Source: an uncultured Woeseia sp. (GTDB taxonomy: Bacteria; Pseudomonadota; Gammaproteobacteria; Steroidobacterales; UBA11654). From it: 59,897 nucleotides of DNA. Position 1 is the stretch's first letter, and each line of letters opens with the position of its first letter. The stretch lies in NCBI GenBank assembly GCA_964454905.1, contig CAYVTR010000008.1, forward strand, positions 1 to 59,897, in the 5' to 3' direction. The notes beneath the pieces are model-generated. The model searched no databases. It worked only from the letters and a program-made list of their open reading frames with translations, and was not told where the DNA came from. The position numbers were made by a program, and so were the translations under genes. This document shows, piece after piece, positions 1-59,897 of the stretch.

Positions 1-381
1 CCTCTCGGTGCTACCATCAATATGGACGGCACAGCACTCTATTTAGGAATAGTGGCTTTATTCTCAGCCCAAATATTTGGTGTTCAATTATCTTTTGCTG
101 ATTATTTTCTTATTGCAATGACAGCAACTCTAACCTCTATTGGAACCGCAGGTATTCCATCTGCTTCTCTATTTCTTTTAGCTACGGTCCTTTCAGTCAT
201 AGGGATTACAGATGCACAGACTGCTCTTATAGTCGGATTCGTTTTACCATTTGATCGAATTTTAGATATGGCTAGGACTGTTGTTAATATTACTGGAGAT
301 GCTACGGTTTCCGTGTTGGTTGCTAAATCAGAGGGTGAATTAGATGAAACGGAGTTCCGTGATACAACCAGTGACTTCTGA
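1..381 (+). CDS. Dicarboxylate/amino acid:cation symporter (DAACS/GltP family), 5' truncated by window edge
   Basis: Frame open from base 1: PLGATINMDGTALY signature, SIGTAGIP, DRILDMARTVVNITGD. Confidence 0.93.
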   Translation, partial: PLGATINMDGTALYLGIVALFSAQIFGVQLSFADYFLIAMTATLTSIGTAGIPSASLFLLATVLSVIGITDAQTALIVGFVLPFDRILDMARTVVNITGDATVSVLVAKSEGELDETEFRDTTSDF

Positions 382-393
382 GATACTTTTATT

Positions 394-1833
394 ATGAGAA
401 GAACTAAAATTATTGCTACCTATGGCCCATCACTAGAAGATCCGAAGATACTGACTAAAGTATTGGAAACAGTTGATGTTATACGTATTAATTTAGCACA
501 CGGCAGTTGGGATAAGGGCAGTGATCAGAATAATGAGAAAAAAATAAAACTGATCCGAAAGCTTGCTAACAAAATTAAAAAACCTATAGCAATTCTAGTT
601 GATTTAAAGGGAAATAAAATTCGTATAGGTGATGTTAAAGATCATGCTTTGAATCTAGAAAAATCATCGATTCTCACTATTCGTTTTACAACTGACAAAG
701 TTTCTAAAAAGGAGAATGAGGTTGTTATTAATGCGGAACACTGTTTCGAAAAAATATCACTAGAAGATATTATTTTAATGGATGATGGCCTCATTAAGCT
801 TCGGGTGGATGACATTTCTGAAACTGAAAAAACTCTAAAATGTGAAGTAATTGAGGGAGGATTCTTAAGGAGTAATAAGGGTTTTGAGGTCGAGGGTAAG
901 ATAATCAATCAAACTGGCCTAGGTGACGCTGATAAAAATGATATTAGGAGATTAGCTAAATTAAGGGTTGATTGGATTGCCTTATCATTTGTGAATGAAG
1001 CAAGTGATATTAATCAAGCCAGAGAAGTACTATCAGAGTCAGCTAGTTCAATTCATCTTATTGCAAAAATTGAACGTATGGTTGCTCTTAAGCAGCTCTA
1101 TTGGATTATCAAAGCGAGCGATGGAATCATGGTTGCCAGAGGTGATTTAGCTCTTCAATCTGGTCCTGGCGAGTTAACAGGTTTACAGAAAAATATCATC
1201 AAGCAAACTGTCAAAGGTAAGAAAGTTGTTATTACTGCAACTCAAATGATGGAATCTATGATTTCAAACCCTAGCCCAACACGAGCTGAAATGACCGATG
1301 TATCCAATGCTGTCTTGGATGGAACAGATGCCGTCATGTTATCGGCTGAAACCGCAGTAGGTGATTACCCAGTTGAAACTGCTCTTGCAATGGATGAAGT
1401 GTGTCAAGGCGCAGAGACTTATCATCAAACAGTTGCAGGAAAAGATGAGTTTGAATACTCAGAACTACAATATGTAGATCATGCTATTGCTTTAAGCTCT
1501 ATGAGTATTGCTAGAAATATGGATATTAAGGCCATCGTGACACTTACAGAGTCAGGTTCAACTGCCTTGATGCTGTCAAGAATAAGATCTGACATACCGA
1601 TATATGCCTTTACACGTAATATTGACACTCAAAGACGAGTTGCTCTCTATCGTGGTGTTATCTCACATCCTTATCCATTTAATGTTGATCGAATGGAGGA
1701 TGTTTTAATAGAGATAAGAAAAGAGCTTTTGGATTTAAATCTATTAAATACTGGAGATTTAATTATTATCACTTCAGGAGTGCCTTTAAAAGTTTCTGGC
1801 GGGACAAACTCTTTAAGAATTATTGAAATCTAA
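394..1833 (+). CDS. pyk: Pyruvate kinase (PykA-like; DLKGNKIR with Leu/Lys suggests K+-independent type)
   Basis: RRTKIIAT, IAKIE, MVARGDL, ATQMMESM, PTRAE, DAVMLSAETA motifs. Confidence 0.96.
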   Translation: MRRTKIIATYGPSLEDPKILTKVLETVDVIRINLAHGSWDKGSDQNNEKKIKLIRKLANKIKKPIAILVDLKGNKIRIGDVKDHALNLEKSSILTIRFTTDKVSKKENEVVINAEHCFEKISLEDIILMDDGLIKLRVDDISETEKTLKCEVIEGGFLRSNKGFEVEGKIINQTGLGDADKNDIRRLAKLRVDWIALSFVNEASDINQAREVLSESASSIHLIAKIERMVALKQLYWIIKASDGIMVARGDLALQSGPGELTGLQKNIIKQTVKGKKVVITATQMMESMISNPSPTRAEMTDVSNAVLDGTDAVMLSAETAVGDYPVETALAMDEVCQGAETYHQTVAGKDEFEYSELQYVDHAIALSSMSIARNMDIKAIVTLTESGSTALMLSRIRSDIPIYAFTRNIDTQRRVALYRGVISHPYPFNVDRMEDVLIEIRKELLDLNLLNTGDLIIITSGVPLKVSGGTNSLRIIEI

Positions 1834-1904
1834 TTTCGAATAAATTTCTTTTACAAGATTTTATTTCGTACTACAATTCCATTCTCTATACATCAAGTTT
1901 AATT

Positions 1905-3374
1905 ATGGATTATCAAAAAGTCGGCATCAGTGCTCTTTCAACTTATGTTCCTCCTTATCGTGTGGACCTAGAACAGTGGTCTGATTGGACACAAAAATCA
2001 TGGGAAAAAATAAAGCAAGTTGTTGGAACAGGCTTCAGGATGTTGGGTCCAAATCAAACCATCTACACCATGGCTGCAAATGCTGTTCTCGATTTAATTT
2101 TATCAAACAAAGTCAGACCCTCTGAAATCGGTTTTCTGGCTTTAGGGACTGAATCAAGCACTGATAATTCAGCCGGCTCAATCATCATTAAAGGCATGAT
2201 AGATAAAGAATTAAAAAATAGATCTATGGAACCAATTTCTAAGAATTGTGAAGTTCCAGAATTCAAACAAGCTTGCCTCTCCGGTATTTACGCTGTAAAG
2301 AATGCTGTTCGCTTTATAAAAACTGATGCACCGTCATCAAAGGCTATTGTTGTGTGTTCTGATATTGCTCTCTATCAGTTGGGCGCCAGCGGCGAGCCAA
2401 CGCAAGGCGCAGGAGCAGTTGCTGTTCTCATTGAATCAAATCCAAAAATAGCTGAGGTAAAAACTTCTAAGTCTGGTTCGGCTTCTGACTATCGTCATTT
2501 AGATTTTAGAAAGCCTATCCAATACAGAGCCCAGCAGGCCAATGGGCATTCTGATTTTGATCTTGATCTGCCTATTTTCAATGGTAAATATTCAACCTCC
2601 TGCTATATCGACGGCACAATTAATGCTCTTGACGATATGTCGACGAAAAATTCTGGCCATTTAGCAAACCATTTAAGGCAAGTTACTGCGGTATTTATGC
2701 ATCGCCCGTTTCATAGAATGCCAATGACAGCATTTTCAATTGCCTATTTATATGCTTTAGGAAAAGGTGGGGTGAATGATCATAAGGAATTGGAAGAGTA
2801 CACCAACATGGCTGATGTTAGTTTTGACGATGCGCTGTTTGAACTTAATAATCAACCTAATGTTAGTGATTTTCCTGATAATGATATTAATCGCAATGCT
2901 TTCCCTATCACTAGCAAGGTAATAAAGGTTTTGCATAGTAATTCTATTTTTCAGCAAAAGGTATTAGCTAAACTTGATTTTGGCCAAGATCTTACAAAGG
3001 AAATGGGTAATATTTATTCTGGGTCAGTTTTTGGATGGCTGTCAGCAGGCCTTGAAGAGGCAAGCAAAAAAGGACTGAAATGGTCAAATAAGGAAGCGCT
3101 TATTATTGGCTATGGAAGTGGTGATGCAGCTGAAGTTATCCCAATTATTTTTAGGGAAGGTTGGGAAAAAGCAGTTCAAATATCTCCATTTTCTTTGGCA
3201 TTTAAATCATTTATTGATTTATCGAAGGATCAATACATCAAACTTCGTTCAGAAAAAACGACCAATGGTATCGATTATCATCTAAGCAATCAATTTGTGG
3301 TCAAGAAGGTTGGGACAGAAGAAAGAGATGATTTTCAGGATGCGGGAATAGAGTATTACGAATACTTGAATTAG
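1905..3374 (+). CDS. Hydroxymethylglutaryl-CoA synthase family protein
   Basis: Catalytic Glu (GTES), Cys (EFKQAC), His (MHRPF); GEPTQGAGAVA, DFRKP, GNIYSGS, GYGSG. Confidence 0.88.
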   Translation: MDYQKVGISALSTYVPPYRVDLEQWSDWTQKSWEKIKQVVGTGFRMLGPNQTIYTMAANAVLDLILSNKVRPSEIGFLALGTESSTDNSAGSIIIKGMIDKELKNRSMEPISKNCEVPEFKQACLSGIYAVKNAVRFIKTDAPSSKAIVVCSDIALYQLGASGEPTQGAGAVAVLIESNPKIAEVKTSKSGSASDYRHLDFRKPIQYRAQQANGHSDFDLDLPIFNGKYSTSCYIDGTINALDDMSTKNSGHLANHLRQVTAVFMHRPFHRMPMTAFSIAYLYALGKGGVNDHKELEEYTNMADVSFDDALFELNNQPNVSDFPDNDINRNAFPITSKVIKVLHSNSIFQQKVLAKLDFGQDLTKEMGNIYSGSVFGWLSAGLEEASKKGLKWSNKEALIIGYGSGDAAEVIPIIFREGWEKAVQISPFSLAFKSFIDLSKDQYIKLRSEKTTNGIDYHLSNQFVVKKVGTEERDDFQDAGIEYYEYLN

Positions 3375-5407
3375 TTTAAGTATTTCTCATACCAAGCCAG
3401 ATATCTTTCAAGAACATCCTTATTATAGCTTGGGGTTGAGAATGAATGATGCTCACCCGGGTAAACAACCAGTTCTGTTGGAATATCTAAATGTTTTAGA
3501 GCTTGATACATTTGTTCTGAACCAATTAAAGGCACGTTATAGTCCTTTTCTCCTACCAAAAAAAGTGTTGGAGTAACTATTTTATTTGCATTTAGGAAAG
3601 GATGGGAGACTCTTAGCCATGCTTCAGTGTTATCCCAAGGGGTACCCATTTCGACAATGTATTCTCTTATGTATTGATCGTCACCAAAACCACTGAGCAA
3701 ATTTGCAATGCCAGCTCCTGAAGTGGCCGCTTTGAAACGTTGATCTTTAGCAATAACATAATCTGTCAGCATACCGCCATAACTCCATCCACCTAAGCCT
3801 AATTTATCCTCATCTATGTAACCGAGTGATATCGCATAATCAGCTAATCGACTAATATCATCAGCATCTACATTGCCCCAATCGGCAAAGATTTTCTTTT
3901 GAAAATCTAAGCCTCTACCTGAGCTTCCTCTGGGGTTAGTTACCATAACCACATAGCCATTAGCTGCGAACAATTGCCAATCATAGTTAAAGTAAAGCCC
4001 ATATTGTGAGACAGGACCACCGTGCATCCTTATGATTAAGGGATATTTTTTTAATGGATCAAAATTGTCAGGCTTAATCATCATTCCAAATAATTCTTCA
4101 CCATCAGTAGCTGTGAAAGAAATGGTTTCTGTTTCTAATATTTTTCTTGATGATAAGAGCTCAGAATTATGATGAGATTGTTGAGTGATATTACCCTCAT
4201 CATAGAGAAACACTTCATCCGGATGATAAGTACTAGAGAGGATTAAACCAATTTTTCCATTTCTAACCACATAGTTTTTAGCCCACCCAGACAGATAATA
4301 ATTAGGTGGCGTAATTCTTAAAATCTTTTGATCCCTTAGCGAATACTTTGCTAATTGACTTTTCATGTTGTCCTCTAAAACAAAATATATATTTTGGCCA
4401 TCATCAGACCATTGGGGTGAGGTAGTATTGCGGTCCAATTCTCTGGTTAGTATAGAGTTTGTTTTTGTGTCCACGTCGATAACTGCTAGCTCTGTTAGCG
4501 CATACCATAAAAGTGCTGGGTCACCACCATAGAGATAAGCAATTTTCTTACCATCGGGGCTCCATTGAGGTCTAGAGGATGATGAATCTGCTCCAGGGGC
4601 AGTGGTGAGCTGAATAGGGTTTTCAATTGAATCAAGCTCAAGAACATAGATATCATAATTATCAGTTCGGTCCATATCTCCCGTTTTTGTTACATAGGCG
4701 ATCCTTTTGTTATCTGGCGACCATGAAGGAAGAAATTCATTAGAGCTTCCTTTGGTTAGCTGTTTTGTGGTTCTACTTTCAATATCCAATAGGTAGAGAT
4801 GTTGCCTCTCATCCCCTAAAAAATCATTTCCATCTTGTTTAAAATGATATCGATCTATGACAATTGGTTCTGGGGTTTGAACACTAGTTCTTTTTGTTTT
4901 TTTATCACTGTCACTGGCTTTGGATTCAGCAACCAAGACAATTTTTTTACCATCTGGCGACCATTCAAAATCATTGATGTTTGCTTTTAGTTTTGTGATT
5001 TGTCTTTTGACTAAATTTTTAGTGTTAATTGTCCATACTTGTTGATAATCAGCATGCTTGCCTCTTCCTGGTGCTAAATATCCTAGCAATATGTCATCCG
5101 GAGCAAATCTGGTTTTTCCAATTGAGGGGTTGCCTTTGAGAAGTATTTTTTCTTTATTCTTTTGTAGATCTAATAACCAGATATCGTTACGGTAGCGGTC
5201 TTTTTTTTCATCCACAGATGAAACTGAATAAACCACGAGATTGGCTGAGTGGGACACATCAATTGAGCTTATGTCTTTGAGTTGATTTAGATCATTAAGG
5301 GTTATTTTTTCTTTGGAAGATTCAGAGGATTGGTTTGTATCAATAGAAGCAAGAGAGAGCAGAACACTTAAGATTAGTAGTGATGATTTTATATAGTTAT
5401 TCATCAA
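3371..5407 (-). CDS. Secreted S9 family peptidase (dipeptidyl/acylaminoacyl peptidase)
   Basis: Signal peptide, WSPDG beta-propeller repeats, HGGP, GWSYGG nucleophile, D and H of the triad (KDYNVP, GEHH). Confidence 0.93.
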   Translation of the reverse strand: MMNNYIKSSLLILSVLLSLASIDTNQSSESSKEKITLNDLNQLKDISSIDVSHSANLVVYSVSSVDEKKDRYRNDIWLLDLQKNKEKILLKGNPSIGKTRFAPDDILLGYLAPGRGKHADYQQVWTINTKNLVKRQITKLKANINDFEWSPDGKKIVLVAESKASDSDKKTKRTSVQTPEPIVIDRYHFKQDGNDFLGDERQHLYLLDIESRTTKQLTKGSSNEFLPSWSPDNKRIAYVTKTGDMDRTDNYDIYVLELDSIENPIQLTTAPGADSSSSRPQWSPDGKKIAYLYGGDPALLWYALTELAVIDVDTKTNSILTRELDRNTTSPQWSDDGQNIYFVLEDNMKSQLAKYSLRDQKILRITPPNYYLSGWAKNYVVRNGKIGLILSSTYHPDEVFLYDEGNITQQSHHNSELLSSRKILETETISFTATDGEELFGMMIKPDNFDPLKKYPLIIRMHGGPVSQYGLYFNYDWQLFAANGYVVMVTNPRGSSGRGLDFQKKIFADWGNVDADDISRLADYAISLGYIDEDKLGLGGWSYGGMLTDYVIAKDQRFKAATSGAGIANLLSGFGDDQYIREYIVEMGTPWDNTEAWLRVSHPFLNANKIVTPTLFLVGEKDYNVPLIGSEQMYQALKHLDIPTELVVYPGEHHSFSTPSYNKDVLERYLAWYEKYLN

Positions 5408-6910
5408 TCAATCATAATGTTTTTTTAATGTTTTCAATAGACTAACGGCAAAAATTGGAAAGAGCACCAGCAAGGGTGGTGACATGATTAATATTACATC
5501 CATGGCGGCTCGGTTACTGTTTATAAAAAATAAGCAGGCGGGAAGTATAGCAAGCACAAATGCCCAAAATAATCGGCTGTATCGGCTGGGCTCAAAATCG
5601 TCACTGCTAGTTTTTTTGACGTGTGATGAGAGGAGATAGGAAACTGAATCATACGAAGTTGCTATGAATATAACCACAATTAAGCAATAGGCAAAGACAA
5701 AGAATTTTCCATAAGGCAGGGTAAGGAGAACCTTAGTTGCAGCAACTGTATGTCCTTCATTGGCTAGAATGTCGGAAACAATCAGCTGTCCTGAGAGTTC
5801 GAGTGTGATTGCGTAATTACCCATGATTGCAAAAAAGAGGAAACAGCCGAACGAACCAAGCAGAAGCATTCCAATGATTACCTCTCTTAAGGTTCTCCCT
5901 TTGGAGACTCTGGCAACAAACAGCCCTACTTGTGGACCAAGTGCTATCCACCATGCCCAATAAAACACGGTCCAATCTTCGGCAAACTTAGATTTTTCCA
6001 TGATCCCTAGCGTGTTCATACCAAAAAAATTAATCGCGATTTCTTTTAGAGAGTTAAAGGTAAGTACCAAGATCTCATAGGCGGGACCGAATGATAAGAC
6101 GGCAATTAAAAAAATAAGGGACATCAGTATATTGGTATTACTGATGACCCTAATGCCCTTGTAAATCCCTTTATAAACACTATATGCAAACAAAGAAGTA
6201 CATAAGGCCAACATAGATAAATCTAGCATCAAATTATGTTCAATATTAAATATTTCAGAAACGCCTGCCCCCACAATGGGTACATACATTCCCATGCTTC
6301 CTCCACTTGCCCCAATCAGCACAAACACAAAGACAAAATCAACCAAGCGACCAAAAAAGGAGGTTTCAACAGAACTTTCAGAATTTGTTCTTAAACCTGA
6401 ACTCAGCCTTAATGACCCTAATTTGAAATGATAGAACGGAACTGCTATGGCGATCGCAGGGAAGCAATAAAGAGCCCAGCCGGTGATGCCCCAATGGAAA
6501 ATCCCATATCCTGAAGCTAGGTGAAATGCTCTCTCACTAAATGGCTGAATCCCATATAAAGATTCATCCACATAATAAGCCCATTCTACGATTGACCAAT
6601 ACAATATACCGCCACCAATCCCTGAGCAAAACAACATACACACCCAGCTAAAATTGGAGTATTCAGGTGTTGTATCTTTTCCACCGAGCCTAAAATTTCC
6701 ATATTTGGAAAGAGCTATATAGAGAATAAATAGTACAGTTAAGAGACCAAAAACCATGTAGGTGGGGCCCAAGAGATCCACAATATTTTGATAAATATCA
6801 CGAATTAGTTCACCCGTTTCTATAGGGTATATCGCCATTGGTAGGGTAATTACAACAATTGCTAATAAGATACTAAATACTGTTATTTGATCTGTGTTAT
6901 TACTTTTCAT
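5408..6910 (-). CDS. BCCT family (betaine/carnitine/choline) transporter
   Basis: PEYSNFSW, FHWG, WTVFYWAWW, ARVSKGRTLRE motifs; about 12 hydrophobic segments. Confidence 0.93.
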   Translation of the reverse strand: MKSNNTDQITVFSILLAIVVITLPMAIYPIETGELIRDIYQNIVDLLGPTYMVFGLLTVLFILYIALSKYGNFRLGGKDTTPEYSNFSWVCMLFCSGIGGGILYWSIVEWAYYVDESLYGIQPFSERAFHLASGYGIFHWGITGWALYCFPAIAIAVPFYHFKLGSLRLSSGLRTNSESSVETSFFGRLVDFVFVFVLIGASGGSMGMYVPIVGAGVSEIFNIEHNLMLDLSMLALCTSLFAYSVYKGIYKGIRVISNTNILMSLIFLIAVLSFGPAYEILVLTFNSLKEIAINFFGMNTLGIMEKSKFAEDWTVFYWAWWIALGPQVGLFVARVSKGRTLREVIIGMLLLGSFGCFLFFAIMGNYAITLELSGQLIVSDILANEGHTVAATKVLLTLPYGKFFVFAYCLIVVIFIATSYDSVSYLLSSHVKKTSSDDFEPSRYSRLFWAFVLAILPACLFFINSNRAAMDVILIMSPPLLVLFPIFAVSLLKTLKKHYD

Positions 6911-7049
6911 CTAACTGTATCTCAGATAATTCACTGGGTGTTGGTTCTGTTTGCTTTTTTGCCATTTCGCCGACAAGGATAAACTCAAACGCTACAATAA
7001 AGACAAAGATAATAAAGAACACCGCTAAAGTTATAATAGTTTCCTTCAT
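6900..7049 (-). CDS. Small single-TM protein (49 aa, MKETIITLAVFFIIFVFIVAFEFILVGEMAKKQTEPTPSELSEIQLDEK), below the ORF track cutoff
   Basis: ATG at 7049 with AAGGA SD 7 nt upstream; TAA at 6900 overlaps the BCCT start; one hydrophobic helix. Confidence 0.65.
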   Translation of the reverse strand: MKETIITLAVFFIIFVFIVAFEFILVGEMAKKQTEPTPSELSEIQLDEK

Positions 7050-7153
7050 AAATGATTCCTTGAGAAAATTAGTTTAGAGTCTATTAATTAAATCCAGTTT
7101 TTTAATTATCGAGTGTATTATATTACTTAAAGTAGTAAGCAAAAGGGAGAAAA

Positions 7154-7957
7154 ATGAGTCCTGAAAAGATAGATAGAACTAAAGGTAAATTGCCTCAAAA
7201 AGAAAAGGGGTCGTTAAACCCTATACCTGCACAATCAATGGAAGAGCAAAGACGACTTCAACTGGAACGTTTAGCAGCCAGCTTTAGACTGTTTTCTCTA
7301 TATGGCTTTGATGAAGGATTAGCAGGCCACATTACCTTGAGAGATCCTGAGTTTAGCGATCATTTCTGGGTTAATCCATTGGGGATGAATTTCGCACATA
7401 TTTGTGTTTCTGATTTACTCTTAGTTAAAGAAGACGGAAAAATTATTCAAGGAGATCGGCCCATCAATCCAGCTGCTTTTTATATCCATTCATCTATCCA
7501 TAAGGCAAGATCTGACATTAATTCTGCAGCCCATGCTCATTCTATACATGGAAGAAGTTTTTCTGCCTTAGGTAAATTACTGGATCCAATTACACAAGAT
7601 GCAGCTCTGTTTTTTGAGGAACAGTCTATTTATTCAGATTATGGAGGCGTGGCTTTTGATAAGAACGAAGGGGAGGAAATTGCAAAGGCTTTAGGTGATA
7701 ATCGAACTGTAATTCTTCAAAATCATGGTTTATTAACGACAGGGTCCAACGTTGATATTGCTGCTTGGTTATTCATTGCTATGGATAAATGTTGTCAAAG
7801 TCAACTCATTGCAGAAGCTGCGGGCAAACCCACGATAATTCCTGATGAAACAGCTCTTCGTGCAAAGACTCAAGCAGGCAGTGAAATGGTACTTTGGGCG
7901 AGCTTCCAACCCCTGTATGATCTGATTTACCAAATTTCACCTGATTTTTTAGACTAA
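7154..7957 (+). CDS. Class II aldolase/adducin family protein
   Basis: EGLAGHITLRDPE, FWVNP, NPAAFYIHS, AHAHS and QNHG zinc ligands. Confidence 0.92.
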   Translation: MSPEKIDRTKGKLPQKEKGSLNPIPAQSMEEQRRLQLERLAASFRLFSLYGFDEGLAGHITLRDPEFSDHFWVNPLGMNFAHICVSDLLLVKEDGKIIQGDRPINPAAFYIHSSIHKARSDINSAAHAHSIHGRSFSALGKLLDPITQDAALFFEEQSIYSDYGGVAFDKNEGEEIAKALGDNRTVILQNHGLLTTGSNVDIAAWLFIAMDKCCQSQLIAEAAGKPTIIPDETALRAKTQAGSEMVLWASFQPLYDLIYQISPDFLD

Positions 7958-9366
7958 TGTTAGAAGAAACCTTAAATAAGCAAAAAATCCAGTCTAGACG
8001 ACAGACTTATCCTAGCTTAGCTATCCGACAGGACCGACTTGATAGGATTCTTGAAATGATGCTTGAATACCAAGATCAAGTACCTGTTGTTCTTTCTGAG
8101 GATTTTGGTCATAGGTCACATATGATTTCAAGATTCTCTGATGTTGCTGCGGTCTTTGATGCGGTCCATTACATAAAGAAAAACTTAAAAAAATGGATGA
8201 GAGATGAGTCAAGAAAGGCAGCGCCTCCCTTTAATTTACTAGGTGCTAAGGCTTATATACAATATCAGCCTCTTGGGGTTGTGGGTATTATTAGTCCTTG
8301 GAATTTTCCGTTTAATTTAACTTACGGTCCTCTTGCAATTGTTCTAGCAGCTGGTAACAGAGCTATGATTAAGCCTTCAGAGTTTACTCCAAGATCTTCA
8401 GCGTTAATGAAGACCATGATCAATAAGTATTTTGATGAGGATGAAGTTCAAGTTTTTCCAGGCGATGCTTCAGTTGGCCAAGAGTTTTCAGCTCTGGCTT
8501 TTGATCATCTGCTTTTTACCGGTTCGTCTGCTGTTGCAAAAAAAGTGATGCAGGCGGCCTCTAAAAATCTTGTTCCTGTAACCCTGGAATTGGGAGGAAA
8601 ATCTCCTGTCATTGTAAGCGCTGAGGCAAACATAAATACTGTTGCTGATCGAGTTTGGAACGGTAAATTAATGAATGCAGGACAGATCTGTATAGCTCCA
8701 GACTACACATTTGTACATGAGACTATGTTAGAAGCATGGGTTGAGGCATCCAATGAGACTGTGAATAATATGTTTCCTTCAATTTATGATAATGATGACT
8801 ACACCTCTATGGTCAATGAGGGTCATCATAAACGGATGCTTAAATATCTAGAAGATGCACAGCAAAAGGGTGCACGAGTCATCGAAATAAATCCTTCTAA
8901 TGAGACTGAAGAAAATAGAAAACATAATAAGATTATGCCGGCAATGATCATTAATCCAAACGATGAGATGCTGGTGATGCAGGAGGAAATCTTTGGCCCT
9001 ATTATGCCCATAAAAACTTACACAAAAATTGACCAGGTGATTGACTATATTAATCTTCACGACAGACCTTTGGGCCTTTATTATTTTGGTCATAATAGGA
9101 ACGAGCAGGATCTTATAGTTAAGAACACAGTTTCTGGTGGCATGGCTCTTAATGATGTCATTTTTCAATTTGTTCAGGATGATATTCCCTTTGGAGGTAT
9201 TGGACCGAGTGGCATGGGTCACTATCATGGTATAGAAGGTTTTAAGACATTTTCTCATGCAAGAGGTGTCTACAAACAGACTCGCGTAGAAGCTATGCTG
9301 AAGCTTATGAGGCCGCCTTATGGAAAACTGTTTGATCAGATCCTATCAAGCCGTATCAAAAAGTAA
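7957..9366 (+). CDS. Aldehyde dehydrogenase, coniferyl-aldehyde dehydrogenase (CalB/ALDH3)-like
   Basis: SPWNFP, KPSE, FTGS, LELGGKSP, NAGQICIAPDY, EEIFGP, PFGGIGPSGMGHYHG. Confidence 0.92.
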   Translation: MLEETLNKQKIQSRRQTYPSLAIRQDRLDRILEMMLEYQDQVPVVLSEDFGHRSHMISRFSDVAAVFDAVHYIKKNLKKWMRDESRKAAPPFNLLGAKAYIQYQPLGVVGIISPWNFPFNLTYGPLAIVLAAGNRAMIKPSEFTPRSSALMKTMINKYFDEDEVQVFPGDASVGQEFSALAFDHLLFTGSSAVAKKVMQAASKNLVPVTLELGGKSPVIVSAEANINTVADRVWNGKLMNAGQICIAPDYTFVHETMLEAWVEASNETVNNMFPSIYDNDDYTSMVNEGHHKRMLKYLEDAQQKGARVIEINPSNETEENRKHNKIMPAMIINPNDEMLVMQEEIFGPIMPIKTYTKIDQVIDYINLHDRPLGLYYFGHNRNEQDLIVKNTVSGGMALNDVIFQFVQDDIPFGGIGPSGMGHYHGIEGFKTFSHARGVYKQTRVEAMLKLMRPPYGKLFDQILSSRIKK

Positions 9367-9732
9367 GTGAAAAAAACACCTGAGCAAAAACTCCAAGATA
9401 AACTGAAAGAAGTCGGTATAGATGTTTTGCAAAAACATATTTTCTTATGTGCAGATCAAACAGAAGCCAATTGTTCCCCTAGAAGAAAAACCCTTGAGTC
9501 ATGGGAATACCTTAAGACTAGGCTCAGTGAACTTGGGCTTGATAACAGAGGAGGGATATATCGTTCTAAAGTAAACTGTTTAAGAGTTTGTTCTCAGGGA
9601 CCTATTGCTGTGGTCTACCCCGATGGAGTCTGGTATAAGCGATGTACACCAGAGGTTTTAGAGAGGATTATTCAAGATCATTTAGTTAATGGATCTGTTG
9701 TTGAGGAATTCGTTATTTCAGAGCCGAGTTGA
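9367..9732 (+). CDS. Thioredoxin-like [2Fe-2S] ferredoxin
   Basis: [13 protein letters not shown] ... [20 protein letters not shown], four Cys. Confidence 0.88.
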
Positions 9733-11815
9733 TAGTTTCTAGTAAGTAAGTTTCATTGGCTCTTTGAATTAAATAGGCGTGAATGTCTTCAGCATCCTGC
9801 TCGCTTAATCGTCGTGCAAAACCAACCATACCTTTTTCTGTGTAAAGCCCGCCAAGAGTAATTTCCATAAATTTCTCATGCGTCTCTTCGGTCATATATC
9901 TCAGATCTGCAATAACTCCTCCTCCCATCGCACCTGCTCCATGACACATATGGCATTCCCAATGAAAAAGGTCTTCACCTCTGGCGATACTGGCTTGATC
10001 TTCAATTGGCGGAGGCGGTTTGGGCATATTAATGTTAGTGGGTCTTTCAGGCAATTGAATGTCTCCATCCAATGAAAATGTTACGATCCGAGCATTGATA
10101 GGTCCACCAGAATATTTTGGTGGTAAACCCGCTTGGATTGCAAAGACTCCTCCATAGCCTGCAACCACGGTGACGTATTGTTTGCCATTGATATTGTAGG
10201 TGATTGGCGCAGCAACAATTCCAGTTTGTAAATCTTTGCTCCATTTTCTCTCTCCTGTCTTAGCGTCATAAGCAACCAGTTCACCATCAGATGTTCCTTG
10301 AAATACAAGATTTCCTGAGGTTGATAAAATTCCCCCATTCCAAGGCAGGGTTAAATATTGTTTCCATACTTCTTTTTGTGCCACAGGGTCCCACGCGCTT
10401 AAACGACCTCTCACACTTCTTACAAGTAATGACAATTGAAGTAGATTCTTTGGTGGAGCTATAGCCGTCATGTCAACTCCGAGGTTCCAACCTGTCTCAT
10501 CGTATTCATAATTGTTATCTTTTACAAATGGCATATAAAGTTCTTGAGCTGGAATATAAACTAAACCTGTCTCTGGACTATAAGACATGGGCATCCAGTT
10601 ATGACCTCCTAATGCCCCTGGAAACACAAGTTTAAAGCTTGTTTCATAATCACCCAGATCAGTTTTTAATGGTCTACCTGTTTCTGAGTCAACACCACTG
10701 GCCCATGTCACTTTCACATAATTTTCTGCAGATAAAAACTCACCATTGGTTCTATCAATAACATAAAAGAACCCATTTTTTGGTGCTTGCATAAGTACTT
10801 TTCTAGTTTCTCCATCAATAGTAATGTCAGCGAGAATGATATGTTGTGTCGCTGTGTAGTCCCAGTTATCACCTGGCGTGGTCTGGTAGTGCCAAACGTA
10901 TTCTCCGGTGTCAGGTTTTAAAGCAACAATGGAGGAGACAAATAAATTATCTCCGCCTCCTGGACTTCTAATTTTATAGTTCCATGGGGATCCATTTCCT
11001 GTGCCTATGTAGAGTAGATCAAGCTCTGGATCATAAGCCATAGAATCCCAAACTGTTCCGCCACCACCGTATTTCCACCACTCGGATCCCTTCCAAGTCT
11101 CTGCAGCCATTTTCATGGCATCATTTTCGAATCCGTCTTCTGGGTTTCCGGGAACAGTATAAAATCTCCAAATCATTTCACCGCTATTAACATCGTAGGC
11201 ACTAACATAACCTCGAACACCATATTCTGCTCCTCCATTACCTATTATGACCTTGTCTTTGATAATTCTGGGAGCTCCAGTGATGCTGTAGACTGTGAAA
11301 TCATCCACCGTCATTGTTTCCCAAATCACGGTTCCATTTTCAGCATCTAAAGCAATTAGTCTTCCATCAAGTGTTCCTATATAAAGTTTACCTTCCCATG
11401 CTGCTACACCTCGGTTGACGGCATCACAACATAAGTAATTAGCTTTATCTCTTGGAACTCTGGGATCGTATTTCCATTTTAATTCGCCGGTGACTGCGTC
11501 ATTAGCATAGACAACACTCCAAGCGCCAGTAGTAAACATGATTCCATCAATGACTAAAGGCGTGGCTTCGTGCCCACGGCTGCTGTCTAAATCATAAAAC
11601 CATTCAATGTTAAGATTTTTTATGTTGTCTGAGTTAATTTGATCAAGTGAACTATGTCGCTGTTCACTATAAGTTCTGCCGTGTGTTAGCCATTCATTGC
11701 TATTCTCATTTGCTTCTATAATACGATCAGTACTGACGTCAAATTCTAATGCTAGAGTTTGTCCTATCAAGAAAAAACTTGAACATGCAATAAGGTTTTT
11801 TAGAAGATCACTCAC
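9713..11815 (-). CDS. Quinohemoprotein (PQQ + heme c) alcohol dehydrogenase, type II
   Basis: Signal peptide, vicinal CC (LCCDAVNRG), GNGGAE, WDYTATQ, Trp-docking repeats, C-terminal CHMCH heme c site. Confidence 0.95.
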
Positions 11816-11944
11816 AGATATATTCTATAACATTGTGTAATGACAATTCGATTAAGTATTTATTTTTTTCTCAGTTTGACTTTTAGGCTGTTTTATATTC
11901 ATCTATGTATTCAAAACTAAATAAATCGTTAGGGGACAGAGATT

Positions 11945-13357
11945 ATGGGGAAACCAATACGACATTTTTTTTACTTGATATGTCTGTTTAATCTGTTATT
12001 CATCTCAATGAATCTACAGGCTATAAGCGAAGCTGAAATGCTCAACCAAGCCTATCAATCGACTTATAGTCCAGAGCCTAGTTCAAAAATAATAATAAAA
12101 AATGGAACAGTACTCACTGGCACAGGGTTACTTTTGGAGAAAGCCTCAGTATTAATTGAGAACAATCAAATTATAGCTGTGGGTGAAGACATAGATGATG
12201 ATGAGGCTCAAGTAATTGATGCTGAGGGTAAATGGGTAACTCCAGGCATTATTGACATTCATTCCCATATGGGTGTTTATCCGGCTCCAGGTCTTCGTTC
12301 CAGTTCAGATGGGAATGAAGCCACTAGTCCGACTACACCTCATGTGTGGGCTGAGCATTCTGTATGGACACAAGACCCTCAATACACTCTAGCTCTTAAA
12401 GGCGGCATAACCACATTCCATGTACTACCAGGTTCTGCAAATTTAATTGGTGGAAGAGGGGTGACACTAAAGAATATCAGAAGCGTTACTGTACAAGGCA
12501 TGAAGTTTCCAGGCGCTCCTTACACTTTAAAAATGGCTTGCGGTGAAAATCCAAAAAGAGTCTATGGGAATAGAAAGTCTGAACCTTCCACAAGAATGGG
12601 TAATGTAGCAGGCTATAGAAAAGCCTGGATAGAAGCACAATCCTATCTGAATCGATTAGAAGAATATGAGTCTAAGTCAGAAGAAGCGAAGGAATTAGGC
12701 TATGCTCCGTCTAGAGATCTTGAACTAGAAACTCTTGTGGGTGTACTCAAAGGTGACATTCTTATTCAGAATCATTGTTACAGGGGTGAAGAGATGGCTG
12801 TAATGTTAGACATAGCTAAAGAGTTTAGTTATAAAGTTACAACATTTCATCATGCTATCGAGGCTTATAAAGTTGCCGATATACTTGCAGAGCAAGGAGT
12901 TTGTGCCGCGATGTGGGCTGATTGGTGGGGATTTAAGCATGAAGCCTTCGATATGGTTTGGGAAAATGTGGCGATGGTGGATCAAGCGTTAAGCGGAAAA
13001 GGGTGTGCCATTGTGCATTCGGATTCTGCAGTAGGTATTCAACATCTGAATCAAGAGGCTGCAAAAGCACTTTCAGCAGGAAATCGTGCAGGGTTAGACA
13101 TTAATAAAGCCAGAGCCATACAATGGATTACTTTGAATCCTGCAAAAGCACTAGGCATTGCTGATCGAGTGGGTAGTCTTGAGGCTGGTAAAATGGGAGA
13201 TGTAGTCATTTGGAGTGGGGATCCTTTTAGCATCTATTCTAAAGCTGAAAAAGTGTTTATTGATGGCCACTTAAAATACGACAGTGGCTCAATTGATGCT
13301 TTTACAAGAACTGATTTTGATTTGGGAATTATAATTCCTGAAGGAGACAGGCTATGA
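11945..13357 (+). CDS. Secreted amidohydrolase (imidazolonepropionase-like), catalytic-type subunit
   Basis: PGIIDIHSH, KMACGENPKRVYG, HCYR, FHHA, HSD, GSLEAGKMGD. Confidence 0.9.
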   Translation: MGKPIRHFFYLICLFNLLFISMNLQAISEAEMLNQAYQSTYSPEPSSKIIIKNGTVLTGTGLLLEKASVLIENNQIIAVGEDIDDDEAQVIDAEGKWVTPGIIDIHSHMGVYPAPGLRSSSDGNEATSPTTPHVWAEHSVWTQDPQYTLALKGGITTFHVLPGSANLIGGRGVTLKNIRSVTVQGMKFPGAPYTLKMACGENPKRVYGNRKSEPSTRMGNVAGYRKAWIEAQSYLNRLEEYESKSEEAKELGYAPSRDLELETLVGVLKGDILIQNHCYRGEEMAVMLDIAKEFSYKVTTFHHAIEAYKVADILAEQGVCAAMWADWWGFKHEAFDMVWENVAMVDQALSGKGCAIVHSDSAVGIQHLNQEAAKALSAGNRAGLDINKARAIQWITLNPAKALGIADRVGSLEAGKMGDVVIWSGDPFSIYSKAEKVFIDGHLKYDSGSIDAFTRTDFDLGIIIPEGDRL

Positions 13358-14601
13358 AATATTTTAACTCTATATTCATTATTACTAGTTTGTTCTTTAT
13401 TTCTTCAGAAGCCGAAAATCATTCTAGAATTTTGATACAAAATGCGACTGTAATGACCGCCACAGATCAAGGCACTTTGCTAGAGACTGATGTTTTAATT
13501 GATCAAGGCATAATAACTAAAGTTGGCCTAGATATTGAGACAACTGACGCTTTTATTATCGATGCAAGTAGCAAAATCATAACCCCAGGTCTTATTGCAC
13601 CTCACACAACCTTAGGTCTAATAGAAATAGAATTAGAGCCAGCAACAAGAGATGATTCAACAGATAAATATTCAGCTGGATTTAGTATCGTTGATGCATT
13701 TAATCCGTCCTCTGTTTTGATTCCCTATAATCGTTCAGGCGGTATTACTTCCGCCATTGTTGTGCCTGCCTCTGGTTCAGGGATTTATTCAGGCATGGCG
13801 TCTGTTTTTAAGACCGATGGATTATTAAAGATAGAACCAGTTGCTAAAGATATAGCTATGATTATGGAGTTTGGAGGCACCAAAGATTCTAGAGCTGCAG
13901 ATATGCTGATGCTTAAAGATTCTTTTAATTTAGCACGACGTTTTACTACATCAAGATCTTCAATTTTAAAGGGCGGTAAATATTCTGAAGCGGGTGATTA
14001 TACCGTCAGGGATATAGTGGCCATCCAGAGATTACTAAAAGGTGAGATCCCACTCATAGTTAGAGCAAATCGGGCATCTGACTTATTAAAAATGATTGCT
14101 TTTTCTAAAGAGCATCAAATTAATATTGTTTTTCTTGGGGCTAAAGAAGCTTGGCGAATAGCAGAGACACTGGCTATAGAATCGATACCAGTGATTATAG
14201 ATCCAATGGATAATATACCGAGTTCTTTTGATTCCATTGGTGCTAGATTAGATAATGCAGCCATACTCCATGCAGCAGGAGTAAAGATTTTAATCACCTC
14301 TCAAAGCACACATAATTCTTATCTAAGTCGTCAAGGGGCTGGTAATGCTGTTGCTCACGGTTTGTCAAAAGATGAAGCCATAAAAGCTTTAACAATAAAT
14401 ATTGCTGAGACCTTTGGATTGGAAGATGCGATTGGCTCGATAGAGGTTGGCAAACATGCTGATCTAGTCTTATGGGACAATGATCCGTTGGAAGTATCCA
14501 GCTTTGCCGATGAAGTGCTTATTGATGGCAATAGCATTAGTCTTATGACACGATCAAAGCGACTCAGAGATCGATACATGAATAAACTAGGATTAAATTG
14601 A
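13354..14601 (+). CDS. Secreted amidohydrolase-fold protein with degenerate metal site
   Basis: PGLIAPHTTLG in place of DxHxH; GSIEVGKHADLVLW; ATGA overlap with upstream paralog. Confidence 0.85.
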   Translation: MKYFNSIFIITSLFFISSEAENHSRILIQNATVMTATDQGTLLETDVLIDQGIITKVGLDIETTDAFIIDASSKIITPGLIAPHTTLGLIEIELEPATRDDSTDKYSAGFSIVDAFNPSSVLIPYNRSGGITSAIVVPASGSGIYSGMASVFKTDGLLKIEPVAKDIAMIMEFGGTKDSRAADMLMLKDSFNLARRFTTSRSSILKGGKYSEAGDYTVRDIVAIQRLLKGEIPLIVRANRASDLLKMIAFSKEHQINIVFLGAKEAWRIAETLAIESIPVIIDPMDNIPSSFDSIGARLDNAAILHAAGVKILITSQSTHNSYLSRQGAGNAVAHGLSKDEAIKALTINIAETFGLEDAIGSIEVGKHADLVLWDNDPLEVSSFADEVLIDGNSISLMTRSKRLRDRYMNKLGLN

Positions 14602-14602
14602 T

Positions 14603-16375
14603 TTAATTTCTTTGCGAAATAGTTGAATCCATGAGTCCGAGGTAATCGGATAAAGTTTTACCGTCATCGGATAGTGAATTAAGTTCACTTAGGATCTGTT
14701 CAACTGACTGAATGTTGGTTGAGACTTTAGTCATAATATTTGTGTCACTTCGCTGTGTGGTGACTTCATCAAATATCCCAATGATTTCAGAAAGTTCAAA
14801 GTTACCCAGATCTCTAAAGGCATTTAAATCATTATCGACAAGTTCCTCAGTGATTATTTCTTCATCACTGACTTCAATTAATTCAATATATTCTGAGAAA
14901 TCCATAGTTTTCTCTTGTGTAAAGTCCATGTCATTATTCCAGGCAACGTATATTCTTGGTTCATTTTCAGAAGTGTTATCGACTTTGTCCTTATATATAT
15001 CGTATCCCACACCAACATCAAAACTTCCAAGTGGAATGTCAAACCAATAGAGATCAAATTCATAACCCAAATCAGCATTAAAGAAATTAGTTCGATGTTC
15101 TGTTAGTTGATAAGAGTTTATTGATCCTCTATTTAATTGACCAAGGGAAAGTTTTGATTTGAATAATTGTGAATTTTCACCAACCAATATCCCGCCTAAA
15201 CTTAGAACAATTGAGTCCCCATCGCTGGTGTGACCAATATTAAAGCCGTCATAACGATAACCATCTGTGTATAGCTCATTGCGATAAGCACAGCCGTATT
15301 TTGCACTGTCATGTTTATAGAATTGGCATGAGGTTGAAGAAGCTTCGACAAAAAATCTGTAACTCTCTAATTGTTGATTTGAATCAACTAAACCCCATGT
15401 TTCCATGCCAAACAAGCTCATTGCATTATCTTGAAAAGGCTCTCCCATTAACTGGCCATAGACAGCGAAGGGAATGTCATTAATGTTATACGAGGATCTG
15501 AAATCAAAACCAAAAGCATTGTATCCTCCATCATTTTTATCGATGAGCATATCGGTGAAGGTTGACAATCCACAAGATAAGTTTTCACCACAGAATAGGG
15601 ATGTTCTGGAAAAACCTAATTCTAGAGATGATGTAGGTCTAAAACCAAAACGCAAGCCAAAAAACTTTGGATCAGGGATTGACCTATTATTATCTAGTTC
15701 CCCAATCATCACTGAGAGATCCCATGGTCCAATCTGTTTTAGCAAAGTTGATTCAAATGGATCCGAGAAATTCCTCTCAATTGAGAGGCCTCTTATTGGC
15801 CTTGCGTTTGTAGAAAGAACCAAGCTACTAGCCCAACCTGGTCCCCACCAATTTTTCTTAGAGCCAAGTGTTAGTGAGTAATTCCCCCTAGCGATTGCCA
15901 GATAAGACTCATCCATTAGAGTTTCTCCAGGAATTTTTTCTACCTTGATATTAAGGGCTAAATTCTTTGATAAATACGATGATTGCGCGCCAACTGATTT
16001 AGTATTTGTAACACTGTCATTAAACCAAGTCATTTGATTTGGATTCTTAGCAACCTTAATTTCAGTTTGACCTCCTAAACCGCCCATCTCAGCTTCAATT
16101 AAGGCATCTTTAATACGCTGAAATGAGGTAATCTCAATCAGACTCATTTCACTTTCATTTTTTGTTAGATTATAAGCAATATCTCCCCATGCCAAAGGCC
16201 ATGTGGAGATTGGTATATTTAGGGCTCCAGAATCGACAAGGATTTGTATATCATGTCTCAACAATAGGTCATCAGGAGATGCCCACGGATTCGCATCCAC
16301 CACCTTCGTGTTAACGAGCATTATTAAGCAAACACTAAAGCTAAGTATTAATTGTCTGAAGAATCTGTTTTTCAT
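14603..16375 (-). CDS. Capsule assembly Wzi family outer-membrane protein with acidic C-terminal extension
   Basis: LRHDIQILVDSG, PISTWPLAW, WWGPGWASSLVLSTNARP, GYRYDGFNIGH..DGDS. Confidence 0.85.
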   Translation of the reverse strand: MKNRFFRQLILSFSVCLIMLVNTKVVDANPWASPDDLLLRHDIQILVDSGALNIPISTWPLAWGDIAYNLTKNESEMSLIEITSFQRIKDALIEAEMGGLGGQTEIKVAKNPNQMTWFNDSVTNTKSVGAQSSYLSKNLALNIKVEKIPGETLMDESYLAIARGNYSLTLGSKKNWWGPGWASSLVLSTNARPIRGLSIERNFSDPFESTLLKQIGPWDLSVMIGELDNNRSIPDPKFFGLRFGFRPTSSLELGFSRTSLFCGENLSCGLSTFTDMLIDKNDGGYNAFGFDFRSSYNINDIPFAVYGQLMGEPFQDNAMSLFGMETWGLVDSNQQLESYRFFVEASSTSCQFYKHDSAKYGCAYRNELYTDGYRYDGFNIGHTSDGDSIVLSLGGILVGENSQLFKSKLSLGQLNRGSINSYQLTEHRTNFFNADLGYEFDLYWFDIPLGSFDVGVGYDIYKDKVDNTSENEPRIYVAWNNDMDFTQEKTMDFSEYIELIEVSDEEIITEELVDNDLNAFRDLGNFELSEIIGIFDEVTTQRSDTNIMTKVSTNIQSVEQILSELNSLSDDGKTLSDYLGLMDSTISQRN

Positions 16376-16475
16376 ATAAGATCGTATATTACACTCGTAT
16401 TAAAAATTTACTAAGAAATTGCTGATTTTGAATAAAATCAAATATAGAATACCCTTCAAAAATAAAGATTGAACC

Positions 16476-18335
16476 ATGAATTTAAAACTAATAGCCTCTG
16501 TTTTTCTAGCTCTATGGTTGTCCTCATGCAGCGTACCAAAAAGTGATTTAGAACATGATGATAGTTCTGTGAGGAACACACAAAACGGTAAAGTGATCGG
16601 TGGGTTTAATGATAAAACTCATCAATGGCTAGGAATACAATACGGGTCTATTCCTAGCAGCGAATTCCGATGGAAAAAAGCAAAAGCTCCTGATGACTGG
16701 GAAGGCATTAAAGAATCACTTAATTTTGGCGCTACTTGTGCTCAAAAAGGCTCATTAATTAATACAGTAAAGCGAAAAGAATGGCGCGATATGGTTGGCT
16801 CAGAGGATTGTCTTTATTTAAATGTATGGGCACCCCAAATGAGTCAAGAAGAGCTTAGTAATTCATCCCCACTTCCAGTGATGGTTTGGATTCATGGAGG
16901 CAGTAATGTTTCAGGAAATGCTGATTTTTATGACCCTTCTGAACTAGCTTATCAACATAATTTAATCGTGGTGACTATAAACTATCGACTCGGTCCTTTT
17001 GGCTGGTTTAGTCATCCTAGTATTAAAGAATTGTCAGTTGATCCAATGAATGCTTCTGGTAATTATGGAAATATTGACACTATTCAGTCTCTAGAATGGG
17101 TGCAGTCTAATATCGCAAATTTTGGTGGTGACCCTACTAATATCACTATTTTTGGTGAATCAGCAGGAGGGTATAATGTCGCAGCATTATTGTCTTCACC
17201 TATAGCAGAAGGTTTATTTCATAAAGCAATTATTCAAAGTGGCGGTATCAAACCGGGTGATATCACTCATGCAGAATCTTACCTAAAAGATAATCTCCCA
17301 TGGAAAAACTACACCTCAAAAGAATTAGTCAATCAGCTATTAATTGAAAGAGATTATGCACAAACAAGAGAGGAAGCTTTGAGCCTTCAGATTGATATGA
17401 ATGATGAGGCTATCAATGATCTCCTAAGGTCATCATCAACAGAGGAAATCTATGTATCTTTTCAAGAGGCCAGAGTCAATACCAATGAAATGTTGAGACC
17501 TTTTCCAGACGGTATAGTGCTTGATCAAAATGGAATTTTAAACTCCCTTAAAAATGGGTTTTCTGCAAATATCCCTATTATTTTTGGGACAAATAGAGAT
17601 GAAATGAAGTTGTTTCTTATGACGAATCCTAGGTTAGTGCGTTCGTTTTTAGGATTACCTAGAATTAGAAACATTGAGACTTGGAATTCAGTGGTTAGCC
17701 ATCGTTCAAATACGTGGAAATTCCTTGCTGTTGATCAGCCAGCTAGGGAACTGAGTCTAATAGGGAGAAAGAATGTTTATGCTTATCGTTTTGACTGGGA
17801 TGATGAGCCCAGGAAGTTTGGGGTTAATCTTTCTGATCTTTTAGGCGCAGCCCATGCTTTTGAGATTCCCTTTGTTATGGGTAACTTTGAAGAGGACACA
17901 CTAACCAAATACATACTTAGCCGAAAAAACATGGAAGAAGTAAAAAATTTATCAAATACGATGATGAGTTATTGGGCAGAGTTTGCTTACACAGGAGCCC
18001 CTGGAAAAGGACGTAAAGGTAACCAAATAGAGTGGAGATCTTGGGATGAAATATCCCCTGAGAACTCCAAATATATAATATTTGACAGCAAAACAGATCG
18101 TGGTATTCGTATGACATCCAATGCTATTACTAAAGAATCACTTTTCGCAAGCATTGAAAAGGATGAGAATATTGATTTTAAGATGAAATGTGAAATGGTT
18201 GATTCGGCAATAAAATTTGATAATGTTGAAAATGAAAGTTGGCTTTATCAGTTTGCAGATGGTCTTTGTTCAGATTTGGATCCTGATTCTGAATGGCGAC
18301 ATTTTTGGTACGATGAATTAGATAAACCCTATTAA
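16476..18335 (+). CDS. Type-B carboxylesterase, probable lipoprotein
   Basis: Lipobox-like LSSC, SEDCLYLNVW, WIHGG, FGESAGG, GTNRDE, GAAHAFE. Confidence 0.93.
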   Translation: MNLKLIASVFLALWLSSCSVPKSDLEHDDSSVRNTQNGKVIGGFNDKTHQWLGIQYGSIPSSEFRWKKAKAPDDWEGIKESLNFGATCAQKGSLINTVKRKEWRDMVGSEDCLYLNVWAPQMSQEELSNSSPLPVMVWIHGGSNVSGNADFYDPSELAYQHNLIVVTINYRLGPFGWFSHPSIKELSVDPMNASGNYGNIDTIQSLEWVQSNIANFGGDPTNITIFGESAGGYNVAALLSSPIAEGLFHKAIIQSGGIKPGDITHAESYLKDNLPWKNYTSKELVNQLLIERDYAQTREEALSLQIDMNDEAINDLLRSSSTEEIYVSFQEARVNTNEMLRPFPDGIVLDQNGILNSLKNGFSANIPIIFGTNRDEMKLFLMTNPRLVRSFLGLPRIRNIETWNSVVSHRSNTWKFLAVDQPARELSLIGRKNVYAYRFDWDDEPRKFGVNLSDLLGAAHAFEIPFVMGNFEEDTLTKYILSRKNMEEVKNLSNTMMSYWAEFAYTGAPGKGRKGNQIEWRSWDEISPENSKYIIFDSKTDRGIRMTSNAITKESLFASIEKDENIDFKMKCEMVDSAIKFDNVENESWLYQFADGLCSDLDPDSEWRHFWYDELDKPY

Positions 18336-18349
18336 GGAACAATAGATAA

Positions 18350-18802
18350 ATGCAGTATTGGTTAATGAAATCAGAACCAGATACCTACAGTATTGATGAT
18401 CTGGAAGATTTTGTTACTGATCACTGGGATGGCATACGTAATTATCAAGTGAGAAATTTTTTTAGGGATCAAATGCAAATAGGTGATCAGGCTTTTTTCT
18501 ATCATTCAAATTGTAAAGAACCTGGCATTGTTGGCTTAATGGAAATCGCCAGTAAAGCTTATCCCGATCACACTGCATTTGATAAGAAAGAAAAGTACTT
18601 TGATCCTAAAAGTAATCCTGATGATCCCAGATGGTTAATGATTGATGTTAAATACAATAGACATTTGAAAAGGAAAATTACACTAACAGAACTGCGTCAA
18701 GTAGAATCATTACAGACCATGAAGTTATTGCAACGAGGTAACAGGTTGTCTGTGATTCCTTTAAGCAGAAAAGAGTGGGACCATATATTGGAAATGGAAT
18801 AG
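18350..18802 (+). CDS. EVE domain protein
   Basis: YWLMKSEP, WDGIRNYQVRN, FFYHS, NRLSV. Confidence 0.93.
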   Translation: MQYWLMKSEPDTYSIDDLEDFVTDHWDGIRNYQVRNFFRDQMQIGDQAFFYHSNCKEPGIVGLMEIASKAYPDHTAFDKKEKYFDPKSNPDDPRWLMIDVKYNRHLKRKITLTELRQVESLQTMKLLQRGNRLSVIPLSRKEWDHILEME

Positions 18803-18813
18803 CAGAGTTAATA

Positions 18814-19233
18814 ATGATTAAAAATAATACTAAAGTTGTCAGTCTTTTAGTTGTATTTTTCTTCTCGATCAATCTTTTCGCTGATGAAGAGCCATCAAAA
18901 CAAGTTATTATTTTGCAACCACAACATGGGGAAGAGGTTAATCAAACTTTTAAAGTTTACTTTGGGATTGAAGGTATGACTTTAGCTCCAGCTGGAACCT
19001 ATGAGCCTGCCACTGGACATCATCATTTAATTATCGATGCTGATTTACCTAATCTTTTATTACCCATACCCAGCAGTTCAAATTATCTGCATTTTGGTAA
19101 AGGTCAAGATCATACCCAGCTAACGCTTATTCCTGGTAAACACACACTTCAACTTATTCTAGGAGATGGAAACCATATACCTCACAAGCAACCATTGATT
19201 TCTAAACAAATAGAAATTACTGTTAGACCTTAA
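18814..19233 (+). CDS. DUF4399 domain secreted protein (start placed at ATG 18814)
   Basis: TGHHHLIID, HFGKGQ, PGKHTLQL.LGDGNH.PH; signal peptide. Confidence 0.85.
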   Translation: MIKNNTKVVSLLVVFFFSINLFADEEPSKQVIILQPQHGEEVNQTFKVYFGIEGMTLAPAGTYEPATGHHHLIIDADLPNLLLPIPSSSNYLHFGKGQDHTQLTLIPGKHTLQLILGDGNHIPHKQPLISKQIEITVRP

Positions 19234-20033
19234 TTCTTTTCTTCAACTTCTTTAATAAAATCTCTAATGAGACTGGCTGTTGCTTCGGTTTGGAGTTCAG
19301 TTGAGGCAATTCTAGATTCTTCTAAAATGGCTGTTTTAATTAATGGAAGGTCTTCTTTAATGAGTTCTAACTGATCAATAAAAAAATCATCAATAGCTGA
19401 CATAACGAGAATAGGGCACTTGATCTCAGATAAGACTTTCATAAAATCTTGTTTCCAAATTGCACTAAAAGCTTGATTTCTTCCTGTTTTGGATCTCAAC
19501 GCTCCTCTTAATTCTAAATCAACAAGATCAGGATCAAATGTTGGAAATAAAGTTTTAATTAGATTAAATGTCTCAATAAGATATTCACCTTTTTCATCAG
19601 CTTCTAATGCTGATGTGAGATTATTTTGAAACATCTCTCTTTCCTCAAAAGTTAAATAAGCAGCACCATTAAGGCAAAGAGAAAGGATTTGATGTTCCAA
19701 TTTGAGAGCAATTTCAGAAGCAATATGAGTGCCTGTATGATGAGCATAAATGTGGAATTGGTCCAATCCGATCTTATTTATCACTTCAATGAACCAATCT
19801 CGATAATCTTCTAGACTTGGCATACCATCAGGGTTGAATGATTCACCAAACCCAGGCGTGTCAAAGGCAAATAGAGGTCTATCGTTCTTCATTTCGAGCA
19901 TCAAACGCTCAAACATTATTGAACTTGATGGGGTCCTATGAAAAAATAATAACGGCTGCCCATCACCTCCTGTATATCTATAATGTATTTGTCCTGAGGT
20001 TATGTTTATGTAAGATTTTTTAATTTTAGACAT
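19230..20033 (-). CDS. Alpha/beta-hydrolase fold protein with non-canonical elbow (AHHTG)
   Basis: GQIHYR, PLLFFH, DTPGFGES, IKCPILVM; no GxSxG. Confidence 0.85.
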   Translation of the reverse strand: MSKIKKSYINITSGQIHYRYTGGDGQPLLFFHRTPSSSIMFERLMLEMKNDRPLFAFDTPGFGESFNPDGMPSLEDYRDWFIEVINKIGLDQFHIYAHHTGTHIASEIALKLEHQILSLCLNGAAYLTFEEREMFQNNLTSALEADEKGEYLIETFNLIKTLFPTFDPDLVDLELRGALRSKTGRNQAFSAIWKQDFMKVLSEIKCPILVMSAIDDFFIDQLELIKEDLPLIKTAILEESRIASTELQTEATASLIRDFIKEVEEKN

Positions 20034-20096
20034 TTTTTCAACCTAGAATACTATAAATAAATAATTGCCCTTAGATTAATCCAAAGCTTATTAAAT

Positions 20097-20105
20097 TGAT
20101 ATAAT
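20097..20105 (+). promoter_or_regulatory. Extended -10 promoter (TGaTATAAT) for ubiX
   Basis: Consensus TGnTATAAT 8 nt before the ubiX ATG; no SD. Confidence 0.55.
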
Positions 20106-20113
20106 GCAAAGCT

Positions 20114-20677
20114 ATGAACAGACTGATTATAGGAATTTCCGGTGCCAGTGGAATCATTTATGGTATCCGTGTTTTGCAAATTCTAAAAGGGATTGATGAC
20201 ATTGAAACCCATTTAGTTGTAACAAAAGGAGGTAAGTTAAATATCTCTCTGGAGAGCGACCTTGATCTTAAAGAGATTGAGTCTATGGCGGATGTTGTCC
20301 ATAACGATCGTAATTTAGGCGCAAGTATTGCTAGTGGTTCATTTGAGACCAGAGGAATGATTATAGCTCCTTGTTCCATGAAGACTCTTTCGGGAATTGT
20401 AAATTCATACGCAACCAATTTAATCGTCAGAGCTGCTGATGTAATTCTTAAGGAGACAAGACAATTAATTATAGTGCCCAGAGAAACCCCACTTCATCTT
20501 GGCCACACAGAGTTATTGTACAAAGCTTCATTGATGGGAGCTGATATTGTTCCTCCTAATCCCGCATTCTATAACCACCCAAAAACTATTGATGATATTG
20601 TTAATCATACTGTGGGACGTGTTCTGGATCTCGCTGGTGTTGATAATGATGTGGTTAAGCGGTGGCAAGGTGTTTAA
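20114..20677 (+). CDS. ubiX: Flavin prenyltransferase UbiX
   Basis: GISGASG, IASGS, APCSMKTL, RAADV, PRETP, PAFYNHP. Confidence 0.95.
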   Translation: MNRLIIGISGASGIIYGIRVLQILKGIDDIETHLVVTKGGKLNISLESDLDLKEIESMADVVHNDRNLGASIASGSFETRGMIIAPCSMKTLSGIVNSYATNLIVRAADVILKETRQLIIVPRETPLHLGHTELLYKASLMGADIVPPNPAFYNHPKTIDDIVNHTVGRVLDLAGVDNDVVKRWQGV

Positions 20678-20683
20678 ACGCCA

Positions 20684-21199
20684 ATGGTTAGTGAGTCCAT
20701 TGCAGAGCTAAAAGAACGTTTACAATTGTTCTTAAATGAGCACAATACTCTTACGATAGCCACCAGAAACGCACAATCAATTTGGGCAGCTACTGTGTTT
20801 TATATAGCTGATGCTGAGATGAATCTTTATTTCTTGTCCTCAGACAGAGCAAGGCATATCCAAGATATCGACAGTCATAATGAAGTTGCAGTCACTATTT
20901 ATCAAGATGTGAGTGATTGGCAATCAATCCAAGGGGTTCAAGCTACCGGTCATGTAAGTCATGTGGGAGAGGATAATAAATCTAGTGTCATAAATCAGTA
21001 CACCTCTAAATATGTTTTTCTAAAGGAGTTATTGAATAATCCTAAAGATGAGCAAGAAGAAAGGATTGCTCAGCAATTCAAAACCATCAGTCTTTTTAAA
21101 TTGGAGCCTTTTTACTATCGGATAATAGATAACTCAATTGAATTTGGTTACAAACAAGAAATTACTTTGATTGACGGTTCTTGGATTAAAAAAGATTAG
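20684..21199 (+). CDS. Pyridoxamine 5'-phosphate oxidase-like (split-barrel flavin-binding) protein
   Basis: LTIAT..WAATVFY, YFLSS..RH, VAVTI, W..IQGVQ..G, IDNS..FG.K pattern. Confidence 0.8.
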   Translation: MVSESIAELKERLQLFLNEHNTLTIATRNAQSIWAATVFYIADAEMNLYFLSSDRARHIQDIDSHNEVAVTIYQDVSDWQSIQGVQATGHVSHVGEDNKSSVINQYTSKYVFLKELLNNPKDEQEERIAQQFKTISLFKLEPFYYRIIDNSIEFGYKQEITLIDGSWIKKD

Positions 21200-21984
21200 T
21201 CTTCAGAGCTTGAGTATTTAGGTAGGGATCCTAAATGAGCTCCACTATCTACTATCAGAACTTCACCTGTTATGAGTTTTGCCCCCTCAAGAAACCACAC
21301 TAAGGTTTCAGCAACGTCTTCAGCGGTGGCAACTTGCTTTAAGGGTAATTCATTTTCAGCTTGTTCAATTAGTGCTGAATAGGCTTCATCACCCATGCCC
21401 CCTTTCAACCATCTTGTTTGAATAGGGCCCGGGGCTACAGCGTTAATTCTAATTTCAGGACCTAGAACATGAGCCAATGATTTGGTCATTATATTTAATG
21501 CAGCTTTAGAAGTGACATAGGCAATTGATGAACCAACACCATTGATACCAGCTAATGATGAGTCATTTACAATGGCACCCCCACCTTGTTGTTTCATATA
21601 TGGAACAACAGCTTTTATCATCTGATAGGGCCCAACAACATTAACTGAATAAATATCTAGGAAATCCTCACCAGATAAACCGTCAAGGTTCTCAAAAGGG
21701 TTAAATTTTGTTTTACCCGCATTATTGACAAGGTAATCAATTTTCCCCCATTTTTTTATTGTTGCTTCAACCATCGATTTACATTCATCATCATTAGAAA
21801 CATCAGCCTTAAACACGATGCACTCAACATTGTGTTGTTCAACTAATTGAGCCGTTGCCATAGCTTCTTCTTTTGATCGAGTGTAGTTAATAACAACATT
21901 ACAACCCTTCTCTGCCAGCAAGACTGCGGTAGCCGCCCCCACACCTGTGGCGGAGCCTGTAACTATTGCAACTTTTTCTTTCAT
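21196..21984 (-). CDS. Short-chain dehydrogenase/reductase
   Basis: TGSATGVG, NNAG, YVTSK, RINAVAPG. Confidence 0.93.
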   Translation of the reverse strand: MKEKVAIVTGSATGVGAATAVLLAEKGCNVVINYTRSKEEAMATAQLVEQHNVECIVFKADVSNDDECKSMVEATIKKWGKIDYLVNNAGKTKFNPFENLDGLSGEDFLDIYSVNVVGPYQMIKAVVPYMKQQGGGAIVNDSSLAGINGVGSSIAYVTSKAALNIMTKSLAHVLGPEIRINAVAPGPIQTRWLKGGMGDEAYSALIEQAENELPLKQVATAEDVAETLVWFLEGAKLITGEVLIVDSGAHLGSLPKYSSSED

Positions 21985-22127
21985 TATAATCTCTAGGTAT
22001 TAGTTGGTTATTGTATCGGTTAAACTATATTAAATCTTTGATTTAATTTGAAGTTGCTTAAGAGCGTGATGTTCAAAATGTTAAATCTAGAATATAATTT
22101 TTAATCATATTTACAGGAGATAATGAA

Positions 22128-23624
22128 GTGGATTTTAATGACATGAGAGGGTACTTAGAATTACTCAAAGATAAGGGCTTATTATTAGATTTAGATATTG
22201 AGCTTAATGTTGCAAGAGAAACCACTGAGCTTCAGGCTTTAATGAGGCATCTGCATAATCATGATGGACCGGCATTAATGTTAAATAATCTCGATGGGTA
22301 TAACACTAAAGATATTCCAGTATTATTTAACCCCTACGGTACTAGACAGAGAACTTCAATGATCTTAGGTACAGATGATCCTCTAGAAGCCAAGTTAAAA
22401 CATGCAGAAGTCTTAACTGATCAATCCAGATGGATAAAACCCAAAGTTATTGATGGCGCTAAAGCTCCTTGCAAAGAGAACAAGATAAATAAAGGGGAAA
22501 TCAATATAGGTAAACAACTTCCTCATGTTTGGTTTGGTAAAGAGGGCCCATCTTATATCACCAATGCTGTTGTGATTACAAAAGATCCCGAAACAGGTAT
22601 CCCAAATACAGGCTGTTATCGTTTGACCCAACTTTGGAACGCAACGCACCCAAATGGTGAGGTGTATTCAGATGAGGAACAGAGACAATGTTTATCTATT
22701 TTTGCTTTCTGGAACCCTCCAGGGAATCATATTGGGCTGCATTGGGCTAAAGCACAGGAAATAAACAAACCATTGGAGATAGCTATCGCCTGTGTCGTTG
22801 ACCCTGTCATACAAATTGCTGGAGCCACTAGCATACCTTTTGGATTAGATGAAATGGATTTTGCAGGTGGCTTAAGAGGTGAAGCTGTGGAAGTTGTTAA
22901 TTGTGAAACAATAGATCTACAAGTTCCTGCGAGTTCTGAGCTAGTGATAGAGGGACGATTCTTGCCTAACAGAGACGTGACGATTGGACCTCACTCTAAT
23001 CCAATAGGCTACTATGATGACGCTCAATTATTTCCATTGATTGAGGTTGATTGTATAACCCACCGAAATGAGCCTATTTGGTATGCGACCATGGAGATGG
23101 AACCTCCTTTTGACCATAACTATATGGCTTGTTTACCAATCGAAGGTGAATTACTTAGTGATTTGCAATCAAAAATACCTGAAGTCATCGATGTGGTGGT
23201 TACACCTAATTTGAGTTATTTTGTGCAACTTTCAGTTGATGGTGCACAAAAGCCACACCCTGAGTTTGGTAAATTTGTTTTGCATGCAGTTTGGGGTGCT
23301 AGCGGACGTTGGGGTCGAACTGCAAAGGTTGTTGTTGTTGTTGGACCTGATGTAAATCCTTATGATCTGTCAGAAGTTGAATGGGCTATACAGACAAGAG
23401 TCCAACCTTTTTCTGACACAATTATCAATAAATCTGGACAGGCTTTTCTCATGGATCCTTCTGCACCTAAAGACCCAGGTCATGGAATTGCTCTTCAGTC
23501 CGAACAAATAGGTATTGATGCAACAATAAAGGTTTTTGAGCGTTTTCACAGTTATCCAGAATACAGTAATGCTAACCCTGAGGATGTAGAAGCTATTGCT
23601 AAGAAGCTAAAAGATATCTTATAG
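22128..23624 (+). CDS. UbiD family prFMN-dependent protein with atypical active site
   Basis: ITKDPETG..NTGCYR, HIG, LDEMDFAG, LQVPASSELVIEG, DV.PYD..EVEWAI.TR, GIDAT; AGGAG SD. Confidence 0.92.
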   Translation: MDFNDMRGYLELLKDKGLLLDLDIELNVARETTELQALMRHLHNHDGPALMLNNLDGYNTKDIPVLFNPYGTRQRTSMILGTDDPLEAKLKHAEVLTDQSRWIKPKVIDGAKAPCKENKINKGEINIGKQLPHVWFGKEGPSYITNAVVITKDPETGIPNTGCYRLTQLWNATHPNGEVYSDEEQRQCLSIFAFWNPPGNHIGLHWAKAQEINKPLEIAIACVVDPVIQIAGATSIPFGLDEMDFAGGLRGEAVEVVNCETIDLQVPASSELVIEGRFLPNRDVTIGPHSNPIGYYDDAQLFPLIEVDCITHRNEPIWYATMEMEPPFDHNYMACLPIEGELLSDLQSKIPEVIDVVVTPNLSYFVQLSVDGAQKPHPEFGKFVLHAVWGASGRWGRTAKVVVVVGPDVNPYDLSEVEWAIQTRVQPFSDTIINKSGQAFLMDPSAPKDPGHGIALQSEQIGIDATIKVFERFHSYPEYSNANPEDVEAIAKKLKDIL

Positions 23625-23633
23625 CAAATAAAA

Positions 23634-23657
23634 AGGTCCACATAAAAATGTGGACCT
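23634..23657. terminator. Intrinsic terminator hairpin between convergent genes
   Basis: Perfect 10-bp stem AGGTCCACAT-aaaa-ATGTGGACCT with an A-run on the left (U-tract for the minus strand). Confidence 0.8.
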
Positions 23658-23679
23658 AATTAATTGATTGCAAGATCTT

Positions 23680-24306
23680 TTACATAAAGAAGCCCATATG
23701 TCCAGCTCCAACCATACACATAAGCATAGGGATTGAGAGCATGGTATTAGTTCTTGAGGCCAAAAAAGCAATTCTCGCACCTTTTGCTTTTTCCTCTGCA
23801 GTAGCTTCAACAATTCCCAAAACTTTTTTCTGATTAGGCCAAATAAGAATCCAGACATTGAAAAGCATAATCGTGCCCATCCAAGCACCAATTCCTATAA
23901 TCATGTTATATTCTGGATTAACAGGAGTTCCAACTAATCCCAACTCAAAAGCAGATTTTATACCTTCCATTCCACCACCTTTAGCATAAAGTATAGTGGC
24001 ACCTGATAACCAAGTTAGAAGTGCAGCCCATCTGAACCACAGTAATGCTCTAGGAGCAACATATTTAGTTATCGCTGCTGGTCCAGGACCACTTTCATCA
24101 GCATTTGCTTCTCCGATAGAGGGGACTTGAATGAAATTAAAATAATAAAGCAAACCAATCCAAGCGACTCCAGCAGCTACATGCACCCATGTGGAAATTG
24201 AGACCGTTGCGCCTACACCCGTAGATACATTTATTGAAAGGACTATAATTATAGAAATTACTAGTCCACTTATGATTGTTCCAGCAATCTTATCTAATGG
24301 ATTCAT
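23680..24306 (-). CDS. Urate oxidase N-terminal (PuuD/COG3748)-like membrane protein, no cytochrome c domain
   Basis: WVHVAAGVAWIGLLYYFNF, WFRWAAL.TWLSG, GTIMLFNVW..IWPNQKK, SRTNTMLSIPML. Confidence 0.85.
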   Translation of the reverse strand: MNPLDKIAGTIISGLVISIIIVLSINVSTGVGATVSISTWVHVAAGVAWIGLLYYFNFIQVPSIGEANADESGPGPAAITKYVAPRALLWFRWAALLTWLSGATILYAKGGGMEGIKSAFELGLVGTPVNPEYNMIIGIGAWMGTIMLFNVWILIWPNQKKVLGIVEATAEEKAKGARIAFLASRTNTMLSIPMLMCMVGAGHMGFFM

Positions 24307-24452
24307 ATCTTTACCCTCATGTAATTTGATTTAGAAAAAATATATCAATTTTTCATTATAGTCAAACACACCCCTCTAATTAAAATACATAATATTTTTT
24401 TCTCTAGAGAATTTATAATAGTCTTTATTCAAATTTTATAAAGGAGATTGTA

Positions 24453-24773
24453 ATGGATGTGAAAGATCGCATTAAGAACCAATTGGGTGAGTTTCCCCTT
24501 TTGCTTTATATGAAAGGAACACCAGATTTTCCTCAGTGTGGTTTTTCAGCAAAAGTTTGTGGAATCCTTAAAGCGTCAAATAAACGCTTTGCATTTGTTA
24601 ATATCCTTGAGGATCATGAGATCCGAGAGGGGCTGAAAACTTATTCAGATTGGCCCACTTTTCCTCAACTTTATGTTAACGGGGAACTAGTAGGCGGGTC
24701 TGACATTGTGGAGCAAATGTATAGTAATGGCGAATTGGATAACGTATTAGATAATGTGGAATACCCTGAATAA
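24453..24773 (+). CDS. grxD: Monothiol glutaredoxin Grx4
   Basis: MKGTPDFPQCGFS, WPTFPQLY, GGSD. Confidence 0.96.
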   Translation: MDVKDRIKNQLGEFPLLLYMKGTPDFPQCGFSAKVCGILKASNKRFAFVNILEDHEIREGLKTYSDWPTFPQLYVNGELVGGSDIVEQMYSNGELDNVLDNVEYPE

Positions 24774-24796
24774 GTATTGTCTTAGGAGAGTCTTTA

Positions 24797-26098
24797 ATTT
24801 CTAATAAAAAAACAGTTTTACTTCCTGATCTTGGAGATTTTAGCGATGTTGAAGTCGTTGAATTAATTGTAAAAGAGGGGGATGTGGTTAAAGTCGATGA
24901 CCCAATCCTTACCTTAGAGACAGATAAGGCAGCAATGGATGTTCCCAGCCCTTATCCTGGTAAAGTGATATCAATATATGCTAATAAGGGCGATAAGATT
25001 AATCAAGGCGATGATCTTTGTTTAATTGACGTTGATACTTCTCTTGCCGATGATCAAGACGATGAACCAGAAGCGGTAATGACTGAAGTCTCTGATGAGA
25101 TTACAAAAACTGAAACTACATTACCCACAGAAACGATTTCTAAGGAACATGAAACATCTAATTTTATTTCAAAGTCATTTTCAGGACTGCATGCCAGCCC
25201 TTCGGTTAGAAAGCTTGCTCGTGAATTAGGAGTTGACCTTACAGAAATTAAAGGGACTGGTTTAAAAGATCGTATCCAACCTGAAGATTTGAAGTCATAT
25301 GTTAAGGGAATCATAACAGGTAAAAAAACAGATGGGATTATGGGATTGCCAGAATTACCTATAATTGATTACGCCAATTTTGGTCCTATTGAAACTGTTC
25401 AGTTAAGTCGAATAAAGAAAATATCTGGCCCAAGACTTCAAGCCAGTTGGATTAATATACCGCATGTTACTCAGCATGATGAGGTTGATATTAATGAGTT
25501 AGAGCAAATAAGAATTGATTTAAAGGATGAGGCTAAAGCACAAGGTTTTTCATTAACTATTCTTGCTTTCATCATCAAAGGTGTTTGTAAGGTGTTACTC
25601 GACTTCCCTGATTTTAATTCCTCTTTGGATGCAAAGGGAGAGAACCTCATTCATAAAAAATACATCAATATAGGATTTGCAGCTAATACAGACAACGGGT
25701 TAATGGTGCCTGTAATAAAAAAAGCAGAACAAAAAGATCTATTAACAATTGCAAAAGAGCTTTCTGAATTAAGCAAGCTAGCTCGTGATGGTAAGATTCA
25801 ACTCAGTGATATGCAAGGAGGAACCTTTACAGTATCAAGTTTGGGTGGCTTTGGTGGCACTGGATTCACTCCGATCATTAATGCACCTGAGGTAGCAATC
25901 CTAGGGGTAGCAAGATCAAAGATTAAACCTGTTTTTGTTAAAGGCCAGTTTCTTCCAAGGTTGATACTTCCTATTTCACTTTCTTATGATCATCGGGTAA
26001 TTGATGGAGTAGGAGGGATTCAATTCACTACGCAACTTAAAAACACCTTAGAGGACCCTTCCAGTTTCCTTGACATTTCTTCAGATGAAAATGGCTGA
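24797..26098 (+). CDS. aceF: Pyruvate dehydrogenase E2 (dihydrolipoamide acetyltransferase), single lipoyl domain; start inferred at ATT 24797
   Basis: LPDLGDF...ETDKAAM lipoyl domain, HASPSVRKLAREL, IPHVTQHDE, FTPIINAPE, SYDHRVIDG. Confidence 0.92.
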   Translation: MSNKKTVLLPDLGDFSDVEVVELIVKEGDVVKVDDPILTLETDKAAMDVPSPYPGKVISIYANKGDKINQGDDLCLIDVDTSLADDQDDEPEAVMTEVSDEITKTETTLPTETISKEHETSNFISKSFSGLHASPSVRKLARELGVDLTEIKGTGLKDRIQPEDLKSYVKGIITGKKTDGIMGLPELPIIDYANFGPIETVQLSRIKKISGPRLQASWINIPHVTQHDEVDINELEQIRIDLKDEAKAQGFSLTILAFIIKGVCKVLLDFPDFNSSLDAKGENLIHKKYINIGFAANTDNGLMVPVIKKAEQKDLLTIAKELSELSKLARDGKIQLSDMQGGTFTVSSLGGFGGTGFTPIINAPEVAILGVARSKIKPVFVKGQFLPRLILPISLSYDHRVIDGVGGIQFTTQLKNTLEDPSSFLDISSDENG

Positions 26099-27755
26099 AA
26101 TTAGAATTCCAGATTTAGGTGACTTTGATGCAGTTGTTGTTGTCGAAGTCCATGTTGTGGATGGTCAAGAAGTTAAAGAGAATGATCCTATTATTACCTT
26201 AGAGACTGAAAAAGCTGCAATGGATGTCACTGCAATGCATAAAGGGTCCATTCTATCTGTTAGTGTTAAGTCTGGGGATAGGGTTTCTACAGGGGACGTT
26301 ATTGCACAACTCTCTGATGAATCTTCTCTACAAGCAGAAGCAACTGACCAACCTGACAAAACTTATGATCTAGCGGTTATTGGGGCTGGACCGGGTGGAT
26401 ACACAGCTGCTTTTAGAGCTGCGGATCTTGGCTTAAGGGTTGCTTTAATTGATAAAAATAATGTTTTAGGTGGGGTATGTTTGAATGTTGGCTGCATTCC
26501 TTCAAAGGCTTTTTTACACGCTGCAAAAGTTATTGATGATTCTAAAGACGCCTCATTAGTAGGTATAGATTTCAAATCACCTGTAATTAGTTTAGAAAAA
26601 ATGAAAAACTGGAAGAATGGAGTCATAGATGGGTTAACCCAAGGACTTAAGGGGTTAGCACAACAAAGGAAGGTAGAGTGTTTCCAAGGCCGAGCTGAAT
26701 TCACGTCTGACCAAACAATAGAGATTTCTTTAGAGAATGATCGACAAGACATACAATTTTCAAGTGCCATTATAGCTGTTGGATCTGAGCCCGCATCATT
26801 AGATTTTTTACCAGATGATCCAAGAGTAATTGATTCAACTGGAGCATTAGAGCCTAAAGAGATACCAAAGACCATTCTAATTATAGGCGGAGGTATCATT
26901 GGTTTAGAGATGGCTACCATTTATTCTGCACTTGGTTCAAAGGTAACCATAGTCGAATTACTTGATCAGTTAATGCCTGGCACCGATCAAGATCTAGTAA
27001 AACCCCTAGAGCGACACTTAGAGAAGAAATGTGAAGCTATTTATAAATCAAGCAAGGTGATCAAAGCAGAAGCAAATAAGAATGGTATCTCAGTTGTCCT
27101 TGAAATTGATGATGAGCAACAACAACAAATGTTTGACCAAGTATTAGTTGCTATAGGTAGAAAAGCAAACGGCAATAAGATGAAAGCTAAAGATATAGGT
27201 GTGGATGTCAATCAGAATGGAACCATAGATGTTGATGGACAAATGCGAACCAACTGTAGAAACATTTTTGCGATCGGTGATGTTGTGGGAGACCCTATGT
27301 TGGCACACAAAGCAAGTTATGAAGGTAAAATTGCAGCAGAAGTGATTGCAGGTCAAAAATCAGTTATGGACATCAGATGTATTCCATCCGTTGCTTATAC
27401 AGACCCAGAAATAGCATGGGTAGGATTAACAGAAAATGAATGCAATAATCAGAATATCGATTATAAAAAAGGGATGTTCCCATGGTCAGCAAGTGGGCGA
27501 GCATTAACTATCGGAAGAAATGAAGGGCTAACAAAATTACTCTTCGACCCCAAAACTAAAAGAGTTATTGGTGGAGGAATTGTGGGAACTAACGCAGGGG
27601 ATTTAATCTCAGAAATAGCTTTAGCGATAGAAATGGATTGCGATGTTAGTGATATTGCCCTGACAATACATCCACATCCAACCTTATCTGAAACAGTAGC
27701 TTTGGCAGCAGAAGTATTTGAAGGCACGGTAACAGACCTTTATCTGAAAAATTAA
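26091..27755 (+). CDS. lpdA: Dihydrolipoamide dehydrogenase with N-terminal lipoyl domain (start ATG 26091)
   Basis: IPDLGDF..ETEKAAM, GAGPGGY, GGVCLNVGCIPSK, HPHPTLSE. Confidence 0.96.
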   Translation: MAEIRIPDLGDFDAVVVVEVHVVDGQEVKENDPIITLETEKAAMDVTAMHKGSILSVSVKSGDRVSTGDVIAQLSDESSLQAEATDQPDKTYDLAVIGAGPGGYTAAFRAADLGLRVALIDKNNVLGGVCLNVGCIPSKAFLHAAKVIDDSKDASLVGIDFKSPVISLEKMKNWKNGVIDGLTQGLKGLAQQRKVECFQGRAEFTSDQTIEISLENDRQDIQFSSAIIAVGSEPASLDFLPDDPRVIDSTGALEPKEIPKTILIIGGGIIGLEMATIYSALGSKVTIVELLDQLMPGTDQDLVKPLERHLEKKCEAIYKSSKVIKAEANKNGISVVLEIDDEQQQQMFDQVLVAIGRKANGNKMKAKDIGVDVNQNGTIDVDGQMRTNCRNIFAIGDVVGDPMLAHKASYEGKIAAEVIAGQKSVMDIRCIPSVAYTDPEIAWVGLTENECNNQNIDYKKGMFPWSASGRALTIGRNEGLTKLLFDPKTKRVIGGGIVGTNAGDLISEIALAIEMDCDVSDIALTIHPHPTLSETVALAAEVFEGTVTDLYLKN

Positions 27756-27842
27756 GCTTGTTAGCAAGCAGTTGACAGCTGCTAGTTTGTATATGCAGGG
27801 ATGGATTGTTAGGATTTAGGTGGAGAAATTTGGGCATAGAAT

Positions 27843-28112
27843 TTGAAAACACAATTGGAAGAAAAAGAAAATCCATATCTAAAAATAGGATTTTGGGATG
27901 GTCTAGCATACACAACACTGTTTGTTATTTTATTCCCATGGTCCTTGCTATACCTTTTAATTTTTCGAGGCATTGAAAACACCAAAGATTTTTTAGTTTT
28001 TTTTGTAAGAGATCTTTTGATCACAATAGTGATTACTGTGATTTCAGTTATCTTAATAATAGTACCAGCGATGTATTATCTAGTTTCTTGGATTGCACAG
28101 TTGTTAAGTTGA
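27843..28112 (+). CDS. Hypothetical small membrane protein
   Basis: TTG start after GGAG; hydrophobic segments; no family recognised. Confidence 0.5.
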   Translation: MKTQLEEKENPYLKIGFWDGLAYTTLFVILFPWSLLYLLIFRGIENTKDFLVFFVRDLLITIVITVISVILIIVPAMYYLVSWIAQLLS

Positions 28113-28216
28113 AGTAGCTATAAACTAGGCAAGAGAAAAACTGTATCTACAGAGGCAGTGTGACTAAAACACCAACCTTTGTGAATCTTGACAGGTTTGT
28201 TAGGATTGTGGTTCTA

Positions 28217-28486
28217 ATGCGTTTAGATAAAATCAATGCAGTCGGTGGAACATTTGTACTTATTTGTGGTGTTCTATTATATTTGTCACCTGATAACTTA
28301 ACTGCCAATAGTATTATTATTCAGTTAGCAGGAATTATAGGTGCTAGTTATCTAGCCTCTGTACTTATCCACTTATTCATTACAAAACGAATGAGTAAGA
28401 ATGTTGAGCTAGTTACTGTATATGCTTGGTATTCCAGTCTTGTAGGTCTAGCAATAGTTATTAGTGAAATAGCTAGTCTAGTGTAA
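28217..28486 (+). CDS. Hypothetical 3-TM membrane protein (start ATG 28217 or GTG 28160)
   Basis: Three hydrophobic helices; no family recognised. Confidence 0.5.
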   Translation: MRLDKINAVGGTFVLICGVLLYLSPDNLTANSIIIQLAGIIGASYLASVLIHLFITKRMSKNVELVTVYAWYSSLVGLAIVISEIASLV

Positions 28487-28510
28487 GACAGGTCTTATTA
28501 ATCAATGAAG

Positions 28511-29656
28511 CTATTGATTAATTTTATTTAATTGCTTTGAACTCAATAGATAGAGAAGTATTGAAATTAAAATTACTCCTGCACAAAAGTAATTAACCAA
28601 GGCTAAATTATTTCCTTGAATCAGTGAGGCAATTACGGCATGACCTATGGAAATTCCTCCAAGTTGTGAGGCGGGAATTAACACAGAATATTGGCCTGTT
28701 TTATCAACATTTGCAACCATCCCCATAAGGAAAGGACCAGCAAAATTCCATGAAGTTTGGAATAAGATTGCCCTTATAGTAAATCCATACCAATCCATAT
28801 CACCCTGAAAACTAAGGACTATTATTATTTGTAATATTAATGCAGAAGAGATAGCCACACTCCTATTGATTTTTGATGCCAAAGCTGAGGCTGCGAGTGG
28901 GCCCATAATACTCAATCCAGTACTTAAAAATAATGCTGTACCGATTTCGTCTCCTTTAAGATTAATACTTAATCCAAAAGGCACTAGATTATTAAAGAAG
29001 GGCCCAACACCCATTTGCCAAATAACCATAATAAACAGACCTATGAGCGGAAGTATCAAAATACCTTTTGGTGTTGCTGCTGATGATTCTTGCACATTGT
29101 TCTTTGCTGGATCTCTTAATTTACTTACAAATAGCAAGGTAAAAAGGGCAATGATCATTGCTGGTACACACATTCCCGCAATGCCAAACTTAGCTATTGT
29201 AATTGGAACAATAAGGGCAGTTATTGATCCCATAATCACTTGAGAAGCAACACTATAGGCAAAGTTTTTATCCGGATTGTTTGTCCTACCAATAGCAGCA
29301 ACACCTAGCGCAAACCCAACTCCATGGCCTAATAGGCCAGTTAAGAATCTAATTATTACTAACGTTTGGAAATCTATAATCATGCTAGAAATCAGATTGC
29401 CAATAATAATTACTCCAAGGCCAAAGTAAGCTATTCTCTGCCATCTAAATCGGCTAATCCAAAAAATACCCATAAGAGAGGAGAGCGACATACCGGCAAT
29501 TTCAGCGGAAGAAATGAGGTTAGCTTGGGATTGGGAAAAACCTAGTTCAGAAATAATCCCTCCTACAAAGAAAGGCATACCAAAGACCATGAATACACCT
29601 GCACAACCTATTAAAATTGCAGCGATAACTTCTGAATTTTTATCAGTTTGGTTCAC
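28511..29656 (-). CDS. MFS transporter (start GTG 29656 after AAGGAG)
   Basis: About 12 TM segments, MPFFVG, SAEIAG, RFLTGL.G, NPDKNF. Confidence 0.85.
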   Translation of the reverse strand: MNQTDKNSEVIAAILIGCAGVFMVFGMPFFVGGIISELGFSQSQANLISSAEIAGMSLSSLMGIFWISRFRWQRIAYFGLGVIIIGNLISSMIIDFQTLVIIRFLTGLLGHGVGFALGVAAIGRTNNPDKNFAYSVASQVIMGSITALIVPITIAKFGIAGMCVPAMIIALFTLLFVSKLRDPAKNNVQESSAATPKGILILPLIGLFIMVIWQMGVGPFFNNLVPFGLSINLKGDEIGTALFLSTGLSIMGPLAASALASKINRSVAISSALILQIIIVLSFQGDMDWYGFTIRAILFQTSWNFAGPFLMGMVANVDKTGQYSVLIPASQLGGISIGHAVIASLIQGNNLALVNYFCAGVILISILLYLLSSKQLNKINQ

Positions 29657-30284
29657 AGGTCTTCTCCTTGAATGCACAGTGATTAGTTATATGACATTTA
29701 TAGCATAGCGGTTTTCTTGCTAGACATACATATCGACCATGCAGTATTAGATGATGATGAGCATTTATAAGATACTTCTTAGGAATAACGGACAGTAATC
29801 CATGTTCCACTTTTATTGGGGTTTCTCCTTTAGCTAATCCCGTTCTATTAGCCACTCTAAAGACATGGGTATCAACCGCAATTGTGGGTTTAGAAAAAGC
29901 CGTATTCAGTATGACATTGGCTGTTTTTCTGCCGACACCTGGTAATTGTTCCAGAGCTTCTCGATCTTTGGGTACCCTGCCATTATGATCTGAAATCAAG
30001 CGCTCACAGGTTTTTATGATATTTTTTGCTTTGTTGTTATACAGACCAATGGTTCTAATCTCCTGTCTTAATCCAGTTAAACCTAATTGCAAGATTGACT
30101 TTGGATTGTTAGCTAATTTAAATAAATGTTTAGTGGCTTTGTTAACGCTTACATCAGTTGCTTGAGCCGAAAGAATAACTGATATAAGTAATTCAAAATT
30201 ATTTTTGTATTTAAGCTCTGTTGTTGGTTTTGGGTTAATCTTTGTAAACACTTTAAAGATTTCTGTCGCAACTTTAGTGTCCAT
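29643..30284 (-). CDS. nth: Endonuclease III
   Basis: LSAQATD, HhH LPGVGRKTANV, VDTHVFRV, C-X6-C-X2-C-X5-C. Confidence 0.97.
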   Translation of the reverse strand: MDTKVATEIFKVFTKINPKPTTELKYKNNFELLISVILSAQATDVSVNKATKHLFKLANNPKSILQLGLTGLRQEIRTIGLYNNKAKNIIKTCERLISDHNGRVPKDREALEQLPGVGRKTANVILNTAFSKPTIAVDTHVFRVANRTGLAKGETPIKVEHGLLSVIPKKYLINAHHHLILHGRYVCLARKPLCYKCHITNHCAFKEKTCEPN

Positions 30285-30297
30285 GACTATAGATTAT

Positions 30298-30621
30298 TTA
30301 ATTTACTTTTTGACCAGGCTTAGCTCCATGATCAGGCGACAAAAGAAATACACCTTCTTCATCATCACCTGCAGCTAATAACATACCTTCTGAGACACCA
30401 AATCGCATTTTCCTAGGTTCTAGGTTGGCCACCACCACAATCAGACGGTCGACTAGATCCTCAGGCCTATAAACACCTTTAATCCCAGCAAATATTGTTT
30501 TCTCTTCATAACCCAAATCAATGGTGAGCTTAATCAGCTTGTCTGCATCAACAACGTCCTCAGCTTTGATCACACGTGCAACTCTTAGGTCTGTTTTCAT
30601 AAACTCATCAAAATCTATCAT
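30298..30621 (-). CDS. Stand-alone MetRS C-terminal tRNA-binding (Trbp111-like) domain
   Basis: [34 protein letters not shown]; own AAGGA SD. Confidence 0.92.
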
Positions 30622-30632
30622 ATAAGTTCCTT

Positions 30633-32273
30633 TTATTTATCTAACATTGCTTCAATAGATTCGTTTGTAATTCTTCTGATTAATGGCTTGTAATCATTGA
30701 TCTCATGATTAGTTAATCGATCATGGATATTCTTCCATTCTAGATTTTTAACATTTAAAAATATCTCACCATTCTTAGCAATATCTGGCATTACTGGTTT
30801 TAACATGATCATTAGTTTAAAAAATAAATTGATAGAGGTGGTGCAGACCTCTAAAACCTGACCTTTCATTTTTGTGTCTTTAATTTGTACCCAAGGTTTT
30901 TCTCGATCTAAATATTGGTTAGCTTGGTCAGCAAGTAGCATTATTTTTCTCATGGCCTGACCAAATTCACGATTTTCGTATAGCTCTGAAATCTCATCGC
31001 TAGCCTTCTCAAAATTCTCTAGTAATGATTCATTAATAGTTTTCCCAAGGGTATTGTTAAAATGTTGATTAATAAATTTTGAACTTCGACTGGCTATATT
31101 GACCCATTTACCCACAATGTCTGAATTAACCCTATTTTGAAAATCAATAGTATCAAGATCAAAGTCATCAATTCCAGAGTTGGTTTTATATGCAAAATAA
31201 TATCTTAAATATTCAGGTTTATTATGTTCCAAGTATGATCTGACCTTAATAAAAGTTCTTCTGGACTTTGACATTTTTTCTCCATTCACTGTCAAAAAAC
31301 CGTTTACAAAAATAGTATCAGGTTTTTTTAATCCAGCACCTTCTAACAAGGCAGGCCAAAAAAGAGCATGAAAATAAATGATATCTTTTCCTATGAAATG
31401 AACTAAATGACAATTTTCATTATCAGAAAAATAATCTTCGTAGTTAATGCCTGACTCTTTTTTATTTGATAAGTTTTTCAATGAAGCTAAGTATCCGATG
31501 GGTGCATCCAACCAAACATAAAAGTATTTCTCATCTTCATCTGGAATCTTAAAGCCAAAATATGGATGATCTCTAGAAATATCCCAATCTTTTAGTCCAA
31601 TTTGAAACCATTCATTAAGTTTTGATTTAACTGAGTCATGAATTTGAATTTGATTTATCCAGTTTTGAAGGAAGGATTCAAATTTTTTTAACTTCATAAA
31701 ATAGTGTTCAGATTCCTTCAAAATAGGAGCTTCACCAGACAAAACTGATTTAGGGTCAATTAAATCGGTGGGTTCATAAGTAGCGCCACATTTTTCACAA
31801 CCATCTCCGTATTGATCGCCGCTTTTACATTGAGGGCAAGTTCCACGAACATAACGATCAGGTAAGAACATTTTTTCTTGCTCATCATATGCTTGCTCAA
31901 TTATTTTTTTCTCAATACAACCTGATTGCTTTAATTGTTCAAATATTTCAAGTACTAATGCTTCATTTTCTTCTGTGTGGGTTGAGTAATAGTTATCAAA
32001 CTCAATTAGGAAATCACTAAAATCTTTTGCGTGTTGTTTCGTGTATTGCGCTGCTAATTCATCAGGCTCTACACCCAGCTCTTCAGCGCTCAACATAATT
32101 GGAGCTCCATGAGCATCACTGGCACAAACATAAACAATATTTCTTTGCTGCATTTTTTGGAATCTAACCCAAATATCAGCTTGAACATAACCCACCATAT
32201 GACCAATATGAATGGGCCCATTTGCATAAGGTAATGCACTAGTTACTAATATATTTTTGTTTGCTTTGTTCAA
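30633..32273 (-). CDS. metG: Methionyl-tRNA synthetase core (no C-terminal domain)
   Basis: [12 protein letters not shown], zinc knuckle [29 protein letters not shown]. Confidence 0.97.
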
Positions 32274-32290
32274 TTATTTATCTGTTTATT

Positions 32291-34786
32291 TTAGTTTACC
32301 CGAATCATTTTCATTAGTAATACAGGCAGAAGAGTTAAATTAGCGATTAATGCAATCATCATAGCGAAGGCTGTGAATACCCCAAAGTATATTGTAGGTA
32401 TAAAATTGGATAGCCCCAGGATTGAAAAACCGATCACAATAATGATTGACGTAAAATAGATGGCTTGACCTGTACTCGCATGAGCATTATTAATGGCTTC
32501 ATTTAATTTGACATTATTATCAAGCTCCTCTCTAAAGCGATGAATATAATGAATTGAATGATCCACACCAATACCAATACATATTGCTGCGATTGTTATG
32601 GTCATAATATCTAATGGAATATTAAGTAGGCCCATTAAACCAAGAACAGAAGTAGATGCAATAATGCTTGGCACAATAGCAATTAGGGCATATTTCAGCG
32701 ATCTAAAAAGTACTAAGAACATCAGCGTAATGGCTAGGAAGACCACGCCAATGGTCAGAATTTGTGAACGGATAAGACTTTCTAGTACATTATTATACAA
32801 GACCAGCATCCCTGTTAATTTTACTTGAGACGGTTTTAAACCGATGGTTTCAATTAGATCTCTATTAATTTTTTCTATCAGTTTGTTGCGTTGTAATTCA
32901 GGGTAAGATTCAAATACTCTAAACGAAATTCTTAATTGATTGCCATCAGTAGATAGGTAAGGATCAAACAACGCTTCTCTCACATCATCCGGTACTTTTT
33001 TGTATAACAAAGACAAGAAGAAAGTATCAATCTCCTCATCATCATTCAGCGTTTTTAAAACTTCCATTGTGGTGGAGAATGAGACAACTTTTCCAGCTTC
33101 TTCAAGTGATTCAAGATAGTTATGTATCGAGTCAATGGTTTTTAATCGATAAGAATTGTACCAATAGCTATCACCGCCTATATCATAGGTTGAAGTTTCA
33201 TCTTCAAAAAAATCTACCTCAAAAAATTCTTCATCATCATAATCACTAATAACCACTGGTTGATTGTAATCAGGATCCGCCTCGATAATGATGTCAAGAG
33301 GAGTTGTTCCTCCCAGCTGATTATCAATAACACTTAATCCTTGAAAAATCTCAGTGTCTTCTTTAAAGGCCTTAATAAATTGATTTTCAGCCGTCAGTTT
33401 AGTTATCCCATAAGCGCTTACACTAGCTATTATAAAAAATAAAAGTAAGGTCTCATTTGCTTTAGATGTAGCCACTCTAGCGAATCCTCGAGTTATTTTT
33501 TGTGACCAATCTGATGTGCTGACTATTTGAATTTTTTTGAGATTCATCAATGCACTTGGAAAAAATAGAAATACCATAACAAAGATAGCACCCATACTTA
33601 TCAACATCATCCACCCAAAATCAATCACAGGCCTTATCCCAGCAACCAATAACGAGCCAAACCCCACCATGGTGGTAATGGTAGTGTATAAGCAAGGCTC
33701 CCATTTATCTCGCATTGTGTTAAAAACTAACCAAGATTGAGGCTTATCAGGATACAAAGTGATTAGCTCTCTATATCGTACTGTTAGATGGACTGAAATA
33801 GAAAGGCTAAAGATAAGTAGTAGGGCAACGAAATTAGCAGACACCACAGTGACTGGCCAACCAACTAGGCCCAGAAATCCAGTCATATTAATTAACCCTA
33901 AAACACAACATGCCATTGAGATAAACATCCATCTTGGATTTTTAAAAATGATTAAAAGAGCAACGATCAGAAAAAGAAGAATCGCTGCACCAAAAATTTG
34001 AATGTCCTTTTGTATAAAGTCAATCATATCCACAGTTATCATTGGGACGCCACCCAAAAAGATGCCCGCTTTATTTTTATATTGATCTAAAACTGCACGG
34101 ATTGTGGCAACCATGTTTGCATTTTTATCTCTTTCTTGTTTTCTAAAATTTTTAATTTCTTTGCTGATAGTATTCAATTCTTTAAATTCAGAATCACTTA
34201 ATGAGCCAGAGAGCCTTTTTAATCTTAAGGCGTCTCGTTGTTCTATCATTATTTCTAAAGTTTCATTAACCTTTAAATTCAATAAGATAGCCGTCGTTTT
34301 ACCGTCAGCACTAATAATTAGGTCTCTGTATAGAGTGCTATTAAGCAGCTCATTTTTAGCCATTTCTTTATTTGTCCCAGGAGAGAAATATGTAGGCGCT
34401 TCATCCGCTATTTCAGATAAGCTTTTAGGAGGGGATTTAAGTAAAGGCACATCAAGAATACTGACAACTGATTCAACACTATCAATGGTTGATAATTCAT
34501 CTCTGAGTTGTTTTAAATGGTCAATCGTATCAGCTGAAAAAAGCTCATTTTGTGGCTGATAGGTCACCACCAAGAATTCGTCATCACCGTATCTTGCTTT
34601 AATGCTTCTGTAATAGCGAAGATCTTCATCATTTTCAAGAAGCAATGAATCCGATGAGGCATCCAACTCAAATTCATCTATGTGATTAGCAAAAAAAATT
34701 GAAATAACAAAAAGAAAAGTAAACGGTAACCACGGTTTACTGATGATTCTTTTTATTTCACAATCTATGAGTTCTCTTAAACGCAT
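32291..34786 (-). CDS. MMPL/RND superfamily exporter
   Basis: Duplicated TM modules; TTITTMVGFGSL, GIGVDHSIHY..RF, LTLLP. Confidence 0.9.
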   Translation of the reverse strand: MRLRELIDCEIKRIISKPWLPFTFLFVISIFFANHIDEFELDASSDSLLLENDEDLRYYRSIKARYGDDEFLVVTYQPQNELFSADTIDHLKQLRDELSTIDSVESVVSILDVPLLKSPPKSLSEIADEAPTYFSPGTNKEMAKNELLNSTLYRDLIISADGKTTAILLNLKVNETLEIMIEQRDALRLKRLSGSLSDSEFKELNTISKEIKNFRKQERDKNANMVATIRAVLDQYKNKAGIFLGGVPMITVDMIDFIQKDIQIFGAAILLFLIVALLIIFKNPRWMFISMACCVLGLINMTGFLGLVGWPVTVVSANFVALLLIFSLSISVHLTVRYRELITLYPDKPQSWLVFNTMRDKWEPCLYTTITTMVGFGSLLVAGIRPVIDFGWMMLISMGAIFVMVFLFFPSALMNLKKIQIVSTSDWSQKITRGFARVATSKANETLLLFFIIASVSAYGITKLTAENQFIKAFKEDTEIFQGLSVIDNQLGGTTPLDIIIEADPDYNQPVVISDYDDEEFFEVDFFEDETSTYDIGGDSYWYNSYRLKTIDSIHNYLESLEEAGKVVSFSTTMEVLKTLNDDEEIDTFFLSLLYKKVPDDVREALFDPYLSTDGNQLRISFRVFESYPELQRNKLIEKINRDLIETIGLKPSQVKLTGMLVLYNNVLESLIRSQILTIGVVFLAITLMFLVLFRSLKYALIAIVPSIIASTSVLGLMGLLNIPLDIMTITIAAICIGIGVDHSIHYIHRFREELDNNVKLNEAINNAHASTGQAIYFTSIIIVIGFSILGLSNFIPTIYFGVFTAFAMMIALIANLTLLPVLLMKMIRVN

Positions 34787-34886
34787 TCAAAATTCCTAGA
34801 CGTACTAGTCTCCATCAAACTTTTAGTGCATGATACTATTTACAAGGATTAGTTTAATTCTTTTCTTATTCATTTCGACTAAAACT

Positions 34887-35453
34887 ATGACAATAAAATC
34901 AGATAATTGGATCAAACGAATGGTCAAAGATCATAAAATGATTGAACCCTTCGCTGAATCCCAAGTCAGAAGAGAAGATGATGAAGCCCTTATTTCTTAT
35001 GGGACTTCAAGTTTTGGTTATGATGTTCGGTGCGCAAGAGAATTCAAAATATTTACTAACATCAATTCAGCTATTGTTGACCCTAAAGCGTTTGATGAGA
35101 ATAGTTTTGTTAATTTTGAGTCAGATGTTTGCATCATTCCTCCTAATTCCTTTGCTTTGGCGAGAACGGTGGAGTATTTTAGAATTCCAAGAAATGTCTT
35201 AACAATTTGCTTAGGAAAGTCTACTTATGCTCGTTGTGGGATTATTGTAAATGTGACACCTCTAGAACCTGAATGGGAAGGGCATGTTACTCTAGAATTT
35301 TCTAATACCACACCGCTGCCTGCGAAAATTTATGCCAATGAGGGGGTTGCCCAAATGATTTTTCTTGAATCTGATGAAGACTGTGACGAATCGTATAAGG
35401 ACAGAGCAGGGAAGTATCAAGGCCAGACAGGGGTAACCTTGCCTAAAACTTAG
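34887..35453 (+). CDS. dcd: dCTP deaminase (start ATG 34887)
   Basis: [44 protein letters not shown]. Confidence 0.97.
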
Positions 35454-36112
35454 TTTTCTTCGATAAGTATTGGTTTATCTAAGTGATCCCCATGAAATAT
35501 CACTTTATTATTTTTCATCTCTAATTGTTCTAAGGCAAACCATTTTATAGCTTTAGAGTAAATTTTATATTCTCCTTCTTGCACTCTCTTTTTAAGGGTG
35601 TCTGCCGTATCAGATGAATCTATTTTTATCCTATATTGAATAATACTCGGCCCACCATCCAATTCAGGAATAACAAAATGGACGCTAGTTCCATGATGAG
35701 TTTCTTTAGCGTCTAGTACACGTTGATGTGTGTTTAGACCTTTGTATGCAGGTAAAAGAGAAGGGTGGATATTTATAATCTTACCTCTAAAGGTCTCACA
35801 AAAGTCATCAGAGAGTATCCTCATATAGCCAGCTAAGATAATCAAATCAGGGTTCTCTGCTAAAACTGATTGTTTTAATTGCTCATGGTAGATGTTTTTT
35901 TCATCGTACAATTCGTAATCAATAATTTTAGTTGTGATACCTGACGTATCAGCCCTTTCAATTCCTTTTGCTGTCGGGTTATCAGAGATAACAGCATTTA
36001 AAGATATGGGAATGTTACCTGCTCCAATGTTTTTAAGAATTGCTTGTAAGTTTGTTCCTGTTCCTGATAACAAACACACTGCTCTCATTAGAGAGTCCTC
36101 AGCCAGAGTCAT
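35450..36112 (-). CDS. purN: Phosphoribosylglycinamide formyltransferase
   Basis: [33 protein letters not shown]. Confidence 0.96.
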
Positions 36113-37146
36113 AAACTTAACCTTACTTCTTTTTTTCCTGTAGTCACTTCACCTATAAGGTAAGCGTTATGCCCTGTTTCAGCTAATGCATTTATCACTC
36201 TTTTTGAATCAGAGTTACTTACCACTAAAACAAAACCAATGCCACAATTGAAGGTTCTAAGCATCTCTTCTTGATCGACGTTACCTTCAGTTTGTATCCA
36301 GTTGAAAACTTCTGGTTGTTGCCAAGCATCCAAATTAATTTCTGCATTAATATTTTCAGGCAAGATTCTCACTATGTTTTCTTTAAATCCACCTCCTGTT
36401 ATATGTGCCATCCCATGGATCTCACATGTTTCTTGTAGATGATTAATGGCTTTAGAATAAATAGTTGTAGGTTCAATAATAGCTTCTCCAATGGTTCTGT
36501 CCCCTAGCTTATCTTGTAAATTAATTGAATTGACTTCAATAATTTTACGAATCAAGGAATACCCATTTGAATGAGGCCCAGAAGACTCAATACCAATTAT
36601 AGAATCTGTGGGTTTAATATTTTGACCATCGATAATATTCTCATAATCAACGACCCCAACACAGAATCCAGCCAAGTCAAAATCACCCGATTGATAAACT
36701 CCAGGCATTTCTGCAGTTTCTCCACCAATTAAAGCCATTTCTGATTGAAGACAGCCTTCTGCTATACCTTTGATGATATTAGTGGCTTCACTAGTATTTA
36801 GTTTTGATGTTGCAAAATAGTCTAGAAAAAATAGAGGCTTTGCACCTAATGTAATTACATCATTGACACACATGGCAACTAAATCAATGCCAATTTGGTC
36901 AAACTGTGACAATTCTTTAGCGAGCATAACTTTGGTTCCTACTCCATCAGTACCTGAAACAAGAACAGGTTTTTTATATTGCTTTATGTCTAACTCATAT
37001 AAAGCTCCAAACCCACCAATATTTGAGAGGACATTCTTATTTAGGGTTTGTCTAACAATTGGTTTAATGTTATCTATTAATTGATTTGCTTCATCTATAT
37101 CCACTCCAGAATCAGAGTAGGTAAGCTTTGTTTTTTTAGTCGTCAT
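36109..37146 (-). CDS. purM: AIR synthetase
   Basis: YSDSGVDI, GGFGAL, TDGVGTK, GGETAEMPG, HSNGYSL, HITGGG. Confidence 0.97.
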   Translation of the reverse strand: MTTKKTKLTYSDSGVDIDEANQLIDNIKPIVRQTLNKNVLSNIGGFGALYELDIKQYKKPVLVSGTDGVGTKVMLAKELSQFDQIGIDLVAMCVNDVITLGAKPLFFLDYFATSKLNTSEATNIIKGIAEGCLQSEMALIGGETAEMPGVYQSGDFDLAGFCVGVVDYENIIDGQNIKPTDSIIGIESSGPHSNGYSLIRKIIEVNSINLQDKLGDRTIGEAIIEPTTIYSKAINHLQETCEIHGMAHITGGGFKENIVRILPENINAEINLDAWQQPEVFNWIQTEGNVDQEEMLRTFNCGIGFVLVVSNSDSKRVINALAETGHNAYLIGEVTTGKKEVRLSL

Positions 37147-37250
37147 TACTGTTTTTTTTGTTGTAATGTTTTGTCAGGACTATAATTATTAGAAACTGTA
37201 TATTAACATCAAGAACTTAATTATTCTTTTAGTTATTCGAGCAATTTTTC

Positions 37251-37820
37251 ATGAATATTAGATTTAAACTTTCATATATACCGAATACGATCTGTATTAT
37301 AAGAATGGTTATAGTTATTCCAATTATTATTTTTCTATGGAATAAACAACATCTCAATGCTCTTTTATTAATTGCTATTGCAGGATTGTCTGATTTTCTA
37401 GATGGGTTTCTTGCTAAGACATATAATTGGAGGACCAACATAGGTGCTGCCCTTGATCCAGCAGCTGATAAAATTCTATTGGTCTCCTTGTTTATCACCT
37501 TATATCTCATGGGACTTATTCCCTACTGGCTGACTGCTGTGGTTATCATCAGAGATGTGATGATTTTGTTTGGATTATTTTTATATAACTATTTTGTAGA
37601 AAGACCAAAACCAGAACCTTCTTTTATAAGTAAGCTAAACACTTTTATACAGATCTTTTTTGTGCTCTTTGTTATTGCGAGTCAAATTATTATTCAACCT
37701 TTTGAATTCTTATCAATCCTCATGGGCTCAATAGTTTTTTTGACTTCGATTTTAAGCGGTTTAGATTATTGGATAACCTGGTCTAAAAGGGCAAAATTCA
37801 TACTCTCTCAATCGGGATAA
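37251..37820 (+). CDS. CDP-alcohol phosphatidyltransferase (PgsA-like)
   Basis: IPN..R, SDFLDGFLA..G..LDPAADK. Confidence 0.9.
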   Translation: MNIRFKLSYIPNTICIIRMVIVIPIIIFLWNKQHLNALLLIAIAGLSDFLDGFLAKTYNWRTNIGAALDPAADKILLVSLFITLYLMGLIPYWLTAVVIIRDVMILFGLFLYNYFVERPKPEPSFISKLNTFIQIFFVLFVIASQIIIQPFEFLSILMGSIVFLTSILSGLDYWITWSKRAKFILSQSG

Positions 37821-37823
37821 AAA

Positions 37824-38504
37824 GTGCATCAGATACCTTTGCCTGTCTCCATATCAGAATATATGACTTTCGAGACGTTTTATTTAAGCTCAAATAAAGC
37901 AGTAATTGATTCTATTAAGGATGATAAAAATAAACTAATTTGGATTGCTGGACTCAAAGGCACTGGAAAAACCCATATTCTGCAAGCAACTGTTAATTAT
38001 ATGGACGATGGGGATAATCGATTGCTTTATTTGCCAATGGCAGAGTCGAAAGATTTTACACCAGATATATTAGATAATTTAAATCAGTTTGATTTGGTTG
38101 CAATTGATGATATTGAAAATGTTATAGGAGATTTTTCTTGGGAAGAACAACTTTTAATTTTATATGAAGAATTGATTCATACAAAATGCAGAATCCTTAT
38201 TTCTTCAAATGACACTCCGCAAGGGTTAAGTTTTCAATTGCCCGATTTAGCTTCAAGATTCAGTTTAGGATTAGTTGATAGACTCAAACCAATGAATGAA
38301 GAGCAGATAATTAAAGCTATTTCATTGCATGCAACAGTTAGGGGTTTTAATTTGCCTGCAGAAGTGGCTAAATACCTAATTTCTAGGGTACCTAGAGATG
38401 TATCAGTGTTGGTTGATATTATTAAATTGCTTGATTATGAGTCATTATCTAAACAAAGAAAATTAACAGTACCCTTTATTAAAACAGTTCTAGATATTAA
38501 ATAG
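37824..38504 (+). CDS. hda: DnaA regulatory inactivator Hda
   Basis: N-terminal clamp motif QIPLP, GTGKTH, IDD, LPDLASR, RKLTVPF; position near purM. Confidence 0.9.
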   Translation: MHQIPLPVSISEYMTFETFYLSSNKAVIDSIKDDKNKLIWIAGLKGTGKTHILQATVNYMDDGDNRLLYLPMAESKDFTPDILDNLNQFDLVAIDDIENVIGDFSWEEQLLILYEELIHTKCRILISSNDTPQGLSFQLPDLASRFSLGLVDRLKPMNEEQIIKAISLHATVRGFNLPAEVAKYLISRVPRDVSVLVDIIKLLDYESLSKQRKLTVPFIKTVLDIK

Positions 38505-38582
38505 CTCTCCCTTCTAATGATAGCTTGACCTATGAGGGATAGACTGATATTTTTTTTACTATTAATTTATTTTAATTGTTTC

Positions 38583-38888
38583 ATGAATCAGAGAATATTT
38601 ACCATATTAATAGGCTTGTTCATTCTATCAGGATGCGCAACTCTTCCTCCTTTGCAAGAAATGAGTAACGCCAGACAAACAATTTCAGCCGCAAAAGAAT
38701 TAAGCGAAAATGCAGCTGAAGATGAAAAAATTCTAGAAGCAGAACGATTATTAGCAAGAGCTCAAAGAAGAATTGAAGTCAATCTATATGATTCTGCTAG
38801 ACAGGATGCGCTGAGGGCTCAGAAAGAAGCGATTGAATTTATTGAAAAAGCTATTTCAGAAAACTCTAAGATTGAAAATAATGACTAG
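38583..38888 (+). CDS. Helical lipoprotein (DUF4398-like), start ATG 38583
   Basis: Lipobox LSGC then PPLQEMSNARQTISAA. Confidence 0.75.
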   Translation: MNQRIFTILIGLFILSGCATLPPLQEMSNARQTISAAKELSENAAEDEKILEAERLLARAQRRIEVNLYDSARQDALRAQKEAIEFIEKAISENSKIENND

Positions 38889-38896
38889 ATTAGCTT

Positions 38897-40132
38897 TTAG
38901 CTAGAAATTTTCTCCACCAATTCATTTATTGCTATATCTTCTTTGCTGCCAGTCGAACGATTTACCAGTTCAATTGTGTTTTGATCTAATCCTCTTCTAC
39001 TAACAATAATTTGATTTGGTATGCCAATCAGGTCTGCTTCAGCGAACTTTACTCCTGCTCTTTCATCTCGATCATCAATCATCACATCGCTTCCGTTAGA
39101 TTTAATTGCCTTATATATTTCTTTGGCTTTGGAAGTAATATCATGATTTTTATCATTTAAAACAATAATAATGTAATCAAAAGGGGCTATTTGTTCTGGC
39201 CAGATAATACCTTTCTCATCATGATTTTGTTCAATAGATGCTGCAACTATTCTTGAAATTCCAATACCATAGCAACCCATCAAAGGGCTGATCTTTTGTC
39301 CCTCATGATCAAGTACGCTTAGCCCCATACTTTTACTGTATTTATCTCCAAGTTGGAAAATATGTCCGACTTCTATCCCTCTTGCAAAGGAGAGTTCACC
39401 GCCGTTTGGTGCACTTTTAGAATCTATCATTTCCACATTAGCAGCATAATTCTCTTCATCACAATAGCCAATTTCATCTTCACCTGAATCAGCTAAAACA
39501 TGATATTCATGTGACATGGATCCGCCTATTTCTCCACTATCTGCTCTTACTTTTCTAAAATTCAAACCAAGACTATTAAAAACTTTGTTATAAGTATTGG
39601 CCATTTTCTCGTATTCATTATCAAGTGAGGACTGATCTAAATGGAATGAATACGCATCTTTCATTTGAAATTCGCGAGCTCTCATTACACCGAATCTTGG
39701 TCTTATTTCATCTCTAAACTTTGTTTGTATTTGATAGAAATTTACAGGCAGTTGTTTGTAGCTTTTAATTTCTTTCCTAACAATGTCAGTGATTACTTCT
39801 TCATGGGTTGGCCCAAAACAGAAACGACGTTCATGACGATCAACTATTTTTAGAAGTAAGTTCCCATAGGCGTCCCATCGTCCTGTTTCTTCCCAGAGGT
39901 CTGAGGGCTGTATTGCCGGCATAAGAACTTCAAAGGCACCAGATTCATTCATTTCTGCTCTGACAATGTCTTCAATTTTTCTAAGGACTCTTAATCCTAA
40001 TGGCATCCAAGTAAAGAGACCAGAGGCTAGTTTTTTAATTAATCCAGCTCTTAACATTAACCGATGTGAGACTAGTTCAGCATCTGAAGGAGTATCTTTA
40101 TAGGTCTTTAAAGGGTATTTTGAAAGTTCCAT
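38897..40132 (-). CDS. proS: Prolyl-tRNA synthetase lacking the INS editing domain
   Basis: SHRLMLRAG, GPTHEE, FRDEIRPRFG, GIEVGHIFQLG, MGCYGIGISR; only 411 aa. Confidence 0.97.
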   Translation of the reverse strand: MELSKYPLKTYKDTPSDAELVSHRLMLRAGLIKKLASGLFTWMPLGLRVLRKIEDIVRAEMNESGAFEVLMPAIQPSDLWEETGRWDAYGNLLLKIVDRHERRFCFGPTHEEVITDIVRKEIKSYKQLPVNFYQIQTKFRDEIRPRFGVMRAREFQMKDAYSFHLDQSSLDNEYEKMANTYNKVFNSLGLNFRKVRADSGEIGGSMSHEYHVLADSGEDEIGYCDEENYAANVEMIDSKSAPNGGELSFARGIEVGHIFQLGDKYSKSMGLSVLDHEGQKISPLMGCYGIGISRIVAASIEQNHDEKGIIWPEQIAPFDYIIIVLNDKNHDITSKAKEIYKAIKSNGSDVMIDDRDERAGVKFAEADLIGIPNQIIVSRRGLDQNTIELVNRSTGSKEDIAINELVEKISS

Positions 40133-40249
40133 AGTTAGAATATTAAGTAATTACTTAGAGAAATGCACCAAGCATGATCAAAAAAACTGTTTAAAGTTAT
40201 TTTTTATACAAATTACTAAGCTTACTTTCTATTCTTGTATAATGAATAA

Positions 40250-41029
40250 ATGGTGATTAAGAGAAATAGAAGTAAAAAGATAAAACCCTTAAAAAACGGG
40301 GTATTTATACTTCCTAATATTTTTACAACAGCTAACCTGTTTTCAGGATGCTTCTCAATTTTCTGTTCCATTGATGGAAATTATGAGTCAGCTGCCATAG
40401 CCATTTTTATCGCAGTTTTTTTGGATGGTCTAGATGGGAAAGTAGCTAGAGCTGCAAATGCCGTATCAAATTTTGGTAAAGACTATGATAGTTTGTCTGA
40501 TCTAATTTCATTTGGGGCCGCTCCCGCAATACTTTATTATGTGTGGTGTTCTAATACTCCAGGTGGAGGTTCTCAAGAAAACATAATATGGCTTATTTCT
40601 TTTTTCTATATAGCCTGTACTGCACTCAGATTAGCTAGATTTAATAACTTGCTCCAATTGAAAGACGATAATCATTTCATTGGTTTCCCATCTCCAGCTT
40701 CGGCAACTTTATGTGGTGTTGTAATTTGGCAATGTCAAATTCATTATATTGACCCGTTAATCAGTTATGCCTTGATTTCTTCCGTTTTTTTCATCAGCGC
40801 CCTAATGATGGTTTCATCCATACACTTCAATAGTTTCAAGAATCTAACAAGAGTTAATAAAATACCTTTTTCTGGAACACTGCTTGGCCCACTACTACTT
40901 ATATTAATTTTATTAAACCCACCGGCAGTATTAACTTTTCTATCAGTGTCTTATTTAGTTTCTGGACCAATAAACTCTTTACTTCTTTTGATTGATAGAT
41001 CTGATTCAAATCCACAAGAAGACAACTAA
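40250..41029 (+). CDS. pssA: CDP-diacylglycerol-serine O-phosphatidyltransferase (subclass II)
   Basis: LPNIFT, DGLDGKVAR, DSLSDLISFG.AP, LRLARFN, F.G.PSP. Confidence 0.92.
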   Translation: MVIKRNRSKKIKPLKNGVFILPNIFTTANLFSGCFSIFCSIDGNYESAAIAIFIAVFLDGLDGKVARAANAVSNFGKDYDSLSDLISFGAAPAILYYVWCSNTPGGGSQENIIWLISFFYIACTALRLARFNNLLQLKDDNHFIGFPSPASATLCGVVIWQCQIHYIDPLISYALISSVFFISALMMVSSIHFNSFKNLTRVNKIPFSGTLLGPLLLILILLNPPAVLTFLSVSYLVSGPINSLLLLIDRSDSNPQEDN

Positions 41030-41040
41030 ATTTTATTAAC

Positions 41041-41685
41041 TTGATGTCCAATATTCATAAGTTACTTGATTATATTGGAATTCAAACTTATGTATTAAGG
41101 TCAACAATAAAACCGGATGATAAGATCAGCGATGAAACCAATTGGGTTGAATTAGAAAAAAAAGTTAGTCATTGTAAAGATTGCGAGCTTCACAAAACAA
41201 GAACCCAAACCGTTTTTGGCTATGGGAATCAACAATCAGATTGGCTTTTCATAGGTGAAGCCCCTGGTAAGGATGAGGATCTTAAAGGAGAGCCCTTTGT
41301 GGGAAGAGCAGGTCGCTTATTAAATGAGGTTATCTTTTCGTTGGGCCTGACAAGAGAACAAGTTTATATAGCTAATATCCTCAAATGTCGCCCTCCAAAT
41401 AACAGAGATCCATCGCAAAATGAAATTCAATCGTGCACAACTTATTTACAGCAACAAATTAAGATGATTTCTCCAAAAATTATTATTGCTGTAGGACGAG
41501 TCGCTGCCCAGCATTTGCTTAATACAGATCTGACAATGGCAAAACTAAGAGGAACAGTTCATTCATACGGTTCAGAATCCATACCGTTAATCACAATTTA
41601 TCATCCTGCTTATTTATTGAGAAGCCCATCTCAAAAACATAAAGTATGGTCAGATTTACAAGTTTTAAAGTCATTGATGCAATAA
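41041..41685 (+). CDS. Family 4 uracil-DNA glycosylase ([4Fe-4S])
   Basis: CKDCELH, GEAPG, PFVGRAG, KCRPPNNR, HPAYLLR. Confidence 0.94.
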   Translation: MMSNIHKLLDYIGIQTYVLRSTIKPDDKISDETNWVELEKKVSHCKDCELHKTRTQTVFGYGNQQSDWLFIGEAPGKDEDLKGEPFVGRAGRLLNEVIFSLGLTREQVYIANILKCRPPNNRDPSQNEIQSCTTYLQQQIKMISPKIIIAVGRVAAQHLLNTDLTMAKLRGTVHSYGSESIPLITIYHPAYLLRSPSQKHKVWSDLQVLKSLMQ

Positions 41686-41688
41686 GTA

Positions 41689-42948
41689 GTGAGTTACCTA
41701 AAAAGAAAAAAAGTTATTTCATGGGCTTTTTATGATTGGGCTAACTCTGCTTTCGCAACAACTGTAATGGCAGGTTTTTTTCCTCTTTTTTTTAAATCCT
41801 ATTGGGCAACTGACCTTTCATCTGTAGAGAGTACTGCTGTAATTGGTACAGTTAATTCAACTGCGGGTTTTATTATTATGGTTTTAGCTCCAATATTAGG
41901 AGCCTATTCTGATTTGGGTAAGTTGAAGAAGAAATTTCTAGGATTCTTTGTCCTTATTGGAGTTCTAAGTACAGGCTATCTCTATTTTATTCCACAAGGT
42001 GACTGGTTTCTTGCTGCCGGTCTATACACATTGGCAGCAATCGGATTTTCTGCAGGTAATATTTTTTATGACTCTTTAATAGTGTCAGTTTCTAGAAAAG
42101 ATCAGAGAAATAAAGTTTCTTCCCTGGGTTATTCCCTGGGTTATTTAGGCGGAGGATTATTGTTTCTTATTAACGTTTTAATGTATTTAAACCCTTCATG
42201 GTTTGGATTATCCTCTGAAGTGGAAGCGATACTCTGGTCTTTTCTCTCTGTAGCTATCTGGTGGGCAATTTTTTCAATACCTCTTTTTAAGAATGTTGAA
42301 GAAACAGGCAATGCAGACATCTCAATCAATATTTTTAGAACTATTCTCAAAGCTTTTAATGCCGTAATTCAAACTATAAAAGAGATAAAGAAGCATAAAC
42401 GAGTTGCTTTATTCTTACTTGCCTATTGGTTTTATATGGATGGGATAGACACCATAGTTAGAATGGCCACTGCTTATGGTTCAGACATTGGTTTAGATGC
42501 ATCTTCAATGATTACAGCCTTGTTAATGACTCAATTTATAGGTTTCCCTGCAACACTAGTTTTTGGAATGTATGCCGATAAACTCGGTTTCAAAAAGATT
42601 CTCACAATTGGGATATGCATATACATACTAATGTGTGTTTATGCTTCTTATATGACCACAGCTTTTGAGTTTTATGTTATTGCTGGAATAGTTGGTCTTG
42701 TCCAGGGTGGCGTTCAAGCAATCAGTAGATCTTTTTTTAGTAATTTAATACCAAAGGGCAAAGAAGCTCAATTCTTTGGTTTTTATAATTTAGTTGGCAA
42801 ATCAGCTGTGATTGTGGGGCCTGCCTTAGTTTCTTGGATTGCTCTAGTATTCAATAATCCTAGATACGGCATTCTCAGTTTGTTGTTTCTTTTTATCCCT
42901 GGATTAATACTTCTTTGGATGGTTTCTAATAAAGAATTAGCTCAATGA
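41689..42948 (+). CDS. MFS transporter, UMF1/Atg22-like family
   Basis: SWAFYDWANSAF, FYDSL, GYSLGYLGG, QAISRS, FFGFY..GK. Confidence 0.9.
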   Translation: MSYLKRKKVISWAFYDWANSAFATTVMAGFFPLFFKSYWATDLSSVESTAVIGTVNSTAGFIIMVLAPILGAYSDLGKLKKKFLGFFVLIGVLSTGYLYFIPQGDWFLAAGLYTLAAIGFSAGNIFYDSLIVSVSRKDQRNKVSSLGYSLGYLGGGLLFLINVLMYLNPSWFGLSSEVEAILWSFLSVAIWWAIFSIPLFKNVEETGNADISINIFRTILKAFNAVIQTIKEIKKHKRVALFLLAYWFYMDGIDTIVRMATAYGSDIGLDASSMITALLMTQFIGFPATLVFGMYADKLGFKKILTIGICIYILMCVYASYMTTAFEFYVIAGIVGLVQGGVQAISRSFFSNLIPKGKEAQFFGFYNLVGKSAVIVGPALVSWIALVFNNPRYGILSLLFLFIPGLILLWMVSNKELAQ

Positions 42949-45699
42949 GAGCATTTTAATTTGCTCTTCAATCCGTTTCTTATTAAATTCAGAATTTTTA
43001 CACTTACTTTTGAGTTCATCAACAACATCTCTAGGTGCTTTATTGATAAAGCCTTCGCTGGATAATCTATTGTTCATTGAGGTAATGTCGTTTAGTATTT
43101 TTTCATATTTTTTATTTAATCTTTTCTTTTCTTCTTCTATATCAATTAAACCTTCTAGTGGAATAAATATTTTGATATTACCTAAAAGGGCTATTGCTGA
43201 AATCGGAACATCATCTTTTTCCTTTATGACTGTAATGTCATCTATAGAGGCAAGATCTTTAATGTATGACATTGTTTGATCAAGATTTTTCATGTCCAGT
43301 TCAGAGGGTCCTTTAACTAAGATATTAATTTTCGTTTTCGGTGGAATATTCATTTCAGAGCGTATTTGTCTAACATTAGTAACAAATGCTTTTAACCATT
43401 CAATAATTGCCACACTGTCTTTGTTTGATTCTAGATTTTTATTTTTAGGAAAAGGCTGAGTCATTATACTTGTGAGGTTATTTTTGATACTTAGTGACTG
43501 CCAAATTTCTTCTGTGATAAATGGGATTATTGGATGTAAAGCCCTTAAAGATATTTCAAGAACTTGTATAAGGTTATTTTTCATTTGAGATTTCTGATTC
43601 TCTGTTTTTTTTGAATCATTTAGGAAAGATTTTGAGAGTTCAAGATACCAGTTACAATAGTCATTCCAAATGAATTCATACAGACCGTTTGAAGCCCTAT
43701 CAAGCCTATATTCATTGAAGTTTTTTTCAGTATTGGATATTAGTGAGGATAATTTCGATTGAATCCAAACATCCACAATATTAGCATCAGTTTGTTCTTC
43801 TATTTCATCACTATGTTCAAAACCATGCGTGTTCATTTTTACAAAACGCGCAGCATTCCATAATTTATTACAAAAATTTCTATATCCTTCTACACGATTT
43901 AGATCAAGTCTTATGTCTCTCCCTGTGGTTGCTTGAATCGCAAAGGTAAACCTTAATGCGTCTGTCCCATATTCTGGGATTCCATTAGGGAATTCTTTTT
44001 TGGTTTCTTTGATTATTCTTTGTGCCATCTCAGGCTGCATTAATCCCTGGGTTCTTTTCTCAGTGAGTGTTTTGAGGTCTATACCATCTATTACATCTAA
44101 TGGGTCAAGAATATTCCCTTTTGATTTAGACATTTTTTGTCCATTCTTATCTCTTATTAATCCGTGAATGTAAACCTCATTGAATGGAATCTCACCCATA
44201 AACTTAATTCCCATCATGATCATTCTAGCTACCCAAAAGAATATAATATCGAATCCTGTCACTAAGACACTAGTGGGGTAGAAGGTATCAAGATCATAAG
44301 TCTTATTGGGCCAACCTAGGCTAGAAAAAGGCCATAGAGCTGAGGAAAACCATGTATCCAACACATCATCATCCTGTTTGAGCCTGATAGAAGGATTTAT
44401 TTTATGTTCCTTTCTAACAGCCTGTTCACTTATGCCAACAAAAACATTGTCTTCATCATCATACCAAGCTGGTATTCTGTGACCCCACCACAGTTGCCGA
44501 CTAATACACCAGTCTTGAATATTTTCCATCCAATCAAAATAGGTTGTTGACCAATTCTCAGGAACAAATTTTAGTTCACCATCTCTTACTGCTTTAATAG
44601 CTGGTTCTGCAAGTGGCTTCATTTTCACAAACCATTGGTCTGTTAATAAAGGTTCCAAAATAGCACCACTTCTGTCTCCTCTTGGAACACTGAGTTGATA
44701 ATCTTCTGTCTTTTCTAACAGACCCAGTGATTTGATTTTCTCAATGATCATTTTTCTAGCAACAAAACGATCGAGTCCAATAAATTCATGTGGAACCGAT
44801 TGATTCATCTTGGCTTCTTTAGTGAGAACACTAATAACTTCAAGACCATGTCGTTTTCCGATTTCAAAATCATTGAAATCATGAGCCGGAGTTATTTTTA
44901 CACACCCACTACCAAAATCTTGATCAACATATTCATCAGCGATAATTGGTATAGATCTATTAATTAATGGCAATTCTACTTCTTTTCCTATTAGATCTGT
45001 ATATCGTTTATCCTTAGGGTTTACAGCAACTGCAGTATCGCCCAACATCGTTTCAGGTCTTGTGGTTGCAACAGTTATTGAATCAGTTGTGCCCTTTATC
45101 GGGTATTTAAAATGCCACAAATAACTGCTTTCTTCAGATTGGATAACCTCTAAATCTGACAAGGCAGTCAACAGTATAGGGTCCCAATTAACTAATCTTT
45201 TACCTTTATAGATAAGGCCTTCTTTGTAGAGTTGTATGAACACCTCTTTAACCCCTTCAACCAGTTCATCATCCATTGTGAACTTCTCTTTTGTCCAATC
45301 TGTTGATGTGCCTAACCGTTTTAATTGGTTAGTAATAGTGTCGCCTGATTGTTCTTTCCATTCCCAAACCTTCTTCTCAAATGCCTTTCTGCCTAATTCA
45401 GTTCTGGAGGAACCTTCTTGTTCTAGTTGTCGTTCAACCACCATCTGAGTGGCAATACCTGCATGATCTGTTCCTACTTGCCATAAAGTATTCTTCCCTT
45501 TCATTCGTTGATATCGAGTTAAGGTATCCATTATCGTGTCTTGAAAAGCATGCCCCATATGTAATGTTCCTGTTACATTTGGAGGAGGGATAACGATACA
45601 AAAAGAATCACCTTTTTTACTCGGTGCAAAATATCCAGCGTCTTCCCAAGATTTGTAAATCCTTTTCTCTATTGTTTTTGGGTTATAGGTTTTATCCAT
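42937..45699 (-). CDS. valS: Valyl-tRNA synthetase
   Basis: PPPNVTGTLHMGH, DHAGIATQ, ATTRPET, WCISRQLWWGH, KMSKSKGN. Confidence 0.98.
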   Translation of the reverse strand: MDKTYNPKTIEKRIYKSWEDAGYFAPSKKGDSFCIVIPPPNVTGTLHMGHAFQDTIMDTLTRYQRMKGKNTLWQVGTDHAGIATQMVVERQLEQEGSSRTELGRKAFEKKVWEWKEQSGDTITNQLKRLGTSTDWTKEKFTMDDELVEGVKEVFIQLYKEGLIYKGKRLVNWDPILLTALSDLEVIQSEESSYLWHFKYPIKGTTDSITVATTRPETMLGDTAVAVNPKDKRYTDLIGKEVELPLINRSIPIIADEYVDQDFGSGCVKITPAHDFNDFEIGKRHGLEVISVLTKEAKMNQSVPHEFIGLDRFVARKMIIEKIKSLGLLEKTEDYQLSVPRGDRSGAILEPLLTDQWFVKMKPLAEPAIKAVRDGELKFVPENWSTTYFDWMENIQDWCISRQLWWGHRIPAWYDDEDNVFVGISEQAVRKEHKINPSIRLKQDDDVLDTWFSSALWPFSSLGWPNKTYDLDTFYPTSVLVTGFDIIFFWVARMIMMGIKFMGEIPFNEVYIHGLIRDKNGQKMSKSKGNILDPLDVIDGIDLKTLTEKRTQGLMQPEMAQRIIKETKKEFPNGIPEYGTDALRFTFAIQATTGRDIRLDLNRVEGYRNFCNKLWNAARFVKMNTHGFEHSDEIEEQTDANIVDVWIQSKLSSLISNTEKNFNEYRLDRASNGLYEFIWNDYCNWYLELSKSFLNDSKKTENQKSQMKNNLIQVLEISLRALHPIIPFITEEIWQSLSIKNNLTSIMTQPFPKNKNLESNKDSVAIIEWLKAFVTNVRQIRSEMNIPPKTKINILVKGPSELDMKNLDQTMSYIKDLASIDDITVIKEKDDVPISAIALLGNIKIFIPLEGLIDIEEEKKRLNKKYEKILNDITSMNNRLSSEGFINKAPRDVVDELKSKCKNSEFNKKRIEEQIKMLSLS

Positions 45700-45700
45700 T

Positions 45701-46141
45701 CTAGTCTGCTCTATGCGCTTTAATTATAGAACCATCTGCTTTATATGTTTTCCATTTTTCTCTGGCTTTGTTCTTTTTATCTTTATCATTACCCACGATC
45801 TCATGAATTTTTAAAGTGCTTTTTGATACCCTTGGAATTTCTTGACTGACATTAATTAGAGCTTCTGCTGTTTCAATTTGGTTAGTATCCCAACCTATTA
45901 TTACGGGTGTTTCTGCTTGTTCTGGATGACCTGATATTGTGTGTGGAACAAAGCTTTCTTGTCTAAAGGTCCATAATAGGTTATCAAACTCTTTAGCTTC
46001 ATTTTCACTATCAAAATGAATATAGATAGGTTTCGATCCTTGTTTGTATCCTTTTTCGACTAATCTACAAACATATACTAGTAAATCTCTTCCTGATGTT
46101 TTTTTTACAAAGTGATGAAAATAAACTTGCATATTTTGCAA
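45701..46141 (-). CDS. holC: DNA polymerase III chi subunit
   Basis: CRLVEK, LLWTF..ESFVPH; pepA-holC-valS synteny. Confidence 0.9.
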   Translation of the reverse strand: MQNMQVYFHHFVKKTSGRDLLVYVCRLVEKGYKQGSKPIYIHFDSENEAKEFDNLLWTFRQESFVPHTISGHPEQAETPVIIGWDTNQIETAEALINVSQEIPRVSKSTLKIHEIVGNDKDKKNKAREKWKTYKADGSIIKAHRAD

Positions 46142-46144
46142 GTC

Positions 46145-47656
46145 TTAATTACTTGATTCACTGATTAAAAATTCAGAAACTAAGCCAACTGGCCTACCTG
46201 TTGCTCCTTTGTTTTGACCCTCCAACCAAGCAACACCAGCAATATCAATGTGTGCCCATTCAAAATCGCCTACAAATTTTTGAAGGAAGCACCCAGCAGT
46301 GATGGTTCCTGCTCCTGAGCCTCTTGTGCTAATATTTGCAACATCAGCAAAATTACTCACTATCTGGTTAGAATAATCTTCCGTTAATGGGAGTCTCCAT
46401 GTTGCATCACCCGAATCAATTCCAGCATTCAGTAGTTTTTCTGCAAGACGATCTGAGTTGGACATCAAACCAGAATGATGTTGCCCAAGAGCGACAACAC
46501 AGGCTCCGGTGAGTGTGGCCATATCAATAATTGATTTTGGTTTAAATCTTTGTGCATAAGTTAGAGCATCTGCTAGGATTAATCGTCCTTCAGCATCTGT
46601 GTTTAATATTTCTATGGTTTGACCTGACATTGACTTAACAATATCACCAGGTTTTGTTGCTGTAGAGCTGGGTACATTTTCACAAGTCGGGATAATGAAC
46701 ACAGCGTTTAAATTCAAATCTAGTTCAGCAACAACTTGAAGCAGGCCAACAGTAGTGGCGGCACCACACATATCGTATTTCATTTCATCCATATTGTTAG
46801 AAGGCTTTAGTGAAATGCCTCCCGTGTCAAAAGTGATTCCTTTACCAACAATCGCAATAGGTTTTTCATTTTTTATTGAGCCCTTATATTCAGCTATAAT
46901 CATTTTTGCTGGTTCCGAAGCCCCAGCAGTTACTGATAACAGAGAATTCATCCCAAATTTTTTCATCTGAGATTCATTTAATACTTTTACGCTGAGTGTT
47001 TTGTGTTTACGACCAATTTTTTTTGCCTCATTAGCCAGATGTGTCGGCGTACAAATATTTGAAGGTAAGTCTCCTAAAAGCCTTACTTTTTTTATTCCTT
47101 TACCAATGGCATCCCCATGACTAAATCCTTTTTTCATTTCAGAGGATCTAGCCTTACCGTTAGTGCCATGATAGAGCTTATTTAAGGATATTTTCTTCTC
47201 ATTGCTTGGCTTTGTAGCGGTGTATTGATATGAAATTTGATGCCAAGCTTCAGCTAATATTTTCGTGGAACGGTATTCCGTTCCAGCTTTACTTCCACAA
47301 ATATCGCTTGTGCTGAGAAAGCTTATAGCGCTTTTATGAGTAGTCATAGACAATTTTGAAAGAGCTGAGATTAATGCCTTTTTATAGTTTTTCTCAGAAT
47401 ATTTATCGTATTTTCCGCAACCAACTAAAACTAGTCGTTTATAGGGTTTTCCTGCAACAGGTAAGATTCTACACTGGCCTATTTTTCCTTGTATGTCCTT
47501 ATTTCTCTGAAAATCAGAAATAATTTTATTATTTGCTGTATTTATTGTTTTTGCCGCTCCTCTTAATTTGTGATCACTAAAAATTGGGAGGATAAGGCAG
47601 TCCACTTTTGCCTCAATAGCCTTGTTTGTATTTGTTAAGAAATTCATTCTATTCAC
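46145..47656 (-). CDS. pepA: Leucyl aminopeptidase (M17)
   Basis: GKGITFDTGGISLKP, MKYDMCG, NTDAEGRL, ATLTGA. Confidence 0.96.
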   Translation of the reverse strand: MNRMNFLTNTNKAIEAKVDCLILPIFSDHKLRGAAKTINTANNKIISDFQRNKDIQGKIGQCRILPVAGKPYKRLVLVGCGKYDKYSEKNYKKALISALSKLSMTTHKSAISFLSTSDICGSKAGTEYRSTKILAEAWHQISYQYTATKPSNEKKISLNKLYHGTNGKARSSEMKKGFSHGDAIGKGIKKVRLLGDLPSNICTPTHLANEAKKIGRKHKTLSVKVLNESQMKKFGMNSLLSVTAGASEPAKMIIAEYKGSIKNEKPIAIVGKGITFDTGGISLKPSNNMDEMKYDMCGAATTVGLLQVVAELDLNLNAVFIIPTCENVPSSTATKPGDIVKSMSGQTIEILNTDAEGRLILADALTYAQRFKPKSIIDMATLTGACVVALGQHHSGLMSNSDRLAEKLLNAGIDSGDATWRLPLTEDYSNQIVSNFADVANISTRGSGAGTITAGCFLQKFVGDFEWAHIDIAGVAWLEGQNKGATGRPVGLVSEFLISESSN

Positions 47657-47805
47657 TCATTAATTAAATTTATATTAAAAGGAAAAAACTCAAAAAACTA
47701 TAATCTTTATAGTATTTCTAAGGTGATAATTGTAGTGTAATGACATGAGCTTTAAAACCAATAATTAAAGGCCATTTTTTTAATCTTTAAGAATAAGCAG
47801 ATTTT

Positions 47806-48891
47806 ATGAATAAGATTATTGGAAAATATTTTTTAAGGGAGTTAGTGACTACCTGGTTTGCTGTTACTCTCATTATCCTAATTATTCTATCTACTAATAA
47901 ATTTACTGATGTTATTGGCGACATTGCATCTGGTGATTTACCATCATCTTCTTTGTTTCAAATAATTTTCTATTCATCAATAGATTATTTAGTGATTCTT
48001 ATTCCGCTGAGTACTTTTCTATCTATTCTTATGGTTCTTGGAAGATTTTACAAAAATAGTGAAATGACAGCCATTTTAAGCTCAGGAATTAGCTCTTCAC
48101 ATCTATATCGGGTTTTAAGTGTGCCTTTAGTTGTTTTAATGGTGTGTCTATTATTAATTTCTGTTTTTATATCTCCCCAAGCAAAAAAGATTATTGAATT
48201 ATCAAAACAGGATGCTTTAACAAAGATTGGCATAGAATTTTTTGAACCCGGACGATTTATCACCTTAAAAGACGGCGCTGTGTTTTACTCGAAAGACAGA
48301 CTTGGTAATAACAGATTTATAGAGGTCTTTATGCAAAAGGAGATCGATGGAGAGGTCAGTGTTGTTACAGCTGAATACGCAGAAATTCAAGAGGATCAGG
48401 AGAATAATCTTTTAGTTTTTTTTAACGGTCAAAGATATCAAGGAGAACCGGGTGATAACGATTTTAGAGTCTTAGAGTTCTCAGAACATCAGTTACCATT
48501 ATTTATCAGTAAAACTCAAAAAGAAATCAACAATATTTCAGGAGAAAGTATTGATACTTTATTTGGCCAACAAGATTTAGAATCTAAAGCCGAAGTTCAA
48601 TGGCGACTATCCCCACCTATTGCTTTATTAATTTTGGTCTTCCTAGCTGTTCCTCTAAGCAAAGCTTCTCCAAGACAAAGTCAGTATGGTGGGTTAGTAC
48701 TAGGCGTTTTAGTTTATTTGATCTATGTTAATTTACTTGGCGCTGCAAGAGTATGGTTTGAACAAGGAGATTCGCCTGCGGTTATTGGTCTTTGGTGGGT
48801 GCATAGCTTAGGTTTTATTTTTACATTGTTTATGATTTTAAATAGCCATAATTTTTTTAGTCGTTTAACCACAATTAGAGAGACAAAATGA
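47806..48891 (+). CDS. lptF: LPS export permease LptF
   Basis: LGRFY..SEM, G.RY.G.PG, AE.QWR, PRQ; divergent from pepA. Confidence 0.93.
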   Translation: MNKIIGKYFLRELVTTWFAVTLIILIILSTNKFTDVIGDIASGDLPSSSLFQIIFYSSIDYLVILIPLSTFLSILMVLGRFYKNSEMTAILSSGISSSHLYRVLSVPLVVLMVCLLLISVFISPQAKKIIELSKQDALTKIGIEFFEPGRFITLKDGAVFYSKDRLGNNRFIEVFMQKEIDGEVSVVTAEYAEIQEDQENNLLVFFNGQRYQGEPGDNDFRVLEFSEHQLPLFISKTQKEINNISGESIDTLFGQQDLESKAEVQWRLSPPIALLILVFLAVPLSKASPRQSQYGGLVLGVLVYLIYVNLLGAARVWFEQGDSPAVIGLWWVHSLGFIFTLFMILNSHNFFSRLTTIRETK

Positions 48892-49958
48892 AAGTTTTAG
48901 ATTGGTATATTTTTAGATCTATTACTAAGATGACATTTATTGTGTTGTTTGTTTTTGTTGCTCTCTCAGGGTTTATAGATTTTGTTAGCCAGGCTGATGA
49001 TATCGGTATAGGTAGTTATGGTGTTTTTGAAGCTGTTCAATACACATTTTTAAAATTACCCAGTTCCGTTTTTCAGCTTATGCCTATAGTGGTCTTAATT
49101 GGCAGCCTACTTGGATTAGGTGCTTTAAGTAAAAATAGTGAAATAACGATTATGATGTCATCAGGCTTTTCTTTATTTAGACTCAGTTCATCAGTTGCAA
49201 TCACCGGATTTATTTTCTGTTTTTTCATCATCGCTGTTGGAGAGTATTTCTCACCTCCCATGGAGAGATTTGCTGATCAGTTAAGGACGAAGAATAAATA
49301 CAACCTCTCTACTTTAGGACAATCACAAGGCTTTTGGCTCAAAGACGAGAATAAAATTATTAATATTAACTTTGTTTCAGAAAATAAGAGTTTTGGTGAG
49401 TTAACTATTTTTGAGCTTGGTGAAGATGCTCGAATAAATAAAATCTCAAAAGCATCATCTGCAGGTATTGACGACTATAATCAATGGATTTTGAGTAATT
49501 TAAATGAATCCACTTTTAAAGAATCAGGAGTAGAGTCAGCATATTCAAGATATAAAATTGATAAAACAAAACTGAATAGAGATCTAGTGAGTTTAACCGT
49601 AGTTAAATCAGAGGATTTGAATGTAATAGAGCTGTTTCGTTTTATCAAATATCTTCAGGGCAATAATCTTGATACAGACCAATACACTGTATCATTCCAT
49701 AGTCGTGTCGCTTCTTTATTTGTTATTCCTATTATGTGTTTATTTGCATTACCAATGTCAATGGGTGTTCAAAGGTCTAGAGGGACAGGCTATAGAATTA
49801 CTCTAGGAGTTATGATTGGTTTAGCCTATTTTATTATGCAAAATGTATTAATGGAGTTAGTGCAAGTCTATACAATTAACCCAATATTTATAGGTTGGTT
49901 ACCACTATTGATATTGACCATTGTTACAACAAGTTTATATTTAATTAAGAAGAATTAG
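48888..49958 (+). CDS. lptG: LPS export permease LptG
   Basis: LDWYI, GSLLGLGAL...SE, GE...P, G.WLKD; follows lptF. Confidence 0.93.
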   Translation: MKVLDWYIFRSITKMTFIVLFVFVALSGFIDFVSQADDIGIGSYGVFEAVQYTFLKLPSSVFQLMPIVVLIGSLLGLGALSKNSEITIMMSSGFSLFRLSSSVAITGFIFCFFIIAVGEYFSPPMERFADQLRTKNKYNLSTLGQSQGFWLKDENKIININFVSENKSFGELTIFELGEDARINKISKASSAGIDDYNQWILSNLNESTFKESGVESAYSRYKIDKTKLNRDLVSLTVVKSEDLNVIELFRFIKYLQGNNLDTDQYTVSFHSRVASLFVIPIMCLFALPMSMGVQRSRGTGYRITLGVMIGLAYFIMQNVLMELVQVYTINPIFIGWLPLLILTIVTTSLYLIKKN

Positions 49959-49961
49959 TAA

Positions 49962-50576
49962 TTGATGACTCAGCTCGTAAACTGCCTGTTTTCTTTATTT
50001 TTATTACTGCTTGTTGTGAGTTGTACAACTGTTGAAACAGTCTCACCACCACAACAAATTAATGTTGATATTTATAATGAGCAACTAAAAGACTTAAAAA
50101 AGAGCACTCAATTTCTAGAAGAAGAGATTGCTTATTTAAAGAACGAATTGTCATTGATAAAAGAAAAATTTACTGAGACAACTGTTAATTATATCCTTAC
50201 AGATTCTGAACGATTAGCTTATCAGGAATCTTTTGAATTAATAAGACAAGGTGATTATGAAGCTGCCCAAATTGCTTTTTCAAATTATATTAAATCTTAT
50301 CAAGGCAGTGCTTTTATTGATGACGCTAAATTTTGGCTTGCAGAGTCTTTCTATGCTCAAGGTAATTATATTAAAGCGTTAGAGATTTTTGAGAATATCC
50401 AAAGCCAACATCCAAAATCAGAAAAAATTATGGAGTCAATTTTGAAATCAGGTTTTTGTTATTACGAGTTAAGGAATTTTGAAAAAGCACTCACAATTTT
50501 TAAACAAATTATTACTGACTATCCTAATTCTTCTGTGTCTCGCCTTGCTACAGAAAAACTTAATACAATTAGATAG
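49962..50576 (+). CDS. cpoB: Cell division coordinator CpoB/YbgF (coiled coil + TPR)
   Basis: Lipobox-like VVSC, coiled coil, TPRs (AKFWLAESFY, YPNS..A); upstream of queE. Confidence 0.82.
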   Translation: MMTQLVNCLFSLFLLLLVVSCTTVETVSPPQQINVDIYNEQLKDLKKSTQFLEEEIAYLKNELSLIKEKFTETTVNYILTDSERLAYQESFELIRQGDYEAAQIAFSNYIKSYQGSAFIDDAKFWLAESFYAQGNYIKALEIFENIQSQHPKSEKIMESILKSGFCYYELRNFEKALTIFKQIITDYPNSSVSRLATEKLNTIR

Positions 50577-50582
50577 ATTTAG

Positions 50583-51230
50583 GTGAATATGAACACTCTA
50601 AGAGTGACAGAAATTTTTTACTCTATCCAAGGAGAATCATCAAAAACTGGTTTGCCGACAGTTTTTATTCGTTTAACAGGTTGTCCATTAAGGTGTATCT
50701 ATTGCGATACTGAATATGCTTTTACGGGCGGTGAAAACTTAAAAATATCTGAGATCATACAGACCGTAAAGTCTTCATCAAGTCAGCATGTTTGTATTAC
50801 TGGCGGTGAGCCATTAGCACAACCTAACGTTCATATTTTAATGAATGAACTTGCTCTGCTAGATTATGCAATTAGTCTAGAGACGAGTGGTTATATTGAT
50901 GTTTCAAATGTAAATTCTAAAGTAAAGATAATTATGGATATCAAAACACCAGAATCAAAAGAAGTAGATAAAAATAATTGGGAGAATATAAATCTTCTTA
51001 AAAATAAAGATGAGGTAAAATTTGTAATTTGTAATCGTAATGATTACGAGTGGTCTAAAGAGATCATGGAGAAATATATGATTTATGAACAATGCAATGT
51101 TCTTATGTCTCCAGTAGCAGATTTAATGGAACCTAGAACTCTTGCAGAATGGATTCTTGAAGATTCTTTGCCTGTCAGGTTTCAAATTCAATTGCACAAA
51201 ATTCTTTGGCATAATCAGCCAGGTAAATAA
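50583..51230 (+). CDS. queE: 7-carboxy-7-deazaguanine synthase (radical SAM)
   Basis: EIFYSIQGE, CPLRCIYCDT, TGGEPL, QLHK. Confidence 0.96.
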   Translation: MNMNTLRVTEIFYSIQGESSKTGLPTVFIRLTGCPLRCIYCDTEYAFTGGENLKISEIIQTVKSSSSQHVCITGGEPLAQPNVHILMNELALLDYAISLETSGYIDVSNVNSKVKIIMDIKTPESKEVDKNNWENINLLKNKDEVKFVICNRNDYEWSKEIMEKYMIYEQCNVLMSPVADLMEPRTLAEWILEDSLPVRFQIQLHKILWHNQPGK

Positions 51231-51232
51231 AG

Positions 51233-51901
51233 ATGAGCAAAGCAATTGTTCTTTTGTCAGGTGGTATGGATTCTTCTACAGCCTTGTCCATAGCCATCAA
51301 AGAAGGTTTTAAATGTTACGCTTTGACACTGGATTATGGCCAGAGACACCAAAATGAAATTAATAGTGCGAAAAATATAGTCAAGGATTTTGAAATTATT
51401 GAGCATAAGTTGCTTTCAATAGATCTTACTGTTTTTGGGGGTTCAGCACTTACTGACGGTAATTTAAAAGTCCCAGAGAAAGAATCTACTGGAATCCCTA
51501 TAACTTATGTACCAGCAAGAAATACAATTTTTTTCTCATTGGCTCTAGCTTGGGCTGAAGTTGTACAGGCTGATGCAATATTTTCTGGCGTTAATGCTGT
51601 TGATTATTCTGGTTATCCTGATTGCAGACCAGAATACATAGCTGCTGTACAGGACTTATTTAATCTTGCCACCAAGATTACCTCTGAAGGGAAAGATATA
51701 GAAGTTCGTGCCCCTTTAATTAATATGGATAAAAAAGAAATCATCAAGATAGGGATAGAAAATGGAATTGACTTTTCTAAGACAGTTTCATGTTATCAAT
51801 TGGATCATAACGGTAAGTCTTGTGGGTTATGTGATTCTTGTAGAATTAGATTAAGAGCATTCAAAGAATTAAGTCTAGAAGATAATATTGAATATGTTTA
51901 A
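51233..51901 (+). CDS. queC: 7-cyano-7-deazaguanine synthase
   Basis: SGGMDS, YGQRH, TYVPARN, GYPDCR, SCY..CGLCDSC. Confidence 0.97.
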   Translation: MSKAIVLLSGGMDSSTALSIAIKEGFKCYALTLDYGQRHQNEINSAKNIVKDFEIIEHKLLSIDLTVFGGSALTDGNLKVPEKESTGIPITYVPARNTIFFSLALAWAEVVQADAIFSGVNAVDYSGYPDCRPEYIAAVQDLFNLATKITSEGKDIEVRAPLINMDKKEIIKIGIENGIDFSKTVSCYQLDHNGKSCGLCDSCRIRLRAFKELSLEDNIEYV

Positions 51902-51959
51902 AATTCTGTTTTATTTCTGAGACCTAGGTTATTATTCACCAGATTTTTTATTTTACTTG

Positions 51960-52035
51960 GGGCCGTTAGCTCAGTCGGTAGAGCAGCTGGCTTTTAACCA
52001 GTTGGTCGAAGGTTCGAATCCTTCACGGCCCACCA
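51960..52035 (+). tRNA. tRNA-Lys (anticodon TTT)
   Basis: GGGCCGT/ACGGCCC acceptor stem, D-arm AGCTCAGTCGGTAGAGC, CTTTTAA anticodon loop, GTTCGAATC, encoded CCA; 76 nt. Confidence 0.98.
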
Positions 52036-52167
52036 ACCACTTTTAACCTAATGTTTAGTAATTTAGATTAATCTGTTTCATAAGTTGCCCTCAAGATCTT
52101 TATCAAGGAGAATAAACTTAGAGGGGAGTTGATTCCAATTTTAGACCATAGGATCCATCACTCATTA

Positions 52168-52275
52168 ATGAAAAAAAACATAAAAAAATATTGGATTATT
52201 ACATCAGTGATCTCATTATTTTTTTTTGCTATGTTGGTTTTTATTTTTATTTTATCTTTACCGAATAGTAATTAA
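52168..52275 (+). CDS. Possible 35-aa single-TM peptide (MKKNIKKYWIITSVISLFFFAMLVFIFILSLPNSN)
   Basis: Basic N-terminus plus hydrophobic helix; stop 3 nt before the next ATG; no strong SD. Confidence 0.45.
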   Translation: MKKNIKKYWIITSVISLFFFAMLVFIFILSLPNSN

Positions 52276-52278
52276 GTT

Positions 52279-52947
52279 ATGAGTAATACAACTATTCAAT
52301 TAAATGAAGAACTCTATGACTATCTTTTGTCAGTCTCTTTAAAAGAGGATGAGGTACTCACAAGTTTAAGAAAGACTACTTCTTCCATGCCAGGTTCCAG
52401 AATGCAGATTGCCCCTGACCAAGGACAATTCATGGCCATGTTAATTAAAATTATGGGGGCAGAAAGATTAATTGAAATTGGAACATACACCGGCTACAGC
52501 ACCCTGGTTTGTGCTATGGCAATGGATAAAGGACAAATTATAGCTCTTGATAGTGATCCCGTATCCACATCTGTTGCTAAAGAATTTTGGAAAATAGCTG
52601 GAGTTGATCATTTAATTGACTTCCGTCTTGGAGACGCCTTGGTATCACTAGATAAAATTATTAATGATGAAGATGGTTTATCTAGTTTTGATTTTATTTT
52701 TATCGATGCAGACAAGAGAAATTATAAAAATTATTATGAAGTAGGATTGCAGTTATTAAGAGAGAATGGGATTATTATTTTCGATAATGTCTTATGGAGC
52801 GGAGCAGTGGCTGACTCCAAAGATCAAAATGAAAATACTGTTGCTTTAAGGGAACTGAATGACATGTTGTATAAAGATAATAGAATTGAACTCAGTATGA
52901 TTCCTGTTGGTGATGGTTTAACGATTGTAAGAAAGAAAGAACAATGA
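52279..52947 (+). CDS. Cation-dependent O-methyltransferase (caffeoyl-CoA OMT family)
   Basis: MQIAPDQGQ, EIGTYTGYS, FIDADKRNY, DNVLWSG, GDGLT. Confidence 0.93.
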   Translation: MSNTTIQLNEELYDYLLSVSLKEDEVLTSLRKTTSSMPGSRMQIAPDQGQFMAMLIKIMGAERLIEIGTYTGYSTLVCAMAMDKGQIIALDSDPVSTSVAKEFWKIAGVDHLIDFRLGDALVSLDKIINDEDGLSSFDFIFIDADKRNYKNYYEVGLQLLRENGIIIFDNVLWSGAVADSKDQNENTVALRELNDMLYKDNRIELSMIPVGDGLTIVRKKEQ

Positions 52948-53315
52948 AAGATTCACTAAATGTCTTTGGCGAGCCTCTTAATGAATGTAGCAATTCTCCT
53001 AAAACTGGTTTTTTTAGAAATGGTTGTTGTGATACTTCAGATGAGGACTTAGGCAGTCACACAGTGTGTACTATTTTGACTGAAGAATTCCTTAAGTTTA
53101 GTGCATCAGTTGGAAATGACTTGTCTACACCAATGCCTGCAGTAGGTTTTCCAGGTTTAAATCCAGGAGACCAATGGTGTTTATGCGCTCCAAGATGGCA
53201 ACAAGCTTTTGAAGCAAGCTCAGCTCCTAAAGTAGTTTTATCTTCTACACATCAAGGCGCCTTAGATTATATTGACTTTGAAAACCTAAAGAAGTTTGCG
53301 GTTGATATTAATTAG
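52944..53315 (+). CDS. DUF2237 family protein
   Basis: NVFGEPL..CS..P.TGFFRNGCC, GNDLSTP, PGDQWCLCA.RW. Confidence 0.92.
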   Translation: MKDSLNVFGEPLNECSNSPKTGFFRNGCCDTSDEDLGSHTVCTILTEEFLKFSASVGNDLSTPMPAVGFPGLNPGDQWCLCAPRWQQAFEASSAPKVVLSSTHQGALDYIDFENLKKFAVDIN

Positions 53316-53428
53316 GTCTTGTTTTAAATTTTGAATCAAAAAAGAATCAAATTGTAATTTCATAAGATTAAAAATATCTTATTGATTAAACTTCTAATAA
53401 TATAGTTTTTTATCAAATTTAAAATTAA

Positions 53429-54379
53429 ATGAATATTAAGAAAACAATCTTATTTTTCCTAGTAATCCTTATTCAAGGTTGCTCTCTAACTCAAGAAAAA
53501 GACTTTGGGAATCAAACACAAAGATTGGAGCAACTATCAGTTGAAAATAGGCTAATAGCAGAAGATCTTATTACATTTATTAAAGATTCAGATAAAAAAT
53601 ATTTTAGTTGGGCAGGCTGTATAAATCATGACTCAACAGCCATTGATACCAATTGTCTTAGTAACGAGAATGGCAATACTTCTGATGATACGTTTATTTC
53701 AGATACAAAATATTCAGACTTTGATGTCAGAGTGGCTAGAGGACCTGTAGTTGAAAAAATTGGTCGAATGAATTCAGAGGGCAAGATGACTGCTCCAGGA
53801 AGAGGCGAAAAGAGGAAATTATTATGGGGTCGCTTCTATTCCATAGATGTTCATCCAAAAACTCCATTAGTGGGAATGTTGCATGCAACTTTAGTCCTTC
53901 AAATTTTTGAAGATGGTTCTATAGGAACTGGCGGTTGGCTTGATGTAATGCCAGGCACTAGAGTTGAGAGTGATATTGAGTATCTGAGAAAGGTTACAGA
54001 TGACTATTTTGAAGAAAATAATAAGGATCCAAGCTTATACAGAAGATTGGTTTGTAAAGGCACAGAGGAAACTATTTTTGAATTTAGAAGAAAGCCTACA
54101 TGTGCTGGCGTTAGTTTTTATGGACCTCCAGTTTATAGGGAAAGCGGGGAGTTAAGTTACCGATTTATCAAGGGAATGTATTCTGAGTTTGTCGATGCCT
54201 ATTTTGAGATTATTGAAGAAAGGATGGACGATCCTTATACTCAGGAAGATTTAATTGCTCAAGAGAAAATGAGAAAAAGCTGGCTAATAGATCAATTATT
54301 TTCTGACCCTTTTGCGAGCAAGATTGTTCCATTTGATGTATGGGCAACTGCTAATGTTGCACCCACTGTTAAATTTTAG
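53429..54379 (+). CDS. Predicted lipoprotein with distant coproporphyrinogen III oxidase (HemF)-like fold
   Basis: Lipobox LIQGC; RGPVVEKIG, SIDVHPKTPLVGMLHA, GGWLDVMP align by eye to HemF G.VFEK.G, SLV.HP.NP..P..H.N, GGG.DLTP. Confidence 0.65.
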   Translation: MNIKKTILFFLVILIQGCSLTQEKDFGNQTQRLEQLSVENRLIAEDLITFIKDSDKKYFSWAGCINHDSTAIDTNCLSNENGNTSDDTFISDTKYSDFDVRVARGPVVEKIGRMNSEGKMTAPGRGEKRKLLWGRFYSIDVHPKTPLVGMLHATLVLQIFEDGSIGTGGWLDVMPGTRVESDIEYLRKVTDDYFEENNKDPSLYRRLVCKGTEETIFEFRRKPTCAGVSFYGPPVYRESGELSYRFIKGMYSEFVDAYFEIIEERMDDPYTQEDLIAQEKMRKSWLIDQLFSDPFASKIVPFDVWATANVAPTVKF

Positions 54380-54388
54380 GACGGTAGA

Positions 54389-55000
54389 GTGAATTCAGAA
54401 ACAATTCAACACGATACAGAAACAATACAAGACGAAGATCCTAACCGTTTTTTTTGGTACTTCATCTATTTATTAATTACCTTTGTTAGTGCATTGCCTT
54501 TATTTGGTTTAAGACTTAGTGATTTTGGCATTAATTATTTATTACTATTATTTATTCATGAATTTTCTAGCTTCCTCTTTTTTGGCCATACTTTTTTCTC
54601 AAACATTTGGGCCATGCAAATTCGATTCCATCAACCTAAAGAAGTGGGTATTTGGGCCAGGTCTTTTTTAAGAAAAGGTGCCTTGTCTATCACAATGACT
54701 ACCTCGATTATTATCCCAATATCTGGATTAATGCTTATTGAATCATGGGGAGGATTACATAATGCTCCTTGGGCTTGGAATGCTTATTTTGCATTCTGGT
54801 TAATGGCCGCTATAAGCATTACTCCGGATGTTATTCGTTATGGTAGGAATCGAAACTCAGGTGACCCTAAACATGGAATGGTCAGTGGGGCTATTCGAGG
54901 TAATATTGGTACAGTTTTAACCATTTATATCATTTGTTGCATGATCATAAAAATTGCTTGGATAACACCATTTGTAAAATGGGCGATGTTCTCAGATTGA
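54389..55000 (+). CDS. Integral membrane protein, DUF2269/HemJ-like helical bundle (tentative)
   Basis: About 5 TM helices, membrane His (LFIHEFS..FFGH), P.SG, W..L..APW, M..K C-terminal pattern. Confidence 0.55.
   Translation: MNSETIQHDTETIQDEDPNRFFWYFIYLLITFVSALPLFGLRLSDFGINYLLLLFIHEFSSFLFFGHTFFSNIWAMQIRFHQPKEVGIWARSFLRKGALSITMTTSIIIPISGLMLIESWGGLHNAPWAWNAYFAFWLMAAISITPDVIRYGRNRNSGDPKHGMVSGAIRGNIGTVLTIYIICCMIIKIAWITPFVKWAMFSD
54396..54437 (+). repeat. Imperfect 21-nt tandem duplication (ETIQHDT/ETIQDED)
   Basis: cagaaacaattcaacacgata / cagaaacaatacaagacgaag. Confidence 0.7.
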
Positions 55001-55004
55001 TATT

Positions 55005-56000
55005 TTATAGATTGTCTTTCTGATTCTTGAATCTATCATCAATCCTAGTTTCTTTTTTCATAGCTTCAGAATTAGCTTCTGCCTGAGCAAGACCATCCTG
55101 TATATTCTTTTGCTGGCTTACTGGTTTATATAGAATTCCTTTATCTGGATTTATAAATTGTTTAAGTGGGCTAATCTCATGATGTCCATCTATGGCACAA
55201 AAACGAGTAATAGAATACCTATCATGAGATATAGGTGGAACCCTGTGAGGCGTTGCTTTAACTTTACCATTAGTCATTATTTCCAACATATCTCCTAACA
55301 TTACGATGATCTCATAACGAGTTGAATCAACCATATGCCATTTTCCAGAACGATGTTTCAATTGCGAACCTTCTGCAGATTGGGTCAGGAGTGTAAAAAC
55401 CTCATAATCTGTATGGGCACTGATGCCAAAGAGGTTATCTTCTGGAATGCCCTCAACAGCAGGATAGTATATTAACCTCATACCAGAAGGAGACATTTCT
55501 GTCATTTTCTTGGAAATAAAACCCTTGTTTATTACTAAAGCCTCCTCAATTTTATTTGCCAATTGATTCTCTACTTTTGAGAATTCTAAATAGTAGTCAT
55601 AAATTGATTTCTTAAAATCAGGCATTTTAGGTGGCCATAGGTTTGGACCAAAATTTTCAAATTCATGGTCTATTTCTTCTATCTCATAACAGATATCAAA
55701 TGCAGAACAAGTGGCTTTTGTATTCGCAGAATAAGCTGGTTCTTCTCCGCAAGGCGACCATCCTCTTCCTCCATGGGCATAGCGATAATGTGTTGCTTGT
55801 TTTATTGGGTCAGAATCTTTCAAATCATGAAAGGTTTTCGACTGACTATACGCTTCATCTATAACTTTCTCTGAAACGCCATGATCGATAAGAAGAAAAT
55901 AACAATCTTTGATTAATGCATCTCTGAGTCTTTGTAATTCAGTTGACTGATCATGCTGATTAGAATCATCTAGGAGTCTTTTTAGGTTTATTTTTTTCAC
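55005..56000 (-). CDS. 2-oxoglutarate/Fe(II) oxygenase, IPNS-like
   Basis: GPNLWP, HTDYEVFTLL, GDMLE..TNG...TPHRV, RYS. Confidence 0.92.
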   Translation of the reverse strand: MKKINLKRLLDDSNQHDQSTELQRLRDALIKDCYFLLIDHGVSEKVIDEAYSQSKTFHDLKDSDPIKQATHYRYAHGGRGWSPCGEEPAYSANTKATCSAFDICYEIEEIDHEFENFGPNLWPPKMPDFKKSIYDYYLEFSKVENQLANKIEEALVINKGFISKKMTEMSPSGMRLIYYPAVEGIPEDNLFGISAHTDYEVFTLLTQSAEGSQLKHRSGKWHMVDSTRYEIIVMLGDMLEIMTNGKVKATPHRVPPISHDRYSITRFCAIDGHHEISPLKQFINPDKGILYKPVSQQKNIQDGLAQAEANSEAMKKETRIDDRFKNQKDNL

Positions 56001-56080
56001 AAAACAAATATATTCTTTAAATCAATTAGGTTAATTTTATATGATCTTTTATAAGATAGAAGGTTAATAGCTAAATAAAA

Positions 56081-56359
56081 ATGAAAAGTCGAATACAAAT
56101 AATTGAACATATATTGAGAGATAATCTAAGCATTCATCAGTTGATTGCAGAGGATCAAGGTCATTTGCATAAAGGCCATAAACCAGCAAAAGAAGGCAAG
56201 ATGCATTTGAAGATATCAATAGTGAGTAATGATTTTTCAGGTATGTCTCCAATCCAACGCCATCAGAAAGTTTATTCTTTGTTAGATGAATTTCTTAAAG
56301 ATGAATTACACGCGCTTTCGCTAGAATTAAAAACAATAGAAGAATTGAAGATTATTTAA
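56081..56359 (+). CDS. bolA: BolA family protein
   Basis: D.GHLHKGH, H.KI.IVS..F.G...QRHQ.VY, LHAL. Confidence 0.9.
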   Translation: MKSRIQIIEHILRDNLSIHQLIAEDQGHLHKGHKPAKEGKMHLKISIVSNDFSGMSPIQRHQKVYSLLDEFLKDELHALSLELKTIEELKII

Positions 56360-57717
56360 TTTTTTACTGCAATTATTCCAGCATGATCTTTACCATAATC
56401 AGAGCTTGCTCTTGCAGGCCCAAAAAATTTTGCTGAGATAATATCAAAACCAGCAGCTTTACATTCTCTTGCTAGAGTATCTGGGTCTAAACAATTCATA
56501 TGAGGAGTCATACCTTTTGGCAATTTTGGTACGGGTAAGCAATCTAATACATTCTCAATAAATCCAGGGAAGGGCTCTCCTGCCTCTAGATTCTTTTCAA
56601 ACTGTGGTAAATAGTTTTTCCACGGACCTGAAAAACAAGTATCAGTAATCAAATAAATTTGCCCTCCAGGTTGAAGCCATTTGTACATATTTCCTAATGT
56701 TTCTATTAATTCATCAGGTGTTAGGAAGTGTAAACATCGTGAACAGTGAATAGAGATAAAAGATTCATTCTCAAAATCAATATTTGGGAGTGTACCAACT
56801 TTAGTTGTGAGATTAGATTTTAGTTCTTCAGGTGTTTCTTGTAATAGAATATCCAGATGTGCTTGATCCATATCTGATGCAAGGATTTTAGCACCTTTCT
56901 CAAGAGCAGCAATAGAGGCAATGCCATAAGCACAGCCTACATCAAGAGAAAGTCCTTTCATTTTAGAAGAATCTTCAGCAAAAGACTTGGAGACATCATT
57001 TAAATCTTCTTCCATAAAACCTCGCCCATTTAAGCAAGGTATAAGTCCTGGTATATAAGCTTTTGGCATAACCTTTTTTCCTCTAATTTTAGACAAAAGG
57101 TTAATTAGTATTGGCTTAAAAAAGCTTAGTCTCCTTTTAAAGCTGACTTTATATTCCTTGTTCTCATCGTCCATAATTCTTCTATGAAAGGCTTCAAATT
57201 TTGGATGAATGTTTCTCTCATAGAGTTGCATAAGAAAACGATTGGTTATGGAATGGATCAACGGAATTTTTACCCACTGTTTATACAACTCTTGCATATA
57301 TATCACAGGTGTTTTATGACTTTCAGCATAGGCAATAAATTTCCAGCCTTCTTTCTTTCTTCTAAATAAAGCATTAATCCTGGCATCGCCTCCCCAAGCC
57401 TTCATTGGCCCCCTCATTTTCATATCATGTCTCACCCAACCAACAGCAAAAACATATTCATCTGACAAGGGTTTGACCTTAATGTCATAAAATCTCATAC
57501 GAATGGCTTCAAGCATTCTTCTTCCAGGAACTGGTTCCCAGTATTTTCTTAGAGCATCCCACCCAATTTTCCAGTCAGCTTGCTCTTCAGCCAAATAAAA
57601 TGGGTCTGTGTCTTCTTCATCCCAAAGAGTTTTTAAATCTCCATATTTTTGTGAATCCCATATACGTTCAGCTGATCTGAAAACTTGTTCAATTTCGTTT
57701 TGAATTTCTTGTGTCAT
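56356..57717 (-). CDS. Fusion of SnoaL/NTF2-like domain and class I SAM-dependent methyltransferase
   Basis: N-terminal WD..D..P.Y..E...GW..L..YW ... WKF..YAE; C-terminal LDVGCAYG, SDM, SRCLHF, LQPGG; strong AAGGAG SD. Confidence 0.8.
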   Translation of the reverse strand: MTQEIQNEIEQVFRSAERIWDSQKYGDLKTLWDEEDTDPFYLAEEQADWKIGWDALRKYWEPVPGRRMLEAIRMRFYDIKVKPLSDEYVFAVGWVRHDMKMRGPMKAWGGDARINALFRRKKEGWKFIAYAESHKTPVIYMQELYKQWVKIPLIHSITNRFLMQLYERNIHPKFEAFHRRIMDDENKEYKVSFKRRLSFFKPILINLLSKIRGKKVMPKAYIPGLIPCLNGRGFMEEDLNDVSKSFAEDSSKMKGLSLDVGCAYGIASIAALEKGAKILASDMDQAHLDILLQETPEELKSNLTTKVGTLPNIDFENESFISIHCSRCLHFLTPDELIETLGNMYKWLQPGGQIYLITDTCFSGPWKNYLPQFEKNLEAGEPFPGFIENVLDCLPVPKLPKGMTPHMNCLDPDTLARECKAAGFDIISAKFFGPARASSDYGKDHAGIIAVKN

Positions 57718-57761
57718 TTTTCTTATATCTCCTTTGTTATACTTTATATAAACAATGCTTT

Positions 57762-58742
57762 ATGTCAAAAATTGAATCATCATCCGCACAATTGAATTTT
57801 GCGATAATCAGTGTCGCAGATTTGAATAAATCAATTGAATTTTACACAGATATCATTGGTCTGAGATCTTTACCTATTATGGAATATGAGACTGACTTTG
57901 ACATAAATATGTGGTCTGTTCCTAAGGGCACTAAAATAAGACAATCTTTATGCCATAGAGATAATAGCGAGGTAGGCCAAGTGCTATTGATTGAATTCTC
58001 AACGAGTAAAAAAAACTACATAAGAGCTGACCTTAACGCTGGGATGGTTAGGGGTTTTTGGAATATTAATTTTTATGTAAGAGATATTCAACACTCGGTT
58101 GAGATTTTAAAGAATAAGGGCTACTTACCATGGTCAGAGCCAACCGAACATCAAATTGGTGATCAAGTTGGTACACCCATAGAAGTTATAGTTGATGGCC
58201 CAGATGGCGTGTCAGTAAATCTAGTGCAATTGCCAGAGAACTCTCAAAAAGAATCAATTCAAGATATGTGTAGTTTTTTTCAATCAAATGGAACCACCAA
58301 TAAAGGTTTTACAGAAATCGTTACGACTTCTCACTGCGTCAGTAATACTAAAAATGCTAAGAACTTTTATCACGATGTTCTTGGCATGCAAGAGATGTTT
58401 AGTGATATACTGAGTGCGAAAGAATCTAATCAATTTCTTAGAAGACCTGACCAAGGGAAAACGCTAATTACCTTTATGAAAGGAAAGCATTTTTATGGAA
58501 AGATTGCTCTCTCTGAACCTTTAAATTATAAGGTACCCAATAATATAAAAAACGCATGCCCACCAAACATAGGTTATTTCGGTCAGGGATTTTTTATTAA
58601 CGATATTGAAAAAATTTTGACAATAAATAATTTAAATATACTTCACCAAGGTCCAATTCATATTAGTGCAGAAGAGGTGAGAGAAGCTATTAGTCTTAAA
58701 TGTCCTGGCAGTGATGCCCTCATTTATTTGTTAGAACATTAG
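57762..58742 (+). CDS. VOC/glyoxalase superfamily protein (start ATG 57762)
   Basis: ISVADLNKSIEFYTDIIGL, GPDGVSVNLVQ, second repeat FYHDVLGM. Confidence 0.82.
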   Translation: MSKIESSSAQLNFAIISVADLNKSIEFYTDIIGLRSLPIMEYETDFDINMWSVPKGTKIRQSLCHRDNSEVGQVLLIEFSTSKKNYIRADLNAGMVRGFWNINFYVRDIQHSVEILKNKGYLPWSEPTEHQIGDQVGTPIEVIVDGPDGVSVNLVQLPENSQKESIQDMCSFFQSNGTTNKGFTEIVTTSHCVSNTKNAKNFYHDVLGMQEMFSDILSAKESNQFLRRPDQGKTLITFMKGKHFYGKIALSEPLNYKVPNNIKNACPPNIGYFGQGFFINDIEKILTINNLNILHQGPIHISAEEVREAISLKCPGSDALIYLLEH

Positions 58743-58771
58743 GATATAATTTCCTAAATGAAGGAGAAAAG

Positions 58772-59803
58772 ATGATGACAGAAATAGGTGTAGTAATGGA
58801 ACCTGTTCCCCAATGCTCTGCTGAAATGGCCTCTTTGATAGAAGAAATGGGTTTTGACATGGTCTTATGCCCTGACACTCAGAATTTATCGGCTGATCCT
58901 TATGGACAGCTTGCTTTAATAGCAAATGCCACAACTACTCTAAAAATGGGAACTGGTGTCACTCACCCAGTCACAAGAGCAGCTGCAGTCACTGCTTCAG
59001 CTATGGCATCATTACAAGAAGAATCTGGTGGACGAGCTATTTGTGGAATTGGTCGAGGTGATTCCGCTGCTGCTCATATCGGTAAGCGTCAGGCAACCAC
59101 AGAGGAACTAAGGAACTGTGTGTTAACTATAAAACATTACCTAAGAGGGGAGGCCATTGATGTGGGCGACATGCAATCACCAATTCGGTGGATTGATCCA
59201 GAAATTATTAAACCAGTACCAATAGACATTGCTTGCACAGGACCCAAAACAATAGCTATGGCTTGTGATGTTGCAGATCGAGTCACCTTTGCAGTTGGCA
59301 GTGCAACAGAAAGGGTTGAATGGGCAATGCATACTGCACAAGAACAGATTGAGAAAACGGGACGGTCTAGGAATGATTTTAAAATAGGGGCGTATATTAA
59401 TTTAATCTGTGATTACGATGAAAAAAGAGCTATTTCTATGGCAAGAATGTTAGCAGGTCTGGTTGCACACTTTACTGCTATGAAACAAGCACCAACTGAA
59501 CATTTACCAAACCAATTAAAACCTATAACTGAGAAGCTTCAAACTAATTATGATATGAAGAATCATTCTAGCGAAAAAGGCGATCACCTTGATCTTATTG
59601 ATGATGAGTTCATAGATTGGTTCACAATTGCTGGATCACCACAAAAATGTATTGATCGTTTAGGAGAATTAATTGAACTAGGGCTGGATCATATTTACTT
59701 ACTTGGTGGTTCCCCAATTCCTGAACCAAGAGATGCAAGACTTAGAGCAATGGTTGAGCAAACAGAAACCTTTGCAAAAGAAGTTCTACCCAACTTCAAA
59801 TAA
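58772..59803 (+). CDS. LLM-class flavin-dependent oxidoreductase (Mer-like)
   Basis: PDTQNL..DPY, GTGVT.PVTR, SGGRAICGIGRGDS, GPK, AGSP..C. Confidence 0.9.
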   Translation: MMTEIGVVMEPVPQCSAEMASLIEEMGFDMVLCPDTQNLSADPYGQLALIANATTTLKMGTGVTHPVTRAAAVTASAMASLQEESGGRAICGIGRGDSAAAHIGKRQATTEELRNCVLTIKHYLRGEAIDVGDMQSPIRWIDPEIIKPVPIDIACTGPKTIAMACDVADRVTFAVGSATERVEWAMHTAQEQIEKTGRSRNDFKIGAYINLICDYDEKRAISMARMLAGLVAHFTAMKQAPTEHLPNQLKPITEKLQTNYDMKNHSSEKGDHLDLIDDEFIDWFTIAGSPQKCIDRLGELIELGLDHIYLLGGSPIPEPRDARLRAMVEQTETFAKEVLPNFK

Positions 59804-59805
59804 AG

Positions 59806-59897
59806 CTAGAACACATAATCCAATGAAAGATTAATTAATCGGCCACGTGGGTCATGAAGTCTAGTATCAAAACTAAAGTCAGGAGAATCATAAAGTA
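59806..59897 (-). CDS. C-terminus of a probable TonB-dependent receptor (partial, window edge)
   Basis: Minus-strand frame LYDSPDFSFDTRLHDPRGRLINLSLDYVF*: DP.GR followed by terminal beta-strand ending Y-x-F. Confidence 0.7.
   Translation of the reverse strand, partial: LYDSPDFSFDTRLHDPRGRLINLSLDYVF

Follow-up and report, generated by a model that had tools for sequence, protein, structure and literature searches.

A conserved prFMN gene module around an atypical UbiD-family enzyme in an uncultured Woeseia sp.

The window analysed here, a stretch of 59,897 nucleotides from an uncultured Woeseia sp., a small marine gammaproteobacterium, carries a conserved prFMN module at positions 19230..23624. 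We could distinguish three layers in this region: a core unit composed of a UbiD-family enzyme, an SDR and a PNPOx-like split-barrel protein, a linked ubiX, and a lineage-specific alpha/beta-fold gene. The genome of the window (G000) was compared with 19 other genomes of its family, with 21 genomes of other families and with 80 public loci, 65 from outside the family and 15 at family level. A preliminary description of the window had suggested a dedicated, probably undescribed catabolic pathway of five genes around the UbiD. The comparative data supported a gene set that is conserved, dedicated and undescribed, though not in the five-gene form, while a catabolic role on a (hetero)aromatic acid stays a conjecture.

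Layout of the locus

An ORF listing gave five open reading frames arranged as two divergent pairs. The first pair consists of the gene for an atypical alpha/beta-fold protein, here called the hydrolase (19230-20033, minus strand, 267 aa; a weak Pfam Abhydrolase_1 match of 34.6 bits), and of ubiX, 80 bp away (20114-20677, plus strand, 187 aa), whose product matched the flavin prenyltransferase profile NF004685 with 259.9 bits (cut-off 188). Only 6 nt downstream of ubiX lies the PNPOx-like gene (20684-21199, plus strand, 171 aa; PNPOx_N 32.6 bits versus 28.1), which is convergent with, and overlaps by 4 nt, the gene of a classical SDR oxidoreductase (21196-21984, minus strand, 262 aa; adh_short_C2, 194 bits). 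The SDR translation shows the motifs TGSATGVG, NNAG and Y-x-x-x-K. The second divergent pair is completed by the UbiD gene (22128-23624, plus strand, 498 aa), which encodes a member of an 'I-G-x-H-S-N' clade; its product matched all three UbiD Pfam domains. In the 143-bp intergenic region between SDR and UbiD (21985..22127), AGGAG stands 8 nt upstream of the UbiD GTG start, the inverted repeats are all imperfect, and an Rfam search returned no match.

The UbiD stop is followed, ahead of the next gene, which is convergent, by a palindromic hairpin with a perfect 10-bp stem and a T-run (23634-23657), likely a bidirectional terminator. Counts of promoter-like and terminator-like elements in the region were not above shuffled expectation; among the latter, this hairpin is the only one that stands out, by its quality. 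The divergent pairs closed by a terminator had been described beforehand, together with non-canonical active sites in both the UbiD (GPHSN motif) and the alpha/beta-fold protein and a lack of adjacent ubiquinone genes. All of these observations were borne out, ubiA and ubiG being located on other contigs. RNA-library contigs from four runs in four studies span the genes at 92-100% identity, which is a weak hint of expression, as these libraries may also contain DNA.

A core unit, a single ubiX and a lineage-specific neighbour

Full-length UbiD orthologs (62-97% identity) were found in 17 of the 19 other family genomes and in four of the 21 other-family genomes (G021, G030, G034 and G040). SDR orthologs (65-98% identity) were detected in exactly the genomes that have a UbiD ortholog, including the same four, and in 0/17 other-family genomes without one. 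Moreover, the SDR gene was divergent from and adjacent to the UbiD gene in 34 of the 65 loci outside the family. We thus regard the SDR as an obligate partner of UbiD. Matches to the PNPOx-like profile were likewise confined to genomes with this 'HSN' UbiD and were absent from all nine genomes with canonical UbiD only (the unpublished genome G035 among them). When the 45 outside-family loci that extend 7 kb or more upstream were inspected, the SDR was present in 37, UbiX in 34, the PNPOx-like gene in 24 and a hydrolase ortholog in none; the same compact four-gene layout was seen in 12 of the 29 loci in which the SDR and the PNPOx-like gene occur together.

Decay in a congener, G016, affected the same genes. 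In its syntenic locus all three core genes are pseudogenes, the PNPOx-like gene with 5 stops and the SDR and UbiD genes broken as well, while five flanking genes are intact, including the hydrolase (69% identity, 0 stops) and ubiX (86% identity, 0 stops). The core unit of PNPOx-like, SDR and UbiD genes is gained, kept and lost together, save for type-B loci of one lineage (e.g., G040), in which UbiD and SDR are present and the PNPOx-like gene is absent.

The preliminary description had counted ubiX among the five genes of a dedicated pathway. As the only PF02441 match of the genome, ubiX is its sole flavin prenyltransferase gene, and UbiX is also single in G016, G030, G034 and G040, always in the neighbourhood of the cluster. 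Since the genome encodes four UbiD paralogs in total, ubiX would have to serve the three others as well and is not dedicated to the window UbiD.

The hydrolase was investigated in alignments to 3qyj and 4g5x. Its nucleophile elbow reads A-H-H-T-G where Sm-x-Ser/Asp-x-Sm is expected, with His at the nucleophile position, and the usual triad position is without His. It could be a working member of a five-gene catabolic pathway with ubiX and the PNPOx-like, SDR and UbiD proteins, for which its divergent position next to ubiX would speak, as would its elbow, under selection and kept in 15/15 aligned sequences (window plus 14 orthologs), and its place beside the cluster in 13 of the 15 family-level public loci, the remaining two being too short to tell. 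In locus L155, furthermore, a different alpha/beta hydrolase lies directly 3' of a 58%-identical UbiD subtype. We nevertheless consider such a pathway very unlikely. The whole 8-gene block is syntenic within the family, with unrelated carboxylesterase, EVE and DUF4399 genes included, so that adjacency of the hydrolase there is uninformative; none of the 45 outside-family loci inspected has an ortholog nearby, and in G016 the gene outlived the three pseudogenes beside it. The hydrolase is a lineage-specific neighbour outside the conserved unit, next to the cluster by local synteny within the family. Of the proposed five genes, four co-occur in other genomes.

The UbiD-family enzyme and ubiquinone synthesis

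In a profile search, the window UbiD scored 271.7 bits against TIGR00148 (cut-off 244.85), 233 bits against VdcC NF041204 (cut-off 650) and 159 bits against canonical UbiD NF008175 (cut-off 788). By the last value it is no canonical ubiquinone decarboxylase, in keeping with the preliminary description. An alignment to PDB 6h6x and a family alignment both placed 'GPHSN' where 'GPFGE' stands, and Ile286 and Asn291 align with Fdc1 Glu277 and Glu282. Arg165 is retained, as are N160, H201/H205 and E242, which are presumably Mn/K/prFMN ligands, a mapping that draws on family knowledge and alignment conservation. Across 121 clade sequences, H289 was conserved in 120, S290 in 121 and N291 in 119, with N160, R165, H205 and E242 near-invariant alongside. 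In the tree, the HSN clade (SH-aLRT = 99) was nested in clades at 96 and 98 and separate from canonical UbiD and from the C1 and C2 paralogs of the genome. We found no description of this clade among curated families, solved structures or papers.

The Glu-Arg-Glu network of the UbiD family has roles in catalysis and maturation, and Fdc1 activity is described as surviving only Glu-to-Asp substitutions (PMC5818171). In light of these mutant data, the window UbiD, with Ile and Asn in place of the Glu pair, may not decarboxylate as usual, or at all.

In lineages without canonical UbiD, the HSN UbiD could act as the 4-hydroxy-3-polyprenylbenzoate decarboxylase and rely on the sole ubiX next to it. 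Indeed, the separate canonical ubiD that was sought was found neither in the window's genome, which has ubiA (309.5 bits, above cut-off) and ubiG (276 bits), nor in the 19 other family genomes searched, and the same holds for G034 (100% complete) and G040 (96%), both with ubiA and an HSN UbiD. The window UbiD also scored highest of the four paralogs on NF008175 (159 versus 121, 108 and 99.5 bits), and it shares with canonical UbiD the three-domain architecture and the dependence on the same UbiX product. Moreover, the orthologs fall in a narrow 60-65% identity band over many families and have conserved flanks (Urate_ox_N-like and glutaredoxin genes), suggesting an old, vertically inherited core gene. 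However, 159 bits is far under the 788-bit cut-off, the two enzymes occupy separate tree branches, and both are present in G021 and G030, where the canonical UbiD scored 784 and 823 bits. Both UbiD types are missing from eight genomes of the order; of four such genomes searched, ubiA was found in G020, G024 (partial, residues 109-295) and G026 and not in G025, so that a UbiD-independent route exists in the order. In G016 the unit is dead and ubiG intact. The window UbiD is, in addition, not the only UbiD of its genome, where the FGE motif is retained in the C1 and C2 paralogs and replaced by a variant (GEFG) in the C6 paralog. Finally, we know of no role in ubiquinone synthesis for the obligate SDR and PNPOx-like partners. 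A ubiquinone-synthesis role for the HSN UbiD is thus unlikely.

The split-barrel protein and the proposed function of the module

The PNPOx-like protein scored 57.9 bits against YhbP NF002900 (cut-off 176) and had no sequence similarity to PDB chains at E<=0.01. Its AF2 model (pLDDT 95.7) adopts a split-barrel fold and matched HugZ/ChuZ-like and PNPOx-like chains at Z 14-17. The closest folds were heme-binding At3g03890, ChuZ, HugZ and MSMEG_6519 (Z 16-17), which would fit a tetrapyrrole/bilin function in which a HugZ-like heme-binding or -degrading protein acts with an RCC-reductase-like (bilin-reductase fold) partner. A PF06405 RCC_reductase-like gene indeed follows the SDR in G030 and G021, and the window's genome has a 67%-identical ortholog elsewhere (C1:13181-14011). 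We give this explanation hardly any credence, since FMN-binding split barrels are tied with the heme-binding ones (within about 1 Z unit), the RCC-reductase-like gene was seen in 0/80 public loci at the thresholds used, and the linkage to ubiX and UbiD points to flavin over heme.

Known systems offer parallels. LpdBCD and VdcBCD reportedly decarboxylate hydroxyarylic acids and include small accessory subunits or chaperones. As in the window, a UbiD and a UbiX are combined there with a dedicated accessory protein that aids cofactor loading (PMC13040415); the window differs in its low VdcC score (233 versus 650 bits), in the fold family of its accessory protein and in having an SDR. The best PDB match of the window UbiD was 6h6x/6h6v (157.5 bits, E 4.4e-45, mainly residues 201-469), which we take to be PtHmfF. 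HmfF, the 2,5-furandicarboxylate decarboxylase working with the UbiX HmfG, is thus the closest solved relative by sequence, but has G-P-F-G-E where the window UbiD has G-P-H-S-N. For some hmf clusters it has been proposed that an SDR (psfG) provides the oxidised acid (PMC8091172), whereas none of the other hmf genes lies near the window UbiD. By its description, XCDC of Cupriavidus sp. LA-1, a xanthine-8-carboxylate decarboxylase, is likewise a UbiD of divergent sequence; it is encoded in a catabolic cluster beside a UbiX of its own and acts on an N-heterocyclic acid (PMC12391406); the neighbours named there (molybdenum dehydrogenase, isomerase) were not seen around the window UbiD.

The PhdA/PhdB/PhdC operon of Mycolicibacterium fortuitum encodes together a phenazine-1-carboxylate decarboxylase of the UbiD family, a UbiX and PhdC, a small flavin-binding protein of the split-barrel type that matures prFMN for the decarboxylase (PMC13040415). 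According to the same account, PhdC is of the HpaC-like class I flavin-reductase type and is reported only from Actinomycetota (86 sequences), and PhdC and YclD as maturases and LpdD as a chaperone are known dedicated prFMN helpers. The window has, in contrast, an added obligate SDR, a UbiD without the Glu pair and an accessory protein that matches PNPOx_N. We propose, by analogy, that the PNPOx-like protein is a flavin/prFMN-handling helper specific to the window UbiD; analogy rather than homology, since it has no PDB sequence match and its nearest folds are HugZ/ChuZ-like, whereas PhdC is HpaC-like.

The flavoproteins and the SDR could instead be pathway enzymes, as an NMO-family FMN-dependent gene (PF03060) follows the SDR in 19/65 loci. 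The unit would then act on an acyl/enoyl-type or CoA-activated acid, and UbiD would remove the carboxylate from an alpha,beta-unsaturated intermediate. The set proposed for some lineages comprises a FabG-like SDR, a FabK-like NMO, an AMP-ligase and a thioesterase, with an aconitase-like dehydratase in others; the archaeal mevalonate route follows a similar logic of dehydratase and UbiD-type decarboxylase. Twelve loci have an AMP-binding ligase divergent from UbiD, and 13 have a 4HBT thioesterase downstream. Genes for ApbA (14 loci), for the large (27) and the small (22) aconitase subunit and for a PEP-mutase/ICL-family protein (20) also lie downstream, oriented like UbiD, and in L112 AMP-ligases flank 43%-identical clade members. 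We regard this reading as doubtful. The window contains none of the NMO, AMP-ligase, thioesterase, ApbA, aconitase and PEP-mutase/ICL genes, and its genome has no close ortholog of them (no match for NMO, at most 34% identity for the others). The extra genes also vary by sublineage, as flanking synteny would, and the PNPOx-like gene sits with ubiX, not with the SDR or UbiD.

No substrate-defining gene was consistently linked to the cluster across loci, so that the chemistry is deduced from family membership only. To the following function we give an even chance. The ubiX product makes prFMNH2, and UbiD, with its Arg and presumed metal ligands invariant, would bind prFMN and (de)carboxylate a putative small acid, either (hetero)aromatic or alpha,beta-unsaturated, with His289, invariant in H-S-N, replacing the missing Glu as acid/base. 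Either before or after decarboxylation, the SDR would carry the same substrate through an NAD(P)-dependent hydroxyl/carbonyl step. The split-barrel protein would handle flavin, most likely maturing or delivering prFMN for an enzyme without the Glu network, and would in that role correspond functionally to PhdC, YclD or LpdD.

Layout and surroundings of the cluster

The ORF listing contained five ORFs at the coordinates and in the orientations that a preliminary description had assigned to a five-gene prFMN module. These were an alpha/beta-fold protein gene, called here the hydrolase (19230-20033, minus strand), ubiX (20114-20677, plus strand, also recognized by NCBIfam), a PNPOx-like gene starting 6 nt 3' of ubiX (20684-21199, plus strand), an SDR gene that converges on the PNPOx-like gene with a 4-nt overlap (21196-21984, minus strand), and a UbiD-family gene identified with Pfam and NCBIfam (22128-23624, plus strand). 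The terminator proposed to close the cluster was recovered as a hairpin with a perfect 10-bp stem and a T-run at 23634-23657, in the gap that separates UbiD from the next, convergent gene. The divergent intergenic regions held only imperfect inverted repeats, and an Rfam scan of 18500-25000 returned no riboswitch, only two sub-threshold chance matches to miRNA families.

Upstream of the cluster lie a lipoprotein-type (type B) carboxylesterase (16476-18335), an EVE-domain protein (18350-18802) and a DUF4399 protein (18775-19233), all on the plus strand; this block is syntenic with the cluster across the whole bacterial family of the window. The downstream flank encodes a 208-aa Urate_ox_N-like membrane protein with the Urate_ox_N (PuuD N-terminal) domain only (23680-24306, minus strand), a monothiol glutaredoxin of the CGFS type (24453-24773, plus strand) and 2-oxoacid dehydrogenase E2 and E3. 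The Urate_ox_N and glutaredoxin pair lies 3' of UbiD in this family and again in a Foliamicus-like lineage distant from it (55-58% and 59-66% identity, respectively), which suggests that the pair represents an old conserved synteny. RNA-library contigs from four marine runs of four studies covered all five genes at 92-100% identity; since such libraries can contain DNA, this gives only a hint of transcription. In three of the RNA-library runs, depth fell over both divergent intergenic regions, an observation that was discarded, as contig depth cannot show such an effect.

A UbiD clade with an altered active site

The window UbiD belongs to the UbiD family, with PF20695, PF01977 and PF20696 all above their cut-offs and a TIGR00148 score of 271.7 bits (cut-off, 244.85). 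It reached only 159.2 bits against the equivalog cut-off of 788 for canonical UbiD (NF008175). The GPHSN motif singled out in the preliminary description was indeed found opposite GPFGE in the alignment to 6h6x (157.5 bits), the best solved relative. The excerpted text of PMC5818171 defines the motif Glu-Arg-Glu of Fdc1 (E277-R173-E282) and reports that this network matters in catalysis and maturation, activity surviving only Glu-to-Asp changes. A Glu-Arg-Glu/Asp network of this kind was absent from the window UbiD: in the alignments, the first Glu position is occupied by Ile286 and the second by Asn291, F-G-E is replaced by H-S-N, and the five-residue spacing agrees with that of Glu277 and Glu282 in the same excerpt.

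We then analyzed conservation in a set of 121 sequences with at least 58% identity. The Arg of the network was kept as R165 in all 121 sequences, as were N160, Y164 and E242, and H205 was found in 120. The replacing residues were conserved to a similar degree (H289 in 120/121, S290 in 121/121 and N291 in 119/121). N160, H205 and E242 fall in alignment columns where N, H and E are conserved across the UbiD family, and are candidates for the Asn, His and Glu ligands of the metal and the prFMN phosphate. In the family alignment, clade members show H-[S/G/A]-[N/H] opposite the F-G-E of other UbiDs, and the Glu five residues upstream of the motif is also absent.

In a quick maximum-likelihood tree built from 68 rows, the window protein fell within a clade that had an SH-aLRT value of 99. 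The enclosing clades had values of 96, 98 and 99, with F-G-E missing in every member, and these clades were separate from canonical UbiD and from two further UbiD paralogs (on contigs C1 and C2) of the window's genome. When 1.84 billion cluster representatives were searched with the window UbiD, 3958 matches were obtained, of which about 6 full-length representatives had at least 43% identity and all others at most 38%. Clustered at 90% identity, the clade forms at least 211 clusters, and one-genome-per-species collections yielded 236 stretches encoding relatives. NCBIfam offered no specific family for members of the clade or for the closest relatives without FGE (P0001-P0028), and the names of 120 homolog clusters were generic or automatic UbiD labels only. 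No description of a UbiD clade without the Glu pair, or of a PNPOx-type helper, was found in the literature searched, in which subscription-only papers were outside coverage. The gene set, a variant of the UbiX/UbiD kind, was described in none of the papers and libraries searched. Among distant clade members, one locus (L112, 7650-14406) has two UbiD genes flanking two AMP-ligase genes. At another (L155, 7995-13872), a 58%-identical UbiD subtype is directly followed by an alpha/beta hydrolase and then by CMD-family, carbon-nitrogen hydrolase, acetyl-CoA-synthetase-like and zinc-ADH genes.

Three conserved genes next to the sole ubiX

Full-length orthologs of the window UbiD were present in 17 of the 19 other family genomes among the 40 relatives surveyed (77-97% identity) and, outside the family but within the order, in 4 of 21 genomes (G021, G030, G034 and G040; 62-65% identity). 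Adjacency within the family is uninformative, because the whole eight-gene block from the carboxylesterase to UbiD is syntenic there. The best 80 of the 236 stretches, from a scan of one genome per species, each showed 60% identity or more to the window UbiD by tblastn. They comprised 15 family-level loci and 65 others, 45 of the latter with upstream sequence of 7 kb or more. In these 45 loci, an SDR ortholog was found in 37, UbiX in 34, the PNPOx-like gene in 24 and the hydrolase in none. The SDR gene was divergent from and adjoining UbiD in 34 of the 65 loci, and the compact UbiX, PNPOx-like, SDR and UbiD layout of the window recurred in 12 of the 29 loci with both SDR and PNPOx-like genes. 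A metagenome scan yielded further loci of the same kind.

SDR orthologs (65-98% identity) occurred in 20 of the 41 genomes; outside the family, they were confined to exactly the four genomes with a UbiD ortholog and absent from all 17 without one. The PNPOx-like profile also matched in 20 genomes, all of them carriers of HSN UbiD, and in none of the nine with canonical UbiD only, the unpublished genome G035 among them. The PNPOx-like gene was not found in G040, nor in G021, which is only 82% complete.

The congener G016 (87% complete) carries three adjacent pseudogenes at the syntenic locus (L191, G016:C1:44000-58000, about 6745-9664) between intact neighbors. The PNPOx-like gene has 5 stops, the SDR gene several stops and split matches, and UbiD both stops and frame breaks; the carboxylesterase, EVE, DUF4399, hydrolase (69% identity) and UbiX (86%) genes are stop-free. 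The clean flanking genes mark the decay as local rather than a product of poor assembly. The joint decay shows that the PNPOx-like gene, the SDR gene and UbiD form one functional unit, and that UbiX was kept for other paralogs. It also shows, together with the absence of a hydrolase ortholog from all 45 loci outside the family, that the hydrolase is a bystander independent of the unit and not the module member it had been thought to be. The locus is, moreover, an example of recent module loss in a streamlined genome.

The active site of the hydrolase is atypical, as first described: the nucleophile-elbow pattern of alpha/beta hydrolases (Sm-x-Ser/Asp/Cys-x-Sm) is missing, and A-H-H-T-G lies opposite GHDRG of 3qyj and GWSLG of 4g5x and is kept in 15 of 15 aligned sequences. 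Elsewhere in the window's genome, an RCC-reductase-like gene (PF06405; C1:12260-14011 region, L190 4261-6012), 67% identical to the one following SDR in G030, and a second alpha/beta-fold gene, seemingly also without the elbow Ser, form a divergent pair. The two alpha/beta-fold proteins share only 20% identity and were not retained as notable paralogs. An RCC-reductase-like gene adjoins the unit in two of the four non-family genomes and was detected in none of the 80 public loci, and it was dropped as a unit member.

The window's genome (1.49 Mb in 40 contigs, 95% complete) has as its closest public relatives marine gammaproteobacterial MAGs and SAGs, some labeled uncultured Woeseia or Woeseiaceae. 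Its UbiX scored 259.9 bits against a cut-off of 188 for NF004685, residues 1-186 covering model positions 1-186 of 187, and was the one PF02441 match in the whole genome. Four UbiD-family genes were found, on C1 (98723-100165, L001), C2 (65553-66521, L002), C6 (2944-3909, L004) and C8, which holds the window. None of the four reached the canonical UbiD cut-off. F-G-E is kept in the C1 and C2 paralogs, which share a long branch as sisters, and the variant GEFG takes its place in the C6 paralog. The latter gene is interrupted by an N run and adjoins carbon-nitrogen-hydrolase-like and zinc-type alcohol dehydrogenase-like genes. As the sole copy in a genome with four UbiD-family genes, ubiX is not dedicated to the adjacent UbiD. 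UbiX was likewise single, and always in the cluster neighborhood, in G016, G030, G034 and G040, in G030 although a canonical UbiD is also present. Synteny, the G016 locus and the paralog count thus preserve the idea of a conserved prFMN unit and remove both its five-gene membership and the dedication of ubiX, leaving three genes (PNPOx-like, SDR and HSN UbiD) docked to the sole ubiX. Neither coaBC (TIGR00521) nor a second PF02441 flavoprotein was found in this 95% complete assembly, which reflects either an assembly gap or an unusual pantothenate-to-CoA synthesis.

No ubiquinone genes adjoin the cluster, in agreement with the preliminary description; ubiA (309.5 bits) and ubiG (276 bits) are on other contigs. 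Canonical UbiD was present in 11 of the 41 genomes, but in none of the 20 family genomes (the window's own included), nor in G034 and G040, a distribution that leaves room for HSN UbiD in a replacement role for the canonical ubiquinone enzyme. Against such a role, G021 and G030 have both enzymes, and both are lacking in eight genomes of the order; of the four among these searched for ubiA, it was present in G020, G024 (partial, residues 109-295) and G026, and not found in G025. The unit is, moreover, dead in G016, where ubiG is intact. The ubiA gene was not found in G016, and since its flanking gene was missing too, the region is probably unassembled and its absence carries no information on ubiquinone. 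Matches of the window genome's ubiA query to orthologs in six congeners (G003, G006, G012, G013, G014 and G015) cross one stop near the N terminus, most likely owing to an over-extended TTG start of the query, the genes themselves not being broken.

Partner proteins and possible function of the unit

The PNPOx-like protein passed the FMN-binding split-barrel model PF01243 narrowly (32.6 bits; cut-off, 28.1) and fell below the YhbP equivalog cut-off (NF002900; 57.9 versus 176 bits). By phmmer, no PDB chain matched its sequence at E<=0.01. Its AF2 model (pLDDT 95.7) has a split-barrel fold, with Z scores of 14-17 to split-barrel chains. The nearest were heme binders of the HugZ/ChuZ/At3g03890 type (Z 16-17), and FMN-, FAD- and F420-binding PNPOx-like proteins followed within about 1-2 Z units; the ligand is therefore not readable from the fold. 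The SDR scored 171.8 bits for adh_short and 194 bits for adh_short_C2, and its translation shows TGSATGVG, NNAG and YVTSK, matching the TGxxxGxG, NNAG and Ser-Tyr-Lys catalytic set by which, with Pfam adh_short, a classical SDR is defined. No NCBIfam equivalog exceeded its cut-off for this protein.

According to the excerpted text of PMC13040415, PhdC, which is encoded with PhdA (UbiD) and PhdB (UbiX), is a member of the HpaC-like flavin-reductase family that serves as a prFMN maturase, and its distant homologue YclD and the chaperone LpdD likewise activate UbiDs. The PhdA/PhdB/PhdC system, as presented there, offers by analogy a functional precedent for a split-barrel protein as a UbiD helper. 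Membership in the PhdC/YclD group was defined as belonging to the HpaC-like class I flavin reductases, by sequence or fold, with conserved Glu47 and Glu136, and as an activity that converts the prFMN radical or prFMNH2 oxidatively into the iminium form and so activates a UbiD; the fold search listed PNPOx/HugZ-like split barrels, and 9SRG and 9SRJ were not among the matches listed. By this analogy, a private split-barrel partner of a clade without both Glu residues would fit a helper role. A predicted complex of UbiD with the PNPOx-like protein scored zero, which speaks neither for nor against binding.

Variable neighbors were counted in the 65 loci outside the family. After SDR, an NMO-family FMN enzyme was found in 19 loci, and an AMP-binding ligase was divergent from UbiD in 12. 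A 4HBT thioesterase lay downstream in 13, nadC was found in 16 and a Rieske/VanA-type oxygenase in 11. The genes downstream of UbiD included ApbA (14 loci), aconitase large (27) and small (22) subunits and a PEP-mutase/ICL-family gene (20). In the Foliamicus-like lineage, a UbiX, SDR and NMO operon lies 4-11 kb from UbiD, and the PNPOx-like gene was not found. None of these sublineage neighbors occurs in the window, and none has a close ortholog in its genome except the RCC-reductase-like gene on C1. They provide leads to CoA-level or enoate chemistry, without a consistent substrate.

In our favored reading, with chances about evenly balanced, the HSN UbiD would perform a prFMN-dependent (de)carboxylation of an acid coupled to a step catalyzed by the SDR, with His289 as the acid/base and the split-barrel PNPOx-like protein as a cofactor helper. 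A bolder proposal appears rather unlikely to us, namely, that I-G-x-H-S-N UbiDs are a distinct prFMN enzyme class that uses His/Asn in place of the Glu-Arg-Glu acid/base network, is unable to mature its cofactor by itself and so depends on a dedicated PNPOx-type prFMN maturase, and with its obligate SDR catalyzes a redox-coupled reaction other than simple reversible decarboxylation.

The mechanistic interest of the clade arises because it is large and strongly conserved and breaks the Glu-Arg-Glu rule known from Fdc1 while the rest of the cofactor site is kept, making it a ready natural test of prFMN chemistry run with other residues. If the PNPOx-like protein is a helper, the short list of prFMN helpers (LpdD, PhdC and YclD) would gain a new fold family and the Gammaproteobacteria, with practical use in activating recalcitrant UbiD enzymes for biocatalysis. 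Among the carriers are streamlined pelagic bacteria, about 1.5 Mb in size, in which four UbiD paralogs share a single UbiX, a hint that marine (de)carboxylation of dissolved organic acids has an unrecognized role.

What the first reader, a model, noticed from the sequence alone, without database searches (positions are those of the whole stretch)
22128..23624. UbiD-family protein that has lost both catalytic glutamates but keeps its prFMN/metal ligands
Seen: the motif at 22983-23015 reads IGPHSNPIGYY. Known: in UbiD/Fdc1 decarboxylases this is EGPFGExxGYY, which supplies the Glu-Arg-Glu acid network (A. niger Fdc1 E277/E282 with R173). Here the first Glu is Ile, the catalytic Glu is Asn, and a new His sits at the Phe position. 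The Arg (GCYR) and the apparent Mn/phosphate ligands (Asn in PNTG, His in NHIG, Glu in LDEM) remain, and an intact ubiX lies 1.5 kb away. Inference: a prFMN enzyme with a different proton donor (His) or non-decarboxylase chemistry, rather than a decayed gene.
Basis: partly seen in the sequence, partly recalled or inferred. Interest (0 to 1): 0.85.

Follow-up and report, generated by a model that had tools for sequence, protein, structure and literature searches.

The report
Glutamate-less UbiD enzyme paired with reductase
This gene belongs to a conserved branch of the UbiD decarboxylase family that has swapped the family's two catalytic glutamates for a fixed His-Ser-Asn motif and always travels with one particular dehydrogenase, so it probably does prenylated-flavin chemistry in a way not yet described.

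Summary
ORF 22128-23624 (+) is an intact 498-aa UbiD-family protein, and residues 286-296 read IGPHSNPIGYY where relatives have EGPFGExxGYY.

It is not private decay. In 121 homologues (58-100% identity) His289 is kept in 120, Ser290 in 121 and Asn291 in 119. The Arg and the metal/phosphate ligands are also kept: N160 121, R165 121, H201 113, E242 121.

The clade is monophyletic. It sits inside a larger UbiD branch that has lost the canonical motif. I found it only in uncultured Gammaproteobacteria, in 234 species genomes.

New here: a dedicated short-chain dehydrogenase (21196-21984, -) occurs in exactly the same 32 of 121 sampled genomes as the clade. It is usually transcribed divergently from it. 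UbiX followed by a split-barrel flavoprotein-like gene usually lies just upstream.

Genomes with the clade almost never carry a canonical UbiD (2 of 32, against 48 of 89 without the clade).

The substrate is unknown. My best reading is a prFMN enzyme with His in the acid-base role, working with the dehydrogenase. A role as a ubiquinone decarboxylase replacement remains a live rival. I judge it a new variant of a known kind. Seven literature searches found no description of it.

The parts
22128..23624 (+). UbiD-family protein of the 'HSN clade', 498 aa, GTG start
   Evidence: Pfam UbiD_N, UbiD and UbiD_C all above cut-off. TIGR00148 scores 271.7 against a cut-off of 244.85. AlphaFold model pLDDT 81.2, pTM 0.85. 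Foldseek top matches are HmfF, VdcC and E. coli UbiD at TM about 0.72.
22983..23015 (+). Motif IGPHSNPIGYY, replacing E-G-P-F-G-E-x-x-G-Y-Y. I286 = first Glu position, H289, S290, N291 = catalytic Glu position
   Evidence: Conservation in 121 clade members: I 115, H 120, S 121, N 119.
22605..22622 (+). N160...R165 (NTGCYR): metal/phosphate-ligand Asn and the family's conserved Arg
   Evidence: Aligned to RNVSIHR of HmfF. N 121/121 and R 121/121.
22629..22721 (+). Clade-specific stretch, residues 168-198: about 19 residues more than HmfF has between the Arg and the ligand His. It holds invariant H174, Y180 and W195-N-P-P
   Evidence: HmfF spans 15 residues and the query 34 between the two aligned blocks. 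H174 119/121, Y180 121/121, W195 121/121.
22728..22730 (+). H201 (NHIG), putative metal-ligand His
   Evidence: Aligned to the His of HLWHF in HmfF. H in 113, Q in 6 and D in 2 of 121.
22851..22853 (+). E242 (LDEM), putative metal-ligand Glu
   Evidence: Aligned to VDEL of HmfF. 121/121.
21196..21984 (-). Dedicated short-chain dehydrogenase/reductase (262 aa), transcribed divergently from the UbiD-like gene
   Evidence: Pfam adh_short_C2, 194 bits. Orthologue (62-100% id, E <= 1e-106) found in exactly the 32 of 121 genomes that hold the clade and in 0 of 89 others. Divergent and within 450 nt upstream in 55 of 68 genome loci and 16 of 29 metagenome loci. TGxxxGxG, S142/S143, Y156 and K160 are invariant in 16 orthologues.
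21985..22127 (.). 143-bp divergent intergenic region between the SDR and the UbiD-like gene. AGGAG lies at 22115-22119
   Evidence: The consensus promoter scan gave nothing above chance.
20114..20677 (+). UbiX flavin prenyltransferase, the only one found in this genome
   Evidence: NF004685 259.9 bits against a cut-off of 188. Single Flavoprotein-family hit in G000. Lies upstream of the clade gene in 41 of 55 genome loci with enough flank.
20684..21199 (+). Split-barrel PNPOx/YhbP-like protein (171 aa) immediately after ubiX
   Evidence: PF01243 32.6 bits. Model pLDDT 94.8. Foldseek: HugZ/ChuZ-type heme-binding proteins and PNPOx-type FMN proteins. UbiX is followed by this gene within 250 nt in 40 of 55 genome loci. 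Found in 20 of 32 clade genomes and 1 of 89 others.
23634..23657 (.). Palindromic hairpin between the convergent UbiD-like gene and the downstream membrane-protein gene. Terminator-like
   Evidence: 10-bp stem, 5 GC pairs, T run. A consensus match only.

Best explanation
The ORF encodes a functional member of a distinct UbiD-family subclade, here called the HSN clade.

It keeps the UbiD fold, the conserved Arg and the Asn/His/Glu residues that in solved UbiDs hold the metal-bound phosphate of prenylated FMN. Its cofactor would come from the UbiX encoded 1.45 kb upstream, possibly helped by the split-barrel protein that follows ubiX.

The E(D)-R-E acid network is dismantled. The first acid is Ile/Val and the catalytic acid is Asn. 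An invariant His-Ser-Asn triad and a clade-specific insertion remodel the active site.

The enzyme works as one unit with a dedicated NAD(P)-dependent short-chain dehydrogenase. Together they carry out a redox-coupled (de)carboxylation, or a related prFMN-adduct reaction, on a carboxylic acid not yet identified. His289 does the proton transfer that Glu does elsewhere.

Shown: the gene is intact. The motif and ligands are conserved clade-wide. The clade is monophyletic. It co-occurs strictly with the SDR. It is linked to UbiX.

Inferred: prFMN binding, His as acid/base, the type of reaction and the substrate.
For: Intact three-domain UbiD.

Motif and ligand conservation in 121 sequences down to 58% identity: H289 120, S290 121, N291 119, N160 121, R165 121, E242 121, H201 113.

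Tree: the HSN clade has support 0.998. It lies inside a 14-tip branch (0.966) in which all tips have His at 289 and none has Glu at 291. That branch lies inside a 20-tip non-canonical branch (0.97). The first outgroup reads EGPFGE.

SDR orthologue in 32 of 32 clade genomes and 0 of 89 others, across 6 families and 11 genera, including genomes where the two genes are far apart.

Synteny: SDR divergent and adjacent in 55 of 68 and 16 of 29 loci. UbiX then the split-barrel gene upstream in 40 of 55 and 11 of 20 loci.

In G128, which has two ubiX genes and a canonical ubiD, one ubiX sits in the HSN cluster. In G011 the only ubiX lies in the HSN cluster.

Fdc1 E282Q is inactive, and an acidic residue is needed at positions 277 and 282 (PMC5818171 passages). 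A conserved clade lacking both must therefore use other residues or other chemistry.

Contigs from RNA libraries of 4 marine runs in 4 studies cover the gene at 95% likeness or more. This does not prove transcription.
Against: There is no biochemical datum for any member, and every carrier is an uncultured genome.

His289 sits in a part of the model with lower confidence: pLDDT block 281-290 is 81 and block 291-300 is 61. No coordinates were available, so its distance to the cofactor is unknown.

H201 is not invariant (8 of 121 differ).

Every clade genome I checked also has at least one other UbiD-family gene (5 of 5). UbiX linkage alone therefore does not prove that this protein uses prFMN.

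The split-barrel gene was not found in 12 of 32 clade genomes with my single-sequence query.

A subclade reading IGWHSNVAGYYD had no SDR orthologue within its loci (for example L117, L120 and L130).

The SDR's nearest homologues are generic: uncharacterised 5iz4, FabG-type enzymes, and a Rhizobium CoA-transferase/SDR/MaoC operon at 48% identity.
Confidence: 0.55

Rival explanations
1. The HSN enzyme, with its SDR, is the ubiquinone-pathway decarboxylase of these lineages. It would be a paralogous replacement of canonical UbiD acting on 3-polyprenyl-4-hydroxybenzoate or a neighbouring intermediate. This is a special case of the best explanation in which the substrate is named.
For: The genome makes ubiquinone: UbiA scores 309.5 bits over its cut-off and UbiB 518.5 bits over its cut-off.

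None of its four UbiD paralogues reaches the UbiD equivalog NF008175 (cut-off 788). The window protein scores highest at 157.8, against 121.1 and 107.8 for the C1 and C2 paralogues; the C6 paralogue was not scanned.

The genome's only ubiX is next to the gene.

Canonical UbiD occurs in 2 of 32 clade genomes against 48 of 89 others in the same order sample. It occurs in 3 of 50 further clade genomes, a set that overlaps the first.

The two other full-length paralogues of this genome sit among TonB receptors, a BBE-type oxidase and a Rieske/VanA-type oxygenase. That looks catabolic.
Against: No step of known ubiquinone synthesis needs an SDR, yet the SDR is obligatory here.

Counted by family the exclusion is weak. 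Four of the six families with the clade lack canonical UbiD, and about 11 of 24 families lack it anyway. Several families have no UbiD-family gene at all.

UbiB is present, and an aerobic UbiB-dependent decarboxylation has been reported (bioRxiv 10.64898/2026.03.05.709815, abstract and section 7 read).

Three genomes hold both enzymes.

The clade is no closer to canonical UbiD than to HmfF or VdcC.

No ubi genes appeared among the conserved neighbour clusters.
Confidence: 0.2
2. The protein is a prFMN enzyme that no longer decarboxylates. Without a carbon-protonating acid, it would use reversible prFMN adduct formation for another outcome, such as isomerisation of an unsaturated acid or a decarboxylative elimination that needs no proton. 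The SDR would supply or remove the substrate.
For: Both acids of the network are gone while the cofactor ligands stay.

In Fdc1 the Glu is needed for protonation and product release, not for cofactor maturation (PMC5818171).

Sister branches show still other motifs (DGPHGN, NWGHSH, DGPHA) in other gene contexts: acyl-CoA ligases in one, aldehyde:ferredoxin oxidoreductase, O-methyltransferase and nitrilase in another. This suggests a radiation of functions.
Against: No non-(de)carboxylase UbiD is described in the papers I read.

His is a competent general acid/base, so plain decarboxylation needs no special pleading.

There is no direct evidence of any kind.
Confidence: 0.15
3. The protein is catalytically dead. 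It would serve as a prFMN-binding or scaffolding subunit, for the SDR or for another UbiD paralogue.
For: The residues shown to be essential in Fdc1 are lost.

Every clade genome checked has other UbiD paralogues with the canonical motif or other variants.
Against: The replaced positions are themselves nearly invariant (H 120, S 121, N 119 of 121), as are many clade-specific residues around them. That is the pattern of an active site, not of relaxed selection.

The only paralogue family I compared across genomes, the EGPFGEM type, was seen in 4 of the 6 genomes looked at, and no paralogue was tested for co-occurrence with the clade.
Confidence: 0.09
4. The gene is a decaying pseudogene or a private mutant.
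For: None beyond the missing glutamates.
Against: The frame is open and full length with a good ribosome-binding site.

The motif is shared by 119 of 121 homologues and by 234 species genomes' relatives.

Laid contigs of 4 runs show no insertions or deletions (table 4).
Confidence: 0.01

Closest known systems
HmfF, 2,5-furandicarboxylate decarboxylase of Pelotomaculum thermopropionicum (PDB 6h6x/6h6v)
   Same: Best sequence match (E 4.5e-45) and best fold match (TMq 0.73, 27% identity). Same three-domain UbiD fold. The Asn, Arg, His and Glu ligand positions align.
   Different: HmfF reads EGPFGE, where this protein reads IGPHSN. HmfF lacks the roughly 19-residue insertion between the Arg and the ligand His. 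No SDR partner is known for it (recalled).
E. coli UbiD, 4-hydroxy-3-polyprenylbenzoate decarboxylase (PDB 2idb, 5m1c)
   Same: UbiD fold and the GYY motif (EGPYGDHTGYY). Depends on UbiX. Matches at E 7.8e-41 and TMq 0.71.
   Different: The equivalog model NF008175 scores 157.8 against a cut-off of 788. The acid pair E...D is present in UbiD and absent here. The two are nearly mutually exclusive across genomes.
A. niger Fdc1 (PDB 4za4), the mechanistic model of the family
   Same: Same fold (TMq 0.72, 23% identity). The equivalent of Arg173 is kept.
   Different: In Fdc1 an acidic residue is required at both 277 and 282, and E282Q is inactive (PMC5818171). Here those positions are Ile and Asn.
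prFMN accessory proteins PhdC, YclD and LpdD
   Same: Like PhdC, the gene after ubiX encodes a small split-barrel flavin-fold protein tied to a UbiD/UbiX cluster (PMC13040415, abstract and discussion read).
   Different: No sequence match to any PDB chain at E <= 0.09. Foldseek's listed matches are HugZ/ChuZ heme-binding and PNPOx proteins, and PhdC is not among them. A maturase role is only an idea.

Membership tests
UbiD family (Pfam PF01977 with PF20695 and PF20696; NCBIfam TIGR00148) | Three-domain UbiD architecture and a family-model score above cut-off | tested here: met
   UbiD 162.1 bits, UbiD_C 71.8 and UbiD_N 39.3, all above cut-offs. TIGR00148 271.7 against 244.85.
UbiD family | UbiD fold | tested here: met
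   Model pTM 0.85. The top 50 Foldseek PDB hits are all UbiD enzymes, at TM 0.70-0.73.
UbiD family | Asn/His/Glu ligands of the metal that holds the prFMN phosphate | tested here: met
   Met by sequence alignment only: N160, H201 and E242 align to HmfF. Kept in 121, 113 and 121 of 121 clade members.
UbiD family | Conserved active-site Arg (Fdc1 R173) | tested here: met
   R165 aligned. 121/121.
UbiD family | E(D)-R-E ionic network, described as conserved in the family (PMC8988006) and critical for activity (PMC11350588) | tested here: not met
   I286 and N291 stand at the two acid positions. Across the clade these read I/V/T/L and N/G/S, with 0 of 121 acidic.
UbiD family | Binds prFMN made by a UbiX | not testable with these tools
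   A UbiX gene is adjacent. Binding itself needs protein work.
Canonical ubiquinone UbiD (NCBIfam NF008175 equivalog) | Score at or above the curated cut-off of 788 bits | tested here: not met
   157.8 bits.
VdcC, hydroxyarylic acid decarboxylase subunit C (NF041204) | Score at or above 650 bits, with VdcB and VdcD partners | tested here: not met
   233.4 bits. No VdcD-like small gene was noted in the cluster, though I did not search for one specifically.
Classical SDR (the partner protein) | TGxxxGxG cofactor motif and the Ser-Tyr-Lys catalytic residues | tested here: met
   T9-G10...G14-x-G16, S142/S143, Y156 and K160 are invariant in 16 orthologues. adh_short_C2 194 bits.

The most novel reading that the evidence does not exclude
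The HSN UbiD, its dedicated dehydrogenase, UbiX and the split-barrel protein form a previously unrecognised four-gene prFMN system. In it the cofactor works without the family's Glu-Arg-Glu network.

The system would do one of two things:
- new prFMN chemistry, with a His-based or acid-free mechanism coupled to NAD(P); or
- the 'missing' UbiD-type decarboxylation of ubiquinone synthesis in Gammaproteobacteria that lack canonical UbiD.
Probability: 0.25. Interest if true: 0.85.

Novelty: new variant of a known kind. Interest (0 to 1): 0.62.

Why it matters
Papers on UbiD enzymes treat the E(D)-R-E network as conserved across the family and essential (PMC8988006, PMC5818171, PMC11350588). A large, strongly conserved clade lacks both acids. 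It still keeps the cofactor ligands, a linked UbiX and an obligate dehydrogenase partner. That makes it a natural experiment on what prenylated flavin can do without that network.

It gives the field a concrete set of genes to express. It may extend the reaction scope of an enzyme family used for biocatalytic (de)carboxylation.

The near-exclusion with canonical UbiD also makes one question directly testable: how do ubiquinone-making bacteria without UbiD remove the ring carboxylate?

The carriers are widespread uncultured marine and sediment Gammaproteobacteria, including a streamlined 1.5-Mb genome that keeps the whole module.

Tried and rejected
**Complex prediction.** A prediction of the UbiD-like protein with the SDR (alignments A1 and A2) returned 'no answer'. 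It is no evidence either way.

**RNA-library contigs.** In runs X3, X4 and X10 the bin 21911-22057, the divergent intergenic region, had no cover, while both flanking genes were covered. Run X2 bridges it. A part without cover proves nothing, and DNA may be present in such libraries.

**Split-barrel protein as a PhdC-like prFMN maturase.** It had no PDB sequence match, and PhdC is not among the listed Foldseek matches. I keep this only as an idea.

**Substrate clues from neighbours.**
- In 36 of 64 more distant genome loci, several genes lie within 6 kb downstream. These are an aconitase-family large subunit and, in 20 of the 64, its small subunit, followed in part of these loci by a 295-aa PEP-mutase/isocitrate-lyase-family protein, a PEP mutase-nucleotidyltransferase fusion and a ThDP decarboxylase.
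- The window's own genome has no orthologues of these, only about 31% hits. They are therefore not part of the core module and may reflect shared gene order.

**Sister clades.** The DGPHGN and NWGHSH clades have no SDR orthologue nearby.

**Plasmids of cultured bacteria.** None holds a relative above 30% identity.

**Fused forms.** None of 873 aa or more was found. This is weak evidence.

**ESM Atlas.** It returned only 'UbiD family' clusters.

**Promoter scan.** Matches were at or below chance.

**Earlier-findings tool.** It was closed.

**Supplementary files.** They were closed. Table S1 of the UbiB preprint and Fig. S2 of PMC8988006 might show how such sequences were classed or aligned.
Full report
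**1. The observation.**

Window 22128-23624 (+) is a single 498-aa open frame. It starts at GTG, 8 nt after an AGGAG.

It carries all three UbiD Pfam domains above their cut-offs. It passes the NCBIfam UbiD-family model TIGR00148 (271.7 bits, cut-off 244.85). It falls far short of every function-specific model: VdcC 233/650, menaquinone decarboxylase 191/496, canonical UbiD NF008175 158/788.

Bases 22983-23015 translate to IGPHSNPIGYY. HMMER aligns this to EGPFGEYPRYY of HmfF and EGPYGDHTGYY of E. coli UbiD. The same alignment places N160 and R165, H201 and E242 on the HmfF residues of the motifs RNVSIHR, HLWHF and VDEL.

**2. Private decay or a clade?**

A search of 5.8 billion proteins gave 819 hits. 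The best 120 share 58-92% identity with the query.

The table gives counts at the key positions in a MAFFT alignment of the 121 sequences.

| Position | Main residue (count of 121) | Others |
|---|---|---|
| 286 | I 115 | V 3, T 2, L 1 |
| 289 | H 120 | |
| 290 | S 121 | |
| 291 | N 119 | |
| 160 | N 121 | |
| 165 | R 121 | |
| 201 | H 113 | Q 6, D 2 |
| 242 | E 121 | |

No sequence has an acidic residue at 286 or 291.

The clade also has invariant residues of its own:
- H174, Y180 and W195-N-P-P. These lie in a stretch about 19 residues longer than the corresponding part of HmfF, between the Arg and the ligand His.
- E323-M-x-P-P-F-D-H-N.

An exhaustive HMMER search of 1.84 billion representatives found 3954 relatives. 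There is a score gap after the clade: 657 bits, then 381-441 bits for four full-length sister representatives, then 243 bits or less. Among 129 representatives of at least 400 aa, only the nearest branches deviate from EGPFGE/D.

I built a FastTree of 139 sequences. I left out representatives under 430 aa or over 600 aa.
- The clade is monophyletic (support 0.998).
- It sits inside a 14-tip branch (0.966) in which every tip has His at 289 and none has Glu at 291. The motifs there are HSN, NWGHSH, DGPHA-, DGPHGN and DYKHAN.
- That branch sits inside a 20-tip non-canonical branch (0.97).
- The first outgroup reads EGPFGE.
- One deeper tip reads EHEHVE. It has His together with both acids, which suggests His came first and the acids were lost afterwards. 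This is inference from one tree.

**3. Who has it.**

A scan of one genome per species (185,579 species) found 234 stretches encoding relatives. All 80 kept are uncultured Gammaproteobacteria, labelled Woeseia/Woeseiaceae, Chromatiales/Chromatiaceae, Foliamicus, Spiribacter and similar.

A metagenome scan added 41 more loci of the clade. Plasmids of cultured bacteria hold nothing above 30% identity.

The window's own genome is 1.49 Mb, about 36% G+C, and 95% complete. It has four UbiD-family genes.
- Two of the others read EGPFGEM. They lie among TonB-dependent receptors, a BBE-type FAD oxidase and a Rieske/VanA-type oxygenase.
- The fourth is partly masked.

**4. The surroundings.**

I ran tblastn with the window's neighbours against the loci.

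| Feature | Genome loci | Metagenome loci |
|---|---|---|
| SDR orthologue (>= 60% id) in the locus | 61 of 68 (with >= 1300 nt upstream) | 21 of 29 |
| SDR divergent, within 450 nt upstream | 55 of 68 | 16 of 29 |
| UbiX upstream | 41 of 55 (with >= 4500 nt upstream) | 11 of 20 |
| UbiX followed within 250 nt by the split-barrel gene | 40 of 55 | 11 of 20 |

The SDR is the orthologue of the gene at 21196-21984.

I then searched the same sample of 121 genomes of the window's order, 50 genera in 24 families.
- The clade (profile A1, E <= 1e-100) is in 32 genomes.
- The SDR orthologue (all hits E <= 1e-106, 62-100% identity) is in exactly those 32 and in none of the other 89.
- This holds even in genomes where the two genes lie hundreds of kilobases apart, for example G066 and G100.
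- The split-barrel protein is in 20 of the 32 and, weakly, in 1 of the 89.

These counts include the unpublished genome G016, which has a canonical UbiD and neither the clade nor the SDR. Without it the denominators 89 and 121 become 88 and 120.

The SDR is very conserved: mean column identity is 82% in 16 orthologues. It keeps the cofactor and catalytic motifs.

Its nearest solved relative is an uncharacterised SDR (5iz4, 220 bits). FabG-type enzymes follow at about 155 bits. Its nearest plasmid homologue (48% identity) sits between a CoA transferase and a MaoC dehydratase in Rhizobium.

**5. Relation to ubiquinone synthesis.**

The genome encodes UbiA and UbiB above their cut-offs and no U32 peptidase (UbiU/V type). 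So it should make ubiquinone aerobically.

No paralogue scanned (three of the four) approaches the canonical UbiD model. The only ubiX is the one beside the clade gene.

In the order sample, a canonical-type UbiD (at least 420 bits; the next best match is 185) is in 50 of 121 genomes. That is 2 of the 32 with the clade and 48 of the 89 without. In 50 further clade genomes, reached through their loci, it is in 3. This set overlaps the first: two of the three are G011 and G002 again.

This is a striking exclusion at the genome level. By family it is weak, for two reasons. Four of the six clade-bearing families lack canonical UbiD. About 11 of 24 families lack it anyway, and several have no UbiD-family gene at all.

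An aerobic UbiB-dependent decarboxylation has been reported. About 28% of ubiquinone-producing Pseudomonadota are said to lack UbiD/UbiX (bioRxiv 10.64898/2026.03.05.709815, abstract and section 7 read).

All five clade genomes I checked have at least one other UbiD-family gene. In G128, which has a canonical UbiD and two ubiX genes, one ubiX lies in the clade's cluster. In G011 the single ubiX lies there.

**6. Structure.**

The AlphaFold2 model (alignment of 18) has pLDDT 81.2 and pTM 0.85. Confidence is lower at 291-300 and 427-475. Foldseek ranks HmfF, VdcC, E. coli UbiD, HudA, AroY and Fdc1 at TM 0.70-0.73.

No coordinates are returned. I therefore could not test whether another acid reaches the Glu282 position in space.

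The split-barrel protein models at pLDDT 94.8. It resembles HugZ/ChuZ-type heme-binding proteins and PNPOx-type FMN proteins.

**7. Expression.**

Contigs assembled from RNA libraries of four marine runs, from four studies, cover ubiX, the SDR and the UbiD-like gene at 95% likeness or more, with no indels. Such libraries can hold DNA, so this is only a hint.

**8. What it most likely is.**

In Fdc1 an acidic residue is required at both 277 and 282. E282Q is inactive yet still matures the cofactor, while Arg173 affects maturation (PMC5818171, passages). Papers describe the E(D)-R-E network as conserved in the family (PMC8988006, passages) and critical for activity (PMC11350588, passage).

This clade has lost both acids. 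It has fixed His-Ser-Asn in their place, kept the Arg and the cofactor ligands, stays linked to UbiX, and never occurs without one particular SDR.

It is most simply read as an active prFMN enzyme with a rebuilt acid-base apparatus, working in a two-enzyme redox-coupled step. I commit to His289 as the proton-transfer residue in a (de)carboxylation. The general picture has about 0.55 confidence. The specific His role has lower confidence, perhaps 0.35.

The rivals are:
- a ubiquinone-pathway replacement (0.2, a special case);
- non-decarboxylase prFMN chemistry (0.15);
- a non-catalytic subunit (0.09);
- decay (0.01).

**9. Novelty.**

Seven full-text searches found no paper on a UbiD clade without the acid pair or coupled to an SDR. 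I read parts of seven papers. The library misses most subscription journals, and supplements were closed, so a description elsewhere cannot be excluded.

I class it as a new variant of a known kind.

Noticed in passing
window 20684-21199 (+): A 171-aa split-barrel (PNPOx/YhbP-like) gene follows ubiX by 6 nt. It is co-distributed with the HSN clade: 20 of 32 clade genomes, 1 of 89 others. It could be a cofactor-handling partner analogous in role to PhdC, but no sequence or listed fold match to PhdC was found.
   Followed up: partly
L014 7514-9133 and L015 9130-10275; L033 10101-12625; L048 9340-10605; L081 11551-12186: In sister genera and many distant loci, phosphonate-type genes follow the clade gene. 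These are a PEP mutase fused to a nucleotidyltransferase and a ThDP decarboxylase. In distant loci there are also aconitase-family large and small subunits and a 295-aa PEP-mutase/isocitrate-lyase-family protein. The window's genome lacks orthologues of all of these.
   Followed up: partly
G000 C1 (L001 1006-2487, -), C2 (L002 1135-2586, +), C6 (L004 1075-2388, -): A 1.49-Mb genome carries four UbiD-family genes. Two read EGPFGEM and sit with TonB-dependent receptors, a BBE-type oxidase and a Rieske/VanA-type oxygenase. The fourth reads TLGEFGAQYG and contains a masked stretch.
   Followed up: partly
L029, L033, L050 and others: In some distant loci a Flavodoxin_2/FMN-reductase-type gene lies just before ubiX (8 loci), and a nitronate-monooxygenase/FabK-type gene follows the SDR on its strand (9 loci). 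These are possible further members of the module.
   Followed up: no
L117, L118, L120, L127, L128, L130, L132 (metagenome loci): A subclade reading IGWHSNVAGYYD (58-61% identity to the window protein) shows no SDR orthologue within the fetched flanks. I did not check whether it has one elsewhere.
   Followed up: no
window 24884-26098 (+) and 26070-27755 (+): The 2-oxoacid dehydrogenase E2 ORF matches only positions 27-73 of the lipoyl-domain profile at its N-terminus. The following E3 carries its own N-terminal lipoyl domain. The E2 start may be miscalled or the domain truncated.
   Followed up: no
window 23680-24306 (-) and 24453-24773 (+): A 208-aa membrane protein matching the N-terminal domain of urate oxidase (PF06181) and a glutaredoxin follow the clade gene in this genus. 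They do so again in two distant loci (L080, and L084 for the membrane protein only).
   Followed up: no
L092 7525-10734; L133 2969-8632: Sister clades of the non-canonical UbiD branch sit in other contexts. The DGPHGN clade lies beside two acyl-CoA (AMP-binding) ligases and a DUF1326 gene. The NWGHSH clade lies beside an aldehyde:ferredoxin oxidoreductase, an O-methyltransferase and a nitrilase-family gene.
   Followed up: partly
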